From the sequence record MZ726796.1: a DNA stretch of 46,233 bases. One strand, written 5' to 3'. Of the stretch, positions 1-46,233 are shown one piece after another. Below the pieces are notes generated by a model that made no database searches, was not told the DNA's origin, and was given only the letters and a program-made list of their open reading frames with translations. Each line of letters starts with the position of its first letter. Position 1 is the first letter of the stretch. Source of the DNA: Escherichia phage vB_EcoS_ASO78B. The translations under genes and the position numbers were made by a program.

Positions 1-444
1 ATGGCTAATCCAAACCCTGTAATGAAATTTTCCTCTGAGTACCAGCCTGCTGGCAGAGGATTGAGCTACAGAAACAGGCTTATTGAGGCATTAAAGCGTT
101 GCGGGCTTGGGGAGGAGGAATTCCTTGACGCATTCATCAGGACGTCAATCAAGATGACTGAGGAAAACCCGACTCAGGGTGTGCAAATGCTGAAGGAAAT
201 ATTCCTGCGCATCAGTCCTGTGCAGAAAAGTATGGCGCCTCCGGTTAATTTTAAATACCGCAAAGATGCCACGCCAGTTGAGCAGATAGAGGACGTTATT
301 CAATCTGTCTCCAGTGGCGAGCTTCCAATCGATGTGGCGTCTCAGGTTGTATCTATGATTAAGGTTGGCCTTGACGTGAAAGAGTTAACCGAACTCGCCG
401 CGCGCCTTGAGCGACTGGAGAAGTTACTGGAGCAACAACAGTAA
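1..444 (+). CDS. terminase small subunit (putative)
   Basis: 147-aa ORF starting at base 1; N-terminal NPNP..QPAGRG motif of the kind seen in small terminases; sits upstream of HNH and TerL. Confidence 0.55.
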   Translation: MANPNPVMKFSSEYQPAGRGLSYRNRLIEALKRCGLGEEEFLDAFIRTSIKMTEENPTQGVQMLKEIFLRISPVQKSMAPPVNFKYRKDATPVEQIEDVIQSVSSGELPIDVASQVVSMIKVGLDVKELTELAARLERLEKLLEQQQ

Positions 445-547
445 CTGATTTATAATAATTAATGCGGCAAAGGGTAGCTCCCTGCCCGGATTGGTCTCCG
501 GGCTGCCGCATCCAATCAATAGACCGCCTGTAACCGAGGATTCAAGA

Positions 548-1060
548 ATGCCATCATTAAAAGAGCTCGCTCTCACTCAGGAAAGACTTAAGCATCTACT
601 GCATTACAATCCAGATACTGGTGTTTTCACATGGGTTCAGCGCGCCTCAAAAAGCGTAAGAGTTGGTAATTCAGCTGGCAGTAAGAATAAGTCAGGCTAT
701 ATAGATATACGCATCGATAAGTCTTTACACAAAGCTCATCGGCTTGCGTGGCTTTACATTTATGGTGTGTGGCCCAATGGGAAAATAGATCACATCAATA
801 ACGTGAAGACAGATAACAGAATCTGCAACCTGAGAGAAGCAAGTAATAATGAAAACGGATGGAATGTTGGTAAACCATCGACAAATACGTCAGGAGTAAA
901 AGGTGTGAGTTGGGATGCAGAGAAAAATAAATGGAAGGCGCATTGCAGGGTTTTTGGGAAAAAATATACGGTAGGTAGGTTTTCATCACAAGAAGATGCT
1001 GAGAGAGCTGTGGCTGAGTTCAGAAATAAACATCACGGGGAGTTTTGTAATCATGGCTAG
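548..1060 (+). CDS. HNH-AP2 homing endonuclease
   Basis: HNH motif IDHINNVKTDNRICNLREA plus C-terminal AP2-like SGVKGVSW..GRF; GAGGA RBS before ATG 548; stop overlaps TerL start. Confidence 0.8.
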   Translation: MPSLKELALTQERLKHLLHYNPDTGVFTWVQRASKSVRVGNSAGSKNKSGYIDIRIDKSLHKAHRLAWLYIYGVWPNGKIDHINNVKTDNRICNLREASNNENGWNVGKPSTNTSGVKGVSWDAEKNKWKAHCRVFGKKYTVGRFSSQEDAERAVAEFRNKHHGEFCNHG

Positions 1061-2477
1061 AAAAAGACTCTCAAGTGTGGCAATAGAAAAACTCGAACAG
1101 GCAGTTGGAAACTCAACTGCAAAGCCTGAGTCTGCTGTGTTTGGCATTGTTGATCAGCTTCTTGCTGATGGCACGCCTAATGTTATAAAGCGCCTGAAAA
1201 TGACAGCAACAGGCGTCTCGGAAACAAACGAAGAGCCAACAATTCTTATACCAAAGCGAATGGAATTATTGCTTTATCCTCGTCGCTTCAAAGTGTTCTA
1301 TGGGGGCAGGGGGAGCGGAAAGACGGCTAACGTTGTGTCTTACCTGATAGAAAAAGCAAGATTCCGCAATAGTCGCGTTGGTTGTTTCCGGGAGATACAG
1401 AACTCAATCAAAGAATCAAGCTATGCCGAGTTGGTTGATGAGATAAACAGGAAAGGTCATGCTCATGAATATCGCTGCGTGGATGGAGAGATAACACACC
1501 ATACAACGAGATCAAAGTTTGTTTTTCGTGGCCTTTGGCGAAACATAACCGCCATCAAGGGCATGGCTGGCCTTACAGATGTTTTCTGTGAAGAATCCGA
1601 AAATATTAGTCAGGTTTCATGGGATACGCTAATCCCAACAGTCCGTGCCGCTGGCTCTGAAATTATTATTGTTTTTAACCCAAACAAAGAGACGGACCCG
1701 ACATGGACTAACTTTGTTGAGCCTTACATCGACAAGATGGTAGATGGCATATATCAGGATGATGACATTGTTGTTGTTAATGTTAACTACGTCCACAACC
1801 CGTGGTTCACTGAAGAACTTAAACAGCACATGAACCAGATGAAGGCAGTGGATTATGATCGCTATCTGTGGGTGTATGAAGGGTTATTCAACAAGCGTTC
1901 CGAAGAGGCCGTGCTTGGCGGGAAATGGCAAACGCTGGACTTCGAGCCATCTCCCGAATGGGGAGGGCCATATTATGGCATTGACTTTGGTTTTTCTCAG
2001 GATGCAACCGCAGCAACAGAATCATATGTAGAAGATTTGGGCGATGGACGCAGAAACCTGTATATCTATCGTGACTTTGCAAAGGTTGGCCTTGAGATAA
2101 CTGACACGCCGGAAGCGATGAGATCAGCATTCCCAAATTCAGAGAAGTACAGATGGTATGGGGATTGCGCAAGGCCTGAAACAATAAGCCATATACGCCG
2201 ATCTGGATTCGACATTCATCCGTGCGCAAAATGGCCGGGGAGCATTGAGGACGGTATTACGTGGCTGCGTGGGTGTGACAGGATTTACGTACACTCAAGA
2301 TGCAAGCACGTCATTGAAGAGATGACAATGTACAGCTACAAGGTTGATAAGTTAACGGGGAACATACTCCCTGACATAGTTGATAAATACAATCACGCGA
2401 TTGACAGTTTACGCTATGGCCTTGGTGATCACATCGTCCAGCGCGGTAGCGGGATGCTAATCCGGCGCAGGCGATAA
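1053..2477 (+). CDS. terminase large subunit
   Basis: Walker A FYGGRGSGKT near N-terminus, about 475 aa; start taken at MARKRL (ATG 1053), the track ORF begins upstream at 996. Confidence 0.9.
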   Translation: MARKRLSSVAIEKLEQAVGNSTAKPESAVFGIVDQLLADGTPNVIKRLKMTATGVSETNEEPTILIPKRMELLLYPRRFKVFYGGRGSGKTANVVSYLIEKARFRNSRVGCFREIQNSIKESSYAELVDEINRKGHAHEYRCVDGEITHHTTRSKFVFRGLWRNITAIKGMAGLTDVFCEESENISQVSWDTLIPTVRAAGSEIIIVFNPNKETDPTWTNFVEPYIDKMVDGIYQDDDIVVVNVNYVHNPWFTEELKQHMNQMKAVDYDRYLWVYEGLFNKRSEEAVLGGKWQTLDFEPSPEWGGPYYGIDFGFSQDATAATESYVEDLGDGRRNLYIYRDFAKVGLEITDTPEAMRSAFPNSEKYRWYGDCARPETISHIRRSGFDIHPCAKWPGSIEDGITWLRGCDRIYVHSRCKHVIEEMTMYSYKVDKLTGNILPDIVDKYNHAIDSLRYGLGDHIVQRGSGMLIRRRR

Positions 2478-2553
2478 ATCTGCACAACCGCACTTGACCA
2501 ATCTACACCGGGCGCATAGTATAATCTACATCAGGTTTATCGGAGATATCACT

Positions 2554-2760
2554 ATGCGCAGCTATGCAGGATTTACACAGGAGGAAAAAGAGCAGGTTTA
2601 TTCACTGGCACGGGCTGGTGTACCTGATGAGGTGATTTGCCGTCGGTATGACATCAACGAGGATTTCCTGCTGCGCGTTCTGGATGATGTTTTCGTTAAC
2701 CTGCAAGAGAAGCGCGGGTATAAGGGTATCTGCTGCAAGAATGATTTTTTGAGGGGGTGA
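2554..2760 (+). CDS. hypothetical protein
   Basis: 68 aa from ATG 2554 with GGAGAT RBS; upstream in-frame ATG 2494 lies inside the promoter region. Confidence 0.45.
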   Translation: MRSYAGFTQEEKEQVYSLARAGVPDEVICRRYDINEDFLLRVLDDVFVNLQEKRGYKGICCKNDFLRG

Positions 2761-2764
2761 TGTG

Positions 2765-2959
2765 ATGCTTAAGATAAGCAAGATGAGCAACAGAAGCAAG
2801 ATCGGAAGGATTGCTTTACTGCCATTTTTTGTTCCTGTGTGGTTATTGTGGGTTTTCTTTTCTGGTGCAAGGAATTTATTTGAGCGGCTTGAATTTTGGC
2901 AGGCAAAGGTTATGCAAAAATTCCATGATGTCATTGATAAGTGGTTTCCGATTGGTTGA
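2765..2959 (+). CDS. small membrane protein
   Basis: 64 aa, hydrophobic segment IALLPFFVPVWLLWVFF; GAGGGGG RBS; closely follows preceding stop. Confidence 0.4.
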   Translation: MLKISKMSNRSKIGRIALLPFFVPVWLLWVFFSGARNLFERLEFWQAKVMQKFHDVIDKWFPIG

Positions 2960-2967
2960 GGTGTGTG

Positions 2968-3156
2968 ATGATTATTAATGAAACGAAAAATTGCTATGAA
3001 CTGCAAGTTAGTCATAGTTTTGGTGATTACCCTATCATTATGCTTACTTCATTCCGTGAAGGTGATGATGTTAATTCTATCGGCATTGATAAACACCAAG
3101 CCACGCAACTAATCGAAGTTCTGCAGCGCTGGGTTAATGGCGAGGAGATTGAGTGA
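2968..3156 (+). CDS. hypothetical protein
   Basis: 62 aa from ATG 2968 after GAGGTG RBS. Confidence 0.4.
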   Translation: MIINETKNCYELQVSHSFGDYPIIMLTSFREGDDVNSIGIDKHQATQLIEVLQRWVNGEEIE

Positions 3157-3344
3157 TGAGCGTTTATTTTATTCATGCTGAAGCCGTGCTGAGTAACGGC
3201 TGCGTTGCTGAGAAGATAGGAAGAATCGCAATTGCTGATAGCGCCGTGACGGCGTTCGATAAATTCTTTTCTGATGACACGGTTGCCAAGCTACGAGAAC
3301 AAGGTATTGATGTTGTCATTGATAAGCTGGAAAAGGTGGAGTGA
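3156..3344 (+). CDS. hypothetical protein
   Basis: 62 aa; ATG overlaps previous TGA by 1 nt; GAGGAG RBS. Confidence 0.4.
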   Translation: MSVYFIHAEAVLSNGCVAEKIGRIAIADSAVTAFDKFFSDDTVAKLREQGIDVVIDKLEKVE

Positions 3345-3598
3345 TGGACTGGAATAAGGTTGAGCCTAAATACGGGCCGCATGTAATGAACCTTAAGATT
3401 GGTAAAATACATGTTGCAACGGTTTCATACAACTCAGCATCAAGGAACACAGACGAAAAATACCGTTGTTGCGTGCACCTCCCTGGAATGAGGAAGGAGT
3501 TAACAAGCACGAAACACAAAACAGAGGATGAAGCCATGCGCTTCGCGCAAACCATAGTGATTAAGTGGATTCTACTTGCTGGGCTGACATCACAATAA
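3344..3598 (+). CDS. hypothetical protein
   Basis: 84 aa; TGATG overlap with previous gene; AAGGTGGAG RBS. Confidence 0.4.
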   Translation: MDWNKVEPKYGPHVMNLKIGKIHVATVSYNSASRNTDEKYRCCVHLPGMRKELTSTKHKTEDEAMRFAQTIVIKWILLAGLTSQ

Positions 3599-3640
3599 AC
3601 ATCTCTGAGTACAGAAATCGCAACAAGTGACCATGATATA

Positions 3641-3665
3641 ATCCCCTTAATTGGGGATTTTTTTA
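3641..3665 (+). terminator. rho-independent terminator
   Basis: hairpin ATCCCC-TTAATT-GGGGAT followed by T7 run, just upstream of portal ATG. Confidence 0.6.
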
Positions 3666-3675
3666 TTGGTGACAT

Positions 3676-5088
3676 ATGTCAAAAATTGATGCATTAAACG
3701 CCTACATTCGCGACCGCGTGGCGAACAATAACCGGGCGATTCAGCAACAACGGCTTTGCGCTGGCGGGAAGAATCTCGACCAGAAGCGTGAGTTCATGTG
3801 GAAGGAGCTGGGCTACCCGCAGGAAATCACCGCAGAGATGTTCCGCTATGCCTATGAGCGACATCCAGCCGCCGCTGCTGGTATTAACCGCATTATTAAT
3901 AAATGCTGGCAGAAATACCCTGAAGTGGTAGAGGATGGTGAGGATGATAAGAACTCAACGCAGTGGGAGCTGTCCATCAACGACATGATGAAACGTGCTT
4001 ATCCGTTCATCAAAGAAGCTGACAAGCGCAACGCCATCAACCGCTATTCCGCCGTTATCCTGCAAATCCGCGATGGTAAGCAATGGAGTGAGCCGGTAGA
4101 CATCACCAAAACGCGCCGCATTAAAGATAAATCCATCGTCCGCTTTATTCCGGTGTGGGAAGAGCAACTACGCGTCAGTGCGTGGAATAACGACGAAACC
4201 AGCGAAGACTACGGAATGCCTGAGATGTACGAATATCAGGAAAGCGCCGTGGAAGACTTCGGCAGCGACGGCAAGCCTGAGCGTTCCGTGCAGATTCACC
4301 CTGACCGCATCATCATTCTGGCTGAGGGTAGTTTTGATGGCAGTATGTTCAGTGGCATCCCGATGCTGCGCGCTGGTTACAACAGCCTTATAGACATGGC
4401 TAAGGTTTCCGGTAGCTCCGCAGAAGGCTTCCTGAAGAATGCGAGCCGCCAGCTGGCAGTTAACTACACGAAGGATAACGTAACGCCAGCAAGCCTTGCT
4501 CAGTCAATGGGTGTCGATGTTGAAGAACTCACCGACATCATGAATGAGAACATTGAGGCACTGAATTCAGGCATCGACGCCGCTATGTTCACAATGGGGG
4601 CTGATGCAAAAGTTCTCGCCGTGACTCCAGCCGACCCGAAACCCACATGGGAAGTGGCTGCCAACCAGTTCGCCGCATCAATGGCGCTTCCATTCACCGT
4701 CATTTTCGGGCAGCAAACCGGACGCCTTGCGAGCGACGAAGACAAGATGCAGGAGGCGATGACCGCTAAGCAACGTCGCGAAACATGGGTTGACTATGTC
4801 ATCTCAATGTTCGTTGAGCGCATGATTCAGTTCGGCATCGTCGATAAAGCCCCGGCAAATGGCTACAAGGTTAAGTGGGATGACCTGCTGGCGCCATCAG
4901 AGCTGGATAAAGCGGAGTTGCTGGCTAAACTCGCCACTGCGAATAAGTCATTCTTTGATGCTGGTCAATCTGCGTTGTTGACCGTTGATGAGGCTCGCGG
5001 CATGGTTGGTATGGAGCCGATTGAACTCGACGAAAGCTATCGCGAAGACACACCACCGGAAGATGAAAATGAAGATAATCCGGTTTAA
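3676..5088 (+). CDS. portal protein
   Basis: 470-aa ORF between terminase and MuF-like head morphogenesis gene; size and position typical of siphovirus portal. Confidence 0.7.
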
Positions 5089-6019
5089 TGCCCGCCTTCC
5101 GCAACCGCGCATATCGCAGAGTCTGACAGACCCGTTAGGCGCTGCGACTCGCCTGTCAAAGATGGATAAGGTGATAACGCGCAAATACAAACAACTCAGG
5201 AATCGTGCGCTTGGGTTGTTCCGCACTATTCCGCATAGTCAGACTAACGCAGAATCAAGCGACATGTATTTCTATGATTTCAGTAGTGCGCGGGCAGCCA
5301 CGTTCATGGATGAGTTACAGGCGCTGATTGACGAGATTCTTCTGGAAGGTGATGATTTCGGTCACGGCAGGCTGTGGGCTAACGTGTTCATTGGTGATGC
5401 ATATCAGGCCGGCACACAGAAGGCAAACTCAGAGCTATCAAGCCTGTCTCCTGTTTATGCTGAGCAGAGGCCGATTGCCGCGATACTCTACAGTGAGCCT
5501 TATCTGAACCGGCTCCAGCTGGCTTATACGCAAGGATATTCAGACTGGCGCGGATTGAGTGATTATTCCCGTCAGCAACTGGCATCTGTCATCATGGAAG
5601 GCATTGCTCGTGGCGCAAATCCTCGTAACGTTGAAGCTGACATTGTTAAGCGTGTTGATGTGTCGCACAGCTACGCGAAGCAAATCGCACAGACGGAAAT
5701 TACCGGAACTCTGCGGCAGGCTAACAGGCGAGAAGTCATTGAGGCTCGCGAAGAGTTGGGTATTGAGACGGTGATGCTGTGGCAGTCGGCATTGATGCGT
5801 ACAACCCGTCAGACACACGCGGCAAGACATGGACGGTTTTACACGCCAGAAGAGATTGACACGTTCTATAGTGAGAATGGCAACAGATATAATTGTCACT
5901 GTGCGCAAATTCCAACACTGTTAATGGATGGCAAGCCAGTCATTCTTGAGTCATCACAGGAAAGGCTTGATAAGCAGCGTGAGGCTTGGCAATCGGCAAA
6001 CAAAAAGCCCTCTAAGTGA
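5069..6019 (+). CDS. head morphogenesis protein (Mu F / SPP1 gp7 family)
   Basis: C-terminal [17 protein letters not shown]...NCHC motif as in Phage_Mu_F domain; start overlaps portal 3' end. Confidence 0.75.
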
Positions 6020-6035
6020 GGGCTTGGTTTTATCT
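6006..6035 (+). terminator. rho-independent terminator
   Basis: hairpin AAGCCCTC-TAAGT-GAGGGCTT then GGTTTTA; stop codon lies in the loop. Confidence 0.6.
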
Positions 6036-6102
6036 TATCAGCATGAACAGAACAAATATTATTATCGCATAGCACAATATCTCTACGACGCTGAATATTG
6101 TT

Positions 6103-6726
6103 TTAATCATCCAGTTTAACGCCGGGAATCTTGCCTGCTGCGATGGCGTCGTAAACAGCCTCTGCCTCATCTGATCGATTGTGTTGGCGTTCAGCCTTCG
6201 TCAACGCACCATAAATTGCATCACAAATTCTCTCGCGCTTCTTATCTGCTTCTGTGCGGATGGGGCGAAATTTCAGCGTGCCACCATACGATGAAAATTT
6301 AACATACTGGACACCCTCAAAGGTATCGCACAGCATCACCACGCCTTGCGTCCCTACAATGTAATCAATTTTGCACTTCCACCATGTTTTCCCGGCATTG
6401 AGAGAGTATTCGCATTCGCACCCCACTTGCGGGACGCCTTCGCCGTTCCATGTTGGCTTTTGCGATGCGGCGAGTGCTGCTTTATATTGCCAATAGGTCA
6501 CTATCGACTCCCTGTGGTCGCAAGATAAAGGTATGTCCTCAATTCCATGCCAGTAATGCACAAGGCTATTCCCAGTGTGATGTTTCCATGAAAATCCATC
6601 ATAGTGTGGATTATTCGTGTCCCATACACACAGCGAACCATCATCATCTTGAGTAATTGACAGAGCATTATGAGGCCACCCGCCACGCTTAGGTAATTCT
6701 TTAACTAACAGGTCGATAAGTTTCAT
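6103..6726 (-). CDS. hypothetical protein (accessory island 1)
   Basis: 207 aa, Trp/Cys-rich; GGAGGAA RBS; last gene of a 5-gene minus-strand operon. Confidence 0.5.
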   Translation of the reverse strand: MKLIDLLVKELPKRGGWPHNALSITQDDDGSLCVWDTNNPHYDGFSWKHHTGNSLVHYWHGIEDIPLSCDHRESIVTYWQYKAALAASQKPTWNGEGVPQVGCECEYSLNAGKTWWKCKIDYIVGTQGVVMLCDTFEGVQYVKFSSYGGTLKFRPIRTEADKKRERICDAIYGALTKAERQHNRSDEAEAVYDAIAAGKIPGVKLDD

Positions 6727-6947
6727 TTTGTTCCTCCATCAGAAAATATTTCTTTATATTCACCCTCAACCTCGTACAGTTCACCCAGCTTAAATACCTC
6801 ATACGAGTTTTGACCGCCTTCGCGCCATGCGTGAACCTCATTCAGCTTTTCAGCCACCGCATTAGCCTCCTGTTCAGTTGGATAAATAGCAACAACATTT
6901 GATGAAACGCCGCATTCGATGCAACCAACATTAAATACAAGCCACAT
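6723..6947 (-). CDS. hypothetical protein
   Basis: 74 aa; stop overlaps start of downstream gene. Confidence 0.45.
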   Translation of the reverse strand: MWLVFNVGCIECGVSSNVVAIYPTEQEANAVAEKLNEVHAWREGGQNSYEVFKLGELYEVEGEYKEIFSDGGTK

Positions 6948-6949
6948 AA

Positions 6950-7213
6950 TTATTCTCCCAATGCCTTATTAACCACCGCACGCGCATTATCCGGAGCGCG
7001 ACGCTTGCTTGATGCTGTCCAGACTTTGCCGGAATGGTCGTCGTAGATTTCCAGTAGCTGCTGGAGTGCGGCGAGCATGGTCTTGTTATTGTCGTGACGA
7101 TACCCAACAGAAAACCCAAGCCAAAGCCAGTCCTTTTCTCTATCCGTCATGCCGCCAAAGTCAACAGAATCGAACCATTTGCTAAATAATTGGTGCACTT
7201 CGCGCTGCGTCAT
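6950..7213 (-). CDS. hypothetical protein
   Basis: 87 aa from ATG (MTQREV..) with GAGG RBS; track ORF extends to an upstream GTG. Confidence 0.45.
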   Translation of the reverse strand: MTQREVHQLFSKWFDSVDFGGMTDREKDWLWLGFSVGYRHDNNKTMLAALQQLLEIYDDHSGKVWTASSKRRAPDNARAVVNKALGE

Positions 7214-7221
7214 CGCCAACC

Positions 7222-7365
7222 TCACTTAATATATTCCACAATCTCGCACTCGCGCATCTGCACCAGACCAAATGGCGCAACCACTTTACCGCACGGGCGG
7301 ATTTTGATTTGCTCAAGGCTGAACACTCCGCAGCGTCCGTTTTCTTTGAATTTGACCATTACCAT
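7222..7365 (-). CDS. small hypothetical protein (47 aa)
   Basis: Hand-translated ORF below the track cutoff (MVMVKFKENGRCGVF..); GAGGAA RBS 6 nt upstream; fills the gap between neighbours. Confidence 0.3.
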   Translation of the reverse strand: MVMVKFKENGRCGVFSLEQIKIRPCGKVVAPFGLVQMRECEIVEYIK

Positions 7366-7368
7366 GAT

Positions 7369-7779
7369 TTATTCCTCAATATCTCGCCAGTCCATATTGG
7401 ACTCGTTTTGTCCGTACACCCCACCGTAAAAGCCTTCACCCGGCCATACGATTTCGCCGCCATAATATCCGTTTGAATCATTGCGATAGTCAATCACCAT
7501 GTCACCTTTGTTGGTTGTAATTTTCGCTCCGTAGTATTGAACGTAATCACAACCTGGTATATCACCCAAGTCAGGCATTGCCAAATCTTCACACCCAATA
7601 ATAGTAAATGGCAACCCTAGCGCAGGCATTTCAACTGATTCAATCCATGTATACGAGCAGCAATCAGCATCAACGCGAACAACCAGTTCCTCACCATTAT
7701 CACAAACAAAAAGCATAGCCAGCTTATCTTCTGCAATTTTCACATCAACAATTTTCTTACCAATCAGTTTGTTTTCCAT
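7369..7779 (-). CDS. hypothetical protein
   Basis: 136 aa from ATG 7779 (MENKLIGKK..) with GAGGTG RBS; Gly/Tyr-rich C-terminus. Confidence 0.5.
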   Translation of the reverse strand: MENKLIGKKIVDVKIAEDKLAMLFVCDNGEELVVRVDADCCSYTWIESVEMPALGLPFTIIGCEDLAMPDLGDIPGCDYVQYYGAKITTNKGDMVIDYRNDSNGYYGGEIVWPGEGFYGGVYGQNESNMDWRDIEE

Positions 7780-7811
7780 CTTCATCACCTCATTCGTCAC
7801 TTGATGTAGAT

Positions 7812-7840
7812 ACTATGCACCACCACTCAATCTACGTCAA
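7812..7840 (-). promoter_or_regulatory. sigma70-like promoter for accessory island 1
   Basis: minus strand reads TTGACG, 17-nt spacer, CATAGT; overlaps copies of the AATCTACRYCA motif. Confidence 0.4.
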
Positions 7841-7884
7841 TACCTGTTGTGATAGAATTAATCATTATTTGAACAGGAGGCAGA

Positions 7885-8163
7885 ATGAAACTATCGCAAC
7901 GCGGCAAAGATACGCTTGGAATCGCCGATGCCGTGGATATATCGCCTTACATCACCACTGAGACAACGCAGAGTCAGTTTGATGCGATGACAAGTCTCGC
8001 CACCGACATTGGCATTGACGCTTTCCGCAAATCAACACTTCTGAGGAAACACAACCTTCGCTGCTTCTCGTGTGCGGTTGCACATTTCATCGTGTGGGGC
8101 GAGAAGACCGACAACAAAGCAAAACGCAAAGCTGAAAAAGAGGTTTACTGGTATGGCTATTAG
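7885..8163 (+). CDS. T4/P22-type (GH24) lysozyme-like protein lacking the catalytic N-terminal region
   Basis: residues 28-75 align to the C-terminal half of P22 gp19-type lysozymes (QxQ[FY]DA..SL...IG..AF..ST.LR..NL), but about 45 aa containing the catalytic region are missing; strong AGGAGG RBS. Confidence 0.5.
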   Translation: MKLSQRGKDTLGIADAVDISPYITTETTQSQFDAMTSLATDIGIDAFRKSTLLRKHNLRCFSCAVAHFIVWGEKTDNKAKRKAEKEVYWYGY

Positions 8164-8617
8164 CAAAAACATGAAGGCATTTCTGAATATGCTGGCGTAC
8201 AGTGAGGGCACGGATAACGGGCGGCAGAAAACCAATAATCATGGATATGATGTGATTGTTGGTGGCTCACTGTTTACCGACTATTCCGATCATCCGCGCA
8301 AGCTGATTAGCCTGCCTAAGCTGGGCATCAAATCCACTGCTGCAGGGCGCTATCAGGTGCTGGCTAAGTTTTATGACGCGTATAAAAAGCAGCTGCGCCT
8401 GCCTGACTTCTCTCCCGCATCACAGGACGCTATTGCAATGCAGCTAATCCGTGAATGCAAGGCCACTGCCGACATCGAGGCAGGGCGCATTGCTGATGCA
8501 ATCCATAAATGCCGCTCCCGCTGGGCTTCATTGCCGGGTGCTGGCTATGGTCAGCATGAGCAGAAGCTGGATAAGCTGATTCAGGTATACAAGGATGCTG
8601 GTGGGGCTGTGGCATGA
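8153..8617 (+). CDS. R: endolysin, lambda R-like lytic transglycosylase
   Basis: near-colinear match to lambda R: AFLNMLAYSEGTDNGRQKT.NHGYDVIVGG.LFTDYSDHPRKL, WASLPGAGYGQ.E. Confidence 0.9.
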   Translation: MAISKNMKAFLNMLAYSEGTDNGRQKTNNHGYDVIVGGSLFTDYSDHPRKLISLPKLGIKSTAAGRYQVLAKFYDAYKKQLRLPDFSPASQDAIAMQLIRECKATADIEAGRIADAIHKCRSRWASLPGAGYGQHEQKLDKLIQVYKDAGGAVA

Positions 8618-8853
8618 AAAAGTTAAGCAACTGGCTGCTCGGCGCGTGGATTTCGTTCTGTTCACTGCTGCAGCTATGGCCTGATGCAATGATGCATGTG
8701 TGGGTAATGATGCCGGATGACCTGAAAGCGGCGCTGCCTCCAATTGTGGTCAAGGGTGTGAGCTATTCAATCATGCTGGTTGGTATCCTCGGCAAGATGC
8801 ACGGCATGAGGAAGGAAAACCGGAGGCTGCGCAATAATGTCGATTCTCGCTAA
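8614..8853 (+). CDS. holin (putative, two TMDs)
   Basis: 79 aa, two hydrophobic segments and a basic C-tail; ATGA overlap with endolysin stop. Confidence 0.55.
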   Translation: MKKLSNWLLGAWISFCSLLQLWPDAMMHVWVMMPDDLKAALPPIVVKGVSYSIMLVGILGKMHGMRKENRRLRNNVDSR

Positions 8854-9325
8854 ATACTGGCGACCGTTGGCAATTATTATAATTGTTGTGCTCTGCGCGC
8901 TATGGGTGCGTGGCGAAATCATCAGCTACGGCGACCAGCGATACGCAGACGGATATGAAAAAGCCGTCGCAGACCAGAAGGCTGCAGACGAACAAGAGGA
9001 GCAACGACGCAATGCAGAACTGCAAAAGATTCAGGCCGACGCACGGCAAAGGATTGACGCTGCGCGCAATGATGCTGTCAATGCTGCTGCTAAGTCTGGC
9101 AGGTTGCAGCAACAACTCGCAAACATCCGCAAGCAGCTCGTCGGATATTCCACCACTGAGTCCATTGGCAACCCAGCCGCAGAAACCGGAGTTTTGCTCT
9201 CCGGCGTGCTCAGCAAATCTGTCGAAAGAAATCGACAACTGGCAGATTACGCTGACCGGGCAAGGGAAGCAGGACTAGCGTGTGAGGCGCAATACAATTC
9301 GCTGCGCAATAAAAAAGCCCCGTAA
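8837..9325 (+). CDS. i-spanin (Rz-like)
   Basis: N-terminal TMD LAIIIIVVLCALWV followed by a charged coiled-coil-like periplasmic domain; immediately downstream of endolysin and holin. Confidence 0.75.
   Translation: MSILAKYWRPLAIIIIVVLCALWVRGEIISYGDQRYADGYEKAVADQKAADEQEEQRRNAELQKIQADARQRIDAARNDAVNAAAKSGRLQQQLANIRKQLVGYSTTESIGNPAAETGVLLSGVLSKSVERNRQLADYADRAREAGLACEAQYNSLRNKKAP
9069..9278 (+). CDS. o-spanin (Rz1-like lipoprotein), nested in i-spanin +1 frame
   Basis: MMLSMLLLSLAGC lipobox then Pro/Ser-rich 69-aa product, entirely inside the Rz-like gene. Confidence 0.7.
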   Translation: MMLSMLLLSLAGCSNNSQTSASSSSDIPPLSPLATQPQKPEFCSPACSANLSKEIDNWQITLTGQGKQD

Positions 9326-9336
9326 TGGGGCTTGCG
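9315..9336. terminator. bidirectional terminator
   Basis: hairpin AAGCCCC-GTAAT-GGGGCTT with A-run upstream and T-rich downstream; separates convergent units. Confidence 0.6.
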
Positions 9337-9356
9337 TTTACATCCACGGGTCATGC

Positions 9357-9515
9357 TCACCGATTGGCATTTTCTCCACCCTCTCGCTTCTTCCACATCT
9401 GCTTTAGTTGAAAATAAGCATACGCTTCATCGCCATCTTTTGCATTGCGCTCCATTTGCTCGCACCATACCGATGGTTTTGGTGCCTCACTCTGCTGGCA
9501 ATGTTGTTGGCTCAT
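9357..9515 (-). CDS. small hypothetical protein
   Basis: 52 aa from ATG 9515 with GAGGAA RBS; Cys-containing. Confidence 0.3.
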   Translation of the reverse strand: MSQQHCQQSEAPKPSVWCEQMERNAKDGDEAYAYFQLKQMWKKREGGENANR

Positions 9516-9795
9516 CAACAGATTCCTCAACCGCAGCTTCAACGATGCGCACCAGTGAACACTCAAGGTTAGGTGCATTGTAATTGCCAGCCAGAAACAG
9601 CACGCTACCCGTGCTAATCAGCACCTGTTTCGCGCTTGCCTGCGACAGATTCTGCACGATGAATTGCGCTGTTTCGGTGCCAATTTTAAGCACTGCACTG
9701 CCGTCGCTGTTCAGTGATACCAGTTGCGCTGATGTGTCAGCAATGTTGGTGTAGTTCGTGTTTCGTTGCGCGATGGTCATGTCGCAGAATGACAT
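9487..9795 (-). CDS. hypothetical protein
   Basis: 102 aa from ATG 9795 (MSFCDMT..) with AGGAG RBS 7 nt upstream. Confidence 0.45.
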   Translation of the reverse strand: MSFCDMTIAQRNTNYTNIADTSAQLVSLNSDGSAVLKIGTETAQFIVQNLSQASAKQVLISTGSVLFLAGNYNAPNLECSLVRIVEAAVEESVDEPTTLPAE

Positions 9796-9796
9796 T

Positions 9797-10012
9797 TTAT
9801 GCTCCTGTAGTGATATGGATTTTGCCGTTTTCGCCATATGTTGCCGATTCGATTGTTGCAGTGATTGTGGATACTCCATCAAAAGATGCGCCGAGATTGA
9901 AGTTAACCACACCGGCAACCCTGCGCCCATCCTGATCGACAATCATACTTCTGCCGTTAATCTGCTCAATATGAAGATATACGGGTTCATCATTTTTCGG
10001 TGGCGACATCAT
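9797..10012 (-). CDS. hypothetical protein
   Basis: 71 aa; start overlaps upstream stop. Confidence 0.45.
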   Translation of the reverse strand: MMSPPKNDEPVYLHIEQINGRSMIVDQDGRRVAGVVNFNLGASFDGVSTITATIESATYGENGKIHITTGA

Positions 10013-10500
10013 TTAACCTCTCCATTCAGTTCTTTTACAATTAACGTTGCGTAGCCAGCAATATCTTTCCAGCTATCATCATAGTTTGGGTCGCCATTCA
10101 GGATGCGCCCAATCTTGTGCTGAATCATGTCGAGTGCCTCGTGTTGGCTTGGTGTCAGGTTGTGCCAGCCATCAACTTCGCGCATCACATCTTTCAGCTC
10201 CTGCATAATTTCAGCGCCATCTTTGAATTTGCCGTATCGACTACCGCGTTCGGTGATGAGCTGTTCCACCACATCTACTTCCTGCTCGCCAATGCAATCA
10301 TTGTGGTCTTGCTCGTCGGTAATTGGCTCGCGGCATGCAATAACAACATCCCCGCAACCCTCAATCACTTCAATGCGACCAGCATAATCTATGCTTAGAT
10401 AGAAAATCTCACCAGTACTTCCTGACTTAACTACAAGATAAGCCGTGTCATGGCCAGCAAAATCATCCTCACAGCCTTTCAGATATTTCCATTTTTTCAT
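10009..10500 (-). CDS. hypothetical protein with conserved phage C-terminal domain
   Basis: 163 aa; C-terminal RYGKF...W..L...QHEALDMI..KIGR...G....DSW.DIAGYA resembles an all-alpha phage domain (family not assigned). Confidence 0.5.
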   Translation of the reverse strand: MKKWKYLKGCEDDFAGHDTAYLVVKSGSTGEIFYLSIDYAGRIEVIEGCGDVVIACREPITDEQDHNDCIGEQEVDVVEQLITERGSRYGKFKDGAEIMQELKDVMREVDGWHNLTPSQHEALDMIQHKIGRILNGDPNYDDSWKDIAGYATLIVKELNGEVK

Positions 10501-10691
10501 TTCATCGTCACCCGGTTATTTTCATCAACATTAAAATTCTCACGAATCATCTGGTACATCTCATCTTTAGGCATATCAGCCAGTGCCACATAGCAACGGG
10601 CAAAGTAGCGAACATCACGGAGTGTCAGCGGCTGACGCTTCTCCACAATGCTGGTGATAATGTCCATCGGCTCTCGTCGTGGTCTTGGCAT
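10497..10691 (-). CDS. hypothetical protein
   Basis: 64 aa, first gene of the minus-strand island. Confidence 0.45.
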   Translation of the reverse strand: MPRPRREPMDIITSIVEKRQPLTLRDVRYFARCYVALADMPKDEMYQMIRENFNVDENNRVTMK

Positions 10692-10794
10692 ATTTACTAC
10701 TCCTTTCGAAATTTATTATTGACTAATCTACATCAAGTAGTCAATACTGTTTCTACACCAACGATTCTATCACAATGAGAGAGGTGATGTGGAA

Positions 10795-10992
10795 ATGAGA
10801 TACAAAGAAATAGCAGAGAGATACCAGAAAGAGGTGCGCGAGGTTATGGACATACTTAACGTTCGCGAAGATACCATTAAGTTTGTGGAAACTGCCATGT
10901 GTTCACTGGCGCTTGAAGCGGAGGTTGCAGGTCGTGAAAAGGCTGACGAACTTATATCTGCGGTGGTTTATAGTTCAACCAGTAACGGTTGA
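10795..10992 (+). CDS. hypothetical protein
   Basis: 65 aa from ATG 10795 after GAGAGAGG RBS. Confidence 0.4.
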   Translation: MRYKEIAERYQKEVREVMDILNVREDTIKFVETAMCSLALEAEVAGREKADELISAVVYSSTSNG

Positions 10993-11052
10993 GGATGAAG
11001 GTTATCTGTGCGTTGAGCACGTTGTTATTAAATTCTACGGGAGAAATTATAA

Positions 11053-11247
11053 ATGGCGCATGACGAACTGTACGAACAATCGCTAATCCAGCGACTTAAT
11101 GAAGTTGAGCGCACACGCGAATGGCTGGAATGCGAGCTGCGAGAAGTGCGCAATCGTCTGCAACGTAAGCGCAGTCAGCAGAAGGACGTCATCGACTGGT
11201 CGGGTGATACGCCTAAATTTAATAACTTAGGAGAATGGATAAAATGA
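11053..11247 (+). CDS. hypothetical protein
   Basis: 64 aa, coiled-coil-like; GGGAGA RBS. Confidence 0.45.
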   Translation: MAHDELYEQSLIQRLNEVERTREWLECELREVRNRLQRKRSQQKDVIDWSGDTPKFNNLGEWIK

Positions 11248-11465
11248 GAAAGTTCAGCACGTTAGTTGATTTGATTCTCGCTGACATCAGAGAGTCAAAC
11301 GCCAGAAACAAAAAGTCAAGAAATCAGCGGCAGGATATTACTTTCCGCACACTGCTTAAACAATCAATGCGCAACAAGAAGGAATGGAGATACAGACGCG
11401 ACCGAGTCCTGATAAGGCTGTGCAAGTTGAACATGAACAAGATACTTAAGGACATGAGCAAATGA
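11244..11465 (+). CDS. hypothetical basic protein
   Basis: 73 aa rich in R/K; AGGAGAA RBS. Confidence 0.4.
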   Translation: MRKFSTLVDLILADIRESNARNKKSRNQRQDITFRTLLKQSMRNKKEWRYRRDRVLIRLCKLNMNKILKDMSK

Positions 11466-11710
11466 CAGCGCCATATATGCCGATGATGAATGAGGAAGGA
11501 ATTTTAGAATGCCCGTTATGTCAGGCGACAATTGCTCACGCCGACAGCATTAACGGTAAATGGGTTGTTGAATGCTACGAGTGTGGATGCAGGTCTGGGG
11601 TGTACATGACAGGTAAAGGAGCCATTGAATCATGGAATACCCGCAACGGACACCTCTACACCGCAGATGACTTCAATCAAGCAGCAGAGGAGCGCGATTA
11701 TGGATTATAA
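11462..11710 (+). CDS. Lar-family restriction alleviation-like zinc-ribbon protein
   Basis: CPLC..(18)..CYECGC plus downstream GAIESWNTR, matching the Lar-family pattern (CPFCG...C..C...AI.AWNRR) as recalled; ATGA-coupled to upstream gene. Confidence 0.55.
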   Translation: MTAPYMPMMNEEGILECPLCQATIAHADSINGKWVVECYECGCRSGVYMTGKGAIESWNTRNGHLYTADDFNQAAEERDYGL

Positions 11711-12188
11711 ATCGCAAATCATGCGCGTGATTATCAATCACCCAGGAGCAACGCGCGCATACATTGAGAAGCATTGCGGCGGCAAGCATTCAAGCACTAC
11801 AACGCATCGACTTCATGAAATGCTGGCGCTTGGATTCATTCGTCGCGAGAAGTCAGTGATTCGTGGTGGCAAGTGGCAGTACAAGTATTTTATCTCTGAT
11901 GATGCGGCAGGTATTGATGATGCAATTAAGTGCCATTTGCTTGATAACGCTGGCGCAGAGGTGAAAGAAATCAGTGGCGCAACTGGCATTGATTATCGCA
12001 TCGTGAAAAGCAGAATCCGCATCATGTTTCAGAGTGGCGATGTGGTTCGTAATTATGACCAGCACAAGAAGCTATGGCGCTATTCATGGAAACAACAGGA
12101 AATTAATGTAAGCAATCTGTTTAATTCGCTTCTGCGCAACGCAAGAGGTAATCATGGGAAAAGCCAAGCGCAAGAAACAAGAGTATGA
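11700..12188 (+). CDS. hypothetical protein, possible tandem winged-helix DNA-binding protein
   Basis: 162 aa from ATG 11700; two repeats resembling wHTH units; weak call. Confidence 0.4.
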   Translation: MDYKSQIMRVIINHPGATRAYIEKHCGGKHSSTTTHRLHEMLALGFIRREKSVIRGGKWQYKYFISDDAAGIDDAIKCHLLDNAGAEVKEISGATGIDYRIVKSRIRIMFQSGDVVRNYDQHKKLWRYSWKQQEINVSNLFNSLLRNARGNHGKSQAQETRV

Positions 12189-12313
12189 GCCACTGCCGCC
12201 ATGCGAAATGTCAGGAATGCCGCGACATGAGGATGTGATTCTTACTGAGGCAGAATGGCGCAAGGTGGCAAGGGTGCAAATCATGTTCCGCAAACTTGCT
12301 GAGGATGTACTAA

Positions 12314-12745
12314 ATGAGATGGGCTATTAAGCATAAATCTGGCAGAACTCTGTTTGTAACATCCGATGAGTTTATTGCCAATAACCGTAGAGAGATGGGC
12401 TGGATAGTTGAGGAAGTGAAGATGACGAGCAGAGAGCAGTTTGAAGAAGTGATGAGTGATAAGTACGAGTGGTTCAGTGATGCAATTGCTTGCGCTGATT
12501 TTTGCGGTGACGATGACCATGGCTACTATGTTGGTGGCGACTATATCTATCACGGAACTTCATGTTCAGAGGCTTTGTTCTGGTTATGGAGAGGATGGCA
12601 GGCATCACGCGCAGCAATTGAAGTTGCAACGCCGTGGCTATGTGGTGATGGTGATAACGATACCGAATGGACTCAAGGCTATAACGATGGTGTCATGGCG
12701 ACAGAGAAAGCAATTATCAGCGCAGGATTAAAGGTAAAAAAATGA
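12314..12745 (+). CDS. hypothetical protein
   Basis: 143 aa; GAGGA RBS; an alternative 58-aa ORF at 12154-12330 overlaps its start. Confidence 0.4.
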   Translation: MRWAIKHKSGRTLFVTSDEFIANNRREMGWIVEEVKMTSREQFEEVMSDKYEWFSDAIACADFCGDDDHGYYVGGDYIYHGTSCSEALFWLWRGWQASRAAIEVATPWLCGDGDNDTEWTQGYNDGVMATEKAIISAGLKVKK

Positions 12746-13068
12746 TTATCCCATTAAACGACATTATGAAAGCAGACATCATTCAGCTTGAAGATTATGA
12801 TATGCAACTGGCGTTTGAAATCGAAACTGTTGAGCGTCAGTTGCAGTACGCGGATAAGAATAACGACCGCGTATGGCATGAGAAAGCACTTAAAGCGCGT
12901 GACCACATGAAAAGAACACGAGCACTTATCAAAACTCGCCTTGATAAACTTTATTATGGCGAGGAAAGGTTATTGCACGGCGCAATTCTGGCGCAAATAC
13001 GCAAGGAAATGCCGATTGGTAAGTTCATGTCATACGTGCATCGCGCAAAACAGGAGGCTGGGTTATGA
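12742..13068 (+). CDS. hypothetical protein
   Basis: 108 aa; ATGA overlap with upstream stop. Confidence 0.45.
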   Translation: MIIPLNDIMKADIIQLEDYDMQLAFEIETVERQLQYADKNNDRVWHEKALKARDHMKRTRALIKTRLDKLYYGEERLLHGAILAQIRKEMPIGKFMSYVHRAKQEAGL

Positions 13069-13365
13069 TTCCATTACTGTGGATATTATCGGCCTACGCA
13101 TTCGCGAGGGTATTTGAGGCTGACACTCTGTACAAGATGATTTGCTATGGCGCTCTGTTCTGCCTTTCAGGCGCTGCTCTTGCATTTATGGATGATGTGA
13201 TTTCAGACTAACTCCGTATATCTTTTGTTCATCATGGGCTGCTATCATTTAATCAGGAGGTAGCCCATGAATATAATCCCTATCACTTACTTTCTCACGC
13301 TCTACGCGCTCACTGATTCGCCATTATTTGCACTGGCTACCGCCTCATGGTGCTATATCTCCCTG

Positions 13366-13374
13366 TGTTATAAT
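13366..13374 (+). promoter_or_regulatory. extended -10 promoter element (TGtTATAAT)
   Basis: TG-n-TATAAT about 30 nt upstream of scaffold/protease ATG. Confidence 0.4.
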
Positions 13375-13405
13375 TCGAGCACAAACTAACCGTGGAGAGT
13401 TAACC

Positions 13406-15288
<1,883 letters not shown>

Positions 15289-15290
15289 TA

Positions 15291-16361
15291 ATGGAAAAGA
15301 TTATTTTTACCAAAGACTTGGTAGCCAACTCCGCAGTAGTGGCTGACCAGTGGAAACACCTCACCATCGACCGTAAGGTATTCTGCAATGCAGAAGCTGA
15401 ACTGGCGAAAACTTACGGCGTGAACGCTACCGCACTGGTAACGAAAGATTACTGGCGCGACGTGGACAACGTCACCACCCGCGTTTTCCGCAACGAAGCT
15501 GGTCAGGATATGATGGCTGACCTGATGGGTATCGCGGCAAACATCAACATTGGTAAGACTGTGGCAATCAGCCGCATCGCTTCCGATGCTGGTAAGGTCG
15601 TCCGCACCCTGTCTGGTCAGGAACCGGAAGATCTGGATAAAACCCGCTACGATTACACTGGCGATGTGATCCCAATCTTCAAAACTGGCTACAGCCGCGA
15701 GTGGCGCGAACTGCTGGGCATGCAGTCTGAAGGTTTCGACCCGCTGCTGGACGATCAGGCTAACGTCACCTTCAACCTGCGTTCCGACATGGCGCAGTAT
15801 CTGCTGACTGGCGACCAGACTCTGAACGTGAACGGCGTTTACACTGGTTACGGCATCACCAACCACCCAAACACTGTTCAGGTTAACCTGAATGCTTCAG
15901 GCGGCCTGAATATCGACCTGCAAACCGCAACACCTGACCAAATCGTGACCTTCTTTAATCAGGATTTCCAGTCTATTCTGGATAAGCAGAACGTGTTTGA
16001 GCAGGTAACTCTGTGGGTTTCCCCGGCAGTACGTCGTAGCTTCATGCGTCCGTATTCTGACGCGGCAGGATTCAAAGGCGGCACAGTTGAGCAGTACATC
16101 ACGCAGTTCGGCAATGGTCGCATCGGCAAGATTGGCACCAACTTCCTGCTGACCGGCAACCATTTCGTTGGTTACGTTCGCAACGACATGTACATCCGTC
16201 CGCGCGTTGCTCAACCTGTTTCCACCTACGCCGCAGCCCGCGCAAACCCGCACGATAACTTCAATTTCCTCGTGTGGTCTGCTTTTGGTCTGCAAATTCG
16301 CAAGGATGCCACTGGCAAGTCCAGAGTATTCAACGGCTACGGCACGCAAACTCCGCAGTAA
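15291..16361 (+). CDS. major capsid protein
   Basis: 356 aa downstream of scaffold, followed by a strong terminator; positional and size-based call. Confidence 0.7.
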   Translation: MEKIIFTKDLVANSAVVADQWKHLTIDRKVFCNAEAELAKTYGVNATALVTKDYWRDVDNVTTRVFRNEAGQDMMADLMGIAANINIGKTVAISRIASDAGKVVRTLSGQEPEDLDKTRYDYTGDVIPIFKTGYSREWRELLGMQSEGFDPLLDDQANVTFNLRSDMAQYLLTGDQTLNVNGVYTGYGITNHPNTVQVNLNASGGLNIDLQTATPDQIVTFFNQDFQSILDKQNVFEQVTLWVSPAVRRSFMRPYSDAAGFKGGTVEQYITQFGNGRIGKIGTNFLLTGNHFVGYVRNDMYIRPRVAQPVSTYAAARANPHDNFNFLVWSAFGLQIRKDATGKSRVFNGYGTQTPQ

Positions 16362-16363
16362 TA

Positions 16364-16390
16364 AAAAGGGGCGAATAGCCCCTTTTAACT
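16364..16390 (+). terminator. rho-independent terminator
   Basis: AAAAGGGGC-GAATA-GCCCCTTTT directly after the capsid stop. Confidence 0.7.
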
Positions 16391-16400
16391 ATCAGAGGTT

Positions 16401-16784
16401 ATGATGACCAGCAAAGGCATTGAGCAAGAGATTCAGGACAAAGGCAGTGAAGCACCACGAGTAACCGGGCAACACATTGAAGGCATTATTGCTCAGGAGG
16501 CATATTTCACAGCAGAAGATGGTGCCTTTGGCAAAGCCATAAAAGCGAAACATACTGGTGGAGAGATAAACTACCAGCCGCACCAATCACTTTCTCTGCT
16601 GACGTTCTGCGTCCTGGTGCTGCGCAACGGCTTCACCGTCACCGGAGAGAGCGCCTGTGCAAGCCCGGAAAACTTTGATGCAGAAATTGGTCGGAAGATT
16701 GCCCGGCAGAATGCTGTAAACAAAATCTGGATGCTTGAGGGCTATCTCCTTAAGCAGAATCTTTCGGAGGTAAATAATGGCTAA
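16401..16784 (+). CDS. hypothetical protein
   Basis: 127 aa; AGAGG RBS. Confidence 0.45.
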   Translation: MMTSKGIEQEIQDKGSEAPRVTGQHIEGIIAQEAYFTAEDGAFGKAIKAKHTGGEINYQPHQSLSLLTFCVLVLRNGFTVTGESACASPENFDAEIGRKIARQNAVNKIWMLEGYLLKQNLSEVNNG

Positions 16785-16974
16785 ATACGAAGTCATCGCA
16801 CGCGGAATCTTTGTTAAAGAGAAAGGCAAGATCCGTGAGTTGCAGCTTGGCGAGGTGATTACCGAACCAGCCGAGCATCTGCTACCAAAGCTGCGCATCA
16901 TGCCAGAACTGGAAAAGTCTTTCGAAGTCGCAACACCACAACAAAAGACGACAAAGAAAAAGAAAGCAGAGTAA
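16777..16974 (+). CDS. hypothetical protein
   Basis: 65 aa; GGAGGT RBS; basic C-terminus. Confidence 0.4.
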   Translation: MAKYEVIARGIFVKEKGKIRELQLGEVITEPAEHLLPKLRIMPELEKSFEVATPQQKTTKKKKAE

Positions 16975-16976
16975 AC

Positions 16977-17003
16977 AAAACCCGCATAATGCGGGTTTTA
17001 TTG
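16977..17003. terminator. bidirectional terminator
   Basis: AAAACCCGC-ATAAT-GCGGGTTTTA between convergent + and - units. Confidence 0.65.
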
Positions 17004-17540
17004 CTACAGACGCATCGGCATAACAACAATCTTCGCAGTCTCGCCAGTTGGCGCACTAAGGCAGCAAGCTGCGGCATTTGTATTCCCATTCAATTCAAAC
17101 TTAACGCTACAGAATTTAGGATTAAACAGCTTCGCAGCTTTCTCGATATCCACAAGATAGCCAGCATTGAATCCGATGCAATCAGCAGCTTTCGTTTCCT
17201 TTGGTATCACGCGATCAATATCAGGGAATCGACCATCAATCTCTTCGCAGATACCAGCGCCAACCATCACGCCAGCTTCATTATGATATGTTGCAATTTT
17301 CGCCTTAGTATCAATGATTGCGCACTCATATCGCTTTGTTGGTGCCTTGCCAATCTTGATAATCACATTTTCTGTCAGCTTATTGTCATGACTGCTGCCA
17401 ATAAATGCACGATGACCGTCAGTTGATGCAATACGACCATCAGGCATAAAGCAAATACCATTCAGGTAGTAACGCACATCATTGCGAGCCTGAAATATTA
17501 ATGCTGATTCAAGTAATAGTTTGCTGATTTTTAGTTTCAT
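17004..17540 (-). CDS. truncated beta sliding-clamp (DnaN domain II-III) homolog
   Basis: DVRYYLNG, ASTDGHRA, IDGRFPD.DRVIPK and C-terminal KIVVMPMRL align to E. coli DnaN residues about 133-366; domain I absent, domain III shortened. Confidence 0.7.
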   Translation of the reverse strand: MKLKISKLLLESALIFQARNDVRYYLNGICFMPDGRIASTDGHRAFIGSSHDNKLTENVIIKIGKAPTKRYECAIIDTKAKIATYHNEAGVMVGAGICEEIDGRFPDIDRVIPKETKAADCIGFNAGYLVDIEKAAKLFNPKFCSVKFELNGNTNAAACCLSAPTGETAKIVVMPMRL

Positions 17541-17713
17541 CACTTCACCTTAATCATGTGCTGCTTTGCAACCTTCAGGCATTCTTCAAAAATGCCACCT
17601 TTCTTAGCGCTCTGATTGCGCTTGTAATACTGAATTGCCGCATCAACTGCCATCTGGTCGATGTCAGGCAGCTTGGCTCTTAATTGTTTTTCGATGAATT
17701 GTTCAGCGTTCAT
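17540..17713 (-). CDS. small hypothetical protein (57 aa)
   Basis: Hand-translated ORF (MNAEQFIEKQL..); stop overlaps the clamp-like gene ATG by 1 nt. Confidence 0.3.
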   Translation of the reverse strand: MNAEQFIEKQLRAKLPDIDQMAVDAAIQYYKRNQSAKKGGIFEECLKVAKQHMIKVK

Positions 17714-17954
17714 GATTTATCTTCACCCATCCTTTGCTTGCACCATGCGATACGATAAGTCCTTTCTTGCGCAACGCCTGAAGTCGGCGATCAAGGACTC
17801 GAAATCCCTCATGTGGTTTTGTTGCCAGCTTTTCACACTCTGCATGTATTCCGCTATGAATGCCTCCAGAGAAATGAATAGCCATGAACGTCATCGGCTC
17901 AACATAATCAAGCTCATCCATAATCATTGCGTCGAGTTCTTCATACTTGCTCAT
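17703..17954 (-). CDS. hypothetical protein
   Basis: 83 aa; C-terminal RVLDRRLQALRKKGLI may be a winged-helix DNA-binding element. Confidence 0.45.
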   Translation of the reverse strand: MSKYEELDAMIMDELDYVEPMTFMAIHFSGGIHSGIHAECEKLATKPHEGFRVLDRRLQALRKKGLIVSHGASKGWVKINHER

Positions 17955-18763
17955 CGCATCTTCTCCAGAATTGCCATGACCTCATGAATGTCAGCGACAG
18001 GAATCTGAATAAATTCCTCATCCTCTGCCACCACATGACCAGCAGGTAGAATTACATGGTCGGCTTGCTTCAACAGTTCAATCAGGCGGTCCACTGGCTT
18101 AATCTTCTTTGACTTCAGCACCTTCGCTGTGACCTTATCCTTGCCTTGCGCTTTAGCCTCTTCGACTGCCTCGTTGATAACTTTAACCGCATCATCACCA
18201 TGCTCGCGCGTTACCGCTACGGCGTTTGCATAGCTGATTTGCCCTGCGCTGATGCGAGCCTTCACTTCTGCTGGCACATCACCCAGTGACAGATGCATTT
18301 GCACGTCAGATACTGAACGACCTACCTTCTTGGCGATCTCTTCATTCGTCCAGCCAAAGCCTTTCAGTCTCGTATAAGCCTTCGCGCGCTCAAACGGGTC
18401 AAGTTGCTTTCCCTGACTGGATGAAACCATGAAGGCGATTTTATCTGCTTCGTCTCCGGTAAAATCCTTACACTCAATACGAACTATTGGTGCACCTCGT
18501 TCAATGGCACGCAATGCGCCGAGATAGCGATGCTGACCATCAAGAATGCGGATTCCCTTCTCGTCTGGAATGACTGTTAATGCTGGCAGTGGCTGACCTG
18601 ATTCCCAGCACTGCGCGAAATACTCCACATGCTGCTCATCTGCTTCACGGATGTTGTATCCTGGTTCCAGATAGATTTGCTCAACTGGCACTAGATAGGT
18701 TTTGTTAACAGCGATGCCGTTGCGCGTTTCTTTGTCTGAATAGATTTTGCTTAGTGTTTTCAT
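17951..18763 (-). CDS. ParB-like nuclease domain protein
   Basis: ParB/Srx-type motif IRILDGQHRYLGA in N-terminal half; 270 aa. Confidence 0.7.
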   Translation of the reverse strand: MKTLSKIYSDKETRNGIAVNKTYLVPVEQIYLEPGYNIREADEQHVEYFAQCWESGQPLPALTVIPDEKGIRILDGQHRYLGALRAIERGAPIVRIECKDFTGDEADKIAFMVSSSQGKQLDPFERAKAYTRLKGFGWTNEEIAKKVGRSVSDVQMHLSLGDVPAEVKARISAGQISYANAVAVTREHGDDAVKVINEAVEEAKAQGKDKVTAKVLKSKKIKPVDRLIELLKQADHVILPAGHVVAEDEEFIQIPVADIHEVMAILEKMR

Positions 18764-19107
18764 TGTTTCTTTCCTAATGCTTTCTTGATAGATTCTTCAG
18801 CCAACAGCAATTCTTCTGGGTATTGCTCATTCCAGTTTTGTTTGTATGCCTTGCTAAGCATTTTTTGCAGAGCTTCAAGCAACTCAGGTGCTGCTGCCAT
18901 TAAATTAAAGTCATGTTCAACAGATGAATCAATTTCCCATCGCACTCCATTAAATTTGGCTCCCTTGTTTGAATAAGCAATATTGCGAGAATCATCCCTG
19001 TGACATCCTGGAGTGTCATCAATGCAACTGGCTGGGTAAATTGCTGCGCAACCTCCACGGATGTCTGCAACCCAAGGCCGTTTCGTACCTTTGAATTCAT
19101 CTTTCAT
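18760..19107 (-). CDS. hypothetical protein
   Basis: 115 aa, first gene of the operon. Confidence 0.45.
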   Translation of the reverse strand: MKDEFKGTKRPWVADIRGGCAAIYPASCIDDTPGCHRDDSRNIAYSNKGAKFNGVRWEIDSSVEHDFNLMAAAPELLEALQKMLSKAYKQNWNEQYPEELLLAEESIKKALGKKQ

Positions 19108-19146
19108 TTCATCACCTCTAACATTTATTGTTGTTTCTACGTCATC

Positions 19147-19175
19147 ACTATAAACGCCGCACCAATCTACGTCAA
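19147..19175 (-). promoter_or_regulatory. sigma70-like promoter for the ParB/clamp operon
   Basis: minus strand TTGACG, 17-nt spacer, TATAGT; overlaps two copies of the recurring motif. Confidence 0.45.
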
Positions 19176-19222
19176 CTGGAATATGCTAAAATCATGCTAA
19201 TCAAACAATAGGAGATTTAAAC

Positions 19223-19342
19223 ATGGGTTCAACAAACGGTCCGTCTCGTTCGCGCGCTACTGGCAACACCAAAGCTGGCGGCAAAACCGGCGCAGTGAAG
19301 CCAAACGGCTCCACCCGTTCACCATCGCGCGGTAAGAAATAA
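19223..19342 (+). CDS. small basic Gly/Ser-rich protein (39 aa)
   Basis: Hand-translated; AGGAG RBS 8 nt upstream; TAATG coupling to next gene. Confidence 0.3.
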   Translation: MGSTNGPSRSRATGNTKAGGKTGAVKPNGSTRSPSRGKK

Positions 19343-19782
19343 TGTTCGGCGCAGATATTGCCATCATGATCATGTATGTGCTGGGATTCGCCTGCACGGG
19401 CATGGTCGCGTTTCTGGTGTTCATTCCGGCAATGGCGATGTCTGCGTATCTTGGATGGGTGCTTGTTGATTCATTTCCCGCCGAATATCTGTATTACCTT
19501 GCGCAGTCTATGGTCTGGTTGCTTCCGGCTATTGCACTGCGCAAAAGTACAAAGATGGCGCTCTGCGTGCTGGCGATGAGCCTTTACGAATGGCTGGTTG
19601 CGATTGAGTCATTCGTATGGGAATTTATCACGCCTGTAGAAACGCCGCTTCATGCGCAGTACGCATTTATTATTATCGGCATCCATCTGTTCATCCTTTT
19701 CATCACTTTTAAATGGGGCGGCGAAATTGGACATTATTCTTGGCGTGGTCGCCATTGTTTTTTCGCTGATTCAAATCTATAA
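19342..19782 (+). CDS. integral membrane protein
   Basis: 146 aa with 4-5 hydrophobic helices. Confidence 0.45.
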   Translation: MFGADIAIMIMYVLGFACTGMVAFLVFIPAMAMSAYLGWVLVDSFPAEYLYYLAQSMVWLLPAIALRKSTKMALCVLAMSLYEWLVAIESFVWEFITPVETPLHAQYAFIIIGIHLFILFITFKWGGEIGHYSWRGRHCFFADSNL

Positions 19783-19814
19783 GTGCTGGAAACATATCAT
19801 CAGCGAGACTCGCA

Positions 19815-20099
19815 ATGAACGAAACACTAAGGCAGGCCGCAGAGCAGGTTATAAGCGGGACGACGGGGCAGGTGATTGACAAGGCCGGATACGCTTCTAT
19901 TGGCACAGGTATCGGCCTGAAAGTTGCAGAGCAAGCACCTGTCACGCAATCTTATTTTGAGGCTATGATTCCACACAGCCTGACAGAGTGGGCGGCAGTA
20001 GCGTCAATCCTCGGCGCTCTGTCTCTGGTAATAAAGAACCTGTTTGAAATGTGGTGGAAGGTACGGGAGTCGAAGAAAAATGGCAGCACCAACACCTGA
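19815..20099 (+). CDS. membrane-anchored protein
   Basis: 94 aa with C-terminal TMD and basic tail; weak RBS. Confidence 0.35.
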   Translation: MNETLRQAAEQVISGTTGQVIDKAGYASIGTGIGLKVAEQAPVTQSYFEAMIPHSLTEWAAVASILGALSLVIKNLFEMWWKVRESKKNGSTNT

Positions 20100-20478
20100 A
20101 GAATTAGTAAGCCAGATGGCATCCCGTGGAATGACTATCACCACAACCGATGCGTCTGGCGTTCTGTGCCTTGTGGCGTCAATCAGTGAATGCCTTGAGC
20201 TGAACTACCCAAATGATGAATGCCGACAAAATGCGATCATGCTGTGGGCTTCAATCCTGATTAGCGCAAATACCGCAGGGCGCTACGTTACCAGTCAGAG
20301 CGCACCGTCTGGCGCATCACAATCATTCGCGTATGGCAGCAAGCCGTGGGTGGCGCTGTACAATCAGATGAAACTACTGGATACAGCAGGATGCACTGGT
20401 GATTTAGTGGAAGACCCTGACGGAAGCGGCAAGCCGTGGTTTGCGGTTGTGCGTGGTTCACGTTGCGGAGGTAGATAA
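20080..20478 (+). CDS. head-tail connector / adaptor protein (putative)
   Basis: about 133 aa from MAAPTPEEL; positional call. Confidence 0.35.
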   Translation: MAAPTPEELVSQMASRGMTITTTDASGVLCLVASISECLELNYPNDECRQNAIMLWASILISANTAGRYVTSQSAPSGASQSFAYGSKPWVALYNQMKLLDTAGCTGDLVEDPDGSGKPWFAVVRGSRCGGR

Positions 20479-20599
20479 TGACTACTGGCCAAATAAAAGT
20501 AAAAGTTGGCGTGCGTAGATATTGCTTATGGCCTATGGCTGTTCTTGCTCTACTGCGCATTCCTGTGCCAAAGTGGATGTTTACTATCGAGAATGCATC

Positions 20600-20941
20600 A
20601 TGACGAGTATTGCCCGGTTTTCCTATACGCAACCATGCACTATCTGGCATAAAAGCGGCACTGACAAGTACGGCAAGCCGACTTTTGATGCGCCAGTAGG
20701 CATCATGTGCGACTACGGCTTTAATGATGATGTATCGACCGACGCGAAAGGCAATGAGATTGTGCAGAAGAATACCTTCTGGACTGAGTATGTTGGTGCT
20801 AATGTTGGTGATTACATCATGATTGGTGCGGTAACAGAAGCTGACCCGCTAGCGGCTGGCGCAAACCAGATTCTGAATGTGATTAATTATGGTTCGACTT
20901 TCAATAGGGCAGAGCCACCTGATTTTGCACTGGTGACATAA
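20600..20941 (+). CDS. head closure / head-tail joining protein (putative)
   Basis: 114 aa from MTSIARF; preceded by a 41-aa ATGA-coupled ORF at 20477-20602; positional call. Confidence 0.35.
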   Translation: MTSIARFSYTQPCTIWHKSGTDKYGKPTFDAPVGIMCDYGFNDDVSTDAKGNEIVQKNTFWTEYVGANVGDYIMIGAVTEADPLAAGANQILNVINYGSTFNRAEPPDFALVT

Positions 20942-21339
20942 TGCCAGCGAAATTAAGAGGCATTCGCCAAGCCGTAGAAAGAACATCGCAGATTGTGGAT
21001 GAGATAATAGCCACGAAAGCCGTGCGTGCGATCAAGTCAGCTACATACATCATCCGCACCGAATCAGCCACGCTGACGCCAATTGATACGTCAACGCTGA
21101 TTAACAGTCAGTTTGATACCGTGGAAGTCAGCGGAATGCGAATCACTGGCAAGGTTGGTTACTCTGCAAAATATGCGCTGTACGTCCACAATGCCAGTGG
21201 CAAACTTGCAGGCAAACCGCGCAGCAACGGCAACGGCACGTATTGGTCGCCGAATGCTGAACCTAGATTCCTGACCAAAGCAGCGCAACGCACAAAAGAC
21301 CTTGTAGATAGCGTGATTAAGAAGGAGATGACACTGTGA
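20941..21339 (+). CDS. tail completion protein (HK97 gp10-like, putative)
   Basis: 132 aa; YALYVHN..G..YWSPN..PRFL pattern of the kind seen in gp10-family proteins. Confidence 0.45.
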   Translation: MPAKLRGIRQAVERTSQIVDEIIATKAVRAIKSATYIIRTESATLTPIDTSTLINSQFDTVEVSGMRITGKVGYSAKYALYVHNASGKLAGKPRSNGNGTYWSPNAEPRFLTKAAQRTKDLVDSVIKKEMTL

Positions 21340-21710
21340 ATATGCTTGAACTGGTTGACGCATATCTTCAGGATGCCGGATTGTATGATGGCTGGACTTC
21401 GCAGTTGCAGTTCTGGAATGACACCGGAGACGGCAGCGAGCAATTTATTGTCCTGCAATCCAATGGGGGTACGCAGGTGATGGATGGCCTCGGAGGTGAC
21501 TTCTATTTCTCATTGTATATTGTCGGCAAACATGGACAGTATAACGTGTCGGATGTTGACGCTAAAGCCAATGAGATTATCGAATACATCAAAACCCATC
21601 CGATCGATTCATGCGTTAACTACATCCAGTTGCAGGCTCCGCTCGGGCGACCAATGCTGACGGAAGAGAAGCGCCCTGTGCATGAGTTGCTTTTGCGGGT
21701 TGTGAAATAA
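21336..21710 (+). CDS. tail terminator protein (putative)
   Basis: 124 aa, last + strand gene before the major tail protein region. Confidence 0.4.
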   Translation: MNMLELVDAYLQDAGLYDGWTSQLQFWNDTGDGSEQFIVLQSNGGTQVMDGLGGDFYFSLYIVGKHGQYNVSDVDAKANEIIEYIKTHPIDSCVNYIQLQAPLGRPMLTEEKRPVHELLLRVVK

Positions 21711-21712
21711 AT

Positions 21713-21738
21713 AAAGCCGCACTTGGCGGCTTTTAATT
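21713..21738. terminator. bidirectional terminator
   Basis: AAAGCCGC-ACTTG-GCGGCTTT followed by TTAATT. Confidence 0.6.
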
Positions 21739-21912
21739 ATCTTTGCTTTTTATTGAGCTGATAGCATCATCAAATGACTCGAACCTTCCGGCATATCCCC
21801 CACTGGCAAGACTAAGCAAGTACCATTTGTTAATCATTGATATAGAAGCAATGCGCCTGTTGTGGTTGTCAGCGATTCGCCAGTAATCATTATGGATTTG
21901 TTGGATTACCAT
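21733..21912 (-). CDS. small hypothetical protein downstream of tRNAs
   Basis: 59 aa from ATG 21912 with AAGGA RBS; the longer track ORF would overlap tRNA-Arg. Confidence 0.3.
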   Translation of the reverse strand: MVIQQIHNDYWRIADNHNRRIASISMINKWYLLSLASGGYAGRFESFDDAISSIKSKDN

Positions 21913-21927
21913 CGTAATTTCCTTAAC

Positions 21928-22003
21928 TGGCACACCATGCAGGATTCGAACCTGCAACCAATAGCTTAGAAGGCTACTGCTCTGTCCGTTGAGCTAATGG
22001 TGT
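21928..22003 (-). tRNA. tRNA-Arg (anticodon UCU)
   Basis: 76-nt cloverleaf read by hand: 7-bp acceptor stem ACACCAT/ATGGTGT, D-arm GCTC-AACGGACA-GAGC, anticodon loop CTTCTAA, T-arm GCAGG-TTCGAAT-CCTGC, encoded CCA. Confidence 0.8.
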
Positions 22004-22009
22004 TTGATT

Positions 22010-22097
22010 TGGCGGATAGTACAGGATTCGAACCTGTGAACCGTTTCCAGTTTATCGGTTAGCAACCGACTGCTTTCGGCCTCTCAGCCAACTATCC
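22010..22097 (-). tRNA. tRNA-Ser (anticodon GCU), type II
   Basis: 88 nt with long variable arm; acceptor GGATAGT/ACTATCC, anticodon loop TTGCTAA, T-arm ACAGG-TTCGAAT-CCTGT, encoded CCA. Confidence 0.75.
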
Positions 22098-22567
22098 GTT
22101 TATTTAGTGCTGGTTTAAGCATTGCCAGCATGCTTTCCTAATATCCAGCCCCGTAACCCATACATACCCCTACATATGATTGCGATAATGCTGGATATTA
22201 AGTGTTGTGGTGGCCGGCACTGATCTCCGGCTTGCGATGTCACGAATTTGCTACAGTAGAACGTTCACTTTGCTACTGGTCATGAGCGCATCAGCCTGCG
22301 CATTCACCACAACGGAAAGAGCACTGGCTAACCAAGCGCGCAGACTCTTCACGATTATCTGCTCAATGCTCTTACCTGTTGCGTTCCCTGACTTATTAAT
22401 CACACCTCAGGGACGCAGTGCGCCGAATTTGTTTACAAGGAATCGGAATACCTTGCTGACTTACAGGCTATTACGCCGCCATCAGAACAACATCATCGTT
22501 TGCATTTATCTTTGTGGTCAGTTTCTAAAAAGTCCGCAAAGTCGCTCACGAAAACTATCTGAAATAC

Positions 22568-22596
22568 AATCTACACCACAAAATAATCACTGTCAA
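22568..22596 (-). promoter_or_regulatory. consensus sigma70 promoter driving the tRNA transcript
   Basis: minus strand TTGACA, 17-nt spacer, TAGATT; points toward the tRNAs about 480 nt downstream. Confidence 0.55.
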
Positions 22597-22602
22597 CACC
22601 TG

Positions 22603-22611
22603 TGATATAAT
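22603..22611 (+). promoter_or_regulatory. extended -10 promoter (TGaTATAAT) for the major tail protein
   Basis: TG-n-TATAAT 36 nt upstream of ATG 22648, back-to-back with the tRNA promoter. Confidence 0.5.
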
Positions 22612-22647
22612 CACCACGTTAGCAGCTAACACAATTCGGAGATCGAA

Positions 22648-23364
22648 ATGGCTATTTGTGCAAATGATAAGGGCGTTCTGGTTGGTCGCATGACCCGCCT
22701 GTTCCTTGCTGAAGGGTGCGGCGACGCAGTTCCGGATGCAGAAGACTGGAAATATTTAGGCTCAACCACCAGTAAAGGTGTTGACTACTCGCCGCAGACC
22801 ACCACGTCGGAAGCTGATACCACTGGCGGCTTTGTTTCCACTCTCGTTACCAGCTCTGATATGACCATCAGTGCAGAGGTTGAAATCCGCAAGAATGACC
22901 CTAGCGATGAATTTGGCTTCCATCGTCTGGTTGAAATTTACACCACTGAACTTAAAGCGCGTCGCCAGCCTTCCTTGTGGGTGCGTCAGGTGACTGGTGC
23001 GACTATCGTTACCGCGTACTGTAACATCACCAGCATCAGCTACGAAGGTGGCACGAACGACATCGTGACTGGCAGCCTTGAGTTCAAGGTTTATGATTCT
23101 GACAGCGTTACCGTCGAAAGCCTTGAACCTCTGGCGTTCACTACCGACCTGCAATCAACTGGCAGCACTGGCAGCCCGTTAACCGTTGCTGTTGAAGGTG
23201 GCGTCGCTCCTTACACCTACGTCTGGCGCAAAGATGGTGTGGTTGTTGGTAGTGAGTCTGGCGCTTCACTGGCAAGCCCAACCGCTGGCGTGTATACAGT
23301 TACCGTTACCGACTCATCTACTGACCCTGAAATTATTATCAGTACGGCCTGCACAGTATCCTGA
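22648..23364 (+). CDS. major tail protein with C-terminal Ig-like domain
   Basis: 238 aa; C-terminal 75 aa resemble a Big_2-type Ig domain (GVYTVTVTD); precedes chaperone and tape measure. Confidence 0.7.
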   Translation: MAICANDKGVLVGRMTRLFLAEGCGDAVPDAEDWKYLGSTTSKGVDYSPQTTTSEADTTGGFVSTLVTSSDMTISAEVEIRKNDPSDEFGFHRLVEIYTTELKARRQPSLWVRQVTGATIVTAYCNITSISYEGGTNDIVTGSLEFKVYDSDSVTVESLEPLAFTTDLQSTGSTGSPLTVAVEGGVAPYTYVWRKDGVVVGSESGASLASPTAGVYTVTVTDSSTDPEIIISTACTVS

Positions 23365-23371
23365 TAAAGAA

Positions 23372-23397
23372 AAAGCCCCGAAAGGGGCTTTGTTTAT
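23372..23397. terminator. bidirectional terminator
   Basis: AAAGCCCC-GAAA-GGGGCTTT flanked by A-run and T-rich tract. Confidence 0.7.
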
Positions 23398-23591
23398 TCT
23401 TGTGGAGGTCCCGGTAGCGGCATCCAGTGGTCGAAGGTGGTCTGTGCTAATTCATCATATTCGTTGTACCAGTCACTCCATAACTCCCCATCCCAACAAA
23501 AAACATTTTTCTGCACTACCTCATTCACGCATACCAAAACAGCGACGTTCGTAGGAGGCATCATCTCACTACACTTAATCCACTGGCTCAT
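23394..23591 (-). CDS. DUF551-like protein
   Basis: 65 aa: MSQWIKCSEMMP..VAVLV...WDGELW...HWMPLPGPP matches the DUF551 pattern as recalled. Confidence 0.55.
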   Translation of the reverse strand: MSQWIKCSEMMPPTNVAVLVCVNEVVQKNVFCWDGELWSDWYNEYDELAQTTFDHWMPLPGPPQE

Positions 23592-23962
23592 AATCCTTCC
23601 TCATTCATCTTCAGGAAAACAATCATGGCGGCGCGGAGTGCTCCTCGTGATGATATATCTCCAATAGCGCTGCATGAACTAAAGATAAAAAATCCATTTT
23701 TATATTTTTTATCATAAACAAGCGAATCGGCATCCCACTTACAAATCGAATGATGAAGGGATATTTTACTATCAACTATGATAGGCCATGCATCTTCTGG
23801 ATTATTGCATGGGTCAAATTCAATCTCGTTAAAGTCGGCATAAGAACCCGTATCACACTCGACAAATCTAACCGGCTCGCCATCATCATTAAATGACACG
23901 CCAATAATTAGCGCTACCGCCTTATTAATCTCAAAATCACTCATCTCTTCATAATTTTTCAT
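23588..23962 (-). CDS. hypothetical protein (NinX/DUF2591-like?)
   Basis: 124 aa; MSDFEINKAVA...NNPEDAWPII resembles NinX-type proteins; weak. Confidence 0.4.
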   Translation of the reverse strand: MKNYEEMSDFEINKAVALIIGVSFNDDGEPVRFVECDTGSYADFNEIEFDPCNNPEDAWPIIVDSKISLHHSICKWDADSLVYDKKYKNGFFIFSSCSAIGDISSRGALRAAMIVFLKMNEEGL

Positions 23963-24102
23963 ATCACCTTATCCTCATCAAAAATCACGCCAATCACACG
24001 AAGCAGGTCTTTCGCCATGCGCTCTGCTTCTTCGTAGTCATAACCTGCATCGACATACAAATCAGTGTAGAAAGTCAGGTCGGCTTTTGTTTGTTCGTTC
24101 AT
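23959..24102 (-). CDS. small acidic hypothetical protein (47 aa)
   Basis: Hand-translated; ATGA overlaps with both neighbours. Confidence 0.3.
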   Translation of the reverse strand: MNEQTKADLTFYTDLYVDAGYDYEEAERMAKDLLRVIGVIFDEDKVI

Positions 24103-24293
24103 TTCTTGTCGTCGCTCTTAACTAATGCCCAAACCAGTGCGGCGACCCAACCAATAAAACTCCATCCAACGAGAATATTCAGTACGCAGATTGCAGTCCT
24201 GTTTACGTGCTTGCGTTGAAGAGCCACAAAAGATGGCAGAAGGTACACAAATATCACCAAACCAACAAAAAACAACAAAATAACAACATCCAT
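24099..24293 (-). CDS. superinfection-immunity (Imm-family)-like small membrane protein
   Basis: 64 aa, two TMDs; YLLPSFVALQRKH.NR.AI.VLNILVGWSFIGWVAALVWAL matches the Imm-family signature as recalled. Confidence 0.55.
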   Translation of the reverse strand: MDVVILLFFVGLVIFVYLLPSFVALQRKHVNRTAICVLNILVGWSFIGWVAALVWALVKSDDKK

Positions 24294-24328
24294 GACTCAC
24301 CTCATTCATCACTCGTTTCGATGACTTG

Positions 24329-24358
24329 AATCTACATCACCACCTCGCAGGTGTCAAC
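24329..24358 (-). promoter_or_regulatory. sigma70 promoter for the Imm-like operon
   Basis: minus strand TTGACA, 18-nt spacer, TAGATT, about 35 nt upstream of the Imm-like ATG. Confidence 0.5.
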
Positions 24359-24368
24359 ACCACTGAGA

Positions 24369-24377
24369 TGATATAAT
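24369..24377 (+). promoter_or_regulatory. extended -10 promoter (TGaTATAAT) for the tail chaperone/tape measure operon
   Basis: TG-n-TATAAT just upstream of ORF 24398. Confidence 0.45.
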
Positions 24378-24397
24378 CAACATCAGTCAAATTCAGG

Positions 24398-25114
24398 ATG
24401 CAAAACATGAGCTATCGCACGCCACTAACAGAAATCGGAGAGATGCGCATCTCGCTTTCTGACAGGAGTTTCTTCTTTAAGCCATCATTCCGCGCAATGA
24501 ATGAAATCGGCACACCAAAAGAAATCGTCGAGGTGTACGCAAAACTCAATGGCATTGATTATGTTGCGCCATTGCAGCACGTGGAATACCTGCCATTTGG
24601 CGCGCAGATGCAGGTTATGAAAACCATCAGCAAGCCTGTTTATGGTCGCCATGTGCTGAGTGCGGCCTATATCGTAATGCAGTCATGCTGTGAAGATGAT
24701 ATCTCTGCGCTGATTGGCGGATGGAAGCCAACTCCGCGCGGCGTGCGATACGTGCCGGGCATCATGCCAGTGAACGACATTATTATTATTGCGCGGAACC
24801 TGATGGAGCACGGCATTATTGGCAAGTCACCGCTCAAAGTGCCTGAGCGTCTGGAAGAGCAAGGCAAGAAAACCACAAACGAATTTCATGCGTCGCAATA
24901 CATCATCTCAGCACGCACGCATTTCGACATGACGCGTGATGAGGCCGAAAACCTGTCCATGACAGAGTTTCAGATGATGATTAAGAATAAATATCCAGAG
25001 CCGAAAGGGTTAACGAAAGAAGAGCGCGCGGCAGAGTACGATCAGGCTAAAGCAGACCGTGAGCGCATGAAGGCACTGGCTGAACGCAAAGCGAAAAAAG
25101 CGAGGAATACATAA
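24398..25114 (+). CDS. tail assembly chaperone (putative)
   Basis: 238 aa between major tail and tape measure; basic/acidic C-terminal tail; stop overlaps tape measure ATG. Confidence 0.5.
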   Translation: MQNMSYRTPLTEIGEMRISLSDRSFFFKPSFRAMNEIGTPKEIVEVYAKLNGIDYVAPLQHVEYLPFGAQMQVMKTISKPVYGRHVLSAAYIVMQSCCEDDISALIGGWKPTPRGVRYVPGIMPVNDIIIIARNLMEHGIIGKSPLKVPERLEEQGKKTTNEFHASQYIISARTHFDMTRDEAENLSMTEFQMMIKNKYPEPKGLTKEERAAEYDQAKADRERMKALAERKAKKARNT

Positions 25115-27486
25115 TGGCTGAAGAAGTAGGCGGAATTGTCTATGAAGTCGGGATGGATGTTAAAGGTCTGAAAGCTGGCGCGACAACAGCCAATAAGGCT
25201 TTGGATGACCTTGAATCATCACTGAATAAAACCACTGGTGAGCTTAACAAACTGGACAAAGGCGCACGCAATGCTGGCAGCGGAATGAAGAATGCTGGCG
25301 GTGCAGCTTCAGGGCTTAAAACCAGCATGTCCATGTTGGCTGGTGCAATATCCGTGTCGTTGATTATCGAATGGGGGAAAAGATTCCTTGAGGTTGCTGA
25401 TAACATGACACAGCTTCAGGCAAGAATTGCTCGCCTGTCAACTGATGCAAAAACTGCGAACGAAACATTCAGTTCACTGGCAAATATCGCATCAACCACT
25501 GGCGCAAGCCTCAGTGATACAACGAAGTTATGGGAAACGTTAACATCATCACTGAAAGAGGCTGGCGCGACAAATGCGCAGGTGCTTAACCTTACTGACA
25601 CTCTGCAAAAAATAGGTCGAATCGGCGGCTCTTCAACCGAGGAAATGGCGAACGCCTTACGTCAGTTCGGTCAGTCAATCGCATCTGGCACAATCCGCGC
25701 CGAAGAATTTAACTCCATCCTTGAACAGATGCCTGAACTTGCGCGCCAGATAGCCGCTGGACTTGGCATTTCAATGGGTGAGCTTCACGCCAGAATGCTT
25801 GACGGCAAACTGACGGCAGAAGATGCGCTAAATGCCATTCAGGACAGAACAAGCGTAGTCAATGCTGAGTTCGCAAAACTACCGCGCTCTATATCTCAGG
25901 CTACTGGCAGCCTTGAAACATCCTTTGCAAAAATGATAGCAAGCATAAACGATGCAACCGGAGCCAGTTCCACTTTTGTTTCTGTTATTGATTCCATCAC
26001 TTCAGCAATAAACAGACTTACTGGTCAAACTGTAAGTGCGGCAGAGGTTATTTCTGATTTGACGTCAACTGCCGAAATGTTCAGTCGCAGGGCAAGAACC
26101 TGGTCGTGGGTTGGCATTGACGGGTGGGCAGCACAAAATCAGGCAATAGCGGCGGTAGCAAATCAGGCTGCAACTTTGGTTTCAGACATGGATGCCGTAA
26201 CGAAGTCAACAGGAGAAGCAGCAAAAGCTCAGGCTCATTTGACAGTACCGAAAGCAGCAGAGAAAGACAAAAAGAAAAAAGGCAAGAGCGCCGAAGAACG
26301 ACAAGCTGAGTCAGTCGCTGAAAAGCTGGAGAAATTACGCCAGCAAACCATGCTCAATGCAACATCTACCAGCGAACTATCCCGCGAGCAAGCAATCCTC
26401 AACGCGCAGCAATCACTTGGCAAAGCTGCCACTCAGGAGCAAATAAAACTGGCTGGCGAGTACGCTGCGAAGATTTGGGACCAGAAGAATGCATTGAAGG
26501 AACAGGCTGCTGCGGAGAAGGAAAAGCAGCGCGTAGAACAATCATATCAGGGATTACGTGCCATTGCGTCACCAACGACTGGCATTGACAGTGAATACCA
26601 GCAACGTATGGCTGACCTTGACGCCTACGCCGCAGCATATCCGCAGAAAATCACGGAGATTGAACAGACTAGAGCAGCAATTGAAGCACAATACCGCCAG
26701 CAGCGAATGGATGCGATGTGGGCTGAATGGCAGCAACAAAGCCTCGGTGCGCAACTGTTCGGTACGGCGCTTGATTCGGCAATGAGCACAGCATCAAACA
26801 GCATCACCGGATTACTCACCGGAACAATGAGCGTTCAGGATGCCATGCGCAGCCTCGGCTCTACGGTGCTTAACTCACTGGTAAACAGTTTTGTCGAGAT
26901 GGGCGTGCAGTGGGTGAAATCTGCGGTTATGGGTCAGACAGCTCAGGTAGCAGCAACCGCTACGACAACGGCGGCGCAAACGGCAGGACTGGCAACCACA
27001 ACAGCAGCGTCGACGGCGGCGGCAGCCACCACTACCGCAGCATGGACCCCCGCTGCAATCGTTGCATCAATAGGTTCATTCGGCGGTGCGGCTGCAATTG
27101 GTGTAGGCGCGGTTCTCGGTGCACTAGCGATGGGTATTGCTGGCAAGCGCAAGAATGGCGGCCCTGTTAGCGCCGGAAGCATGTATGAAGTGGGCGAGGG
27201 AAATGCACCAGAAATATTCCAGGCGAGCACAGGCAGGCAATACATGATCCCTGGCAACTCAGGAAAGGTTATCAGCAATAAGGATATTTCCGGTGGAGGG
27301 GGCGGTGTTGTTGTTTATAATAATGTTTACAATAATTCAAGCAACGCCAGCGCAACAAGCAATGCAAGAGATAATGGTGACGGTTCGATAACGATTGAGA
27401 CTTTTATCTCTGACATGGACGAGGGAGGCCCAATGAGCCAGTCAATTTCAAGAAACTTTAACGCCAACAGAAGGGCGACAGAGTAA
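25114..27486 (+). CDS. tail tape measure protein
   Basis: 790 aa, long helical Ala/Gln/Glu-rich regions, Ala/Thr/Gly-rich hydrophobic block. Confidence 0.85.
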   Translation: MAEEVGGIVYEVGMDVKGLKAGATTANKALDDLESSLNKTTGELNKLDKGARNAGSGMKNAGGAASGLKTSMSMLAGAISVSLIIEWGKRFLEVADNMTQLQARIARLSTDAKTANETFSSLANIASTTGASLSDTTKLWETLTSSLKEAGATNAQVLNLTDTLQKIGRIGGSSTEEMANALRQFGQSIASGTIRAEEFNSILEQMPELARQIAAGLGISMGELHARMLDGKLTAEDALNAIQDRTSVVNAEFAKLPRSISQATGSLETSFAKMIASINDATGASSTFVSVIDSITSAINRLTGQTVSAAEVISDLTSTAEMFSRRARTWSWVGIDGWAAQNQAIAAVANQAATLVSDMDAVTKSTGEAAKAQAHLTVPKAAEKDKKKKGKSAEERQAESVAEKLEKLRQQTMLNATSTSELSREQAILNAQQSLGKAATQEQIKLAGEYAAKIWDQKNALKEQAAAEKEKQRVEQSYQGLRAIASPTTGIDSEYQQRMADLDAYAAAYPQKITEIEQTRAAIEAQYRQQRMDAMWAEWQQQSLGAQLFGTALDSAMSTASNSITGLLTGTMSVQDAMRSLGSTVLNSLVNSFVEMGVQWVKSAVMGQTAQVAATATTTAAQTAGLATTTAASTAAAATTTAAWTPAAIVASIGSFGGAAAIGVGAVLGALAMGIAGKRKNGGPVSAGSMYEVGEGNAPEIFQASTGRQYMIPGNSGKVISNKDISGGGGGVVVYNNVYNNSSNASATSNARDNGDGSITIETFISDMDEGGPMSQSISRNFNANRRATE

Positions 27487-27514
27487 AAAAAAGCCCCTCA
27501 CGGGGCTTTTTTTA
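27485..27514. terminator. bidirectional terminator
   Basis: A8-GCCCC-TCAC-GGGGC-T7 between tape measure stop and the convergent KilA-N gene stop. Confidence 0.75.
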
Positions 27515-28162
27515 AATCTTATCAGCGCATTTACGTACTACCCTCGGTATCGTTTCTTTCAGTTCATCCCATGAGTTGACCGCTTCCATATCCAGAAGCG
27601 TGACAAGAGACTTCTGGATGTCACTGCGTAACTGGTTAGTTTTTGCGTCCTGAGAGTCCCATGTGTCAAATCCGGTAACTTCACGGATATCTATCGACTC
27701 CTTTACTGCCTTTGCCACCTGAATGAAATGACCACTATGACCAATCCTGCCCTCTGTGCGTTCAAGCATTCTGCTGACGGCAGCATTAAGTTCCACGAAG
27801 CTTACCGCACCAATATTTCGCAATTCAACCTGCCTCTGCGTAATGAATCTGTCGATGACGAGGAAATGGAAATATGTGCTGTATTGCTCTGCTATATATA
27901 CAGCCAGATGCAAGCAAGCAAAAGTGGAACCATTTCTACCTCGTGTTGATTTTATTGCGCTATCGATACCAAGCTGCTTTTCGCACTCAGCCTTGAAATC
28001 CTTAAACGCATCAGTTGCCATTACCTGTCGTATTTCTCTCGTCCCCATCCCATTATCCAGTCGCCAGCGATTCATCTGGTTAACAAGCTCATTAACGTTA
28101 ATAAAATTTTCACGGTCGAAAGTGATCTCTCCGTACGGGAACTCTAATGTTTGCAGTTTCAT
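27512..28162 (-). CDS. KilA-N domain protein
   Basis: 216 aa; N-terminal region with INVNEL..W and IKSTRGRNGSTFACLHLAVYIAEQYSTYFHFLVIDRF fits the KilA-N pattern (RGG..GTW.HP.LA...A.WLSP.F.V.V). Confidence 0.5.
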   Translation of the reverse strand: MKLQTLEFPYGEITFDRENFINVNELVNQMNRWRLDNGMGTREIRQVMATDAFKDFKAECEKQLGIDSAIKSTRGRNGSTFACLHLAVYIAEQYSTYFHFLVIDRFITQRQVELRNIGAVSFVELNAAVSRMLERTEGRIGHSGHFIQVAKAVKESIDIREVTGFDTWDSQDAKTNQLRSDIQKSLVTLLDMEAVNSWDELKETIPRVVRKCADKI

Positions 28163-28191
28163 GATTATTTCTCCTGTTTAATATAACAATT

Positions 28192-28217
28192 AAATTCTAC
28201 ATTCAAATGTAGAATTT
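28192..28217. promoter_or_regulatory. 26-bp palindromic operator overlapping the KilA-N promoter
   Basis: AAATTCTACATT-CA-AATGTAGAATTT, perfect 12-bp arms; on the minus strand it fills the spacer and -10 of a TTGCAA, 18-nt spacer, TAGAAT promoter. Confidence 0.6.
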
Positions 28218-28336
28218 TTGCAAGCTATTTTAGACAGCAAAACACCACCGAATAGATACATTTTAAACATGCTCAGGCTGGGGTGGCGAAACTTGCTCCG
28301 TGCTAAAATACATCAACAAAGCGAAGAGGATTTCAC

Positions 28337-32135
<3,799 letters not shown>

Positions 32136-32174
32136 TACAATATACATCAAATTCACACAGGAGCATTTATTATA

Positions 32175-34211
32175 ATGGCTACCACACCAACCAATAAACC
32201 AATTCCGTCCGAAGACCCTCGTGATCTTAAATTTAATGCCGGGAAGATTGACGAGGTTGTAAGTGGCGACAACCACTACTACACCGACCGATTCGGCGTG
32301 CGCCGCTGGACGATTGCTGGGTTCCAGTACACTGCAGAAGAAGCTATCCGCAACTATGGCTACATCACGATGGATAGCTTCGAAGGTGGTGCGACACTGA
32401 CATTGCCTAATCAGGTATTGCGCTATGAGGCTACTGGCGAATATTACAGATGGGATGGTGCATTTCCTAAATCTGTAGGTGCTGGCTCAACTCCGGCAAC
32501 AACTGGAGGCATTGGTTTAGGCGCATGGTTAAGTGTTGGTGATGCTACTCTGAGGAGTGATTTAAATAAACCAAATGGCTTATCTTATATAGGAACTGCA
32601 TCATCAGTTTCTGAGTTATCATCAATATCAGGATCAATCGGCGATTCCATAATTCTTGATTCGTATGTGAGCGGGTTTAATCTTGGTGGTGGTATTATGG
32701 TAGCTGTTAGCGAGGATACCACTATAGACAATATTGTTACCTTCTCAGGAAGTGGGGTGGTATGGAAAAGAAAATTCTTCAACGGCACCGTGGACGTGTA
32801 TGATGCTGGCTATACTGGAACCGAAGATTTGGCGGTATTCATCAACAAAATAAACTCTGCCGGATTTGACTGTGTAGTTCCTGTTTCTGGTGAGATAACA
32901 ACACCGATTGTTTTAGACATAGCAAAAGGCGCACTTATTGGAAAAAATAAATGTACTTTAACAGAGTCTGCTTCCGTAACCGGTGACTACTACCTAACCA
33001 TTATTAATACAGGCGCGGATTACACTAACAGAGATGCAGTTAACGCAACTGCTTTGATGAGTGGCGTGTCATTCGTCGGGAAAGGTTCCAGGAAATTGGC
33101 TATCGGTGGTTCTACTAGTGGTGAAGTATCAGAGTTAAGAATCTCTAATAGTGGGTTTATCTCAACTGCCGGAATTGAGTTTCTTGATAATGCATATCGT
33201 ATCCTTTTTGATAAATGTACGTTGTCCAGAAGTTTTACAAATTCTGCTATTTTCAATTCACCAGCGAATTCAGGTGAGGTTATAAAATTTAATCACTGCT
33301 GGATGGTTGACAACGGCGGACCTTTCACGTTTGTTAATGGTCAATTTATATTCGATAGCTGCTCACTTCCTGCTGGTAAGAAAGCAGGTTATTTCGACCC
33401 TGCTATAGCACTATCTGATAATGCTACGGTTGTTTTTTCCAACGGAAATATAGAATATCAGCCTGGTCAGAGTTTTGTTGGCTTTACCGTTGCAGGAAGT
33501 TCAAGATTAAGCATCAAAGACTCAACAGTATTACTGCCTGTCGGATTTAGTTCTGTTCCTGTGGTAAGTAACGATGACGGCGTGGTTATTCTTAGCAATT
33601 GCTCCCTGCCTTTGTACGGGAACACTACTATTGCCACTGGATTCCCTACCAGGCAGTTAATTGGAGGCTCTAGCCGCAAAGTTATATCCAGAGGTTGCTT
33701 CCCTCGAGCAGGGTTTGTAATAGCTAACTGGGATTTAGGTGCAATAGTTAGTCCGTTTATAAATAGTTTAAGCAACGGTTCAGGACAGTTTTTATCTACA
33801 TCCAACTGGTCATTAGCTCAAACTGGGGTGGGTGTTGTTACGGCATCACATAACAATGATGTACCTAACGACCTTATGTTCACAACATCAATAATTATTA
33901 ATGTCCCATCCTCTGATGCTTCAGCTAACTTCACCCAATCGGTTATTGATTGTGAGCCTGGTAGATATTTCCAGTTTGGTTTTTGGGCTAAAAATACAAC
34001 AACCACCCTAGCGTCAATTAGATTCCTGGACCAGTCTGGAAATGCTGTAGCAGATTCCATAGGGTATAACATCCCAGCGGTAGGCACATTCAATTTTTAT
34101 GCCTTGGTGGATTCAGTCCCTCAAGGAGCATATAAGGCTGAGGTTAATTTTAATGTTGGTAAATCAATTGGCAGTTTAACAATACACAATGCAGTGTATG
34201 GTTTAATATAA
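32175..34211 (+). CDS. tail fibre / tailspike with beta-helix-like C-terminal domain
   Basis: 678 aa; conserved N-terminal anchor DPRDLKFNAGKIDE; C-terminal two-thirds visibly AT-rich with repetitive beta-strand-like segments. Confidence 0.7.
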   Translation: MATTPTNKPIPSEDPRDLKFNAGKIDEVVSGDNHYYTDRFGVRRWTIAGFQYTAEEAIRNYGYITMDSFEGGATLTLPNQVLRYEATGEYYRWDGAFPKSVGAGSTPATTGGIGLGAWLSVGDATLRSDLNKPNGLSYIGTASSVSELSSISGSIGDSIILDSYVSGFNLGGGIMVAVSEDTTIDNIVTFSGSGVVWKRKFFNGTVDVYDAGYTGTEDLAVFINKINSAGFDCVVPVSGEITTPIVLDIAKGALIGKNKCTLTESASVTGDYYLTIINTGADYTNRDAVNATALMSGVSFVGKGSRKLAIGGSTSGEVSELRISNSGFISTAGIEFLDNAYRILFDKCTLSRSFTNSAIFNSPANSGEVIKFNHCWMVDNGGPFTFVNGQFIFDSCSLPAGKKAGYFDPAIALSDNATVVFSNGNIEYQPGQSFVGFTVAGSSRLSIKDSTVLLPVGFSSVPVVSNDDGVVILSNCSLPLYGNTTIATGFPTRQLIGGSSRKVISRGCFPRAGFVIANWDLGAIVSPFINSLSNGSGQFLSTSNWSLAQTGVGVVTASHNNDVPNDLMFTTSIIINVPSSDASANFTQSVIDCEPGRYFQFGFWAKNTTTTLASIRFLDQSGNAVADSIGYNIPAVGTFNFYALVDSVPQGAYKAEVNFNVGKSIGSLTIHNAVYGLI

Positions 34212-34240
34212 AAAAACCCCGCTTCGGCGGGGTTAGTTTT
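34212..34240. terminator. bidirectional terminator
   Basis: A7-CCCCGC-TTCG-GCGGGG-TTAGTTTT between tail fibre and convergent SSB. Confidence 0.75.
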
Positions 34241-34244
34241 ATCA

Positions 34245-34730
34245 TCAGAAGGGTATTGAATCGTCGAAGTCCATTGGAGGCTCATTTCCTCCTTGTGGGC
34301 TTTGTTGTTTTGGTGGCTGTTGTTGTCTTTGCGGTTGCTGGCCTGATTGCTGGCGTGGTTGTTGCTGACCAGAATCATCACGTTTACCGCCAAGCATCTG
34401 CATGACGCCGCCCATCTGTGGAATGACAATCTCAGTGGTATATCGGTCTACGCCGTTGCTGTCAGTCCATTTTCTAGTGCGCAGCTGGCCTTCGATGTAA
34501 ACCTGAGAACCTTTGCGAAGGTATTCTCCTGCAACTTCTGCAAGTTTTCCGAAGATGACCACGCGATGCCATTCAGTCTGCTCTTTCTTTTCTCCTGTCT
34601 GCTTATCTTTCCACTGCTCAGATGTTGCAACTGAAAGATTGGCAATTGCAGAGCCTGATGCTGAATATTTAACTTCCGGGTAGTTACCGAGAGTGCCGAC
34701 AATAATTACTTTGTTTACGCCGCGTGCCAT
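34245..34730 (-). CDS. ssb: single-stranded DNA-binding protein
   Basis: OB-fold N-terminus ([11 protein letters not shown]), Gln/Pro-rich linker and acidic C-terminal tip DFDDSIPF. Confidence 0.9.
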
Positions 34731-34733
34731 TTA

Positions 34734-35393
34734 TTAAAATCCTTCAATTGGAGTTGGTTTATGTTCGGTTTTTTCTTCCTGCGGTTCTGGATGTTGAGGT
34801 TGCGGTTTGGCCAGTTTTGCAGGGTTGAATGATTCGCCTGATACCATGAATTTAGCCTTCATCTCTTGGTAAGCACCAACAATAACGCGAGTTGCTGCAT
34901 CGTCTCCACGGAACGCCTTGTATTCATCGCCATAGATTGAAGCTAACTCTTCCATGCTGGCTGCGTTGCGAATCAATGCGACAGCATCCTTTGGCGATTT
35001 GCGAGCAGCATTACCGTCATCATCAGCCTGAGCAATGCCAAACATTGCTGCGATGGAATATCTTCGCGCATATGTCATTGCCGAGCCGTACCCCTGCGCA
35101 TCCTTCTTAGCAACTGGCATTGGCATCACTGACGACATGTACTCACCGGACTCATGCATTATCGTTGTTTCAAGTTTAAGCACATCCATTGAATCACCAT
35201 CAATGGCATTCTGGATGATTATAAGTCCGTTCGCCTCAAGCGCAGGACGTATTGCATCAAGAAACGACTCAAGGTTTGCGTAGTTGCTTTTCAGGTGTGG
35301 GTTTTTTGCATTTTTCTTTGCTCCGCTACTCATCACCTTTCGAGCTTCAACCAGCGCCTTAATCAGGTTGGCTTTCTGTTCCGAGAAAATCAT
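34734..35393 (-). CDS. ERF-family single-strand annealing protein
   Basis: GSAMTYARRYSIAAMFGIAQADDDG resembles the P22 Erf core (GATSSYARKY..LFGIDDAKD). Confidence 0.7.
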   Translation of the reverse strand: MIFSEQKANLIKALVEARKVMSSGAKKNAKNPHLKSNYANLESFLDAIRPALEANGLIIIQNAIDGDSMDVLKLETTIMHESGEYMSSVMPMPVAKKDAQGYGSAMTYARRYSIAAMFGIAQADDDGNAARKSPKDAVALIRNAASMEELASIYGDEYKAFRGDDAATRVIVGAYQEMKAKFMVSGESFNPAKLAKPQPQHPEPQEEKTEHKPTPIEGF

Positions 35394-35409
35394 TTCATCA
35401 CCTCACTAA

Positions 35410-36348
35410 TTATAAATTAAACTGTTTTTTGAACCACTCAGGCGTTTCCATTTCTATGACAGGATTACCCATTGAATAACCCGGCCACGAATTGGCTTTT
35501 TTGCACGCTTTGTAAATTTCCATTGCACCATGCAACTGAATTCGACCAATATGCAACTGCTCTTCCGTTAATCTAATTAACGCAGGAATAAACGGAGCTT
35601 TCTTTTCCTGAACTAAAAGGTTTACCGAACGCGGTGCATGACCGTATGCCGCAACAAACATATCGTGTTGCATCGCCATTTTCATAAAGTAACCAAGTCG
35701 CGCAGCATGGCGAAAAAACTCATCAGGCTTGGCGCTCACCGCTGTCTTGTAGTCAATGATGTCTCCACCTTTGGTAAGGCAGTCAAAGCGAACTTTTGCT
35801 TTTTCTCCATTAAGCTCACCAAGAATTGACACCTCAGCATAAGCACCAGAAAGAAGACTGCTGTAATAGCTATTTGCGTGGATTACAGCACGCATTTGCT
35901 GAATAGAGTCATAATCACTGCCTTCCAGCATCTGCTTTCCTGCAGCAGCTTTTTCCGCCTCTTCACGGATTACATCGTAAATTTTCACTGGCTCGCCAGT
36001 TGCACGAATGATTTTGATCACATCAGATTTAGACTTTCCTGAAAGTCCTTTAATGCCTCGTTCTTTCGCCCATGAGTTCATGTCACTGACAGTAACTAGC
36101 AGGTCATCACCAAAATCTTCTTTTGTTGGCATACGAGCATATTCAGCATCGAAACGCTCAGGTTCAAGAAGAGCTGTATGGCTACCAGTACCAAAAATGA
36201 GAGCCTTTGATTTCTCATCTTCTTCGTCTTTGTAGCGCCAAGCTGCAGGGCATCTGTCATACAGATTCCACAGACCAGAGCCATTAATATGCTCTGTGTC
36301 GGCGTGGTAATCCTGATTGCTTAATTCATTATTGAAATAGACTTTCAT
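35410..36348 (-). CDS. PD-(D/E)XK family exonuclease
   Basis: 312 aa from ATG 36348; D...DYKT catalytic-type motif (GGDIIDYKT); adjacent to ERF and SSB. Confidence 0.65.
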   Translation of the reverse strand: MKVYFNNELSNQDYHADTEHINGSGLWNLYDRCPAAWRYKDEEDEKSKALIFGTGSHTALLEPERFDAEYARMPTKEDFGDDLLVTVSDMNSWAKERGIKGLSGKSKSDVIKIIRATGEPVKIYDVIREEAEKAAAGKQMLEGSDYDSIQQMRAVIHANSYYSSLLSGAYAEVSILGELNGEKAKVRFDCLTKGGDIIDYKTAVSAKPDEFFRHAARLGYFMKMAMQHDMFVAAYGHAPRSVNLLVQEKKAPFIPALIRLTEEQLHIGRIQLHGAMEIYKACKKANSWPGYSMGNPVIEMETPEWFKKQFNL

Positions 36349-36385
36349 TGTTAACCTCACTCATCATCACGTAAATGAATCTACA

Positions 36386-36862
36386 TCAATCTACATCGGA
36401 AAGCAAGCCAAAATAGAAAAGCGTGGCTTTTTTTAGTTGCTCAAGACCATAAGCGATAGCGGCGTAGTGACCGAGTCTGCACATCTCAGTTAGCACGGCA
36501 TACTGGTCTTTGCTCACTCTGCTCTTACTTTTGTCACGGCGCTTTGCCTCAATCATTCCACAACTGTGCTTCACTCCAGGCGTCATTATCACGTTGTCGC
36601 CTATTCCAGTCTTAACCCCCATCTTCTGGCGTTTCAGTACGAACTGGATGCGGCTGGACGTGCCTGTTTCATTCGGGACGTGAAACCAGAGCACGTCAGG
36701 GAATTGGCTTTGCATCCATGTGCCGTAACCCATCTGTTCAGTCTCCTCTTTCGGGCATTCCCCACGATAACCGCTATCAAATACCCATATACCGCTATCA
36801 AGCTGCTTCACTTTGTTCTCCTGCAAAATCTTTTCTGTGGATGATGTCGCGACCTTTATCAT
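36386..36862 (-). CDS. VRR-NUC domain nuclease
   Basis: GDNVIMTPG...GMIEAKRRD...SKDQYAVL pattern; start uncertain because the 5' end overlaps the helicase. Confidence 0.6.
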   Translation of the reverse strand: MIKVATSSTEKILQENKVKQLDSGIWVFDSGYRGECPKEETEQMGYGTWMQSQFPDVLWFHVPNETGTSSRIQFVLKRQKMGVKTGIGDNVIMTPGVKHSCGMIEAKRRDKSKSRVSKDQYAVLTEMCRLGHYAAIAYGLEQLKKATLFYFGLLSDVD

Positions 36863-38720
36863 TAATGCGGTGCGTGATGCGTTTTGGCGCTTTAATCAAT
36901 GCCGCATACATCATGAATTGCTTGGCGTTTTGGCATTTCAGTATTTTCCCCGCCATTGACTTATCATCAAGGTGAGGAAAGACCGCCTTTGCCTTGAACA
37001 TGTTTTTCATGTGAGTTGCGCCACCATAAGGGTAGAAAACTTCGTTAGCCCAGCCTTCTTTGCCATCACAACGATTAATCCAGTAGCGATACAAAATACC
37101 TTCTCCATCCTTAGTTAACTGGACTTTGAAATCCATAACATCAGCCCACTCATTATCGGTATACGCACGCTCATTAAGTGCCGCATTCGGGTCGCGCAAA
37201 ACATGATCGCAATGTCGGCAATAACGCGCAGTGGGGTCGTTTTTAGTGCCGCAGCCATCATCAAAAATACGGATTCCGTGCTTATCGAAACCGCAACGGA
37301 TGTAACTGAAAAACTCCTCGCAACGACCGTCTGGCGATAATGCATCTTTGCCAATGCAGCGGCGCGCATATGGGCTGTTCATTGTCCCGCACTTCGGACA
37401 CGGAACCTGTTCACCACTGCGTTTTGAACGTTGCGCTTCAGCCTCTTCAAGGATTGGGTCTTCATACAGCTGACCAAGCTCAAACATCGTGCCTGAGAAA
37501 TCAAGAACCAGATGATCTTCTTTATGATACCCGGCATCAATTTGCTCTTTCTTCAGCAAGCGCATCCCGCGACCAAGCAACTGGACAAGGAGAGTTAGCG
37601 ACATTATTTTTCGTAATATGCAGCTCGTATCCCATAGCGGAATGTTGACACCAGTGGTAAGGGCTGCTATCTGGAATGTGAATTTTTTGCGCCCGGTGTA
37701 TGCATCTTTTAGAGCCTTCCTTCTGGCTTTTGGCCCCATATCTTCTGTAACTATTGAATAGCTTCCTTCAGGTAGGTATTTTGCCGCCTCCTGACAGTGC
37801 TTCTTGCCAGCACATGTAATCAATACTCCGTTTCTGTTTTTAGTCAGCTCCATAACCTTTAGCATTATTTTCTGCGTCAGCGTACCTTGTTCAAGGATTT
37901 CTTTCTGCATCTGCTTGAGCTGCTCGGTGGTAAAGTCCTGTGTGCCATCAACATCTGAACCATGAAACTCGGAAAGGTCATAATGCAGACTATCAACATC
38001 ATGAAGACCAAAAATTGTTGGCACAAGAAAGCCGTTTTCAACCATGTACTTGGTGTCTATATTGATAATCTCTTTCTTCCAGAAAGCGCCTTTTATTGAT
38101 GTAGTTCCGCGAAACGGTGAGCCTGTATAACCTATTATTCTCAACTCATGGCCGTGCTTATCTTTGCACCTTTTCATTAGCTCATTAATTATCACTGCAT
38201 ACTGCGTATCACCATCATTAACAACATCAATGTCATTAACCATATGATTTTCATCGATAAGCAGGAATCTTGGGCAAAAGTCAGAAAGCGCACCTTTTGC
38301 AATAACATTCCCTGATTCATCATTTTTATCAAACAAAGCATTTACAACAGTACCCTCAGAACCACAAATTATTGGATACGTAGAACTTTTCCTCCCCAAC
38401 GAAGCGCTGAATAGCGAGTTTCTTACACCAAGCGACCATAGCTCTTCCGCATCTTGCTCCACTATTTCGCCCTGTCTTGATAAAATCATCCCTGAATAGC
38501 CCATTTCCTGAAAACGCTTTGCTATCATGGCAATCATCAGTGACTTTCCGCTACCGACGCTTGCTGTTACATAGCTTGGACCAACATAATGGCGGATCAC
38601 ATCACCAGTTAACTTATATATCAACCACTGATATGGTCTTGGCTCGATATCACCAGTATCCAGATAAGATTTCAGTAGATTAATATCAATCTCTGAAATC
38701 ATCTTGTCTATTTTATGCAT
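36798..38720 (-). CDS. SF2 DNA helicase (DExH box) with C-terminal zinc ribbons
   Basis: Walker A SVGSGKS, LLIDENH DExH box, C-terminal CPKCG...C and CRHC pairs. Confidence 0.8.
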   Translation of the reverse strand: MHKIDKMISEIDINLLKSYLDTGDIEPRPYQWLIYKLTGDVIRHYVGPSYVTASVGSGKSLMIAMIAKRFQEMGYSGMILSRQGEIVEQDAEELWSLGVRNSLFSASLGRKSSTYPIICGSEGTVVNALFDKNDESGNVIAKGALSDFCPRFLLIDENHMVNDIDVVNDGDTQYAVIINELMKRCKDKHGHELRIIGYTGSPFRGTTSIKGAFWKKEIINIDTKYMVENGFLVPTIFGLHDVDSLHYDLSEFHGSDVDGTQDFTTEQLKQMQKEILEQGTLTQKIMLKVMELTKNRNGVLITCAGKKHCQEAAKYLPEGSYSIVTEDMGPKARRKALKDAYTGRKKFTFQIAALTTGVNIPLWDTSCILRKIMSLTLLVQLLGRGMRLLKKEQIDAGYHKEDHLVLDFSGTMFELGQLYEDPILEEAEAQRSKRSGEQVPCPKCGTMNSPYARRCIGKDALSPDGRCEEFFSYIRCGFDKHGIRIFDDGCGTKNDPTARYCRHCDHVLRDPNAALNERAYTDNEWADVMDFKVQLTKDGEGILYRYWINRCDGKEGWANEVFYPYGGATHMKNMFKAKAVFPHLDDKSMAGKILKCQNAKQFMMYAALIKAPKRITHRINDKGRDIIHRKDFAGEQSEAA

Positions 38721-39241
38721 TATTTTACCCTACCAAATTCACCATGATACTTTTTTGATGCTTCCGCATAAACTTTTGCTGCTTCTTCTTTTGTATCATA
38801 TCTGCCGAGCCATATTTTTTTATTATTTACATGTATAGAGCAAGTCCATTTTTTTGTTTGCTTACAAAAACCAACCCCTTTTACACCGGATGTGTTATGG
38901 CTTGGAATCCTCATGTTTCTTAAATTTCCATTAAAGTTTGTTTCTCTTAGGTTTTCTATCCTGTTATTCAATCTATTACCATCTTTATGGTCTATTATTA
39001 ACTCAGGCCAATAACCATGCACTAAAGCCCAAATTATTCTATGAACCTTTATATCAACCCCTAAAAATCCAACCTGAAGATATCCACTTACAGTCTTCGA
39101 ACCTGCAATAGCGCCACGTTTAACCCTGTTTGTTGTTGTTCTTTTCCATATGAGATTTATTCCGTCATATGAAAAATACTCCCGCAGCGTGGATACTGGT
39201 ATTGACTTCTCTTTTAACTTCATCAATTCGAAATCATTCAC
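38720..39241 (-). CDS. HNH-AP2 homing endonuclease (paralog of 548-1060)
   Basis: IDHKDGNRLNNRIENLRE HNH motif and SGVKGVGF..GRY AP2-like region; 1-nt overlap with helicase start. Confidence 0.8.
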   Translation of the reverse strand: MNDFELMKLKEKSIPVSTLREYFSYDGINLIWKRTTTNRVKRGAIAGSKTVSGYLQVGFLGVDIKVHRIIWALVHGYWPELIIDHKDGNRLNNRIENLRETNFNGNLRNMRIPSHNTSGVKGVGFCKQTKKWTCSIHVNNKKIWLGRYDTKEEAAKVYAEASKKYHGEFGRVK

Positions 39242-39303
39242 TTTACGTTACCCTCACTCAGTGTTACGCTTAAAGCATACAAACAGTAACAGATGGAGTC
39301 AAC

Positions 39304-40254
39304 ATGTTTTATTGGGAAGAGATACAACAAAAGATGATTGGAAATTGGGAGGCGGCATTACTGTCAATAGTCAACATAGACAGGAAAATTTTTTCTGGGA
39401 AACATCAACCATGCCCTCATTGCATGGGGGTTGATCGGTTCCGCTGGGATAATCACTTCGAAATCAAAGGCGATGGCGGCGCAATATGCAATCAGTGCGG
39501 GTCAGGTAGCGGCATGAACTGGCTGATGAAACTTTCAGGCATGAACTTCCCTGAAGCACTAGAGGCGCTTGGTGGATTCCTGAATATGCACCCACGCGAA
39601 AAGCTGGAGGCAATCAGGAAGGAGTTGCCGAAGATAAATTACAACGATGACTTCATCACCGAGCAGGAAGTCGCCGCAATCATGTCTAAAACTACGCGTG
39701 TCTCGATGAATGAGTGGACTTTGACAAATGGTATTGGTTGTGACGTTAACGTCGTCAGAGGCAAATCTGGAGAGCTTATTGCGGTTGAGATGGTGCGTGC
39801 TGATACAATGAAGCCGTGCAACGTAGCATTCATTGGCATGGATGGTGATTCATTCAGAACGTTTTTCCGCGCAGGATACAACAAGGACTCAGCCATCAAC
39901 GGCAAACTCACACGCGGCGCGATAAGCACAATCGGAGAAGATAATGGAAAGTTCATTTATCTGGTATCTGATTATGCCGATGCGTGGAAGTGCCATTACT
40001 TCACTGGCGCGCATGTCTGGTGCTGCTGGTATCCTGAAAACATGTGGGAAGTGGTGCGTTCTGTTAGCGATGAGATGAAGGCACGGTTACGCTGCATAGT
40101 TAATTATAAATTTGACGAACTTTGTGCTGCGGAAAATGCAGGACTTCCGGTGATGTTGCCTGATGATGCTGACACTATCAGGATGGCGAAGCGAATCAGA
40201 AGAAAGATTTATGACGCTGGCGAGTTGATAGAAAAAATGTCAGTAAGCAGATAA
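39304..40254 (+). CDS. DNA primase (zinc-ribbon N-terminus)
   Basis: GKHQPCPHCMGVDRFRWDNH...CNQCGSGSGMNWLMK matches the primase zinc-binding ribbon pattern; only + strand gene inside the minus-strand module. Confidence 0.65.
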   Translation: MFYWEEIQQKMIGNWEAALLSIVNIDRKIFSGKHQPCPHCMGVDRFRWDNHFEIKGDGGAICNQCGSGSGMNWLMKLSGMNFPEALEALGGFLNMHPREKLEAIRKELPKINYNDDFITEQEVAAIMSKTTRVSMNEWTLTNGIGCDVNVVRGKSGELIAVEMVRADTMKPCNVAFIGMDGDSFRTFFRAGYNKDSAINGKLTRGAISTIGEDNGKFIYLVSDYADAWKCHYFTGAHVWCCWYPENMWEVVRSVSDEMKARLRCIVNYKFDELCAAENAGLPVMLPDDADTIRMAKRIRRKIYDAGELIEKMSVSR

Positions 40255-40257
40255 AAG

Positions 40258-40283
40258 AAACCCTCCAATAGGAGGGTTTTTGT
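40258..40283. terminator. bidirectional terminator
   Basis: AAACCCTCC-AATA-GGAGGGTTTTT. Confidence 0.7.
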
Positions 40284-40699
40284 TATTCCTTGAACTCTGG
40301 CGCTTCAGTCCAGAAGGCTACATTTCGCAGCGACTTACCCGTGTGATTGCACCAGTATATGCCTGAGTCATCATACTTCGCAGTAACCTTTACGCGATCA
40401 GCATCAATAACAACAACCTCCTGTCCATCTTTAGGGTCGAAAAGACGCGCATCTTTCCAGTTAGCAATCTCATTAAGTGAAAGAATGACATAACCAGGAA
40501 GATAAGAGCCGACATCAGCGATGTGAACTATAGTTCTCTCTGTTCTCTCTCCTGTGTAGTCTCCATTCCACTCATAAAGAATAATCGTGTCTCCAACCTT
40601 AAAATCACGATCGTTCTTTCTTAGTTCCGCCTTCTTGTGTCCGGTGACTACAGGCCAGAAGTGCTCAGGTAAAATTTTAAGTTCGTGTGTTTTGCTCAT
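40283..40699 (-). CDS. DUF3850 / ASCH-like (PUA-fold) domain protein
   Basis: N-terminal HELKILPEHF..V.TG.KKAELRKNDRDFKVGD matches the DUF3850 pattern as recalled; about 60-aa C-terminal extension. Confidence 0.55.
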   Translation of the reverse strand: MSKTHELKILPEHFWPVVTGHKKAELRKNDRDFKVGDTIILYEWNGDYTGERTERTIVHIADVGSYLPGYVILSLNEIANWKDARLFDPKDGQEVVVIDADRVKVTAKYDDSGIYWCNHTGKSLRNVAFWTEAPEFKE

Positions 40700-42276
40700 T
40701 ACAACCCCCTCATAAATCTCATGCGCTTAACGGCAGCAGAAAGATAATTTCTAACAGTTGAGTTCATCCGCAGACCATCCCATGAACCATCACTACACAT
40801 CTTAATTGCTCTTGGATTATCCCTGTCCAGCATTAGTGGTGAATGTTTGTTCTCCTCAATGGCAAGAAGAACTTCATAAACAAATTTATCCGGCGTTAAT
40901 GTGATATTATTCGAGTCAGCAGAATTGATTATCTTTTCAACTCTGTCACGGCACAGCTTGTTCTTTATAACAGACAAATAAGGCGTTTTAATGAATGCCT
41001 GCGATTCACAAATTCGCTTTATTTTTTCAACAATGTTCGACCACTCAGTATTCTCAAGCCCATCAAATGCCTGTTCACCCTCAAGGAATCTTTTCAGCCC
41101 TGCGAGGTGTTCAAGAACCGTGAGATAACCCCACTCGATATGCTCCGTCGTCACTGATGGTGTCATCCCCCGCCGACTTGACAGATCGGTATACGCCGCC
41201 AGAGTTGCAAGATCGACAATCATTAGACCCATACGAGGGATAACATCGCCAACAACACCATCGCAATCACCAAGCTCACTTTCCAGTTTCATAGACAGAT
41301 ATCTGTGCAGTTTTTTCGCATTATCATCAGCCCACACAACGTTAGTTTTCGCGGTAAGAACCCTACCTTTCCACTCATTGATTATTTTTCTTGAAAGCGT
41401 ACCACTCACTTCCACATCCTTCATTGCTGGCATTTCCTCACCAGCAAGATGACCAAGCTGGAACAGCACGCGCCCCATACCGCCATCCTTCTGCCATGAA
41501 CGCGCAGCATCTATTCCCTGCTCTGGCGTGACAGTAATCAGCGGAACAAATTTTGCGTTTTCAATTCCACCGTCTTTTGTTGCAAGTTCGTACTCATTCA
41601 TTGCCGACTTTAGCGCGCGCCCAACGCTGTGGTCCATCATCGCAAGGCGCTTATAATCTATGACTCCTTTCCCATCATCGCCACCAGTAAGTGGCACTAT
41701 CCATCCCTCAGCACTTGCTGCCGCCATGATGCGTTTTGGGTTTTGTTCCCAAGTAAGGTTTTCAAGCAACTCCTTGATTATTGGTCTGTTAGGCACCCAC
41801 ACTCCGCCATCAGTTAGGCCTCTATACCACGCCATCGTACCGCCAAGATATGCATTGCGCGGGTTGTTCCAGTCTTCAAGATGTTGCTTGTCATCGTTCA
41901 CAACGTAGAGCAAAGACCCACCTCCGGCAATCAGGTCTAACTGCATCTGTTTCGTCGATGTTGATTTAGATGCACAAACTCTGGAACCTATTCCCAGCTC
42001 ATTGGCATATGCCCTGACGAAACTCACCGGTGCACCCTTACCTGCACCAGAGCGAGCTACCAGAAATATGCCAGTATTGCAGATACTACCTGTTGGACCA
42101 ATCAAGTATCGTCCAGCCATCGCCTGAGCAAGGCCCAAAGCGCCAGTTAATCGATATCTTTCCCCTCCCTCACGGCGCTCAAACCCCCTTGCGATCTCAT
42201 CCATAAACTCACCAAGTGCCCCGGGAGTCTCCCGATTTATGCCCATAGCCAGAGACTCAAAATCAATCGAACTCAT
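40699..42276 (-). CDS. large hypothetical protein (525 aa)
   Basis: start taken at MSSIDF (ATG 42276) with GGAGGGTG RBS; GAGKG segment is not a canonical Walker A; ATGA-coupled to the DUF3850 gene. Confidence 0.5.
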   Translation of the reverse strand: MSSIDFESLAMGINRETPGALGEFMDEIARGFERREGGERYRLTGALGLAQAMAGRYLIGPTGSICNTGIFLVARSGAGKGAPVSFVRAYANELGIGSRVCASKSTSTKQMQLDLIAGGGSLLYVVNDDKQHLEDWNNPRNAYLGGTMAWYRGLTDGGVWVPNRPIIKELLENLTWEQNPKRIMAAASAEGWIVPLTGGDDGKGVIDYKRLAMMDHSVGRALKSAMNEYELATKDGGIENAKFVPLITVTPEQGIDAARSWQKDGGMGRVLFQLGHLAGEEMPAMKDVEVSGTLSRKIINEWKGRVLTAKTNVVWADDNAKKLHRYLSMKLESELGDCDGVVGDVIPRMGLMIVDLATLAAYTDLSSRRGMTPSVTTEHIEWGYLTVLEHLAGLKRFLEGEQAFDGLENTEWSNIVEKIKRICESQAFIKTPYLSVIKNKLCRDRVEKIINSADSNNITLTPDKFVYEVLLAIEENKHSPLMLDRDNPRAIKMCSDGSWDGLRMNSTVRNYLSAAVKRMRFMRGL

Positions 42277-42568
42277 CAATACACCCTCCATACGCGCAAG
42301 AATTTACCCGGGATAACACCATGTTTCACCGTTAACACAGCACCCACCCTGTCAGCCTCAATTTTTAGCGCTTTCTGAAGTGACGCCACTGTCATCTGAA
42401 AACCTCGCTCTATGTCGTATGCGTAGCACCCATCTCTGCCACCAATCAAAATTGAAGTTGAATACCCGTTCTCAAAGTAAAACTGACACCCATCAGGAAC
42501 GGTAAGATTATTTATCACGTCGTTAGCAAGCGATGTCGTAACAGGGAATATCGGCGCGCAACTCATAC
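42276..42568 (-). CDS. hypothetical protein
   Basis: about 97 aa from MSCAPIF; 1-nt overlap with the 525-aa gene. Confidence 0.4.
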
Positions 42569-42573
42569 TCACC

Positions 42574-42804
42574 TCACTCAACTCGCTTAATGTGCAAAAC
42601 TTCATCGAAATATGAGCACGTTCTGAATTTCATCCCGAAATCCTCACCAACCCTTCCGAGACACGCGCGAAATCTTTCAACAGACAGCCCTTTATCTGCA
42701 ATATCCTCATAAGAAATCGAATTAACCTGACCAACATCAATATGTTTTGCAATGCGATACACGAACTCCATCTTTGAACCGTCACGATACATTTTGTTTC
42801 TCAT
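42574..42804 (-). CDS. hypothetical protein (first gene of the minus-strand module)
   Basis: 76 aa from MRNKMY with GGAGG RBS; next to the AT-rich control region. Confidence 0.4.
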   Translation of the reverse strand: MRNKMYRDGSKMEFVYRIAKHIDVGQVNSISYEDIADKGLSVERFRACLGRVGEDFGMKFRTCSYFDEVLHIKRVE

Positions 42805-42967
42805 AGTAACCTCCATCCGCATTCCAATAGTAACTATAGATAAAAAATAAAATTAACGCAACACAAAACAGGTCTAACCAGCAACAACAGCTACCACAAT
42901 TAACAACTGGTAAGACCACCATCTCATATCTGATATGTGTGGATGGTGCCTGTCGTTCAATTTGCAC

Positions 42968-43400
42968 TCGATTTTTACCTAATTTACCGTATATTTATTG
43001 GTCAGTTTTTTGCATAACTAATTGATTTATATGATTTTACCGGTTTTACCGGAACTCTAATGAGTATTTTCATCATTGAGAGTGTCAGTATATTAATTGG
43101 TCTAATTTTTAAAGAACTCCAATAAAATCAATATATTAATATAAGAAAGTAACTTACTTACTTATATAGGATTTACCGGGTAAAACCGGTAACTCCTCCG
43201 CAGCCCGCGTCATTACTGGATTGATTTTTACCACCTGTAGGTAAATACAGTAGTTTTTAAGTCAGGATTGTTTTTGTAAGATGTTGATTACCGGTACTTT
43301 ATTTGAAAAACCGGGATTTACCGGGTTTTTGTGGTGTGATTAATAATCGCGCAATTGGTCATGTTTCACCAGAACCCACTAATGCGACACCTGAAAATCA
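42968..43400. repeat. AT-rich divergent control region with ACCGG iterons
   Basis: at least 7 copies of TTTACCGG/ACCGG[GT] at 43034-43051, 43171-43190, 43285-43296, 43306-43329; inverted TTTACC..GGTAAA at 43225-43245; no ORF. Confidence 0.6.
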
Positions 43401-43401
43401 T

Positions 43402-43430
43402 ATTGACGTAGAGTCACAACTGATGTAGAT
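43402..43430 (+). promoter_or_regulatory. sigma70 promoter for the right-end + strand genes
   Basis: TTGACG, 17-nt spacer, TAGATT, 30 nt upstream of ATG 43461; both hexamers sit within copies of the recurring motif. Confidence 0.5.
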
Positions 43431-43460
43431 TGAACTCATCGAAACAACGAGGGTGAAGAG

Positions 43461-43646
43461 ATGAGCAAAGAAAGCACGTACAGCATCGACCAGATGAAGT
43501 TATTCAGCGATATATGCATGGCATTATCACAACAGGTTCCGAGCCTTCCTGCTGACATGCGTTCAAATGCAATCATTGATGCAGCAAACATGATTTGCGA
43601 GGCTTATGCGATAACTGAAGATGAATATAAGGATTCGAAGAAATGA
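43461..43646 (+). CDS. hypothetical protein
   Basis: 61 aa; GAGGGTGAAGAG RBS. Confidence 0.4.
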   Translation: MSKESTYSIDQMKLFSDICMALSQQVPSLPADMRSNAIIDAANMICEAYAITEDEYKDSKK

Positions 43647-43738
43647 CAGGCGCAACACTCGGGCTTATCGCCAGCCTGGTTATCGTGGCATTCATCATTA
43701 TCGCAGTGGCAGTTTCAAAATCAGGGTATAAGGAGTGA
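43643..43738 (+). CDS. small single-TM peptide (31 aa)
   Basis: Hand-translated MTGATLGLIASLVIVAFIIIAVAVSKSGYKE; ATGA-coupled to the upstream gene. Confidence 0.3.
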   Translation: MTGATLGLIASLVIVAFIIIAVAVSKSGYKE

Positions 43739-43741
43739 AAA

Positions 43742-43900
43742 ATGAGCAACAAACCAATCCAACCAACAGAAGAAATGATTGAGGCGGGTATCCGTGAAGT
43801 TATTGAAAACTTCGATATCGACTACCTCACTGATGATGAGCTAAGCGATGCCGTTGTGTTCATCTGGCAGGCAATGTATCAGGCGCACGTGGAGAAATAA
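43742..43900 (+). CDS. small acidic hypothetical protein (52 aa)
   Basis: Hand-translated; AGGAG RBS 6 nt upstream. Confidence 0.35.
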   Translation: MSNKPIQPTEEMIEAGIREVIENFDIDYLTDDELSDAVVFIWQAMYQAHVEK

Positions 43901-43903
43901 CAA

Positions 43904-44086
43904 ATGGCAAAAACCATCTATCGTCGCGAGAAGCTGGAACAAGAACTCGGACACGTTGGTGCGCAGAACTTCATGAACAAGCAGGCACGCAATGCAATGG
44001 AATCTATCCGCGTAAATCGAGTTGTGCGCGTGTTTAATGGTGAAGGTAAGCGCAGAGTAATGGATGAGCTGATTATCGTATTCTGA
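43904..44086 (+). CDS. hypothetical basic protein
   Basis: 60-aa track ORF. Confidence 0.4.
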   Translation: MAKTIYRREKLEQELGHVGAQNFMNKQARNAMESIRVNRVVRVFNGEGKRRVMDELIIVF

Positions 44087-44122
44087 CATCGATTCAGCGC
44101 TTTTATTTTTAATGGTGATGAT

Positions 44123-44356
44123 ATGGCAAAAGTGAAAACATACGAGTTCTGGTTTGTGCAGAACAAAATGTATGCGAGCAAAACAATCAAGAAAGTGCGT
44201 TGGTGGAACAAGTGGTTAATCATGTCCGGCTGCATCGTGCTGGAAAAGTGCAAATTCAAAGCGATTGATATCACTGATGAGGACGCGCTCACAATCGCAA
44301 AGATTGAGTTTGAGGAAGATGGCTATTACGAAGAAATCATGGGGGTTAGGGTATGA
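44123..44356 (+). CDS. hypothetical protein
   Basis: 77-aa track ORF. Confidence 0.4.
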   Translation: MAKVKTYEFWFVQNKMYASKTIKKVRWWNKWLIMSGCIVLEKCKFKAIDITDEDALTIAKIEFEEDGYYEEIMGVRV

Positions 44357-44697
44357 GTGAAGTAAAGCGTTATGACATGAGGGTTTCATTTGGTGGAGTT
44401 GAATCTTACGAATCACCATGTGGTGATTATGTTGACTACGATGACTACGCGGCACTGCAAGCTAAATGCGCGGCGCTTGCGGCGGAGAATGCTGGGCTGA
44501 AGACAACACACCCTCAACCGTTCGGACCTGAGATGATGAAGGCTCTTGATGCGTATGAGAAGCATCAGGATGAAGTGCCGGAGGTTGGAATGCTTGATGC
44601 ATTTTTCATCTTGCGCGACAGCATCCGTGTTAAAACCCCAGCCACCGATGCTTTCCTTGCTGAAGTGCGGGCGCAGGGGGTTGAGAGGGCACCTTAA
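44353..44697 (+). CDS. hypothetical protein
   Basis: 114 aa; ATGA overlap; Ala-rich coiled-coil-like segment. Confidence 0.45.
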   Translation: MSEVKRYDMRVSFGGVESYESPCGDYVDYDDYAALQAKCAALAAENAGLKTTHPQPFGPEMMKALDAYEKHQDEVPEVGMLDAFFILRDSIRVKTPATDAFLAEVRAQGVERAP

Positions 44698-44745
44698 TGA
44701 AATATATGACGGTGTAATTGTTAATAAGAAAGAAGGAAACTCAGC

Positions 44746-45612
44746 ATGATCACTATTACCAAAGAGCGACTGCTGACAATCCAGCAGTGGCGCGAAACAT
44801 ACGGACCGGGTAGCAACGTTGTACTGCCAGCAGAAGAAGCGGAAGAACTGGCACGAATTGCTCTGGCAGCGCTGGAAGTCGAGCCGATAGGTTTCCGTTG
44901 CAGGCGCAATGATAACCTTGGTGATTGGAGTTACGTATATCATCGAGAGCCAGATGATTTTGAGCGCAAACATTTAGTGATAGAGGGTATTTACGCCGCC
45001 CCTCCAGCGCAAGTAGTACCGGAAGAAAAACCAATGCCTAATCCTCTTAGCATGTACGCGGTTGATGCTGTTGCCGCTATTGCAGAGGTGAGAGGCTGGA
45101 ACGCCTGCCGTGCAGCTATGCTTCAGTCCGGAAACTTTCGGGAAAACAAGAATTCGTCAACCAATAATTTTAGGGAAATCGCGGAAACGTCAACCAACTA
45201 TCCGGTAATTCCTAGTGAGGTGTTGTCCGCAATCCAGAAGGTTGCCAAGATTCGTGCCGATTTCGATGATTTTGACGGTGACAGGCGAGGTATCGGTGAT
45301 TGTCTGGATGAGGCTGAGCAAGAGCTTATCGTTACCATTAACAAATATGCCAGTCAGTTGGCAGCAGAACCGATAGCGACTAATGACGTTCGAGAGCAAA
45401 CAGCCGTTCCGCCAGTTCCTGTAATACAGGCTGATGTCGCGCAGGCAATTGAAAAACTCAAACGGAAATTAGTGGAATGCAATCGCTATAACTACTGCGA
45501 AGATGCAGTTAAGGGCGTTGAGTATGCCTGCCGCGCTGCCATGCTTCAGCGCTCAGAGCCTGTAACAGATAACACCAACCAGCAATTCGAAAGCCTGGCC
45601 AAAAGCGAATAG
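44746..45612 (+). CDS. hypothetical protein with internal repeat
   Basis: 288 aa; motif ACRAAMLQ occurs twice (about residues 118 and 265). Confidence 0.5.
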   Translation: MITITKERLLTIQQWRETYGPGSNVVLPAEEAEELARIALAALEVEPIGFRCRRNDNLGDWSYVYHREPDDFERKHLVIEGIYAAPPAQVVPEEKPMPNPLSMYAVDAVAAIAEVRGWNACRAAMLQSGNFRENKNSSTNNFREIAETSTNYPVIPSEVLSAIQKVAKIRADFDDFDGDRRGIGDCLDEAEQELIVTINKYASQLAAEPIATNDVREQTAVPPVPVIQADVAQAIEKLKRKLVECNRYNYCEDAVKGVEYACRAAMLQRSEPVTDNTNQQFESLAKSE

Positions 45613-45775
45613 CTACCCGTTCATATTAATTATCAGTGCGCTCTATGTGGCGCACGCTTTAGTGGAGGAATACATATGACCAGACACCAACGGCGCCGAT
45701 ACACCACTGGCGCTAAAATATTCCTTGCTGTTTATCTGATGGCATTGGTTGCTGCTATCGCAGGAGTTTTGCATT

Positions 45776-45955
45776 ATGTTTAATGATATCAGCGACGCAA
45801 TGCAAAACATGTGGGAACGCTACTGGAACAGCATGAAGACATGCCACTACATGATGGTGCAGATAGGTAATTACATTGAGGTTGTGCCTGATAGTGGTGT
45901 GCATGACATTAAGTGCATGTGCTCAACGAGGGATTATGCTAATGCAAACAACTAA
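45776..45955 (+). CDS. hypothetical protein
   Basis: 59 aa from ATG 45776 with AGGAG RBS; a 35-aa TM peptide ORF at 45676-45783 precedes it. Confidence 0.3.
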   Translation: MFNDISDAMQNMWERYWNSMKTCHYMMVQIGNYIEVVPDSGVHDIKCMCSTRDYANANN

Positions 45956-46115
45956 AGCCAATGTTTGGCAGCTCGCAAAGCAGCACGAATTAGACGATTT
46001 TATCGCGAAGGTTGCAAAGGCATTCCCTGACGCGCTTGAAATCGTTCATGTGCAGACTCGCAATGAAAACGCATGGTGCTATGCTGGCAAGCGTGATAAT
46101 GATGGTGTACAATAA
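45942..46115 (+). CDS. hypothetical protein
   Basis: 57 aa from ATG 45942 with GAGGGA RBS. Confidence 0.3.
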   Translation: MQTTKANVWQLAKQHELDDFIAKVAKAFPDALEIVHVQTRNENAWCYAGKRDNDGVQ

Positions 46116-46160
46116 GCGCATAACCACCATTGCTTTCACTTATATCATCACCCAACCTTT

Positions 46161-46188
46161 AACCCGCCTTGTGCGGGTTCTTTTTTAT
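46161..46188 (+). terminator. rho-independent terminator
   Basis: AACCCGC-CTTGT-GCGGGTT then T6. Confidence 0.7.
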
Positions 46189-46233
46189 CTGTGTTAAACT
46201 AACGACATCGAAATACGAAAAGACGAAAACAGA

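What the first reader, a model, noticed from the sequence alone, without database searches (positions are those of the whole stretch)
42968..43400. ACCGG iteron cluster in the 490-bp divergent control region
The largest ORF-free region is AT-rich and carries at least seven copies of TTTACCGG/ACCGG[GT] in direct and inverted arrangements, plus a TTTACC..GGTAAA inverted repeat. It lies between the minus-strand replication module and the + strand right-end genes, directly upstream of a TTGACG-N17-TAGATT promoter. This is the architecture of a replication origin or a multi-operator regulatory switch.
Basis: seen in the sequence. Interest (0 to 1): 0.6.

Follow-up and report, generated by a model that had tools for sequence, protein, structure and literature searches.

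The report
Probable phage replication origin with iterons
The repeat cluster is real and is most likely this phage's DNA replication origin: short repeated binding sites on both sides of an easily melted AT-rich stretch, next to the gene for the MCM-like helicase that probably recognises them. It is an ordinary kind of origin that has not been annotated or described for this phage group.

Summary
TTACCGG occurs 12 times in the 46 kb window, and 6 copies lie in 42968-43400 (binomial P 6e-10; 0 of 2000 dinucleotide shuffles reach this).

- **Layout:** the sites sit on both sides of the least stable 100 bp of duplex in the window (43075-43174). They lie between two divergent promoters without overlapping either.
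- **Relatives:** fifteen related loci show the same layout with different repeat words (TTACCGG variants, GGGAAC, ACTTC, CCCCACG, GGGCA). The repeats beat shuffles clearly in 12 of 16 loci.
- **What tracks the repeat word:** it follows the adjacent ~530-aa protein. It does not follow the small upstream proteins or the ParB-like protein.
- **Cassette swap:** helicase, small genes and repeats exchange as one 2.7-kb unit between phages whose flanking genes are 87-96% identical.

Best reading (about 0.75): an iteron-type origin read by a self-loading helicase-initiator. It works like the SaPI Rep/ori and P4 alpha/ori systems, but the helicase superfamily differs and the origin lies upstream of the gene. 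A pure operator array is unlikely. Binding and origin activity are untested. Novelty: new member of a known kind; moderate interest.

The parts
42974..42990 (+). Iteron pair A, degenerate: TTTACCTA and TTTACCGT, 9 bp apart.
   Evidence: Conserved in Bas81 and ZCEC08. Bas77 has three TTTACC-type repeats here although the surrounding sequence does not align.
43036..43052 (+). Iteron pair B: TTTACCGG twice, 9 bp apart, at the left edge of the AT-rich tract.
   Evidence: (family D1).
43075..43174 (.). AT-rich tract, the candidate DNA-unwinding element.
   Evidence: This is the least stable 50-, 100- and 150-bp duplex segment in the whole window. Its 100-bp dG is -105.9 against a mean of -138.5 (sd 7.2). 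A tract of at least 80% AT over 69-140 bp sits between repeat clusters in the relatives that have complete regions.
43172..43193 (.). Iteron pair C, inverted: TTTACCGG forward and GTTACCGG reverse, at the right edge of the AT tract.
   Evidence: (I8, 92% complementary arms). The same inverted pair sits at the same position in L009, L011 and L014.
43194..43219 (.). GC-rich conserved element CTCCTCCGCAGCCCGCGTCATTACTGG. Its function is unknown; it may bound the melted region or be a priming or loading site.
   Evidence: Conserved next to the inverted pair in Bas77, L011, L014 and L017, although the proteins there are only 29-52% identical.
43227..43245 (.). Inverted half-site pair D: TTTACC-N7-GGTAAA.
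   Evidence: L009 and L011 carry two reverse full iterons at the equivalent position.
43287..43324 (+). Iterons E1-E3: ATTACCGG (inside the palindrome TACCGGTA), AAAACCGG and TTTACCGG, starting 20 and 10 bp apart.
   Evidence: invariant cores in all four close relatives.
43015..43027 (-). Match to the IHF consensus WATCAANNNNTTR, one of three. The others are at 43126-43138 (+) and 43277-43289 (-).
   Evidence: Three matches against about 0.1 expected, reached by 0 of 500 shuffles. At least one match occurs in 9 of 10 related loci. This is a consensus match only.
43403..43431 (+). Rightward early promoter TTGACG-N17-TAGATT. It marks the right boundary of the swapped cassette.
   Evidence: The 62 bp from 43403 are 90-97% identical in phages of other genera, while the DNA to the left is unrelated.
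42833..42861 (-). Candidate leftward promoter TTGCGT-N17-TATAGT for the replication operon.
   Evidence: Read from the sequence. The scanner missed it because the -35 matches only 3 of 6. Similar TTGNNN-N16/17-TA(C/T)A(A/T)T sites sit at the same place in L008, L009 and L011 (sequences). This is an inference.
40699..42291 (-). Gene for the 530-aa MCM-like, DUF3987-related AAA+ helicase, the proposed initiator and iteron reader. Walker A is ARSGAGKG. A C-terminal helix-helix-helix-strand-strand domain is predicted at about 436-500.
42276..42566 (-). Gene for a 96-aa protein of unknown function that travels with the helicase. It is a possible accessory factor or an alternative iteron reader.
   Evidence: 90-95% identical in the four close relatives and 19-31% identical in L008, L009 and L011. 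No family match. L016 has repeats but no such gene.
42574..42804 (-). Gene for a 76-aa protein, first in the leftward operon. It is not the iteron reader.
   Evidence: Bas77 has the same iterons but a protein only 23% identical. L008, L009 and L011 lack this gene.
39304..40254 (+). DNA primase gene (zinc ribbon, phrog_510). It is a partner of the helicase and lies outside the swapped cassette.

Best explanation
The region 42970-43330 is the phage's origin of replication, of the iteron type.

**Shown by these analyses**
- About a dozen copies of an 8-bp site, consensus (G)ATTTACCGG with core TTACC, are present. They occur as pairs 9-10 bp apart on both sides of a roughly 100-bp AT-rich tract.
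- That tract is the easiest place in the genome to melt.
- The repeat word co-varies with the adjacent 530-aa protein (40699-42291, minus strand).
- That protein has an MCM-like AAA+ fold related to DUF3987.
- Helicase, small genes and repeats are exchanged between phages as one cassette.

**Inferred mechanism**
1. The 530-aa helicase binds the sites, probably through its C-terminal winged-helix-like domain.
2. It assembles on both flanks, melts the AT tract and loads itself.
3. The separately encoded primase (39304-40254) primes synthesis and a DNA polymerase, presumably the host's, extends.
4. The divergent early promoters on either side and IHF-like bending sites may help opening.

I infer binding, melting, self-loading and the identity of the reading domain from analogy with SaPI Rep/ori and P4 alpha/ori. 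I also infer use of the host polymerase; only part of the genome was screened for a phage polymerase.
For: **1. The repeats are real and unique to this spot.** Six of 12 TTACCGG copies fall in 433 bp (P 6e-10; 0 of 2000 shuffles). There is no second cluster.

**2. A candidate unwinding element lies between the repeat clusters.** 43075-43174 is the least stable 100-bp duplex in 46 kb, about 4.5 sd from the mean.

**3. The same layout recurs with different repeat words.**
- Bas81, ZCEC08 and Bas77: TTTACCGG.
- L009/L010, L011, L014 and L015: TTACCGG-type words.
- L019: TTACCAA. L017: TTAACCG. L016: TTTACTA(T/C)G.
- L008: GGGAACTC. L018: ACTTC(C/T).
- Bas79, DS8 and Akira: CCCCACG. SB28: GGGCA.
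- Sources.
- The top GC-containing 6-mer beats all 300 shuffles in 9 of 16 loci and all but one or none in 12.

**4. The repeat word follows the large protein.**
- The protein is 94-97% identical in the four TTTACCGG phages and 14-22% identical where the repeats are unrelated.
- Bas77 swaps the small 76-aa protein (23% identity) and keeps the repeats.
- Bas79 and DS8 share helicase and repeats but have different small proteins.
- L016 has repeats and no small upstream gene, though its repeats are not individually significant.
- The ParB-like protein is 98.9% identical in DS8, which has different repeats.

**5. The cassette is swapped as a unit.** Between the window and DS8 the ASCH protein is 96% identical and the first rightward protein 87%, but the helicase only 14%. 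DNA similarity to other genera resumes exactly at the -35 of the rightward promoter.

**6. The protein is a replicative-helicase type.**
- It matches phrog_3022 over the helicase part of a primase-helicase profile.
- Twenty of 42 remote homologues match Pfam DUF3987; 6 carry Prim-Pol.
- AF2 gives pLDDT 90.6 and pTM 0.87.
- DUF3987 proteins are described as MCM-like phage replicative helicases with a C-terminal wHTH, often next to a primase (PMC4889955).

**7. The layout matches the published SaPI origin.** That origin has 6-12 iterons with a central AT-rich region and is read by the WHD of a self-loading helicase (PMC9371898; PMC7581432).

**8. The iterons do not overlap the core promoters**.
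Against: - No experiment supports the reading: no binding, melting or origin-activity data exist for this phage or any relative found.
- The window protein itself does not reach any Pfam threshold (DUF3987 E 0.26). hhalign between its family and the Bas79/SB28 DUF3987 proteins found nothing with shallow alignments. The family link is therefore transitive and structural.
- The C-terminal winged helix is supported only by the predicted secondary-structure order, a weak RPA32 WH-domain match (E 0.007) and the literature statement for DUF3987. I could not test it as a separate domain.
- Iteron orientation does not fit the SaPI rule cleanly. All sites left of the AT tract and most sites to its right point the same way.
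- The cumulative GC-skew minimum at about 43 kb is confounded by the switch in gene orientation.
- Repeats in L016, L017 and L019 are not individually significant.
Confidence: 0.75

Rival explanations
1. The region is an origin, but the iterons are read by the small 96-aa protein (42276-42566) encoded just upstream of the helicase. That protein would then recruit the helicase, as a separate initiator recruits a helicase in lambda O/P or in plasmid Rep systems.
For: The 96-aa protein is present and 90-95% identical in all four TTTACCGG phages. Homologues 19-31% identical precede the helicase in L008, L009 and L011, and small ORFs of 67-94 aa precede it in L014, L015, L018 and L019. It therefore changes together with both the helicase and the repeats.
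Against: L016 has repeats but no small gene between them and the helicase, though its repeats are weak. In the DUF3987 lineages the small upstream protein differs between Bas79 and DS8 (which has an AP2-like protein) while helicase and repeats stay the same. The 96-aa protein matches no DNA-binding family. The helicase has a C-terminal wHTH-like domain, as DUF3987 proteins and SaPI Rep do.
Confidence: 0.12
2. The repeats are an operator or enhancer array for a cassette-encoded regulator that controls the divergent early promoters. The region is a transcriptional switch with no origin function.
For: The region lies between two divergent promoters. Initiators of iteron replicons often autoregulate through their own sites (general knowledge of pSC101 and P1 RepA). 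In L009 the last iteron-like site lies within about 13 bp of the rightward -35.
Against: No iteron overlaps a -35 or -10 hexamer in the window; the gaps are about 110 and 80 bp. The distance to the rightward promoter varies from about 10 to 70 bp among loci. The rightward promoter is 90-97% conserved across phages whose repeats are unrelated, so it is unlikely to depend on them. The repeats follow a helicase rather than a recognisable transcription factor. A long, maximally unstable AT tract framed by the repeats has no role in an operator model.
Confidence: 0.08
3. The repeats are a partition (parS-like) site or a packaging (pac) site, read by the ParB-like protein or the small terminase.
For: A ParB-like gene is present at 17951-18763. 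Clustered short repeats are typical of centromere-like sites and some pac sites.
Against: The ParB-like protein is 98.9% identical in DS8 and 98.5% in STGO-35-1; DS8 carries a different repeat word. The terminase genes lie about 2.8 kb away, at the start of the window. The repeat word changes with the helicase cassette while the rest of the genome stays similar.
Confidence: 0.03
4. The repeats are a chance product of AT-rich, low-complexity intergenic DNA.
For: The region is AT-rich (GC 0.33), and short words recur easily in such DNA.
Against: Zero of 2000 dinucleotide-preserving shuffles reach the observed counts. The repeated word is the GC-containing part of the sequence. The cores are invariant across four relatives. 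Analogous clusters recur in 12 of 16 loci at no more than 1 of 300 shuffles.
Confidence: 0.01

Closest known systems
SaPI replication origin with Rep / PriRep self-loading helicase (Staphylococcus aureus pathogenicity islands; Ubeda et al. 2007 as cited in PMC9371898 and PMC7581432)
   Same: Both have short iterons in two sets on either side of a central AT-rich region. Both lie next to the gene of a hexameric helicase that is also the initiator and reads the iterons with a C-terminal winged-helix domain. A separate or fused primase is encoded nearby, and specificity differs between related elements.
Phage P4 ori/crr with the alpha primase-helicase
   Same: Octamer iterons in direct and inverted orientation are bound by the C-terminal domain of the phage's own helicase. 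A zinc-ribbon primase of the P4 alpha type is present in the module (PF08273). The P4 details rest on my own knowledge of the literature.
   Different: P4 alpha is a single primase-helicase fusion with an SF3 ATPase. P4 needs a second cis site (crr), and no second cluster exists here. The iteron sequences are unrelated (TGTTCACC against TTTACCGG).
DUF3987 / MCM-like (SF6) phage replicative helicases (Kazlauskas et al. 2016, PMC4889955)
   Same: The fold is shared. Twenty of 42 remote homologues match PF13148. The proteins at the same position in Bas79, DS8 and SB28 are clear DUF3987 members (E 1e-34). A primase is encoded next door, and a C-terminal wHTH is predicted.
   Different: The window protein does not itself reach the Pfam threshold, and its own family is small: 47 representatives among 1.8 billion. 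No origin or iteron has been described for this family in the searched library; no paper there holds both 'DUF3987' and 'iterons'.
SCCmec Cch (MCM-like) and Cch2 helicases with a putative iteron origin (PMC7581432)
   Different: The helicase shown to bind iterons there is Cch2, of the D5/SF3 type, with only three repeats. No iteron origin was reported in that paper for the MCM-like Cch.
Lambdoid ori with O protein, and iteron plasmids (pSC101, R6K, P1)
   Same: All combine iterons, an AT-rich unwinding region and IHF sites, and the replication module is exchanged between phages as a mosaic unit.
   Different: The lambda iterons lie inside the O gene, and the initiator is not a helicase but recruits host DnaB through P. 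Plasmid Rep proteins are WH-domain initiators without an ATPase. No DnaA box with one mismatch or fewer was found here.

Membership tests
Iteron-type replication origin (functional class) | A cluster of at least about 4 short repeats of one word, beyond chance | tested here: met
   6 of 12 TTACCGG copies in 433 bp, 0 of 2000 shuffles.
Iteron-type replication origin (functional class) | An AT-rich, easily melted segment adjacent to or between the repeats | tested here: met
   43075-43174 is the least stable 100-bp segment of the window. The same holds in relatives.
Iteron-type replication origin (functional class) | A cognate initiator encoded nearby, whose sequence changes when the repeat word changes | tested here: met
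   the repeat word follows the 530-aa helicase and the cassette is swapped as a unit.
Iteron-type replication origin (functional class) | Specific binding of the initiator to the repeats, and initiation of DNA synthesis there | not testable with these tools
   This needs EMSA or footprinting, marker-frequency analysis or plasmid origin assays.
SaPI-type ori / Rep | 6-12 penta- or hexanucleotide iterons split by a central AT-rich region | tested here: met
   About 12 sites with core TTACC(G) lie on both sides of the AT tract. Description in PMC9371898.
SaPI-type ori / Rep | [quoted passage not shown] | tested here: inconclusive
   All four left sites are forward. On the right one full iteron (43186-43193), one GGTAAA half-site (43240-43245) and the palindrome TACCGGTA read in reverse, and the rest are forward. 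L008, L009, L011 and Bas79 fit the rule better.
SaPI-type ori / Rep | Origin immediately downstream of the rep gene | tested here: not met
   The repeats lie upstream of the operon, separated from the helicase gene by two small genes.
SaPI-type ori / Rep | Rep ATPase of the SF3 type | tested here: not met
SaPI-type ori / Rep | C-terminal winged-helix domain that reads the iterons | tested here: inconclusive
   The AF2 model has H439-446, H449-459, H467-479, E486-488 and E495-498 at pLDDT about 90. There is a weak RPA32 WH match, E 0.007. The domain could not be searched alone, and binding is untested.
P4 alpha / ori-crr | Primase and helicase fused in one polypeptide | tested here: not met
   The primase is a separate gene on the opposite strand, 39304-40254.
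P4 alpha / ori-crr | A second cis-acting repeat cluster (crr) elsewhere in the genome | tested here: not met
   No second cluster of TTTACCGG or of paired sites.
DUF3987 (PF13148) MCM-like phage helicases | Match to PF13148 above the gathering score | tested here: not met
   The window protein scores E 0.26 and 10.9 bits against a cut-off of 27. Twenty of 42 remote homologues match at E <= 0.001, and Bas79 and SB28 match at 1e-34.
DUF3987 (PF13148) MCM-like phage helicases | MCM-like AAA+ fold with a Walker A P-loop | tested here: met
DUF3987 (PF13148) MCM-like phage helicases | Association with a primase gene (AEP or DnaG/TOPRIM type) | tested here: met
   A zinc-ribbon primase is encoded about 450 bp from the helicase gene. 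Remote homologues are fused to Prim-Pol, PriCT_2 or RepB primase domains.
DnaA-dependent (oriC-like) origin | DnaA boxes TTATCCACA with one mismatch or fewer | tested here: not met
   The only candidate is one 2-mismatch site, CCATCCACA, inside the palindrome at 42938-42946.
Structured RNA gene in the intergenic region | Match to an Rfam family | tested here: not met
   No match at E <= 1 in 42500-43700.

The most novel reading that the evidence does not exclude
MCM-like (DUF3987-superfamily) phage helicases are self-loading initiators that read short iterons through their C-terminal winged-helix domain. Helicase and origin form a 2.7-kb plug-in cassette that is freely exchanged among enterobacterial siphophages: at least three unrelated helicase lineages and about nine repeat words occupy one genomic slot. 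This would be the first origin assigned to this large helicase family. The 16 natural protein/iteron pairs would give a basis for working out how the protein recognises its site.
Probability: 0.55. Interest if true: 0.6.

Novelty: new member of a known kind. Interest (0 to 1): 0.45.

Why it matters
- **Annotation gap:** origins are rarely annotated in phage genomes. None is recorded for this group (Bas77-81, ZCEC08, Deseoctovirus, Akiravirus, Macdonaldcampvirus), and the closest phage's paper does not mention one.
- **A search recipe:** if the reading is right, origins next to DUF3987-type helicases, a widespread phage family, can be found by looking for iterons on both sides of an AT tract.
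- **Specificity:** the 16 helicase/iteron pairs found here could be used to study how a winged-helix domain evolves new DNA specificity.
- **Mosaic swap:** origin and initiator are exchanged here as one cassette between phages with otherwise similar genomes.
- **Practical use:** the region and its helicase could serve as a phage-dependent replicon or as a target for engineering BASEL-collection phages.
- **Limits:** the mechanism itself is conventional, so the result fills a gap rather than overturning anything.

Tried and rejected
- **Rfam** scan of 42500-43700 at E <= 1 found nothing, so a structured RNA is unlikely.
- **Direct family searches** of the 530-aa protein found nothing usable in Pfam, NCBIfam or PDB sequences. 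Only phrog_3022 matched.
- **Word-indexed protein search** gave only 6 clusters, both with the single sequence and with the profile.
- **hhalign** between the 530-aa family and the Bas79/SB28 DUF3987 proteins gave no match with shallow alignments. The link came later from the exhaustive profile search and from structure.
- **First AF2 run** with 7 sequences was unusable (pLDDT 44.6). The second, with 53 sequences, worked.
- **Promoter and terminator scan** found only + strand promoter-like sites, no more than chance, and no terminators. I read the leftward promoter by eye and by comparison with relatives, so it is weaker evidence.
- **DnaA boxes:** none with one mismatch or fewer.
- **Second repeat cluster (crr-like):** none.
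rejected, because it is 98.9% identical in a phage with different repeats.
rejected.
- **GC skew:** the minimum at about 43 kb coincides with the switch in gene strand, so I do not use it as evidence.
- **Specificity residues:** comparing C-terminal domains across 12 family members showed variability but no clear residue-to-base pattern.
- **Akira's linear record** ends inside the AT-rich core, with the repeats annotated as repeat_region. Other records are opened elsewhere, so I treat this as an arbitrary opening and not as a physical terminus.
- **Wasted search:** the first literature search used poorly chosen terms.
Full report
**What the window is.** The 46,233-bp window is essentially a whole siphophage genome.
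- It starts just upstream of the large terminase gene.
- Its closest relatives are Escherichia phages Bas81, ZCEC08, Bas77 and Bas80. More distant ones are Deseoctovirus DS8, Akiravirus and Macdonaldcampvirus SB28.
- The finding lies in the space between two diverging gene arms.
- The leftward arm holds, reading outward from the region: genes for a 76-aa and a 96-aa protein, a 530-aa protein, an ASCH/DUF3850 protein, a primase (on the + strand), an HNH-AP2 endonuclease, an SF2 helicase, an unknown protein, an exonuclease VIII-like protein, an Erf-like annealing protein and SSB.
- The rightward arm starts at 43461 with small early genes.

**Checking the observation.**
- TTTACCGG lies at 43036, 43045, 43172 and 43317; AAAACCGG at 43182 and 43307; ATTACCGG at 43287. 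All are on the + strand.
- A reverse GTTACCGG lies at 43193..43186, and TTTACC-N7-GGTAAA at 43227-43245.
- A degenerate pair lies at 42974 and 42983.
- Sites come in pairs 9-10 bp apart, about one helical turn.
- TTACCGG: 6 of its 12 genome copies lie in 433 bp (0.11 expected; binomial P 5.9e-10). No dinucleotide-preserving shuffle out of 2000 reaches that count.
- TTTACCGG occurs 7 times in the window against 0.79 expected. There is no second cluster.
- The region has GC 0.33 against 0.47 for the window.
- The promoter TTGACG-N17-TAGATT is at 43403-43431.
- One correction: the real intergenic space is about 656 bp. The first leftward gene most likely starts at 42804 (76 aa, RBS GGAGG), where its homologues start.

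**Anatomy.** From left to right the region contains:
1. a candidate leftward promoter, TTGCGT-N17-TATAGT (42861..42833, minus strand), read by eye and matched by similar sites at the same place in L008, L009 and L011;
2. a palindrome at 42915-42947;
3. iteron pair A;
4. iteron pair B;
5. a roughly 100-bp AT tract (43075-43174);
6. an inverted iteron pair C, directly at the right edge of the tract;
7. a conserved GC-rich element (43194-43219);
8. an inverted half-site pair D;
9. iterons E1-E3;
10. about 80 bp of conserved sequence, then the rightward promoter.

- The AT tract is the least stable 50-, 100- and 150-bp duplex segment in the whole window. Its 100-bp nearest-neighbour dG is -105.9 against a mean of -138.5 (sd 7.2).
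- Three matches to the IHF consensus lie in the region, against about 0.1 expected.
- No iteron overlaps a core promoter hexamer.
- Rfam finds nothing, and no good DnaA box is present.

**Comparative evidence, the decisive part.** The same intergenic slot in relatives has the same layout but different repeat words.
- Bas81, ZCEC08 and Bas77 keep TTTACCGG.
- Bas79, DS8 and Akira carry CCCCACG/CGTGGGG, and SB28 carries GGGCA/TGCCC. In each case the repeats flank a 127-140-bp AT tract.
- Homologues of the 530-aa protein retrieved from metagenome assemblies have, upstream of the gene:

| Protein | Identity to window | Locus | Repeat word |
|---|---|---|---|
| P0004 | 52% | L009/L010 | AGTTACCGG (11-13 copies) |
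| P0005 | 46% | L011 | AGTTACCGG (about 10 copies) |
| P0008 | 41% | L014 | TTTTACCGG |
| P0009 | 39% | L015 | ATTTACC(G/T)G |
| P0014 | 28% | L019 | TTACCAA |
| P0012 | 29% | L017 | TTAACCG |
| P0011 | 31% | L016 | TTTACTA(T/C)G |
| P0002 | 57% | L008 | GGGAACTC (12 copies) |
| P0010 | 37% | L018 | ACTTC(C/T) |

(Sources.)
- In a uniform test, the commonest GC-containing 6-mer beats all 300 shuffles in 9 of 16 loci and all but one or none in 12. L016, L017 and L019 are short, truncated or degenerate, and are not individually significant.

**Which protein goes with the repeats.**
- The 530-aa protein is 94-97% identical among the four TTTACCGG phages. It is only 14-22% identical to the protein in the same position in Bas79, DS8 and SB28.
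Bas77 has a small protein only 23% identical yet keeps all the iterons, and L008, L009 and L011 lack the gene.
- Bas79 and DS8 share helicase and repeats but have different small upstream proteins; DS8's is AP2-like.
- The 96-aa protein changes together with the helicase within this family. Co-variation cannot exclude it, although L016 has repeats and no such gene.
- The flanks are conserved while the middle is replaced. Between the window and DS8 the ASCH protein is 96% identical and the first rightward protein 87%, but the helicase only 14%. DNA similarity to other genera resumes exactly at the -35 of the rightward promoter.
- Helicase, small genes and repeats therefore form one exchangeable 2.7-kb cassette (about 40699-43402).

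**What the 530-aa protein is.**
- Direct family searches fail. The exception is phrog_3022, a 'DNA primase' profile of which only positions 358-712 of 788 are matched. All four family members tested match it there.
- An exhaustive profile search found 47 representatives among 1.8 billion proteins. Of 42 members scanned, 20 match Pfam DUF3987, 6 Prim-Pol and 2 PriCT_2; one each matches RepB primase and the NrS-1 HBD.
- AF2 with 53 sequences gave pLDDT 90.6 and pTM 0.87. A first run with 7 sequences had failed.
- Foldseek gives MCM at probability 0.99-1.0. BFVD returns DUF3987 proteins, a 'replicative DNA helicase' and primase-helicase fusions.
- Walker A is ARSGAGKG, and G84 and K85 are nearly invariant.
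- The C-terminal roughly 90 residues are predicted as three helices followed by a beta hairpin. They lie outside the phrog_3022 match and give a weak RPA32 winged-helix match (E 0.007).
- Kazlauskas et al. describe DUF3987 proteins as MCM-like phage replicative helicases with a C-terminal wHTH, usually next to a primase (PMC4889955).

**Mechanism proposed.** The site is an iteron-type origin.
1. The helicase binds the iterons, probably through its C-terminal domain.
2. It assembles on both sides of the AT tract, melts it and loads itself.
3. The neighbouring primase starts synthesis.
4. A DNA polymerase, presumably the host's, extends. The leftward-arm genes I scanned include no polymerase, but I did not screen the whole genome, and the ZCEC08 paper annotates a DNA polymerase as its ORF 37.

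The analyses establish the repeats, the unstable tract, the co-variation, the cassette swap and the helicase fold. I infer binding, melting, self-loading, the reading domain, any role for IHF and transcription, and use of the host polymerase.

**Comparison with known systems.**
- Functionally the closest is the SaPI origin. It has 6-12 iterons around a central AT-rich region, read by the C-terminal WHD of a self-loading helicase (PMC9371898; PMC7581432).
- P4 alpha/ori is the next closest.
- This is not a member of either family. The ATPase is MCM-like rather than SF3, the origin lies upstream rather than downstream of the gene, the primase is separate, and there is no crr-like second site.
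- The iteron-orientation rule described for SaPIs is only partly met in the window.
- No paper in the searched library holds both 'DUF3987' and 'iterons'. The ZCEC08 paper mentions no origin. The Akira record only labels the repeats as repeat_region.

**Rivals.**
- A pure operator array is unlikely. The iterons do not overlap the promoters, and the rightward promoter is conserved across phages with unrelated repeats. The repeats also follow a helicase, and an operator model gives the AT tract no role.
- A parS or pac function is unlikely.
- Chance is excluded.
- The main open alternative is that the 96-aa protein, rather than the helicase, reads the iterons.

**Verdict.** This is a new, unannotated member of a well-known kind of element. 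It gains some interest from the MCM-like initiator and from the clean natural series of helicase/iteron swaps. Interest 0.45; confidence in the origin reading about 0.75.

Noticed in passing
window 42915-42947: A 16+16-nt palindrome, ACCACCATCTCATATC / GATATGTGTGGATGGT, lies about 55-90 bp upstream of the candidate leftward promoter. It is present in Bas81 and ZCEC08, which share the 76-aa gene. It is absent in Bas77, which has a different small gene. It may be the operator of the 76-aa protein. It contains a 2-mismatch DnaA-box-like CCATCCACA.
   Followed up: partly
window 43194-43219: The GC-rich element CTCCTCCGCAGCCCGCGTCATTACTGG sits directly right of the inverted iteron pair. It is conserved in Bas77, L011, L014 and L017, although the helicases there are only 29-52% identical. 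Its function is unexplained; it could be a priming or loading site or a boundary of the melted region.
   Followed up: partly
window 43403-43464: The rightward early promoter and its 5' UTR and RBS are 90-97% identical across several genera (Akira, SB28, STGO-35-1, IME207, Sf11). Everything immediately to the left is replaced. This is a sharp mosaic boundary exactly at the -35.
   Followed up: partly
window 43015-43027 (-), 43126-43138 (+), 43277-43289 (-): Three matches to the IHF consensus WATCAANNNNTTR, against about 0.1 expected. At least one match is present in 9 of 10 related regions. Two of the three sit just before an iteron, so they may simply be an extension of the iteron (GATT..TTACC).
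   Followed up: partly
window 42997-43018, 43096-43117, 43354-43375: A second repeat family of 22 nt, ATTGGTC...(A/G)AAC, with three copies 73% alike (D2). It is only partly conserved in Bas77 and could be chance.
   Followed up: no
window 43303-43428 (+): A 41-aa TTG-start ORF overlaps iterons E2 and E3 and the rightward promoter. It is annotated as a CDS in Bas81 (Bas81_0088) and ZCEC08, whereas Bas77 annotates minus-strand ORFs in the same region. The annotations disagree, so the ORF is probably spurious.
   Followed up: partly
window 17951-18763 (-): A ParB-like gene (phrog_1033) in an apparently lytic phage. It is at least 95% identical in 136 phage records from Salmonella, Escherichia, Shigella, Klebsiella and other hosts. 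Its role and DNA target are unknown.
   Followed up: partly
window 38720-39241 (-): An HNH-AP2 homing-endonuclease-like gene lies between the SF2 helicase and primase genes. Relatives have no gene, a 190-aa version or a 334-aa version at this position. This looks like a mobile endonuclease insertion polymorphism.
   Followed up: no
L006 / L013 (Salmonella phage Akira MK599416.1 ends): The linear Akira record is opened inside the AT-rich core of the equivalent region, and the CCCCACG repeats are annotated as repeat_region at both ends. This is probably an arbitrary opening, but physical termini were not checked.
   Followed up: no
L015 and L018 (P0009, P0010 loci): The same helicase family, with upstream repeats, also occurs in a different phage type of 46-51 kb. 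There it sits next to Terminase_6C/GP3_package genes on one side and lysis genes on the other. The cassette therefore moves between unrelated phage backbones.
   Followed up: no

Follow-up and report, generated by a model that had tools for sequence, protein, structure and literature searches.

The DNA analysed here (the window, 46,233 bases) is the complete genome of a virulent siphophage of the Skatevirus cluster, whose members include Salmonella phage Skate, Akira, Sf11, Vi II-E1, LPST10, seszw, and the BASEL phages Bas77-81, the last having been assigned to a Skatevirus cluster of O-antigen-dependent siphoviruses of 46-48 kb (PMC11990801). Over its right-hand 2.9 kb the window aligns with the cluster phages piecewise and in a mosaic pattern at 85-92% identity, and searches of E. 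coli chromosomes recovered only the DUF551/Ead-like segment of this region. An earlier note on this DNA had singled out two small peptide ORFs, one of 31 aa (43643-43738) and one of 35 aa (45676-45783), as coupled to right-end genes, and both ORFs indeed lie at these positions within an operon (43461-46115) that is transcribed rightward from a divergent control region and ends at the record's right end. We refer to them as P1 and P2, and the features that surround them are as follows.

43403..43431, + strand: sigma-70-type promoter-like site from a consensus scan, TTGACG-17 nt-TAGATT
43461..43646, + strand: 61-aa ORF directly upstream of P1, its TGA stop overlapping the P1 ATG (ATGA)
43643..43738, + strand: P1, 31-aa single-transmembrane (TM) peptide gene, PHROG 35977
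43730..43735, + strand: AAGGAG Shine-Dalgarno site of the next gene (43742-43900), -8.8 kcal/mol
43742..43900, + strand: 52-aa ORF directly downstream of P1
45613..45660, + strand: 48-nt trailer of the upstream 288-aa gene, nearly invariant, with a hairpin at 45636-45655
45664..45669, + strand: GGAGGA Shine-Dalgarno site of P2, 6 nt before its ATG
45676..45783, + strand: P2, 35-aa single-TM peptide gene, predicted tail-anchored, PHROG 9340
45776..45955, + strand: 59-aa gene, PHROG 5407, second in the P2 cassette, its start overlapping P2 by 8 nt
45942..46115, + strand: 57-aa gene, DUF7334 / PHROG 18384, third in the cassette and last in the operon
46161..46179, + strand: intrinsic-terminator-like hairpin, followed by a T run to 46189, that ends the operon

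The operon is made up of tightly packed, translationally coupled small genes of a host-takeover type. Its promoter-like site, which precedes the first gene by 29 nt and P1 by 240 nt, was present in 33 of 35 loci; all 33 share the -35 hexamer TTGACG and 31 of them also the -10 hexamer TAGATT (L019 carries TAGTTT and L032 TATATT), such that the hexamers are kept while the spacer and upstream flank vary among loci. This predicted host-type promoter probably drives the operon early in infection via host RNA polymerase. At the other end of the operon, phage Skate has a terminator annotated at the same place as the 46161..46189 element. Among the remaining operon genes, a 114-aa ORF is Lar-like at its N-terminus, the 288-aa ORF belongs to a mosaic Ead/DUF551 kind, and the slot after P1 holds in most relatives a gene for a T4 Stp-like peptide (MSNWHNEH...), an allele that the window does not carry. 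Elsewhere in the genome, a lysis cassette at 7885-9322 encodes two endolysins, a class II holin (8614-8850), and spanins, and an Imm-like exclusion gene at 24102-24293 (- strand) is a separate ORF from either peptide gene; P1 and P2 are therefore neither the phage's holin nor its known exclusion protein.

Each peptide is essentially one hydrophobic helix with short charged ends, just as had been described from the translations. The P1 product, MTGATLGLIASLVIVAFIIIAVAVSKSGYKE, has its TM core at residues 6-24 (nt 43658-43714), where the Kyte-Doolittle 19-residue mean reaches 3.13, and the P2 product, MTRHQRRRYTTGAKIFLAVYLMALVAAIAGVLHYV, has a basic N-tail (residues 1-14) followed by a TM segment at residues 15-33 (nt 45718-45774) with a mean of 2.40. 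Only 5 of the 246 six-frame ORFs of 28-45 aa in the window reach 2.2, P1 and P2 among them. Approximate summed Hessa-scale insertion energies were -4.2 kcal/mol for P1 and -0.7 kcal/mol for P2. Charged residues are absent from both TM cores and neither core has a polar face in its sequence. At fewer than 50 aa and with one membrane-spanning-grade segment apiece, P1 and P2 have the makeup of small single-pass inner-membrane proteins. Co-translational targeting is not available to proteins shorter than about 40 aa, which are inserted post-translationally; P1 and P2 would likewise be too short to leave the ribosome before release, so their insertion into the inner membrane would have to be post-translational. 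The positive-inside rule predicts an N-out/C-in topology for P1 with a cytoplasmic tail SKSGYKE, given K26 and K30 in the C-tail and, in most homologues, E7 in the N-tail (G7 in the window's P1), and predicts N-in/C-out for P2, a tail anchor behind a strongly basic cytoplasmic segment, because five to six positive charges precede the helix and only H-Y-V would lie outside.

Both genes also have the good ribosome-binding sites or ATGA coupling ascribed to them earlier. P1 starts within the TGA of the upstream 61-aa ORF (ATGA at 43643-46), an overlap that three different upstream genes keep in relatives, and has in addition an AAGGA 9 nt upstream whose anti-Shine-Dalgarno duplex (-6.0 kcal/mol) ranks in the top 8% of window ATGs. 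The GGAGGA of P2, with a duplex of -9.3 kcal/mol (top 1.3% of window ATGs), is among the strongest in the genome and is conserved in loci that share its upstream module, and the P2 start codon and coupling are kept in four different upstream contexts. Each ORF in turn carries the ribosome site of the gene that follows: the AAGGAG after P1 is made by its last two sense codons, K30 and E31, which are therefore constrained at the DNA level, and the end of P2 overlaps the next gene's start by 8 nt (ATGTTTAA), with that gene's GGAG site lying in P2 codons A29-G30-V31. Conserved sequence in the two ORFs is partly confounded by these sites (P1 codons 30-31; P2 codons 29-31).

To evaluate coding status, we compared the window with 33 related loci from IMG/VR plus GenBank relatives, which revealed P1 in 35 of 35 related loci (3 copies having a premature stop) and P2 in 32, plus one divergent copy. 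Frame-breaking indels were absent from the P1 and P2 copies of the related loci, and for both genes the called frame was the only one open in nearly all copies. In that frame, pairwise dN/dS was 0.24 (P1) and 0.32 (P2), lower than in any of the other five frames, which ranged from 0.5 to 1.9. When changes were counted on a minimum spanning tree of haplotypes, the called frame showed a synonymous excess for both P1 (p=1e-12) and P2 (p=5e-17) that persisted outside the ribosome sites (P1 codons 2-24, p=4e-7; P2 codons 5-28, p=1e-12), and the two shifted control frames showed none in the same count (p>=0.17). A site-wise test of variable versus invariant positions was saturated by singletons (p=0.1 for P1). 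The substitutions that do occur are conservative and hydrophobic. On this comparative evidence, namely frame conservation, dN/dS, synonymous excess, and a start and coupling that are kept across upstream contexts, purifying selection acts on both P1 and P2, which are genuine protein-coding genes and not chance ORFs.

Conservation within the peptides concentrates beside the membrane. In P1, the invariant residues across copies are S11, I20, V22, V24, S25, S27, and Y29, with G28 nearly so (one Ser variant), the codons of S25 and G28 vary synonymously, and the best-conserved stretch is the juxtamembrane motif A-V-S-K-S-G-Y. In P2, Y9, K14, F16, L17, and Y20 are invariant even in a 36%-identical variant, and the best-conserved stretch is again juxtamembrane, R-Y-x-x-G-A-K-[IV]-F-L-A-x-Y. 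The variable positions of P2 tend to one helical face, with a best period of 95 degrees that is weak (permutation p 0.04-0.12), and the conserved face would comprise F16, Y20, A23, A27, G30, and V31. Variable positions in P1 showed no helical periodicity (p=0.81), the peptide being too conserved for a pattern. The weak periodicity in P2 and its lack in P1 count against the reading, given below, that the peptides bind a membrane partner.

Profile searches assigned both peptides to existing families over essentially their full lengths. The PHROG 35977 HMM matched P1 at E 2.1e-20 (residues 1-31 aligned to all 31 profile positions) and the PHROG 9340 HMM matched P2 at E 3.1e-17 (residues 1-35 aligned to positions 7-41 of a 43-position profile), with the divergent P2 copy of locus L015 also matching PHROG 9340 at 2.4e-7; both families are listed without known function. 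In phage Skate (MH321493) the homologues are CPT_Skate_083 (P1) and CPT_Skate_087 (P2), both annotated "membrane protein", which are 94% and 89% identical to P1 and P2 in amino acids, occupy the same operon position, and differ in nothing essential. P1 is also annotated as a membrane protein in Akira, BS5, and seszw (seszw_53), and other records omit one or both genes, P2 being missing from the annotations of wild-type seszw, ZK22, and DS8. P1 and P2 are thus already catalogued genes and constitute no new families. P2 is encoded in 126 GenBank phage records and P1 DNA occurs in at least 96. A profile search with P1 and P2 concatenated as the query against 1.84 billion representative proteins returned only 7 hits, all being the same peptides or fusions of them, and the source contigs, where on record, were roughly 45-48 kb in length or short fragments. 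As far as the sequence databases reach, the two families are narrow and confined to the Skatevirus phage cluster. Neither peptide had a matching entry in Pfam, NCBIfam, PADLOC, or the PDB. Our literature search found no paper on these peptides nor any test of their toxicity on expression; the BASEL paper only classifies the phage group (PMC11990801), and a retron paper that names Bas81 is irrelevant to P1 and P2.

P2 stands at the head of a small cassette. It is always followed by the PHROG 5407 gene and then DUF7334, the one exception being L015, where DUF7334 comes directly after P2. An AF2 model of the PHROG 5407 protein has one helix and a beta hairpin at a mediocre pLDDT of 72.5, and that of the DUF7334 protein has two helices and a beta hairpin at pLDDT 86. 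Fold searches with the DUF7334 model found no significant relatives, and a PDB sequence search with the PHROG 5407 protein and P2 returned nothing. A sequence match of DUF7334 in the PDB to a de novo designed helical nanopore (E 6e-4), in which no stretch passes alone, was treated as chance. The partner proteins offer no clue to the function of the cassette. The same two partner genes are present in Roufvirus (Aeromonas phage pIS4-A and Klebsiella phages MK54, ZCKP8, and YX3973), matching the same PHROGs, 5407 and 18384, at E 1e-4 and 1e-17, respectively. There, ahead of the packaging genes, the P2 slot before PHROG 5407 and DUF7334 holds a 30-aa peptide, MKPYIIRRLIAASLLAFWIAVALAVYFILR (MKPYIIRRL-TM-R), which resembles P2 in architecture, with a basic N-end and then one TM helix. 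Homology between the two is unsupported (hhalign probability 1%), and the Roufvirus peptide has no PHROG match. That the slot is filled by a non-homologous look-alike argues that a small, basic-N, tail-anchored peptide may be a functional part of the cassette.

Upstream of P2, the 48-nt trailer sits between the TAG of the 288-aa gene and the P2 ribosome site, in frame with both, and its mean pairwise difference is 3.4% versus 12% in P2. It accompanies EaE-like gene ends, also where P2 is not directly downstream, and the local fold around the P2 leader was no better than that of shuffled sequence. In the window, the 288-aa ORF and P2 are kept apart by a single TAG (45610-12) and an in-frame spacer of 63 nt, and in some relatives this separation is lost, with P2 fused to whichever gene precedes it. 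In Bas81 and L029 the stop between the upstream gene and P2 is replaced by Tyr, such that in Bas81 P2 becomes the tail of a 220-aa protein (Bas81_0096), and among database proteins two have Gln at the stop position (P0036 and P0004) and two are frameshift fusions (P0002 and P0024). Length variants of the P2 TM segment with AL insertions are also tolerated. We rejected programmed read-through of the TAG at 45610-12 as a means of attaching P2 to the 288-aa protein, because several relatives have the strong stop TAA there, P2 has its own strong ribosome site, the spacer bears no clear coding-frame signal, and the spacer is found at EaE-like gene ends even when no P2 comes next.

Dispensability of both genes can be read from public data on seszw, a Skatevirus whose genome was reduced by iterative CRISPR deletion, with 69 mutant genomes deposited and viable loss of "genes 55-59" reported (PMC9825161). 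The block of genes 55-59 includes P2 and its cassette. Megablast searches at >=99% identity recovered 70 records with a terminase control fragment, 15 with P1, and 43 with P2; with Skate, Seszw_1, and the wild type subtracted, no more than about 10 of the 69 mutants keep P1 and about 40 keep P2, so that P1 is absent in about 59/69 and P2 in about 29/69. We inspected deletion junctions in three mutants, which were as follows.

seszw_300S: P1 and P2 both deleted, along with everything up to gene 59
seszw_190L: P1 cleanly deleted; P2 disrupted through a 46-nt duplication causing a frameshift within the TM segment
seszw_6t3 (from a series selected for faster killing): P1 deleted, P2 intact

Stop codons in P1 also occur in natural isolates, at codon 7 in VSt472 and a metagenomic phage and at codon 27 in Vi II-E1. 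P1 and P2 are accessory genes, maintained by selection in nature and dispensable on one host in broth. Such easy laboratory loss would equally fit a gene of marginal function.

Comparing the peptides to known small-protein systems yielded likenesses of form and none of sequence. P1 and P2 belong to none of the type I toxin families Hok/Gef, Ldr, TisB, Ibs, ShoB, or Fst, their only Pfam hits were sub-threshold (YxzE and Bap31), as were their only NCBIfam hits (to unrelated small proteins), and they matched no bacterial small-protein family. An Rfam scan of the whole window at gathering thresholds returned two tRNAs only, and no antisense/antitoxin or other RNA family at 43.3-46.2 kb. With respect to holins, neither peptide had a match in the PHROG lysis category or among Pfam holins, and both lie in an early-type operon, 34-37 kb from the lysis cassette, where a holin would be encoded together with endolysin and spanins. 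They match neither the Imm-like gene of the window nor any Pfam family in comparison with the T4 Imm family, and PADLOC defence-protein models matched none of P1, P2, or the Roufvirus analogue. P1 has no similarity to T4 Stp (26 aa), an anticodon-nuclease activator and type Ic restriction inhibitor; the Stp-like gene is instead its neighbour in relatives. The ORFs around stp in T4 (ac, 52.1, ndd.4, and ndd.2a) belong to an early host-takeover region beside the Stp gene and encode peptides of 40-51 aa that have a predicted TM segment, and P1 similarly lies directly before the Stp-like gene in most Skatevirus relatives, though not in the window, which is without the Stp-like allele. The T4 ORFs share nothing with P1 or P2 beyond hydrophobic composition, and Drexlerviridae Stp-like genes lack an upstream TM peptide; a P1-Stp functional pair across phage groups was thus rejected. 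The bacterial inner-membrane regulators AcrZ, MgrB, MgtS, KdpF, and CydX are shorter than 50 aa, have a single TM helix, are inserted post-translationally, and bind a larger membrane protein. Their size, single helix, and insertion mode are shared with what is predicted for P1 and P2, and their partner binding is, by analogy, the mode that we propose, even though P1 and P2 are phage-encoded and have no homology to them.

The toxin or inhibitor of host membrane proteins that had been suggested before are generic options for peptides of this kind, and the evidence leans toward a binder or modulator. We give about an even chance to the reading that P1 and P2 are early accessory inner-membrane micro-proteins that bind and modulate a membrane partner. 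They would be made early from the operon driven by the host-type promoter, each would insert post-translationally as a single inner-membrane helix, and helix-to-helix and juxtamembrane binding to an inner-membrane partner, of host or phage, would then modulate that partner as AcrZ, MgrB, and MgtS do theirs, membrane leakiness being a less likely outcome. P2 would most likely act jointly with the small soluble products of the next two genes (PHROG 5407 and DUF7334). The benefit may be conditional, for example in countering a membrane-associated host defence or excluding competing phages, which would reconcile the conservation of P1 and P2 with their dispensability. This reading is favoured because both peptides have conserved, motif-specific juxtamembrane stretches, their TM cores are without a charged residue or polar pore face, they have no kinship to toxin or holin families, P2 keeps its cassette context with the two small soluble proteins alongside, and viable deletions together with natural conservation are the signature of a conditional benefit. 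The T4 Stp-like peptide that follows P1 in most relatives and the Lar-like 114-aa neighbour point to a host-interference context for the operon.

Several other explanations were weighed against this binding of a partner. It is decidedly unlikely, in our judgement, that P1 and P2 are membrane-depolarising or pore-forming toxins that collapse the proton-motive force for host shutdown or lysis timing. TisB, Hok/Gef, Ldr, Ibs, and ShoB are type I toxin peptides that are small and consist of a single hydrophobic helix, a size and architecture that P1 and P2 share, and a toxin would also fit their very high hydrophobicity and their place in the kind of early phage operon that often holds toxic small genes; moreover, over-production of a hydrophobic helix can disturb membranes even when it has no polar residues. 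Unlike the type I toxins, however, the phage peptides match no Pfam or NCBIfam toxin or holin family, have no antisense or antitoxin RNA family in their region, and lack a charged or amphipathic pore-lining face, and their genes sit in a polycistronic phage operon and have strong translation signals, whereas type I toxins are under antisense control. A class II holin, endolysins, and spanins are already encoded by the phage at 7885-9322, deletion of both P1 and P2 from seszw leaves viable phage, and a mutant from the faster-killing series lacks P1. Inner-membrane location, inferred early expression, and dispensability in single-phage culture combined with natural conservation would all suit superinfection-exclusion factors acting at the inner membrane to keep out the DNA of later phages. 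We nonetheless consider that role quite improbable, as the genome already encodes an Imm-like protein (24102-24293) and the known exclusion proteins are larger and unrelated, with no link in sequence or fold.

Two alternatives concern the surroundings of the peptides. P2 may be mainly a membrane tether that has no target of its own and recruits the cassette's two soluble proteins or the upstream protein, which we regard as unlikely but deserving some weight: the cassette is conserved in Roufvirus with a swapped TM peptide, P2 has repeatedly been fused in frame to upstream genes, and the AL-insertion variants are tolerated. The strict conservation of RYxxGAKIFLAxY nevertheless exceeds the needs of a plain anchor, the fusions are a minority that could be neutral accidents or sequencing errors, and the in-frame spacer belongs to the upstream gene module, such that the shared frame is probably incidental. 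That the ORFs are mere translational-coupling spacers or ribosome-site carriers, with functionless peptides, might be argued from the start/stop overlaps on both sides, the downstream Shine-Dalgarno sites inside both ORFs, and the tolerated deletions, yet this seems very improbable in view of purifying selection on amino acids across the whole of each ORF (including parts far from ribosome sites), the conservative hydrophobic substitutions, and the non-homologous peptide of the same architecture in P2's Roufvirus slot. A bolder reading, which we offer tentatively and consider unlikely, is that a P2-type tail-anchored peptide with PHROG 5407 and DUF7334 forms an undescribed three-gene early cassette of Skatevirus and Roufvirus, its membrane peptide exchanged for a non-homologous one of like architecture, for conditional host interference or anti-defence at the cytoplasmic face of the inner membrane, and that P1 would be a second, independent membrane micro-effector of this operon.

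As it stands this is an ordinary finding in that the genes were already annotated. Small phage membrane peptides are nevertheless a large class that is almost wholly uncharacterised and that gene callers often skip, as happened to P2 in the seszw, ZK22, and DS8 annotations. P1 and P2 combine clean purifying selection with public dispensability data, a pairing typically seen when a gene counts only in the face of certain hosts, defences, or competitors. If a partner were found, they would join, as a phage case, the few micro-proteins recognised as regulators of membrane proteins, and could flag a host function at the membrane that must be controlled by these phages of Salmonella and E. coli, which are therapeutic candidates.

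The region at 42973-43330 of the window is a divergent control region, with the leftward replication operon on one side and the rightward small-gene operon on the other, and about eight copies of the motif TTTACCGG occur within it in both direct and inverted orientation. These repeated motifs look like candidate operator or iteron sites. Positions in this region and around P1, the 31-aa single-TM peptide gene, are as follows.

43037-43052, 43172-43192 and 43309-43328: example copies of the TTTACCGG motif
43661-43663: codon 7 of P1
43742-43900: 52-aa ORF, in the slot directly 3' of P1

Comparing P1 across relatives revealed that codon 7 is its most changeable functional position, with most copies carrying GAA or GAG (Glu), the window and one database protein carrying GGG (Gly), and two relatives carrying a stop (TAG or TAA). 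The slot that follows P1 also differs between phages, such that the 52-aa ORF is present in the window and five relatives, whereas most relatives instead possess a peptide resembling T4 Stp (MSNWHNEH...; ~60% identity to T4 Stp across 19 aa). Drexlerviridae also carry Stp-like ORFs, including one close to a polynucleotide kinase gene in phage Samwise.

Elsewhere in the window, further genes and small ORFs were identified.

2978-3112 (+), 7617-7736 (-) and 17375-17461 (-): three more small six-frame ORFs, found by hydrophobicity
21931-22003 (-) and 22013-22097 (-): two tRNA genes, found with Rfam
24102-24293 (-): 64-aa ORF with two TM segments
44353-44697: 114-aa ORF

The three small ORFs exceeded the hydrophobicity cut-off used for P1 and P2 when hydrophobicity was the sole criterion, and the two tRNA genes, which lie within the tail-gene region, were the only Rfam matches in the whole genome. 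The two-TM ORF is 94% identical to the annotated Imm-type superinfection immunity protein of Skate, and thus the phage already holds a candidate exclusion gene. The 114-aa ORF matched a PHROG with the annotation 'Lar-like restriction alleviation protein' over its N-terminal 67 residues (E 1e-6) and Ead/Ea22-type families beyond them.

Upstream of P2, the 35-aa peptide gene, lies a short conserved element with an internal hairpin.

45613-45660: 48-nt conserved element
45636-45655: 7-bp GC-rich hairpin inside the element

The element is far more conserved than its surroundings, with a pairwise difference of 3.4% versus 12% for the surrounding genes, and 132 phage records, among them Nonanavirus/Sashavirus and one Kagunavirus, carry it where EaE-like genes have their 3' ends. 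It may mark a recombination boundary, serve as an RNA processing site or act as a stabiliser.

P2 itself shares one frame with the upstream 288-aa ORF, with a single TAG between them (45610-45675), and several relatives have Tyr or Gln in place of that stop, while frameshift fusions of P2 to the upstream protein also occur among relatives. The fusion products are 92-220 aa long and carry P2 as a C-terminal TM tail, as in the locus of phage Bas81 (L002) and four database proteins.

L002, 3540-4202; P0002, P0004, P0024 and P0036: P2 fusions
L047 (seszw_190L, MZ375331), 1545-1700: region with a 46-nt tandem duplication within P2

The duplication in seszw_190L, a genome-reduced mutant that is viable, shifts the P2 frame inside the TM segment and leaves both cassette genes 3' of P2 intact. 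In the GenBank record of Salmonella phage ZK22, P2 is unannotated and the PHROG 5407 homologue 3' of it (L044, 801-980) is labelled 'virulence factor', a label for which we found no supporting evidence.

Other database variants possess 'AL' insertions of 2 or 4 residues in the P2 TM helix (P0026, P0028, P0034) or are chimeras (P0027, P0031, P0040) that join the N-terminal half of P2 to the RGW...ACRAAML motif of an Ead/DUF551-like protein. Because the chimera junction falls at a VAAIAGV / VAAIAEV stretch common to both proteins, this suggests that P2 chimeras arose via recombination at short homology.

What the first reader, a model, noticed from the sequence alone, without database searches (positions are those of the whole stretch)
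44746..45612. 288-aa protein with duplicated ACRAAMLQ motif
The motif [NY]ACRAAMLQ appears twice, about 145 residues apart, suggesting an internal domain duplication in a protein of unknown function at the right end.
Basis: seen in the sequence. Interest (0 to 1): 0.3.

Follow-up and report, generated by a model that had tools for sequence, protein, structure and literature searches.

The report
Shared junction motif in mosaic phage protein
The repeated ACRAAMLQ motif is real, but it is not a duplicated domain: it is a short conserved "joint" found between interchangeable protein cassettes in many E. coli/Salmonella prophage genes, and this lytic phage carries a prophage-derived copy of such a gene that has lost the usual end domain.

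Summary
ORF 44746-45612 (+) encodes 288 aa, with ACRAAMLQ at aa 120-127 and 261-268. That is 141 residues apart, and 0 of 20,000 shuffles reach an 8-mer repeat.

A domain duplication is not supported.
- The two halves share only about 25-46 alignable columns: a Pro-rich linker plus the helix that ends in the motif.
- Their predicted folds differ: alpha/beta for the N half, all-helical for the C half.

The window is the lytic coliphage vB_EcoS_ASO78B. Nt 44670-45549 are 95-98.5% identical to the early (ea) accessory-gene region of E. coli prophages. There the same reading frame continues into a DUF551 domain (EaA-type proteins). Here that domain is absent and a short tail native to this phage lineage replaces it.

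The motif (consensus GWNACRAAMLQ, about 30-33 nt) appears in more than 100 unrelated sequence contexts.
- Flanking identity drops to random on both sides of it.
- BLAST breakpoints pile up at its edges.
- Its synonymous codons are conserved far above what codon usage predicts.

I read it as a helix-terminating junction element at which cassettes are shuffled in frame. The recombination mechanism is inferred, and the protein's function stays unknown. The finding is of modest interest: a new member of a known mosaic family.

The parts
44746..45612 (+). 288-aa ORF (GenBank: hypothetical protein ASO78B_079 of Escherichia phage vB_EcoS_ASO78B). It is an EaA-like mosaic protein without a DUF551 domain.
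   Evidence: 100% identity to P0001; PHROGs 14306/60/5117, all of unknown function; no Pfam, NCBIfam or PADLOC match
44732..44737 (+). Shine-Dalgarno-like GAAGGA, 8 nt before the ATG
   Evidence: read from the sequence
44670..45549 (+). Segment 95-98.5% identical to ea-region DNA of E. coli prophages and Stx-converting phages. It is absent from the related siphoviruses HC6, C1 and Segz_1.
44669..44690 (+). Left junction: about 21 nt (GGCGCAGGGGGTTGAGAGGGC) similar in both the siphovirus backbone (C1) and the prophage donor type (L002). It is an imperfect microhomology.
   Evidence: alignment; coordinates
45094..45126 (+). Junction island copy 1: GWNACRAAMLQ (aa 117-127), the C-terminal end of predicted helix 105-127
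   Evidence: E. coli match end points at ORF nt 349-352 and 378-385; protein breakpoint peak at aa 126-130
45133..45197 (+). Tandem 33-nt (11-aa) repeat NFRENKNSSTN / NFREIAETSTN inside a predicted disordered linker (aa 128-156). Copy number varies among homologues.
   Evidence: three copies in P0067
45214..45366 (+). Predicted helical hairpin, aa 157-207 (pLDDT about 90), the core of the middle cassette
   Evidence: cassette borders at aa 146-155 and 206-230
45427..45549 (+). Second motif-bearing cassette, aa 228-268. It forms a helical hairpin that ends in junction island copy 2 (ACRAAMLQ, nt 45526-45549).
   Evidence: prophage matches end at ORF nt 793-804
45550..45612 (+). C-terminal tail RSEPVTDNTNQQFESLAKSE*. 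From 45573 on it is siphovirus backbone, and the same ending closes unrelated ORFs in relatives.

Best explanation
The two ACRAAMLQ copies are two instances of a short conserved junction element (full form GWNACRAAMLQ, about 30-33 nt). This element marks cassette boundaries in a very large family of mosaic accessory proteins of temperate enterobacterial phages: the early (ea) region proteins of EaA/DUF551 type, some with an Ead_Ea22 domain.

Shown:
- In the protein, each copy forms the last turns of a predicted alpha-helix, directly before a flexible linker.
- In DNA, each copy is an island of near-identity between unrelated flanks.
- The ORF is a chimera. About 880 bp were taken from a prophage ea-region gene. 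They comprise an N-terminal alpha/beta cassette, a repeat-containing linker and two helical hairpin cassettes.
- This piece sits in the early-gene cluster of a lytic siphovirus. It enters through a roughly 21-nt microhomology on the left and joins the lineage's own conserved 3' tail on the right.
- The DUF551 domain that ends most prophage homologues is missing.

Inferred:
- The island persists because it serves both as a structural helix end and as a patch of short homology. At that patch, phage recombinases exchange the neighbouring cassettes in frame.
- The protein is a dispensable early accessory protein whose biochemical role is unknown.
For: Prophage origin and truncation:
- The ORF is 95-98.5% identical over its nt 1-804 to E. 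coli prophage DNA. The match stops exactly at the end of motif 2. It occurs in 1742 of 5426 complete genomes.
- In L001 the same frame runs on for 406 aa into DUF551 (PF04448, aa 339-402, E=9e-20). The window ORF has no Pfam hit.
- Related siphoviruses lack nt 44691-45572.
- In relatives, the TNQQFESLAKSE* ending closes unrelated ORFs.

The motif as a junction:
- In L002, cassette aa 1-127 stands alone, and cassette aa 128-268 follows a different N-terminal module.
- Protein breakpoints against 150 representatives peak at aa 126-130 and aa 266-280.
- A spread sample of E. coli DNA matches ends at ORF nt 378-385 and 793-804 and starts at nt 349-352.
- WNACRAAML lies between 63 upstream and 65 downstream sequence clusters, in 124 distinct combinations among 300 instances. 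In 45 of these the ORF ends within 10 aa of the motif.

Nucleotide-level conservation:
- Across 102 distinct DNA contexts, mean pairwise identity is 0.26-0.34 in the flanks and 0.79-0.95 across about 30 nt of the island.
- In 6355 pairs with both flanks unrelated, synonymous-codon identity is 0.46-0.94, against 0.18-0.52 expected from codon usage.
- GCC, CGC and the rare CTT codon dominate.

Structure and background:
- AlphaFold2 (mean pLDDT 73) puts the motifs at the ends of helices 105-127 and 251-267. Both helices are followed by low-confidence linkers.
- Phage Rad52-like recombinases create mosaics on short, diverged homology (PMC3945230).
- Ea22 genes are described as mosaic, with DUF551 as a portable domain (PMC10834534).
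Against: - No experiment shows recombination at the island.
- The IMG/VR sample was fetched with a degenerate pattern that fixes the amino acids. Only its synonymous-site statistics are unbiased, so dN/dS could not be estimated.
- Identity by descent of the island is also what recent spread of a protein-level functional peptide would produce.
- For this phage, the right-hand crossover into the backbone seems to lie about 25-40 nt after motif 2, at ACCAACCAGCAATTCGAA, not in the motif. The left crossover is unrelated to the motif.
- The structure model is only moderately confident (pTM 0.35), and motif 2 lies in a region of pLDDT 54-67.
- No function could be assigned to any cassette.
Confidence: 0.7

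Rival explanations
1. Internal domain duplication: the gene arose by tandem duplication of a module of about 140 aa. The two halves have since diverged everywhere except the motif.
For: The motif occurs twice in the same frame. hhalign aligns 46 columns covering a Pro-rich linker plus the helix and motif, with 95% probability. Both copies end a helix that is followed by a linker.
Against: - Outside those 25-46 columns there is no similarity.
- Predicted secondary structure differs between the halves.
- Each half occurs separately and in other combinations in prophages.
- Most family members have one copy or none.
- The DNA around the copies is unrelated.
Confidence: 0.07
2. The motif is a functional peptide: for example a docking helix for a host or phage partner, or a packing or metal/thiol site that uses the invariant Cys and Arg. 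It is conserved by selection on the protein. Cassettes are joined by illegitimate recombination, and only in-frame products that keep the peptide survive. The DNA-level similarity reflects recent common ancestry and not a role in recombination.
For: - Amino-acid variants are few and conservative in the set gathered through flank homology: CRAAML, CHAAML, CREAML, CRAVML, CRAAIL.
- Cys and Arg are almost invariant.
- Many small ORFs end just after the motif (45 of 300), as a C-terminal peptide would.
- The two copies in the window differ only at synonymous sites.
Against: - Synonymous codons are conserved far above codon-usage expectation even between copies with both flanks unrelated.
- Breakpoints fall on both edges of the island.
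- No partner or known short motif was identified.
- This reading is not exclusive of the best explanation.
Confidence: 0.2
3. Chance or annotation artefact: the ORF is not a real gene, or the repeat is a coincidence of composition.
For: No Pfam or NCBIfam family matches. A long antisense ORF overlaps the 5' part (44413..44973).
Against: - 0 of 20,000 shuffles reach an 8-mer repeat.
- Thousands of homologues have the same frame and start: 8000 were scored and 1699 representatives have E<=0.001.
- A Shine-Dalgarno-like sequence sits at the right spacing.
- The ORF lies in a co-oriented early-gene cluster that ends in a strong terminator-like hairpin at 46161-46179.
Confidence: 0.01

Closest known systems
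EaA-type 'DUF551 domain-containing proteins' of P22-like, lambdoid, Stx-converting and P1/P7-like prophages (PF04448 at the C-terminus; PHROGs 60, 14306, 5117)
   Same: Aa 1-268 are 93-98% identical to these proteins. They share the start codon, the cassette order and both motif copies.
   Different: The defining DUF551 domain is absent and a 20-aa tail replaces it. The gene sits in a lytic siphovirus rather than between recombination genes and xis/int of a prophage.
Lambda Ea22 and Ead/Ea22-like proteins (PF13935), described as mosaic proteins of the exo-xis region with portable C-terminal domains (PMC10834534)
   Same: Both belong to the same genomic neighbourhood in prophages. Both have a block-wise mosaic organisation, with DUF551 as one interchangeable end domain. 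Six of 150 relatives carry Ead_Ea22.
   Different: This ORF has no Ead_Ea22 signature and no long coiled coil. No pro-lysogenic role is expected in a phage without lysogeny genes.
Linker or boundary sequences of the modular theory of phage evolution, and 'HR traces' at mosaic borders (De Paepe et al. 2014, PMC3945230)
   Same: A short conserved island lies between unrelated sequences, and exchange end points coincide with it. Phage recombinases are known to use short, diverged homology.
   Different: The island lies inside a coding frame at a domain boundary and encodes a conserved helix end. That study found no virulent-temperate mosaics in 1508 genome pairs, whereas this is one.

Membership tests
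DUF551 (PF04448) | Match to the PF04448 profile above its gathering score (22 bits) | tested here: not met
   No Pfam family at E<=1 for the window ORF. The prophage homologue L001 4001-5218 scores 71.7 bits at aa 339-402.
Ead/Ea22-like (PF13935) | Match to the PF13935 profile (central coiled-coil region) | tested here: not met
   No hit for the ORF. Only 6 of 150 representatives match.
PHROG families 14306 / 60 / 5117 (phage proteins of unknown function) | Significant match to the PHROG profile | tested here: met
   phrog_14306 E=3e-93 (aa 97-269), phrog_60 E=1e-34 (aa 1-270), phrog_5117 E=2e-19 (aa 1-128).
Internally duplicated (tandem-domain) protein | The two halves align over domain length with significant score | tested here: not met
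   BLASTP aligns 24 aa. hhalign aligns 46 columns confined to linker, helix and motif; aa 1-127 against aa 152-228 gives 6.6% probability.
Internally duplicated (tandem-domain) protein | The two halves have the same predicted fold | tested here: not met
   AlphaFold2 gives helices plus three strands for aa 1-127 and only helical hairpins for aa 157-267.
Mosaic junction (linker) element | A conserved island flanked on both sides by unrelated sequences in many contexts | tested here: met
   63 upstream and 65 downstream clusters in 124 combinations. Flank identity is 0.26-0.34 against 0.79-0.95 in the island across 102 contexts.
Mosaic junction (linker) element | End points of similarity between genes coincide with the island | tested here: met
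   ends at ORF nt 378-385 and 793-804, starts at nt 349-352.
Mosaic junction (linker) element | Nucleotide conservation beyond what the amino-acid sequence requires | tested here: met
   Codon identity is 0.46-0.94 against 0.18-0.52 expected, in 6355 pairs with both flanks unrelated.
Mosaic junction (linker) element | Recombination demonstrably occurs within the island | not testable with these tools
   This needs genetic crosses or long-read population sequencing.

The most novel reading that the evidence does not exclude
The roughly 33-nt GWNACRAAMLQ island, together with sister islands such as ALEAEP, YAAPPAPVVP and NSPVIPDGW, is a dedicated in-frame recombination linker. It is kept at the nucleotide level because it lets temperate phages, and occasionally lytic phages infecting lysogens, combine accessory-protein cassettes combinatorially. 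That would be a concrete, widespread example of the Susskind-Botstein 'linker' idea acting inside genes at domain boundaries.
Probability: 0.3. Interest if true: 0.6.

Novelty: new member of a known kind. Interest (0 to 1): 0.3.

Why it matters
For the gene itself, not much changes. It is one more function-unknown accessory protein of the EaA/DUF551 neighbourhood, here without its end domain.

Two side points have some value.
- A lytic phage used in anti-APEC (avian pathogenic E. coli) cocktails carries about 880 bp that are 98% identical to E. coli prophage DNA. This documents recent exchange between a virulent and a temperate phage, a class that an earlier survey of 1508 genome pairs did not find (PMC3945230). 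It is relevant to how phage-therapy genomes are assessed.
- The motif is a sharply bounded 30-nt identity island placed between more than 60 unrelated upstream and more than 60 unrelated downstream sequences. That makes it a clean natural test case for whether short conserved linkers drive in-frame domain shuffling in phage accessory genes.

Tried and rejected
- Pfam, NCBIfam and PADLOC scans of the ORF gave no hits.
- A sequence search of the PDB gave no hits at E<=1.
- Foldseek of the AlphaFold2 model against the PDB gave nothing below E=1. Against BFVD, the only hit below 1e-3 was an unnamed 309-aa phage protein with TM 0.26, which is uninformative.
- Tandem Repeats Finder did not report the 33-nt tandem repeat. 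The repeat finder did.
- A literature search for 'CRAAML' found 0 papers, and 'EaA/P22/mosaic' gave only a gene table listing EaA as unknown.
- I considered a protease cleavage site, because ...AMLQ|SG resembles sites cut after Gln. I rejected it because the residue after Leu varies (Q, K, A, H, N, Y) and no such protease is evident.
- I considered Chi-like or structured DNA/RNA roles for the island. No evidence supports them, and they were not pursued.
- I first called the backbone 'Jersey-like'. This is corrected: the relatives belong to Deseoctovirus, Segzyvirus and allied unassigned siphoviruses.

Full report
**1. The observation**

The window has an ATG-initiated ORF at 44746..45612 (+) of 288 aa. 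A GAAGGA Shine-Dalgarno-like sequence lies 8 nt upstream. ACRAAMLQ occurs at aa 120-127 (nt 45103-45126, NACRAAMLQ) and aa 261-268 (nt 45526-45549, YACRAAMLQ). No further copy is present in any frame of the window. The spacing is 141 residues (423 nt). None of 20,000 shuffles of the protein reached an exact 8-residue repeat. The two DNA copies are 21/24 identical and differ at three synonymous third positions, with unrelated DNA on either side.

**2. Is it an internal domain duplication?**

Only a short unit is repeated.
- BLASTP of aa 1-140 against aa 141-288 aligns about 24 residues (Y..DAV..ACRAAMLQ).
- I built alignments of homologous segments and compared them with hhalign. The N part (aa 1-127) and the C part (aa 152-268) align over 46 columns, aa 77-127 with aa 213-268. 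These columns cover a PPxPV proline linker, a helix and the motif (probability 95%).
- The bulk of the halves is unrelated: aa 1-127 against aa 152-228 gives 6.6% probability.
- An AlphaFold2 model used 150 sequences (mean pLDDT 73, pTM 0.35). It gives helices 6-19 and 29-44, strands 49-54, 63-65 and 77-82, and helix 105-127 for the first part.
- It then gives a disordered stretch 128-156, a confident helical hairpin 157-207, a linker, a second hairpin 228-267 and a disordered tail.
- Both motif copies form the last turns of a helix that is directly followed by a flexible linker, but the two halves do not share a fold.

**3. What the gene is**

- The protein is identical to 'hypothetical protein ASO78B_079' of Escherichia phage vB_EcoS_ASO78B, whose contig length equals the window.
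- That phage is a lytic siphovirus of avian pathogenic E. coli O78. It has no lysogeny genes and no assigned genus (PMC10612097).
- None of the ten window ORFs of 238-640 aa that I scanned against Pfam is an integrase.
- Its relatives include HC6, C1 (Deseoctovirus) and Segz_1 (Segzyvirus).
- Nearly all close homologues are proteins of about 400 aa from E. coli and Salmonella prophages, named 'DUF551 domain-containing protein'. One UniRef name is 'EaA protein'.
- At the DNA level, ORF nt 1-804 are 95-98.5% identical to prophage DNA, and 1742 of 5426 complete E. coli genomes have some match. The best matches stop at nt 793-804, the end of motif 2.
- In prophage L001 the frame continues for 406 aa and ends in DUF551 (PF04448, aa 339-402).
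- The gene sits there in the early (ea) accessory-gene region, between anti-RecBCD and ead/Ea22-like genes and xis/int.
- The window ORF has no Pfam, NCBIfam or PADLOC match. It matches only function-unknown PHROGs.

**4. How it got here**

- The related siphoviruses match the window up to about 44690 and again from 45573. The intervening roughly 880 bp are the prophage-like segment, 44670-45549.
- At the left end, the backbone (C1) and a prophage donor type (L002) share an imperfect 21-nt stretch at 44669-44690.
- The insertion cuts off the upstream Ead/EaE-like ORF (44353..44697) just after its TPATDAFLAEVRAQGVE segment. That segment is itself shared at 84-92% with prophage ead/Ea22-like genes.
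- At the right end, prophage identity ends with motif 2 at 45549, and the backbone resumes at 45573.
- The ending TNQQFESLAKSE* closes quite different ORFs in HC6 and C1.
- A gene type from other phage contigs (L126, L129) bridges the gap. It has the same last cassette, the motif and then GDEPVTDNTNQQFESL.
- The ORF is therefore a chimera of prophage cassettes and a lineage-specific tail, without the DUF551 domain.
- An earlier survey found no such virulent-temperate mosaics in 1508 E. coli phage genome pairs (PMC3945230).

**5. What the motif is**

Comparative evidence shows a cassette junction.
- In L002, aa 1-127 is a free-standing 131-aa ORF ending NACRAAMLQGKGE*. Aa 128-268 follows a different N-terminal module that ends ...ERSDAMLQ.
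- Against 150 representatives at 50% identity (1699 have E<=0.001), alignment ends pile up at aa 126-130 and 266-280. Lesser peaks fall at aa 41-50, 166-170, 206-210 and 226-230.
- Alignment starts cluster at aa 26-40, 81-90, 121-125 and 146-155.
- A spread sample of 60 E. coli DNA matches ends at ORF nt 378-385 (aa 127 ends at nt 381) and at nt 793-804. Matches start at nt 349-352, the G of GWNACRAAML. Phage records show the same end points.
- Among 300 motif instances, the 25 aa before [G]WNACRAAML fall into 63 clusters and the 20 aa after it into 65. They occur in 124 combinations.
- The sequences after the motif include SGNFRENK..., GSQPVSQTYK..., GKSEQPQNAQQ..., a direct entry into DUF551 (AGNSPVIPDGW...) and immediate stops (GKGE*, KGDKS*). 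In 45 of the 300 instances the ORF ends within 10 aa.
- Fused end domains among the relatives are DUF551 (49 of 150), Ead_Ea22 (6) and a dATP/dGTP pyrophosphohydrolase (1). An ASCH-domain gene shares the last cassette.

**6. DNA-level conservation**

- A degenerate-codon scan of IMG/VR for WNACRAAML returned at least 120 loci.
- In 102 contexts that are less than 80% identical overall, mean pairwise identity is 0.26-0.34 in both flanks. It rises to 0.79-0.95 over about 30 nt, GGCTGGAACGCCTGCCGCGCCGCCATGCTT.
- Synonymous choice is strongly fixed: GCC 80-93% at the three Ala codons, CGC 90%, AAC 94%, and the rare CTT 61%.
- For 6355 pairs with both flanks unrelated, codon identity for N, A, C, R, A, A, L is 0.94, 0.88, 0.83, 0.78, 0.59, 0.74, 0.46. 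The values expected from flank codon usage are 0.50, 0.25, 0.52, 0.18, 0.25, 0.25, 0.19.
- The median exact run shared through the Cys codon is 20 nt, and 30% of pairs share at least 27 nt.
- The scan fixed the amino acids, so only the synonymous-site result is unbiased.
- The island is thus conserved as DNA, not only as peptide. This is what one expects if it is the patch of homology through which cassettes are exchanged, or if it has spread recently.

**7. Mechanism, with its limits**

- Shown: the motif ends a predicted helix before a linker. It is a sharply bounded nucleotide island between unrelated flanks, and similarity breakpoints coincide with it. The ORF is a prophage-derived chimera lacking DUF551.
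- Inferred: phage recombinases use the island, and similar islands at ALEAEP, YAAPPAPVVP, NYPVIP/NSPVIPDGW and PVPVI, for in-frame cassette exchange. These recombinases are known to act on short, diverged homology (PMC3945230).
- Inferred: the peptide is also kept for structural or binding reasons, given its invariant Cys and Arg and its conservative variants.
- The two ideas are compatible, and I cannot separate them here.
- For this particular phage, the crossovers into the backbone lie beside the motif rather than in it.
- The function of the protein remains unknown. Structure and sequence searches gave nothing.
- I take it to be a dispensable early accessory protein made only of 'adaptor' cassettes.

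**8. Comparison and verdict**

- The closest known proteins are the EaA/DUF551 prophage proteins. This ORF has the same first 268 aa but fails the DUF551 membership test.
- Next closest are the mosaic Ea22 proteins of the exo-xis region (PMC10834534).
- The motif itself is not mentioned in the searchable literature and is not covered by Pfam.
Its interpretation is only marginally right.
- The gene is a new member of a known mosaic family. The junction island and the lytic-temperate exchange are the only points of wider interest.

Noticed in passing
window 45133-45197: A tandem 33-nt (11-aa) repeat, NFRENKNSSTN/NFREIAETSTN, 75% identical at DNA level, lies in a predicted disordered linker. Homologues have two or three copies (three in P0067), so copy number varies.
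   Followed up: partly
window 44353-44697: The upstream 114-aa Ead/EaE-like ORF is cut short by the prophage-derived insertion right after TPATDAFLAEVRAQGVE. That roughly 58-nt segment (44632-44690) is itself 84-92% identical to ead/Ea22-like genes of prophages and to the relatives' genes, so it may be another shared island.
   Followed up: partly
window 45573-45612; L003 3096-3135; L004 3812-3848: Unrelated ORFs at this slot in related siphoviruses all end with the same ...T(T/I)NQQFESLAKSE* and share the same downstream DNA. This suggests a variable cargo slot with a fixed 3' border.
   Followed up: partly
window 44746-45612, protein aa 41-50, 81-90, 146-155, 226-230: Further breakpoint clusters occur at ALEVEP, IYAAPPA, NYPVIP and PVPVI. 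P0102 looks like a deletion joining ...PPVPV to TPDGW of DUF551. The stretch between YAAPPAPVVPEE and GWNACRAAML is hypervariable among relatives.
   Followed up: partly
window 44413-44973 (- strand): A 186-aa antisense ORF overlaps the 5' part of the gene and is also open in prophage L001 (178 aa). It is probably a by-product of the sense frame's composition and not a gene.
   Followed up: no
window 45876-46115 and 46161-46179: The last ORF of the cluster (79 aa) matches DUF7334 (E=3e-38). A strong terminator-like hairpin (AACCCGC...GCGGGTT followed by a T run) closes the + strand early-gene cluster.
   Followed up: no
window 35410-36360 (-) and 17951-18763 (-): The phage encodes a PD-(D/E)XK-like DUF3799 protein, possibly a recombination exonuclease, and a ParB-HTH/KorB-like protein. 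The former may bear on how the phage recombines with prophage DNA.
   Followed up: no
L002 3327-4004 and 4365-4595: In the prophage donor type, the gene upstream of the EaA-like ORF ends ...LRGHLNEIYDGVIVNKKEGNAA*. Its last roughly 75 nt were carried into the window (44670-44745), where they remain open as the 3' end of the 67-aa ORF 44546..44749. A 76-aa Cys-rich ORF sits between the two split EaA-like genes.
   Followed up: no
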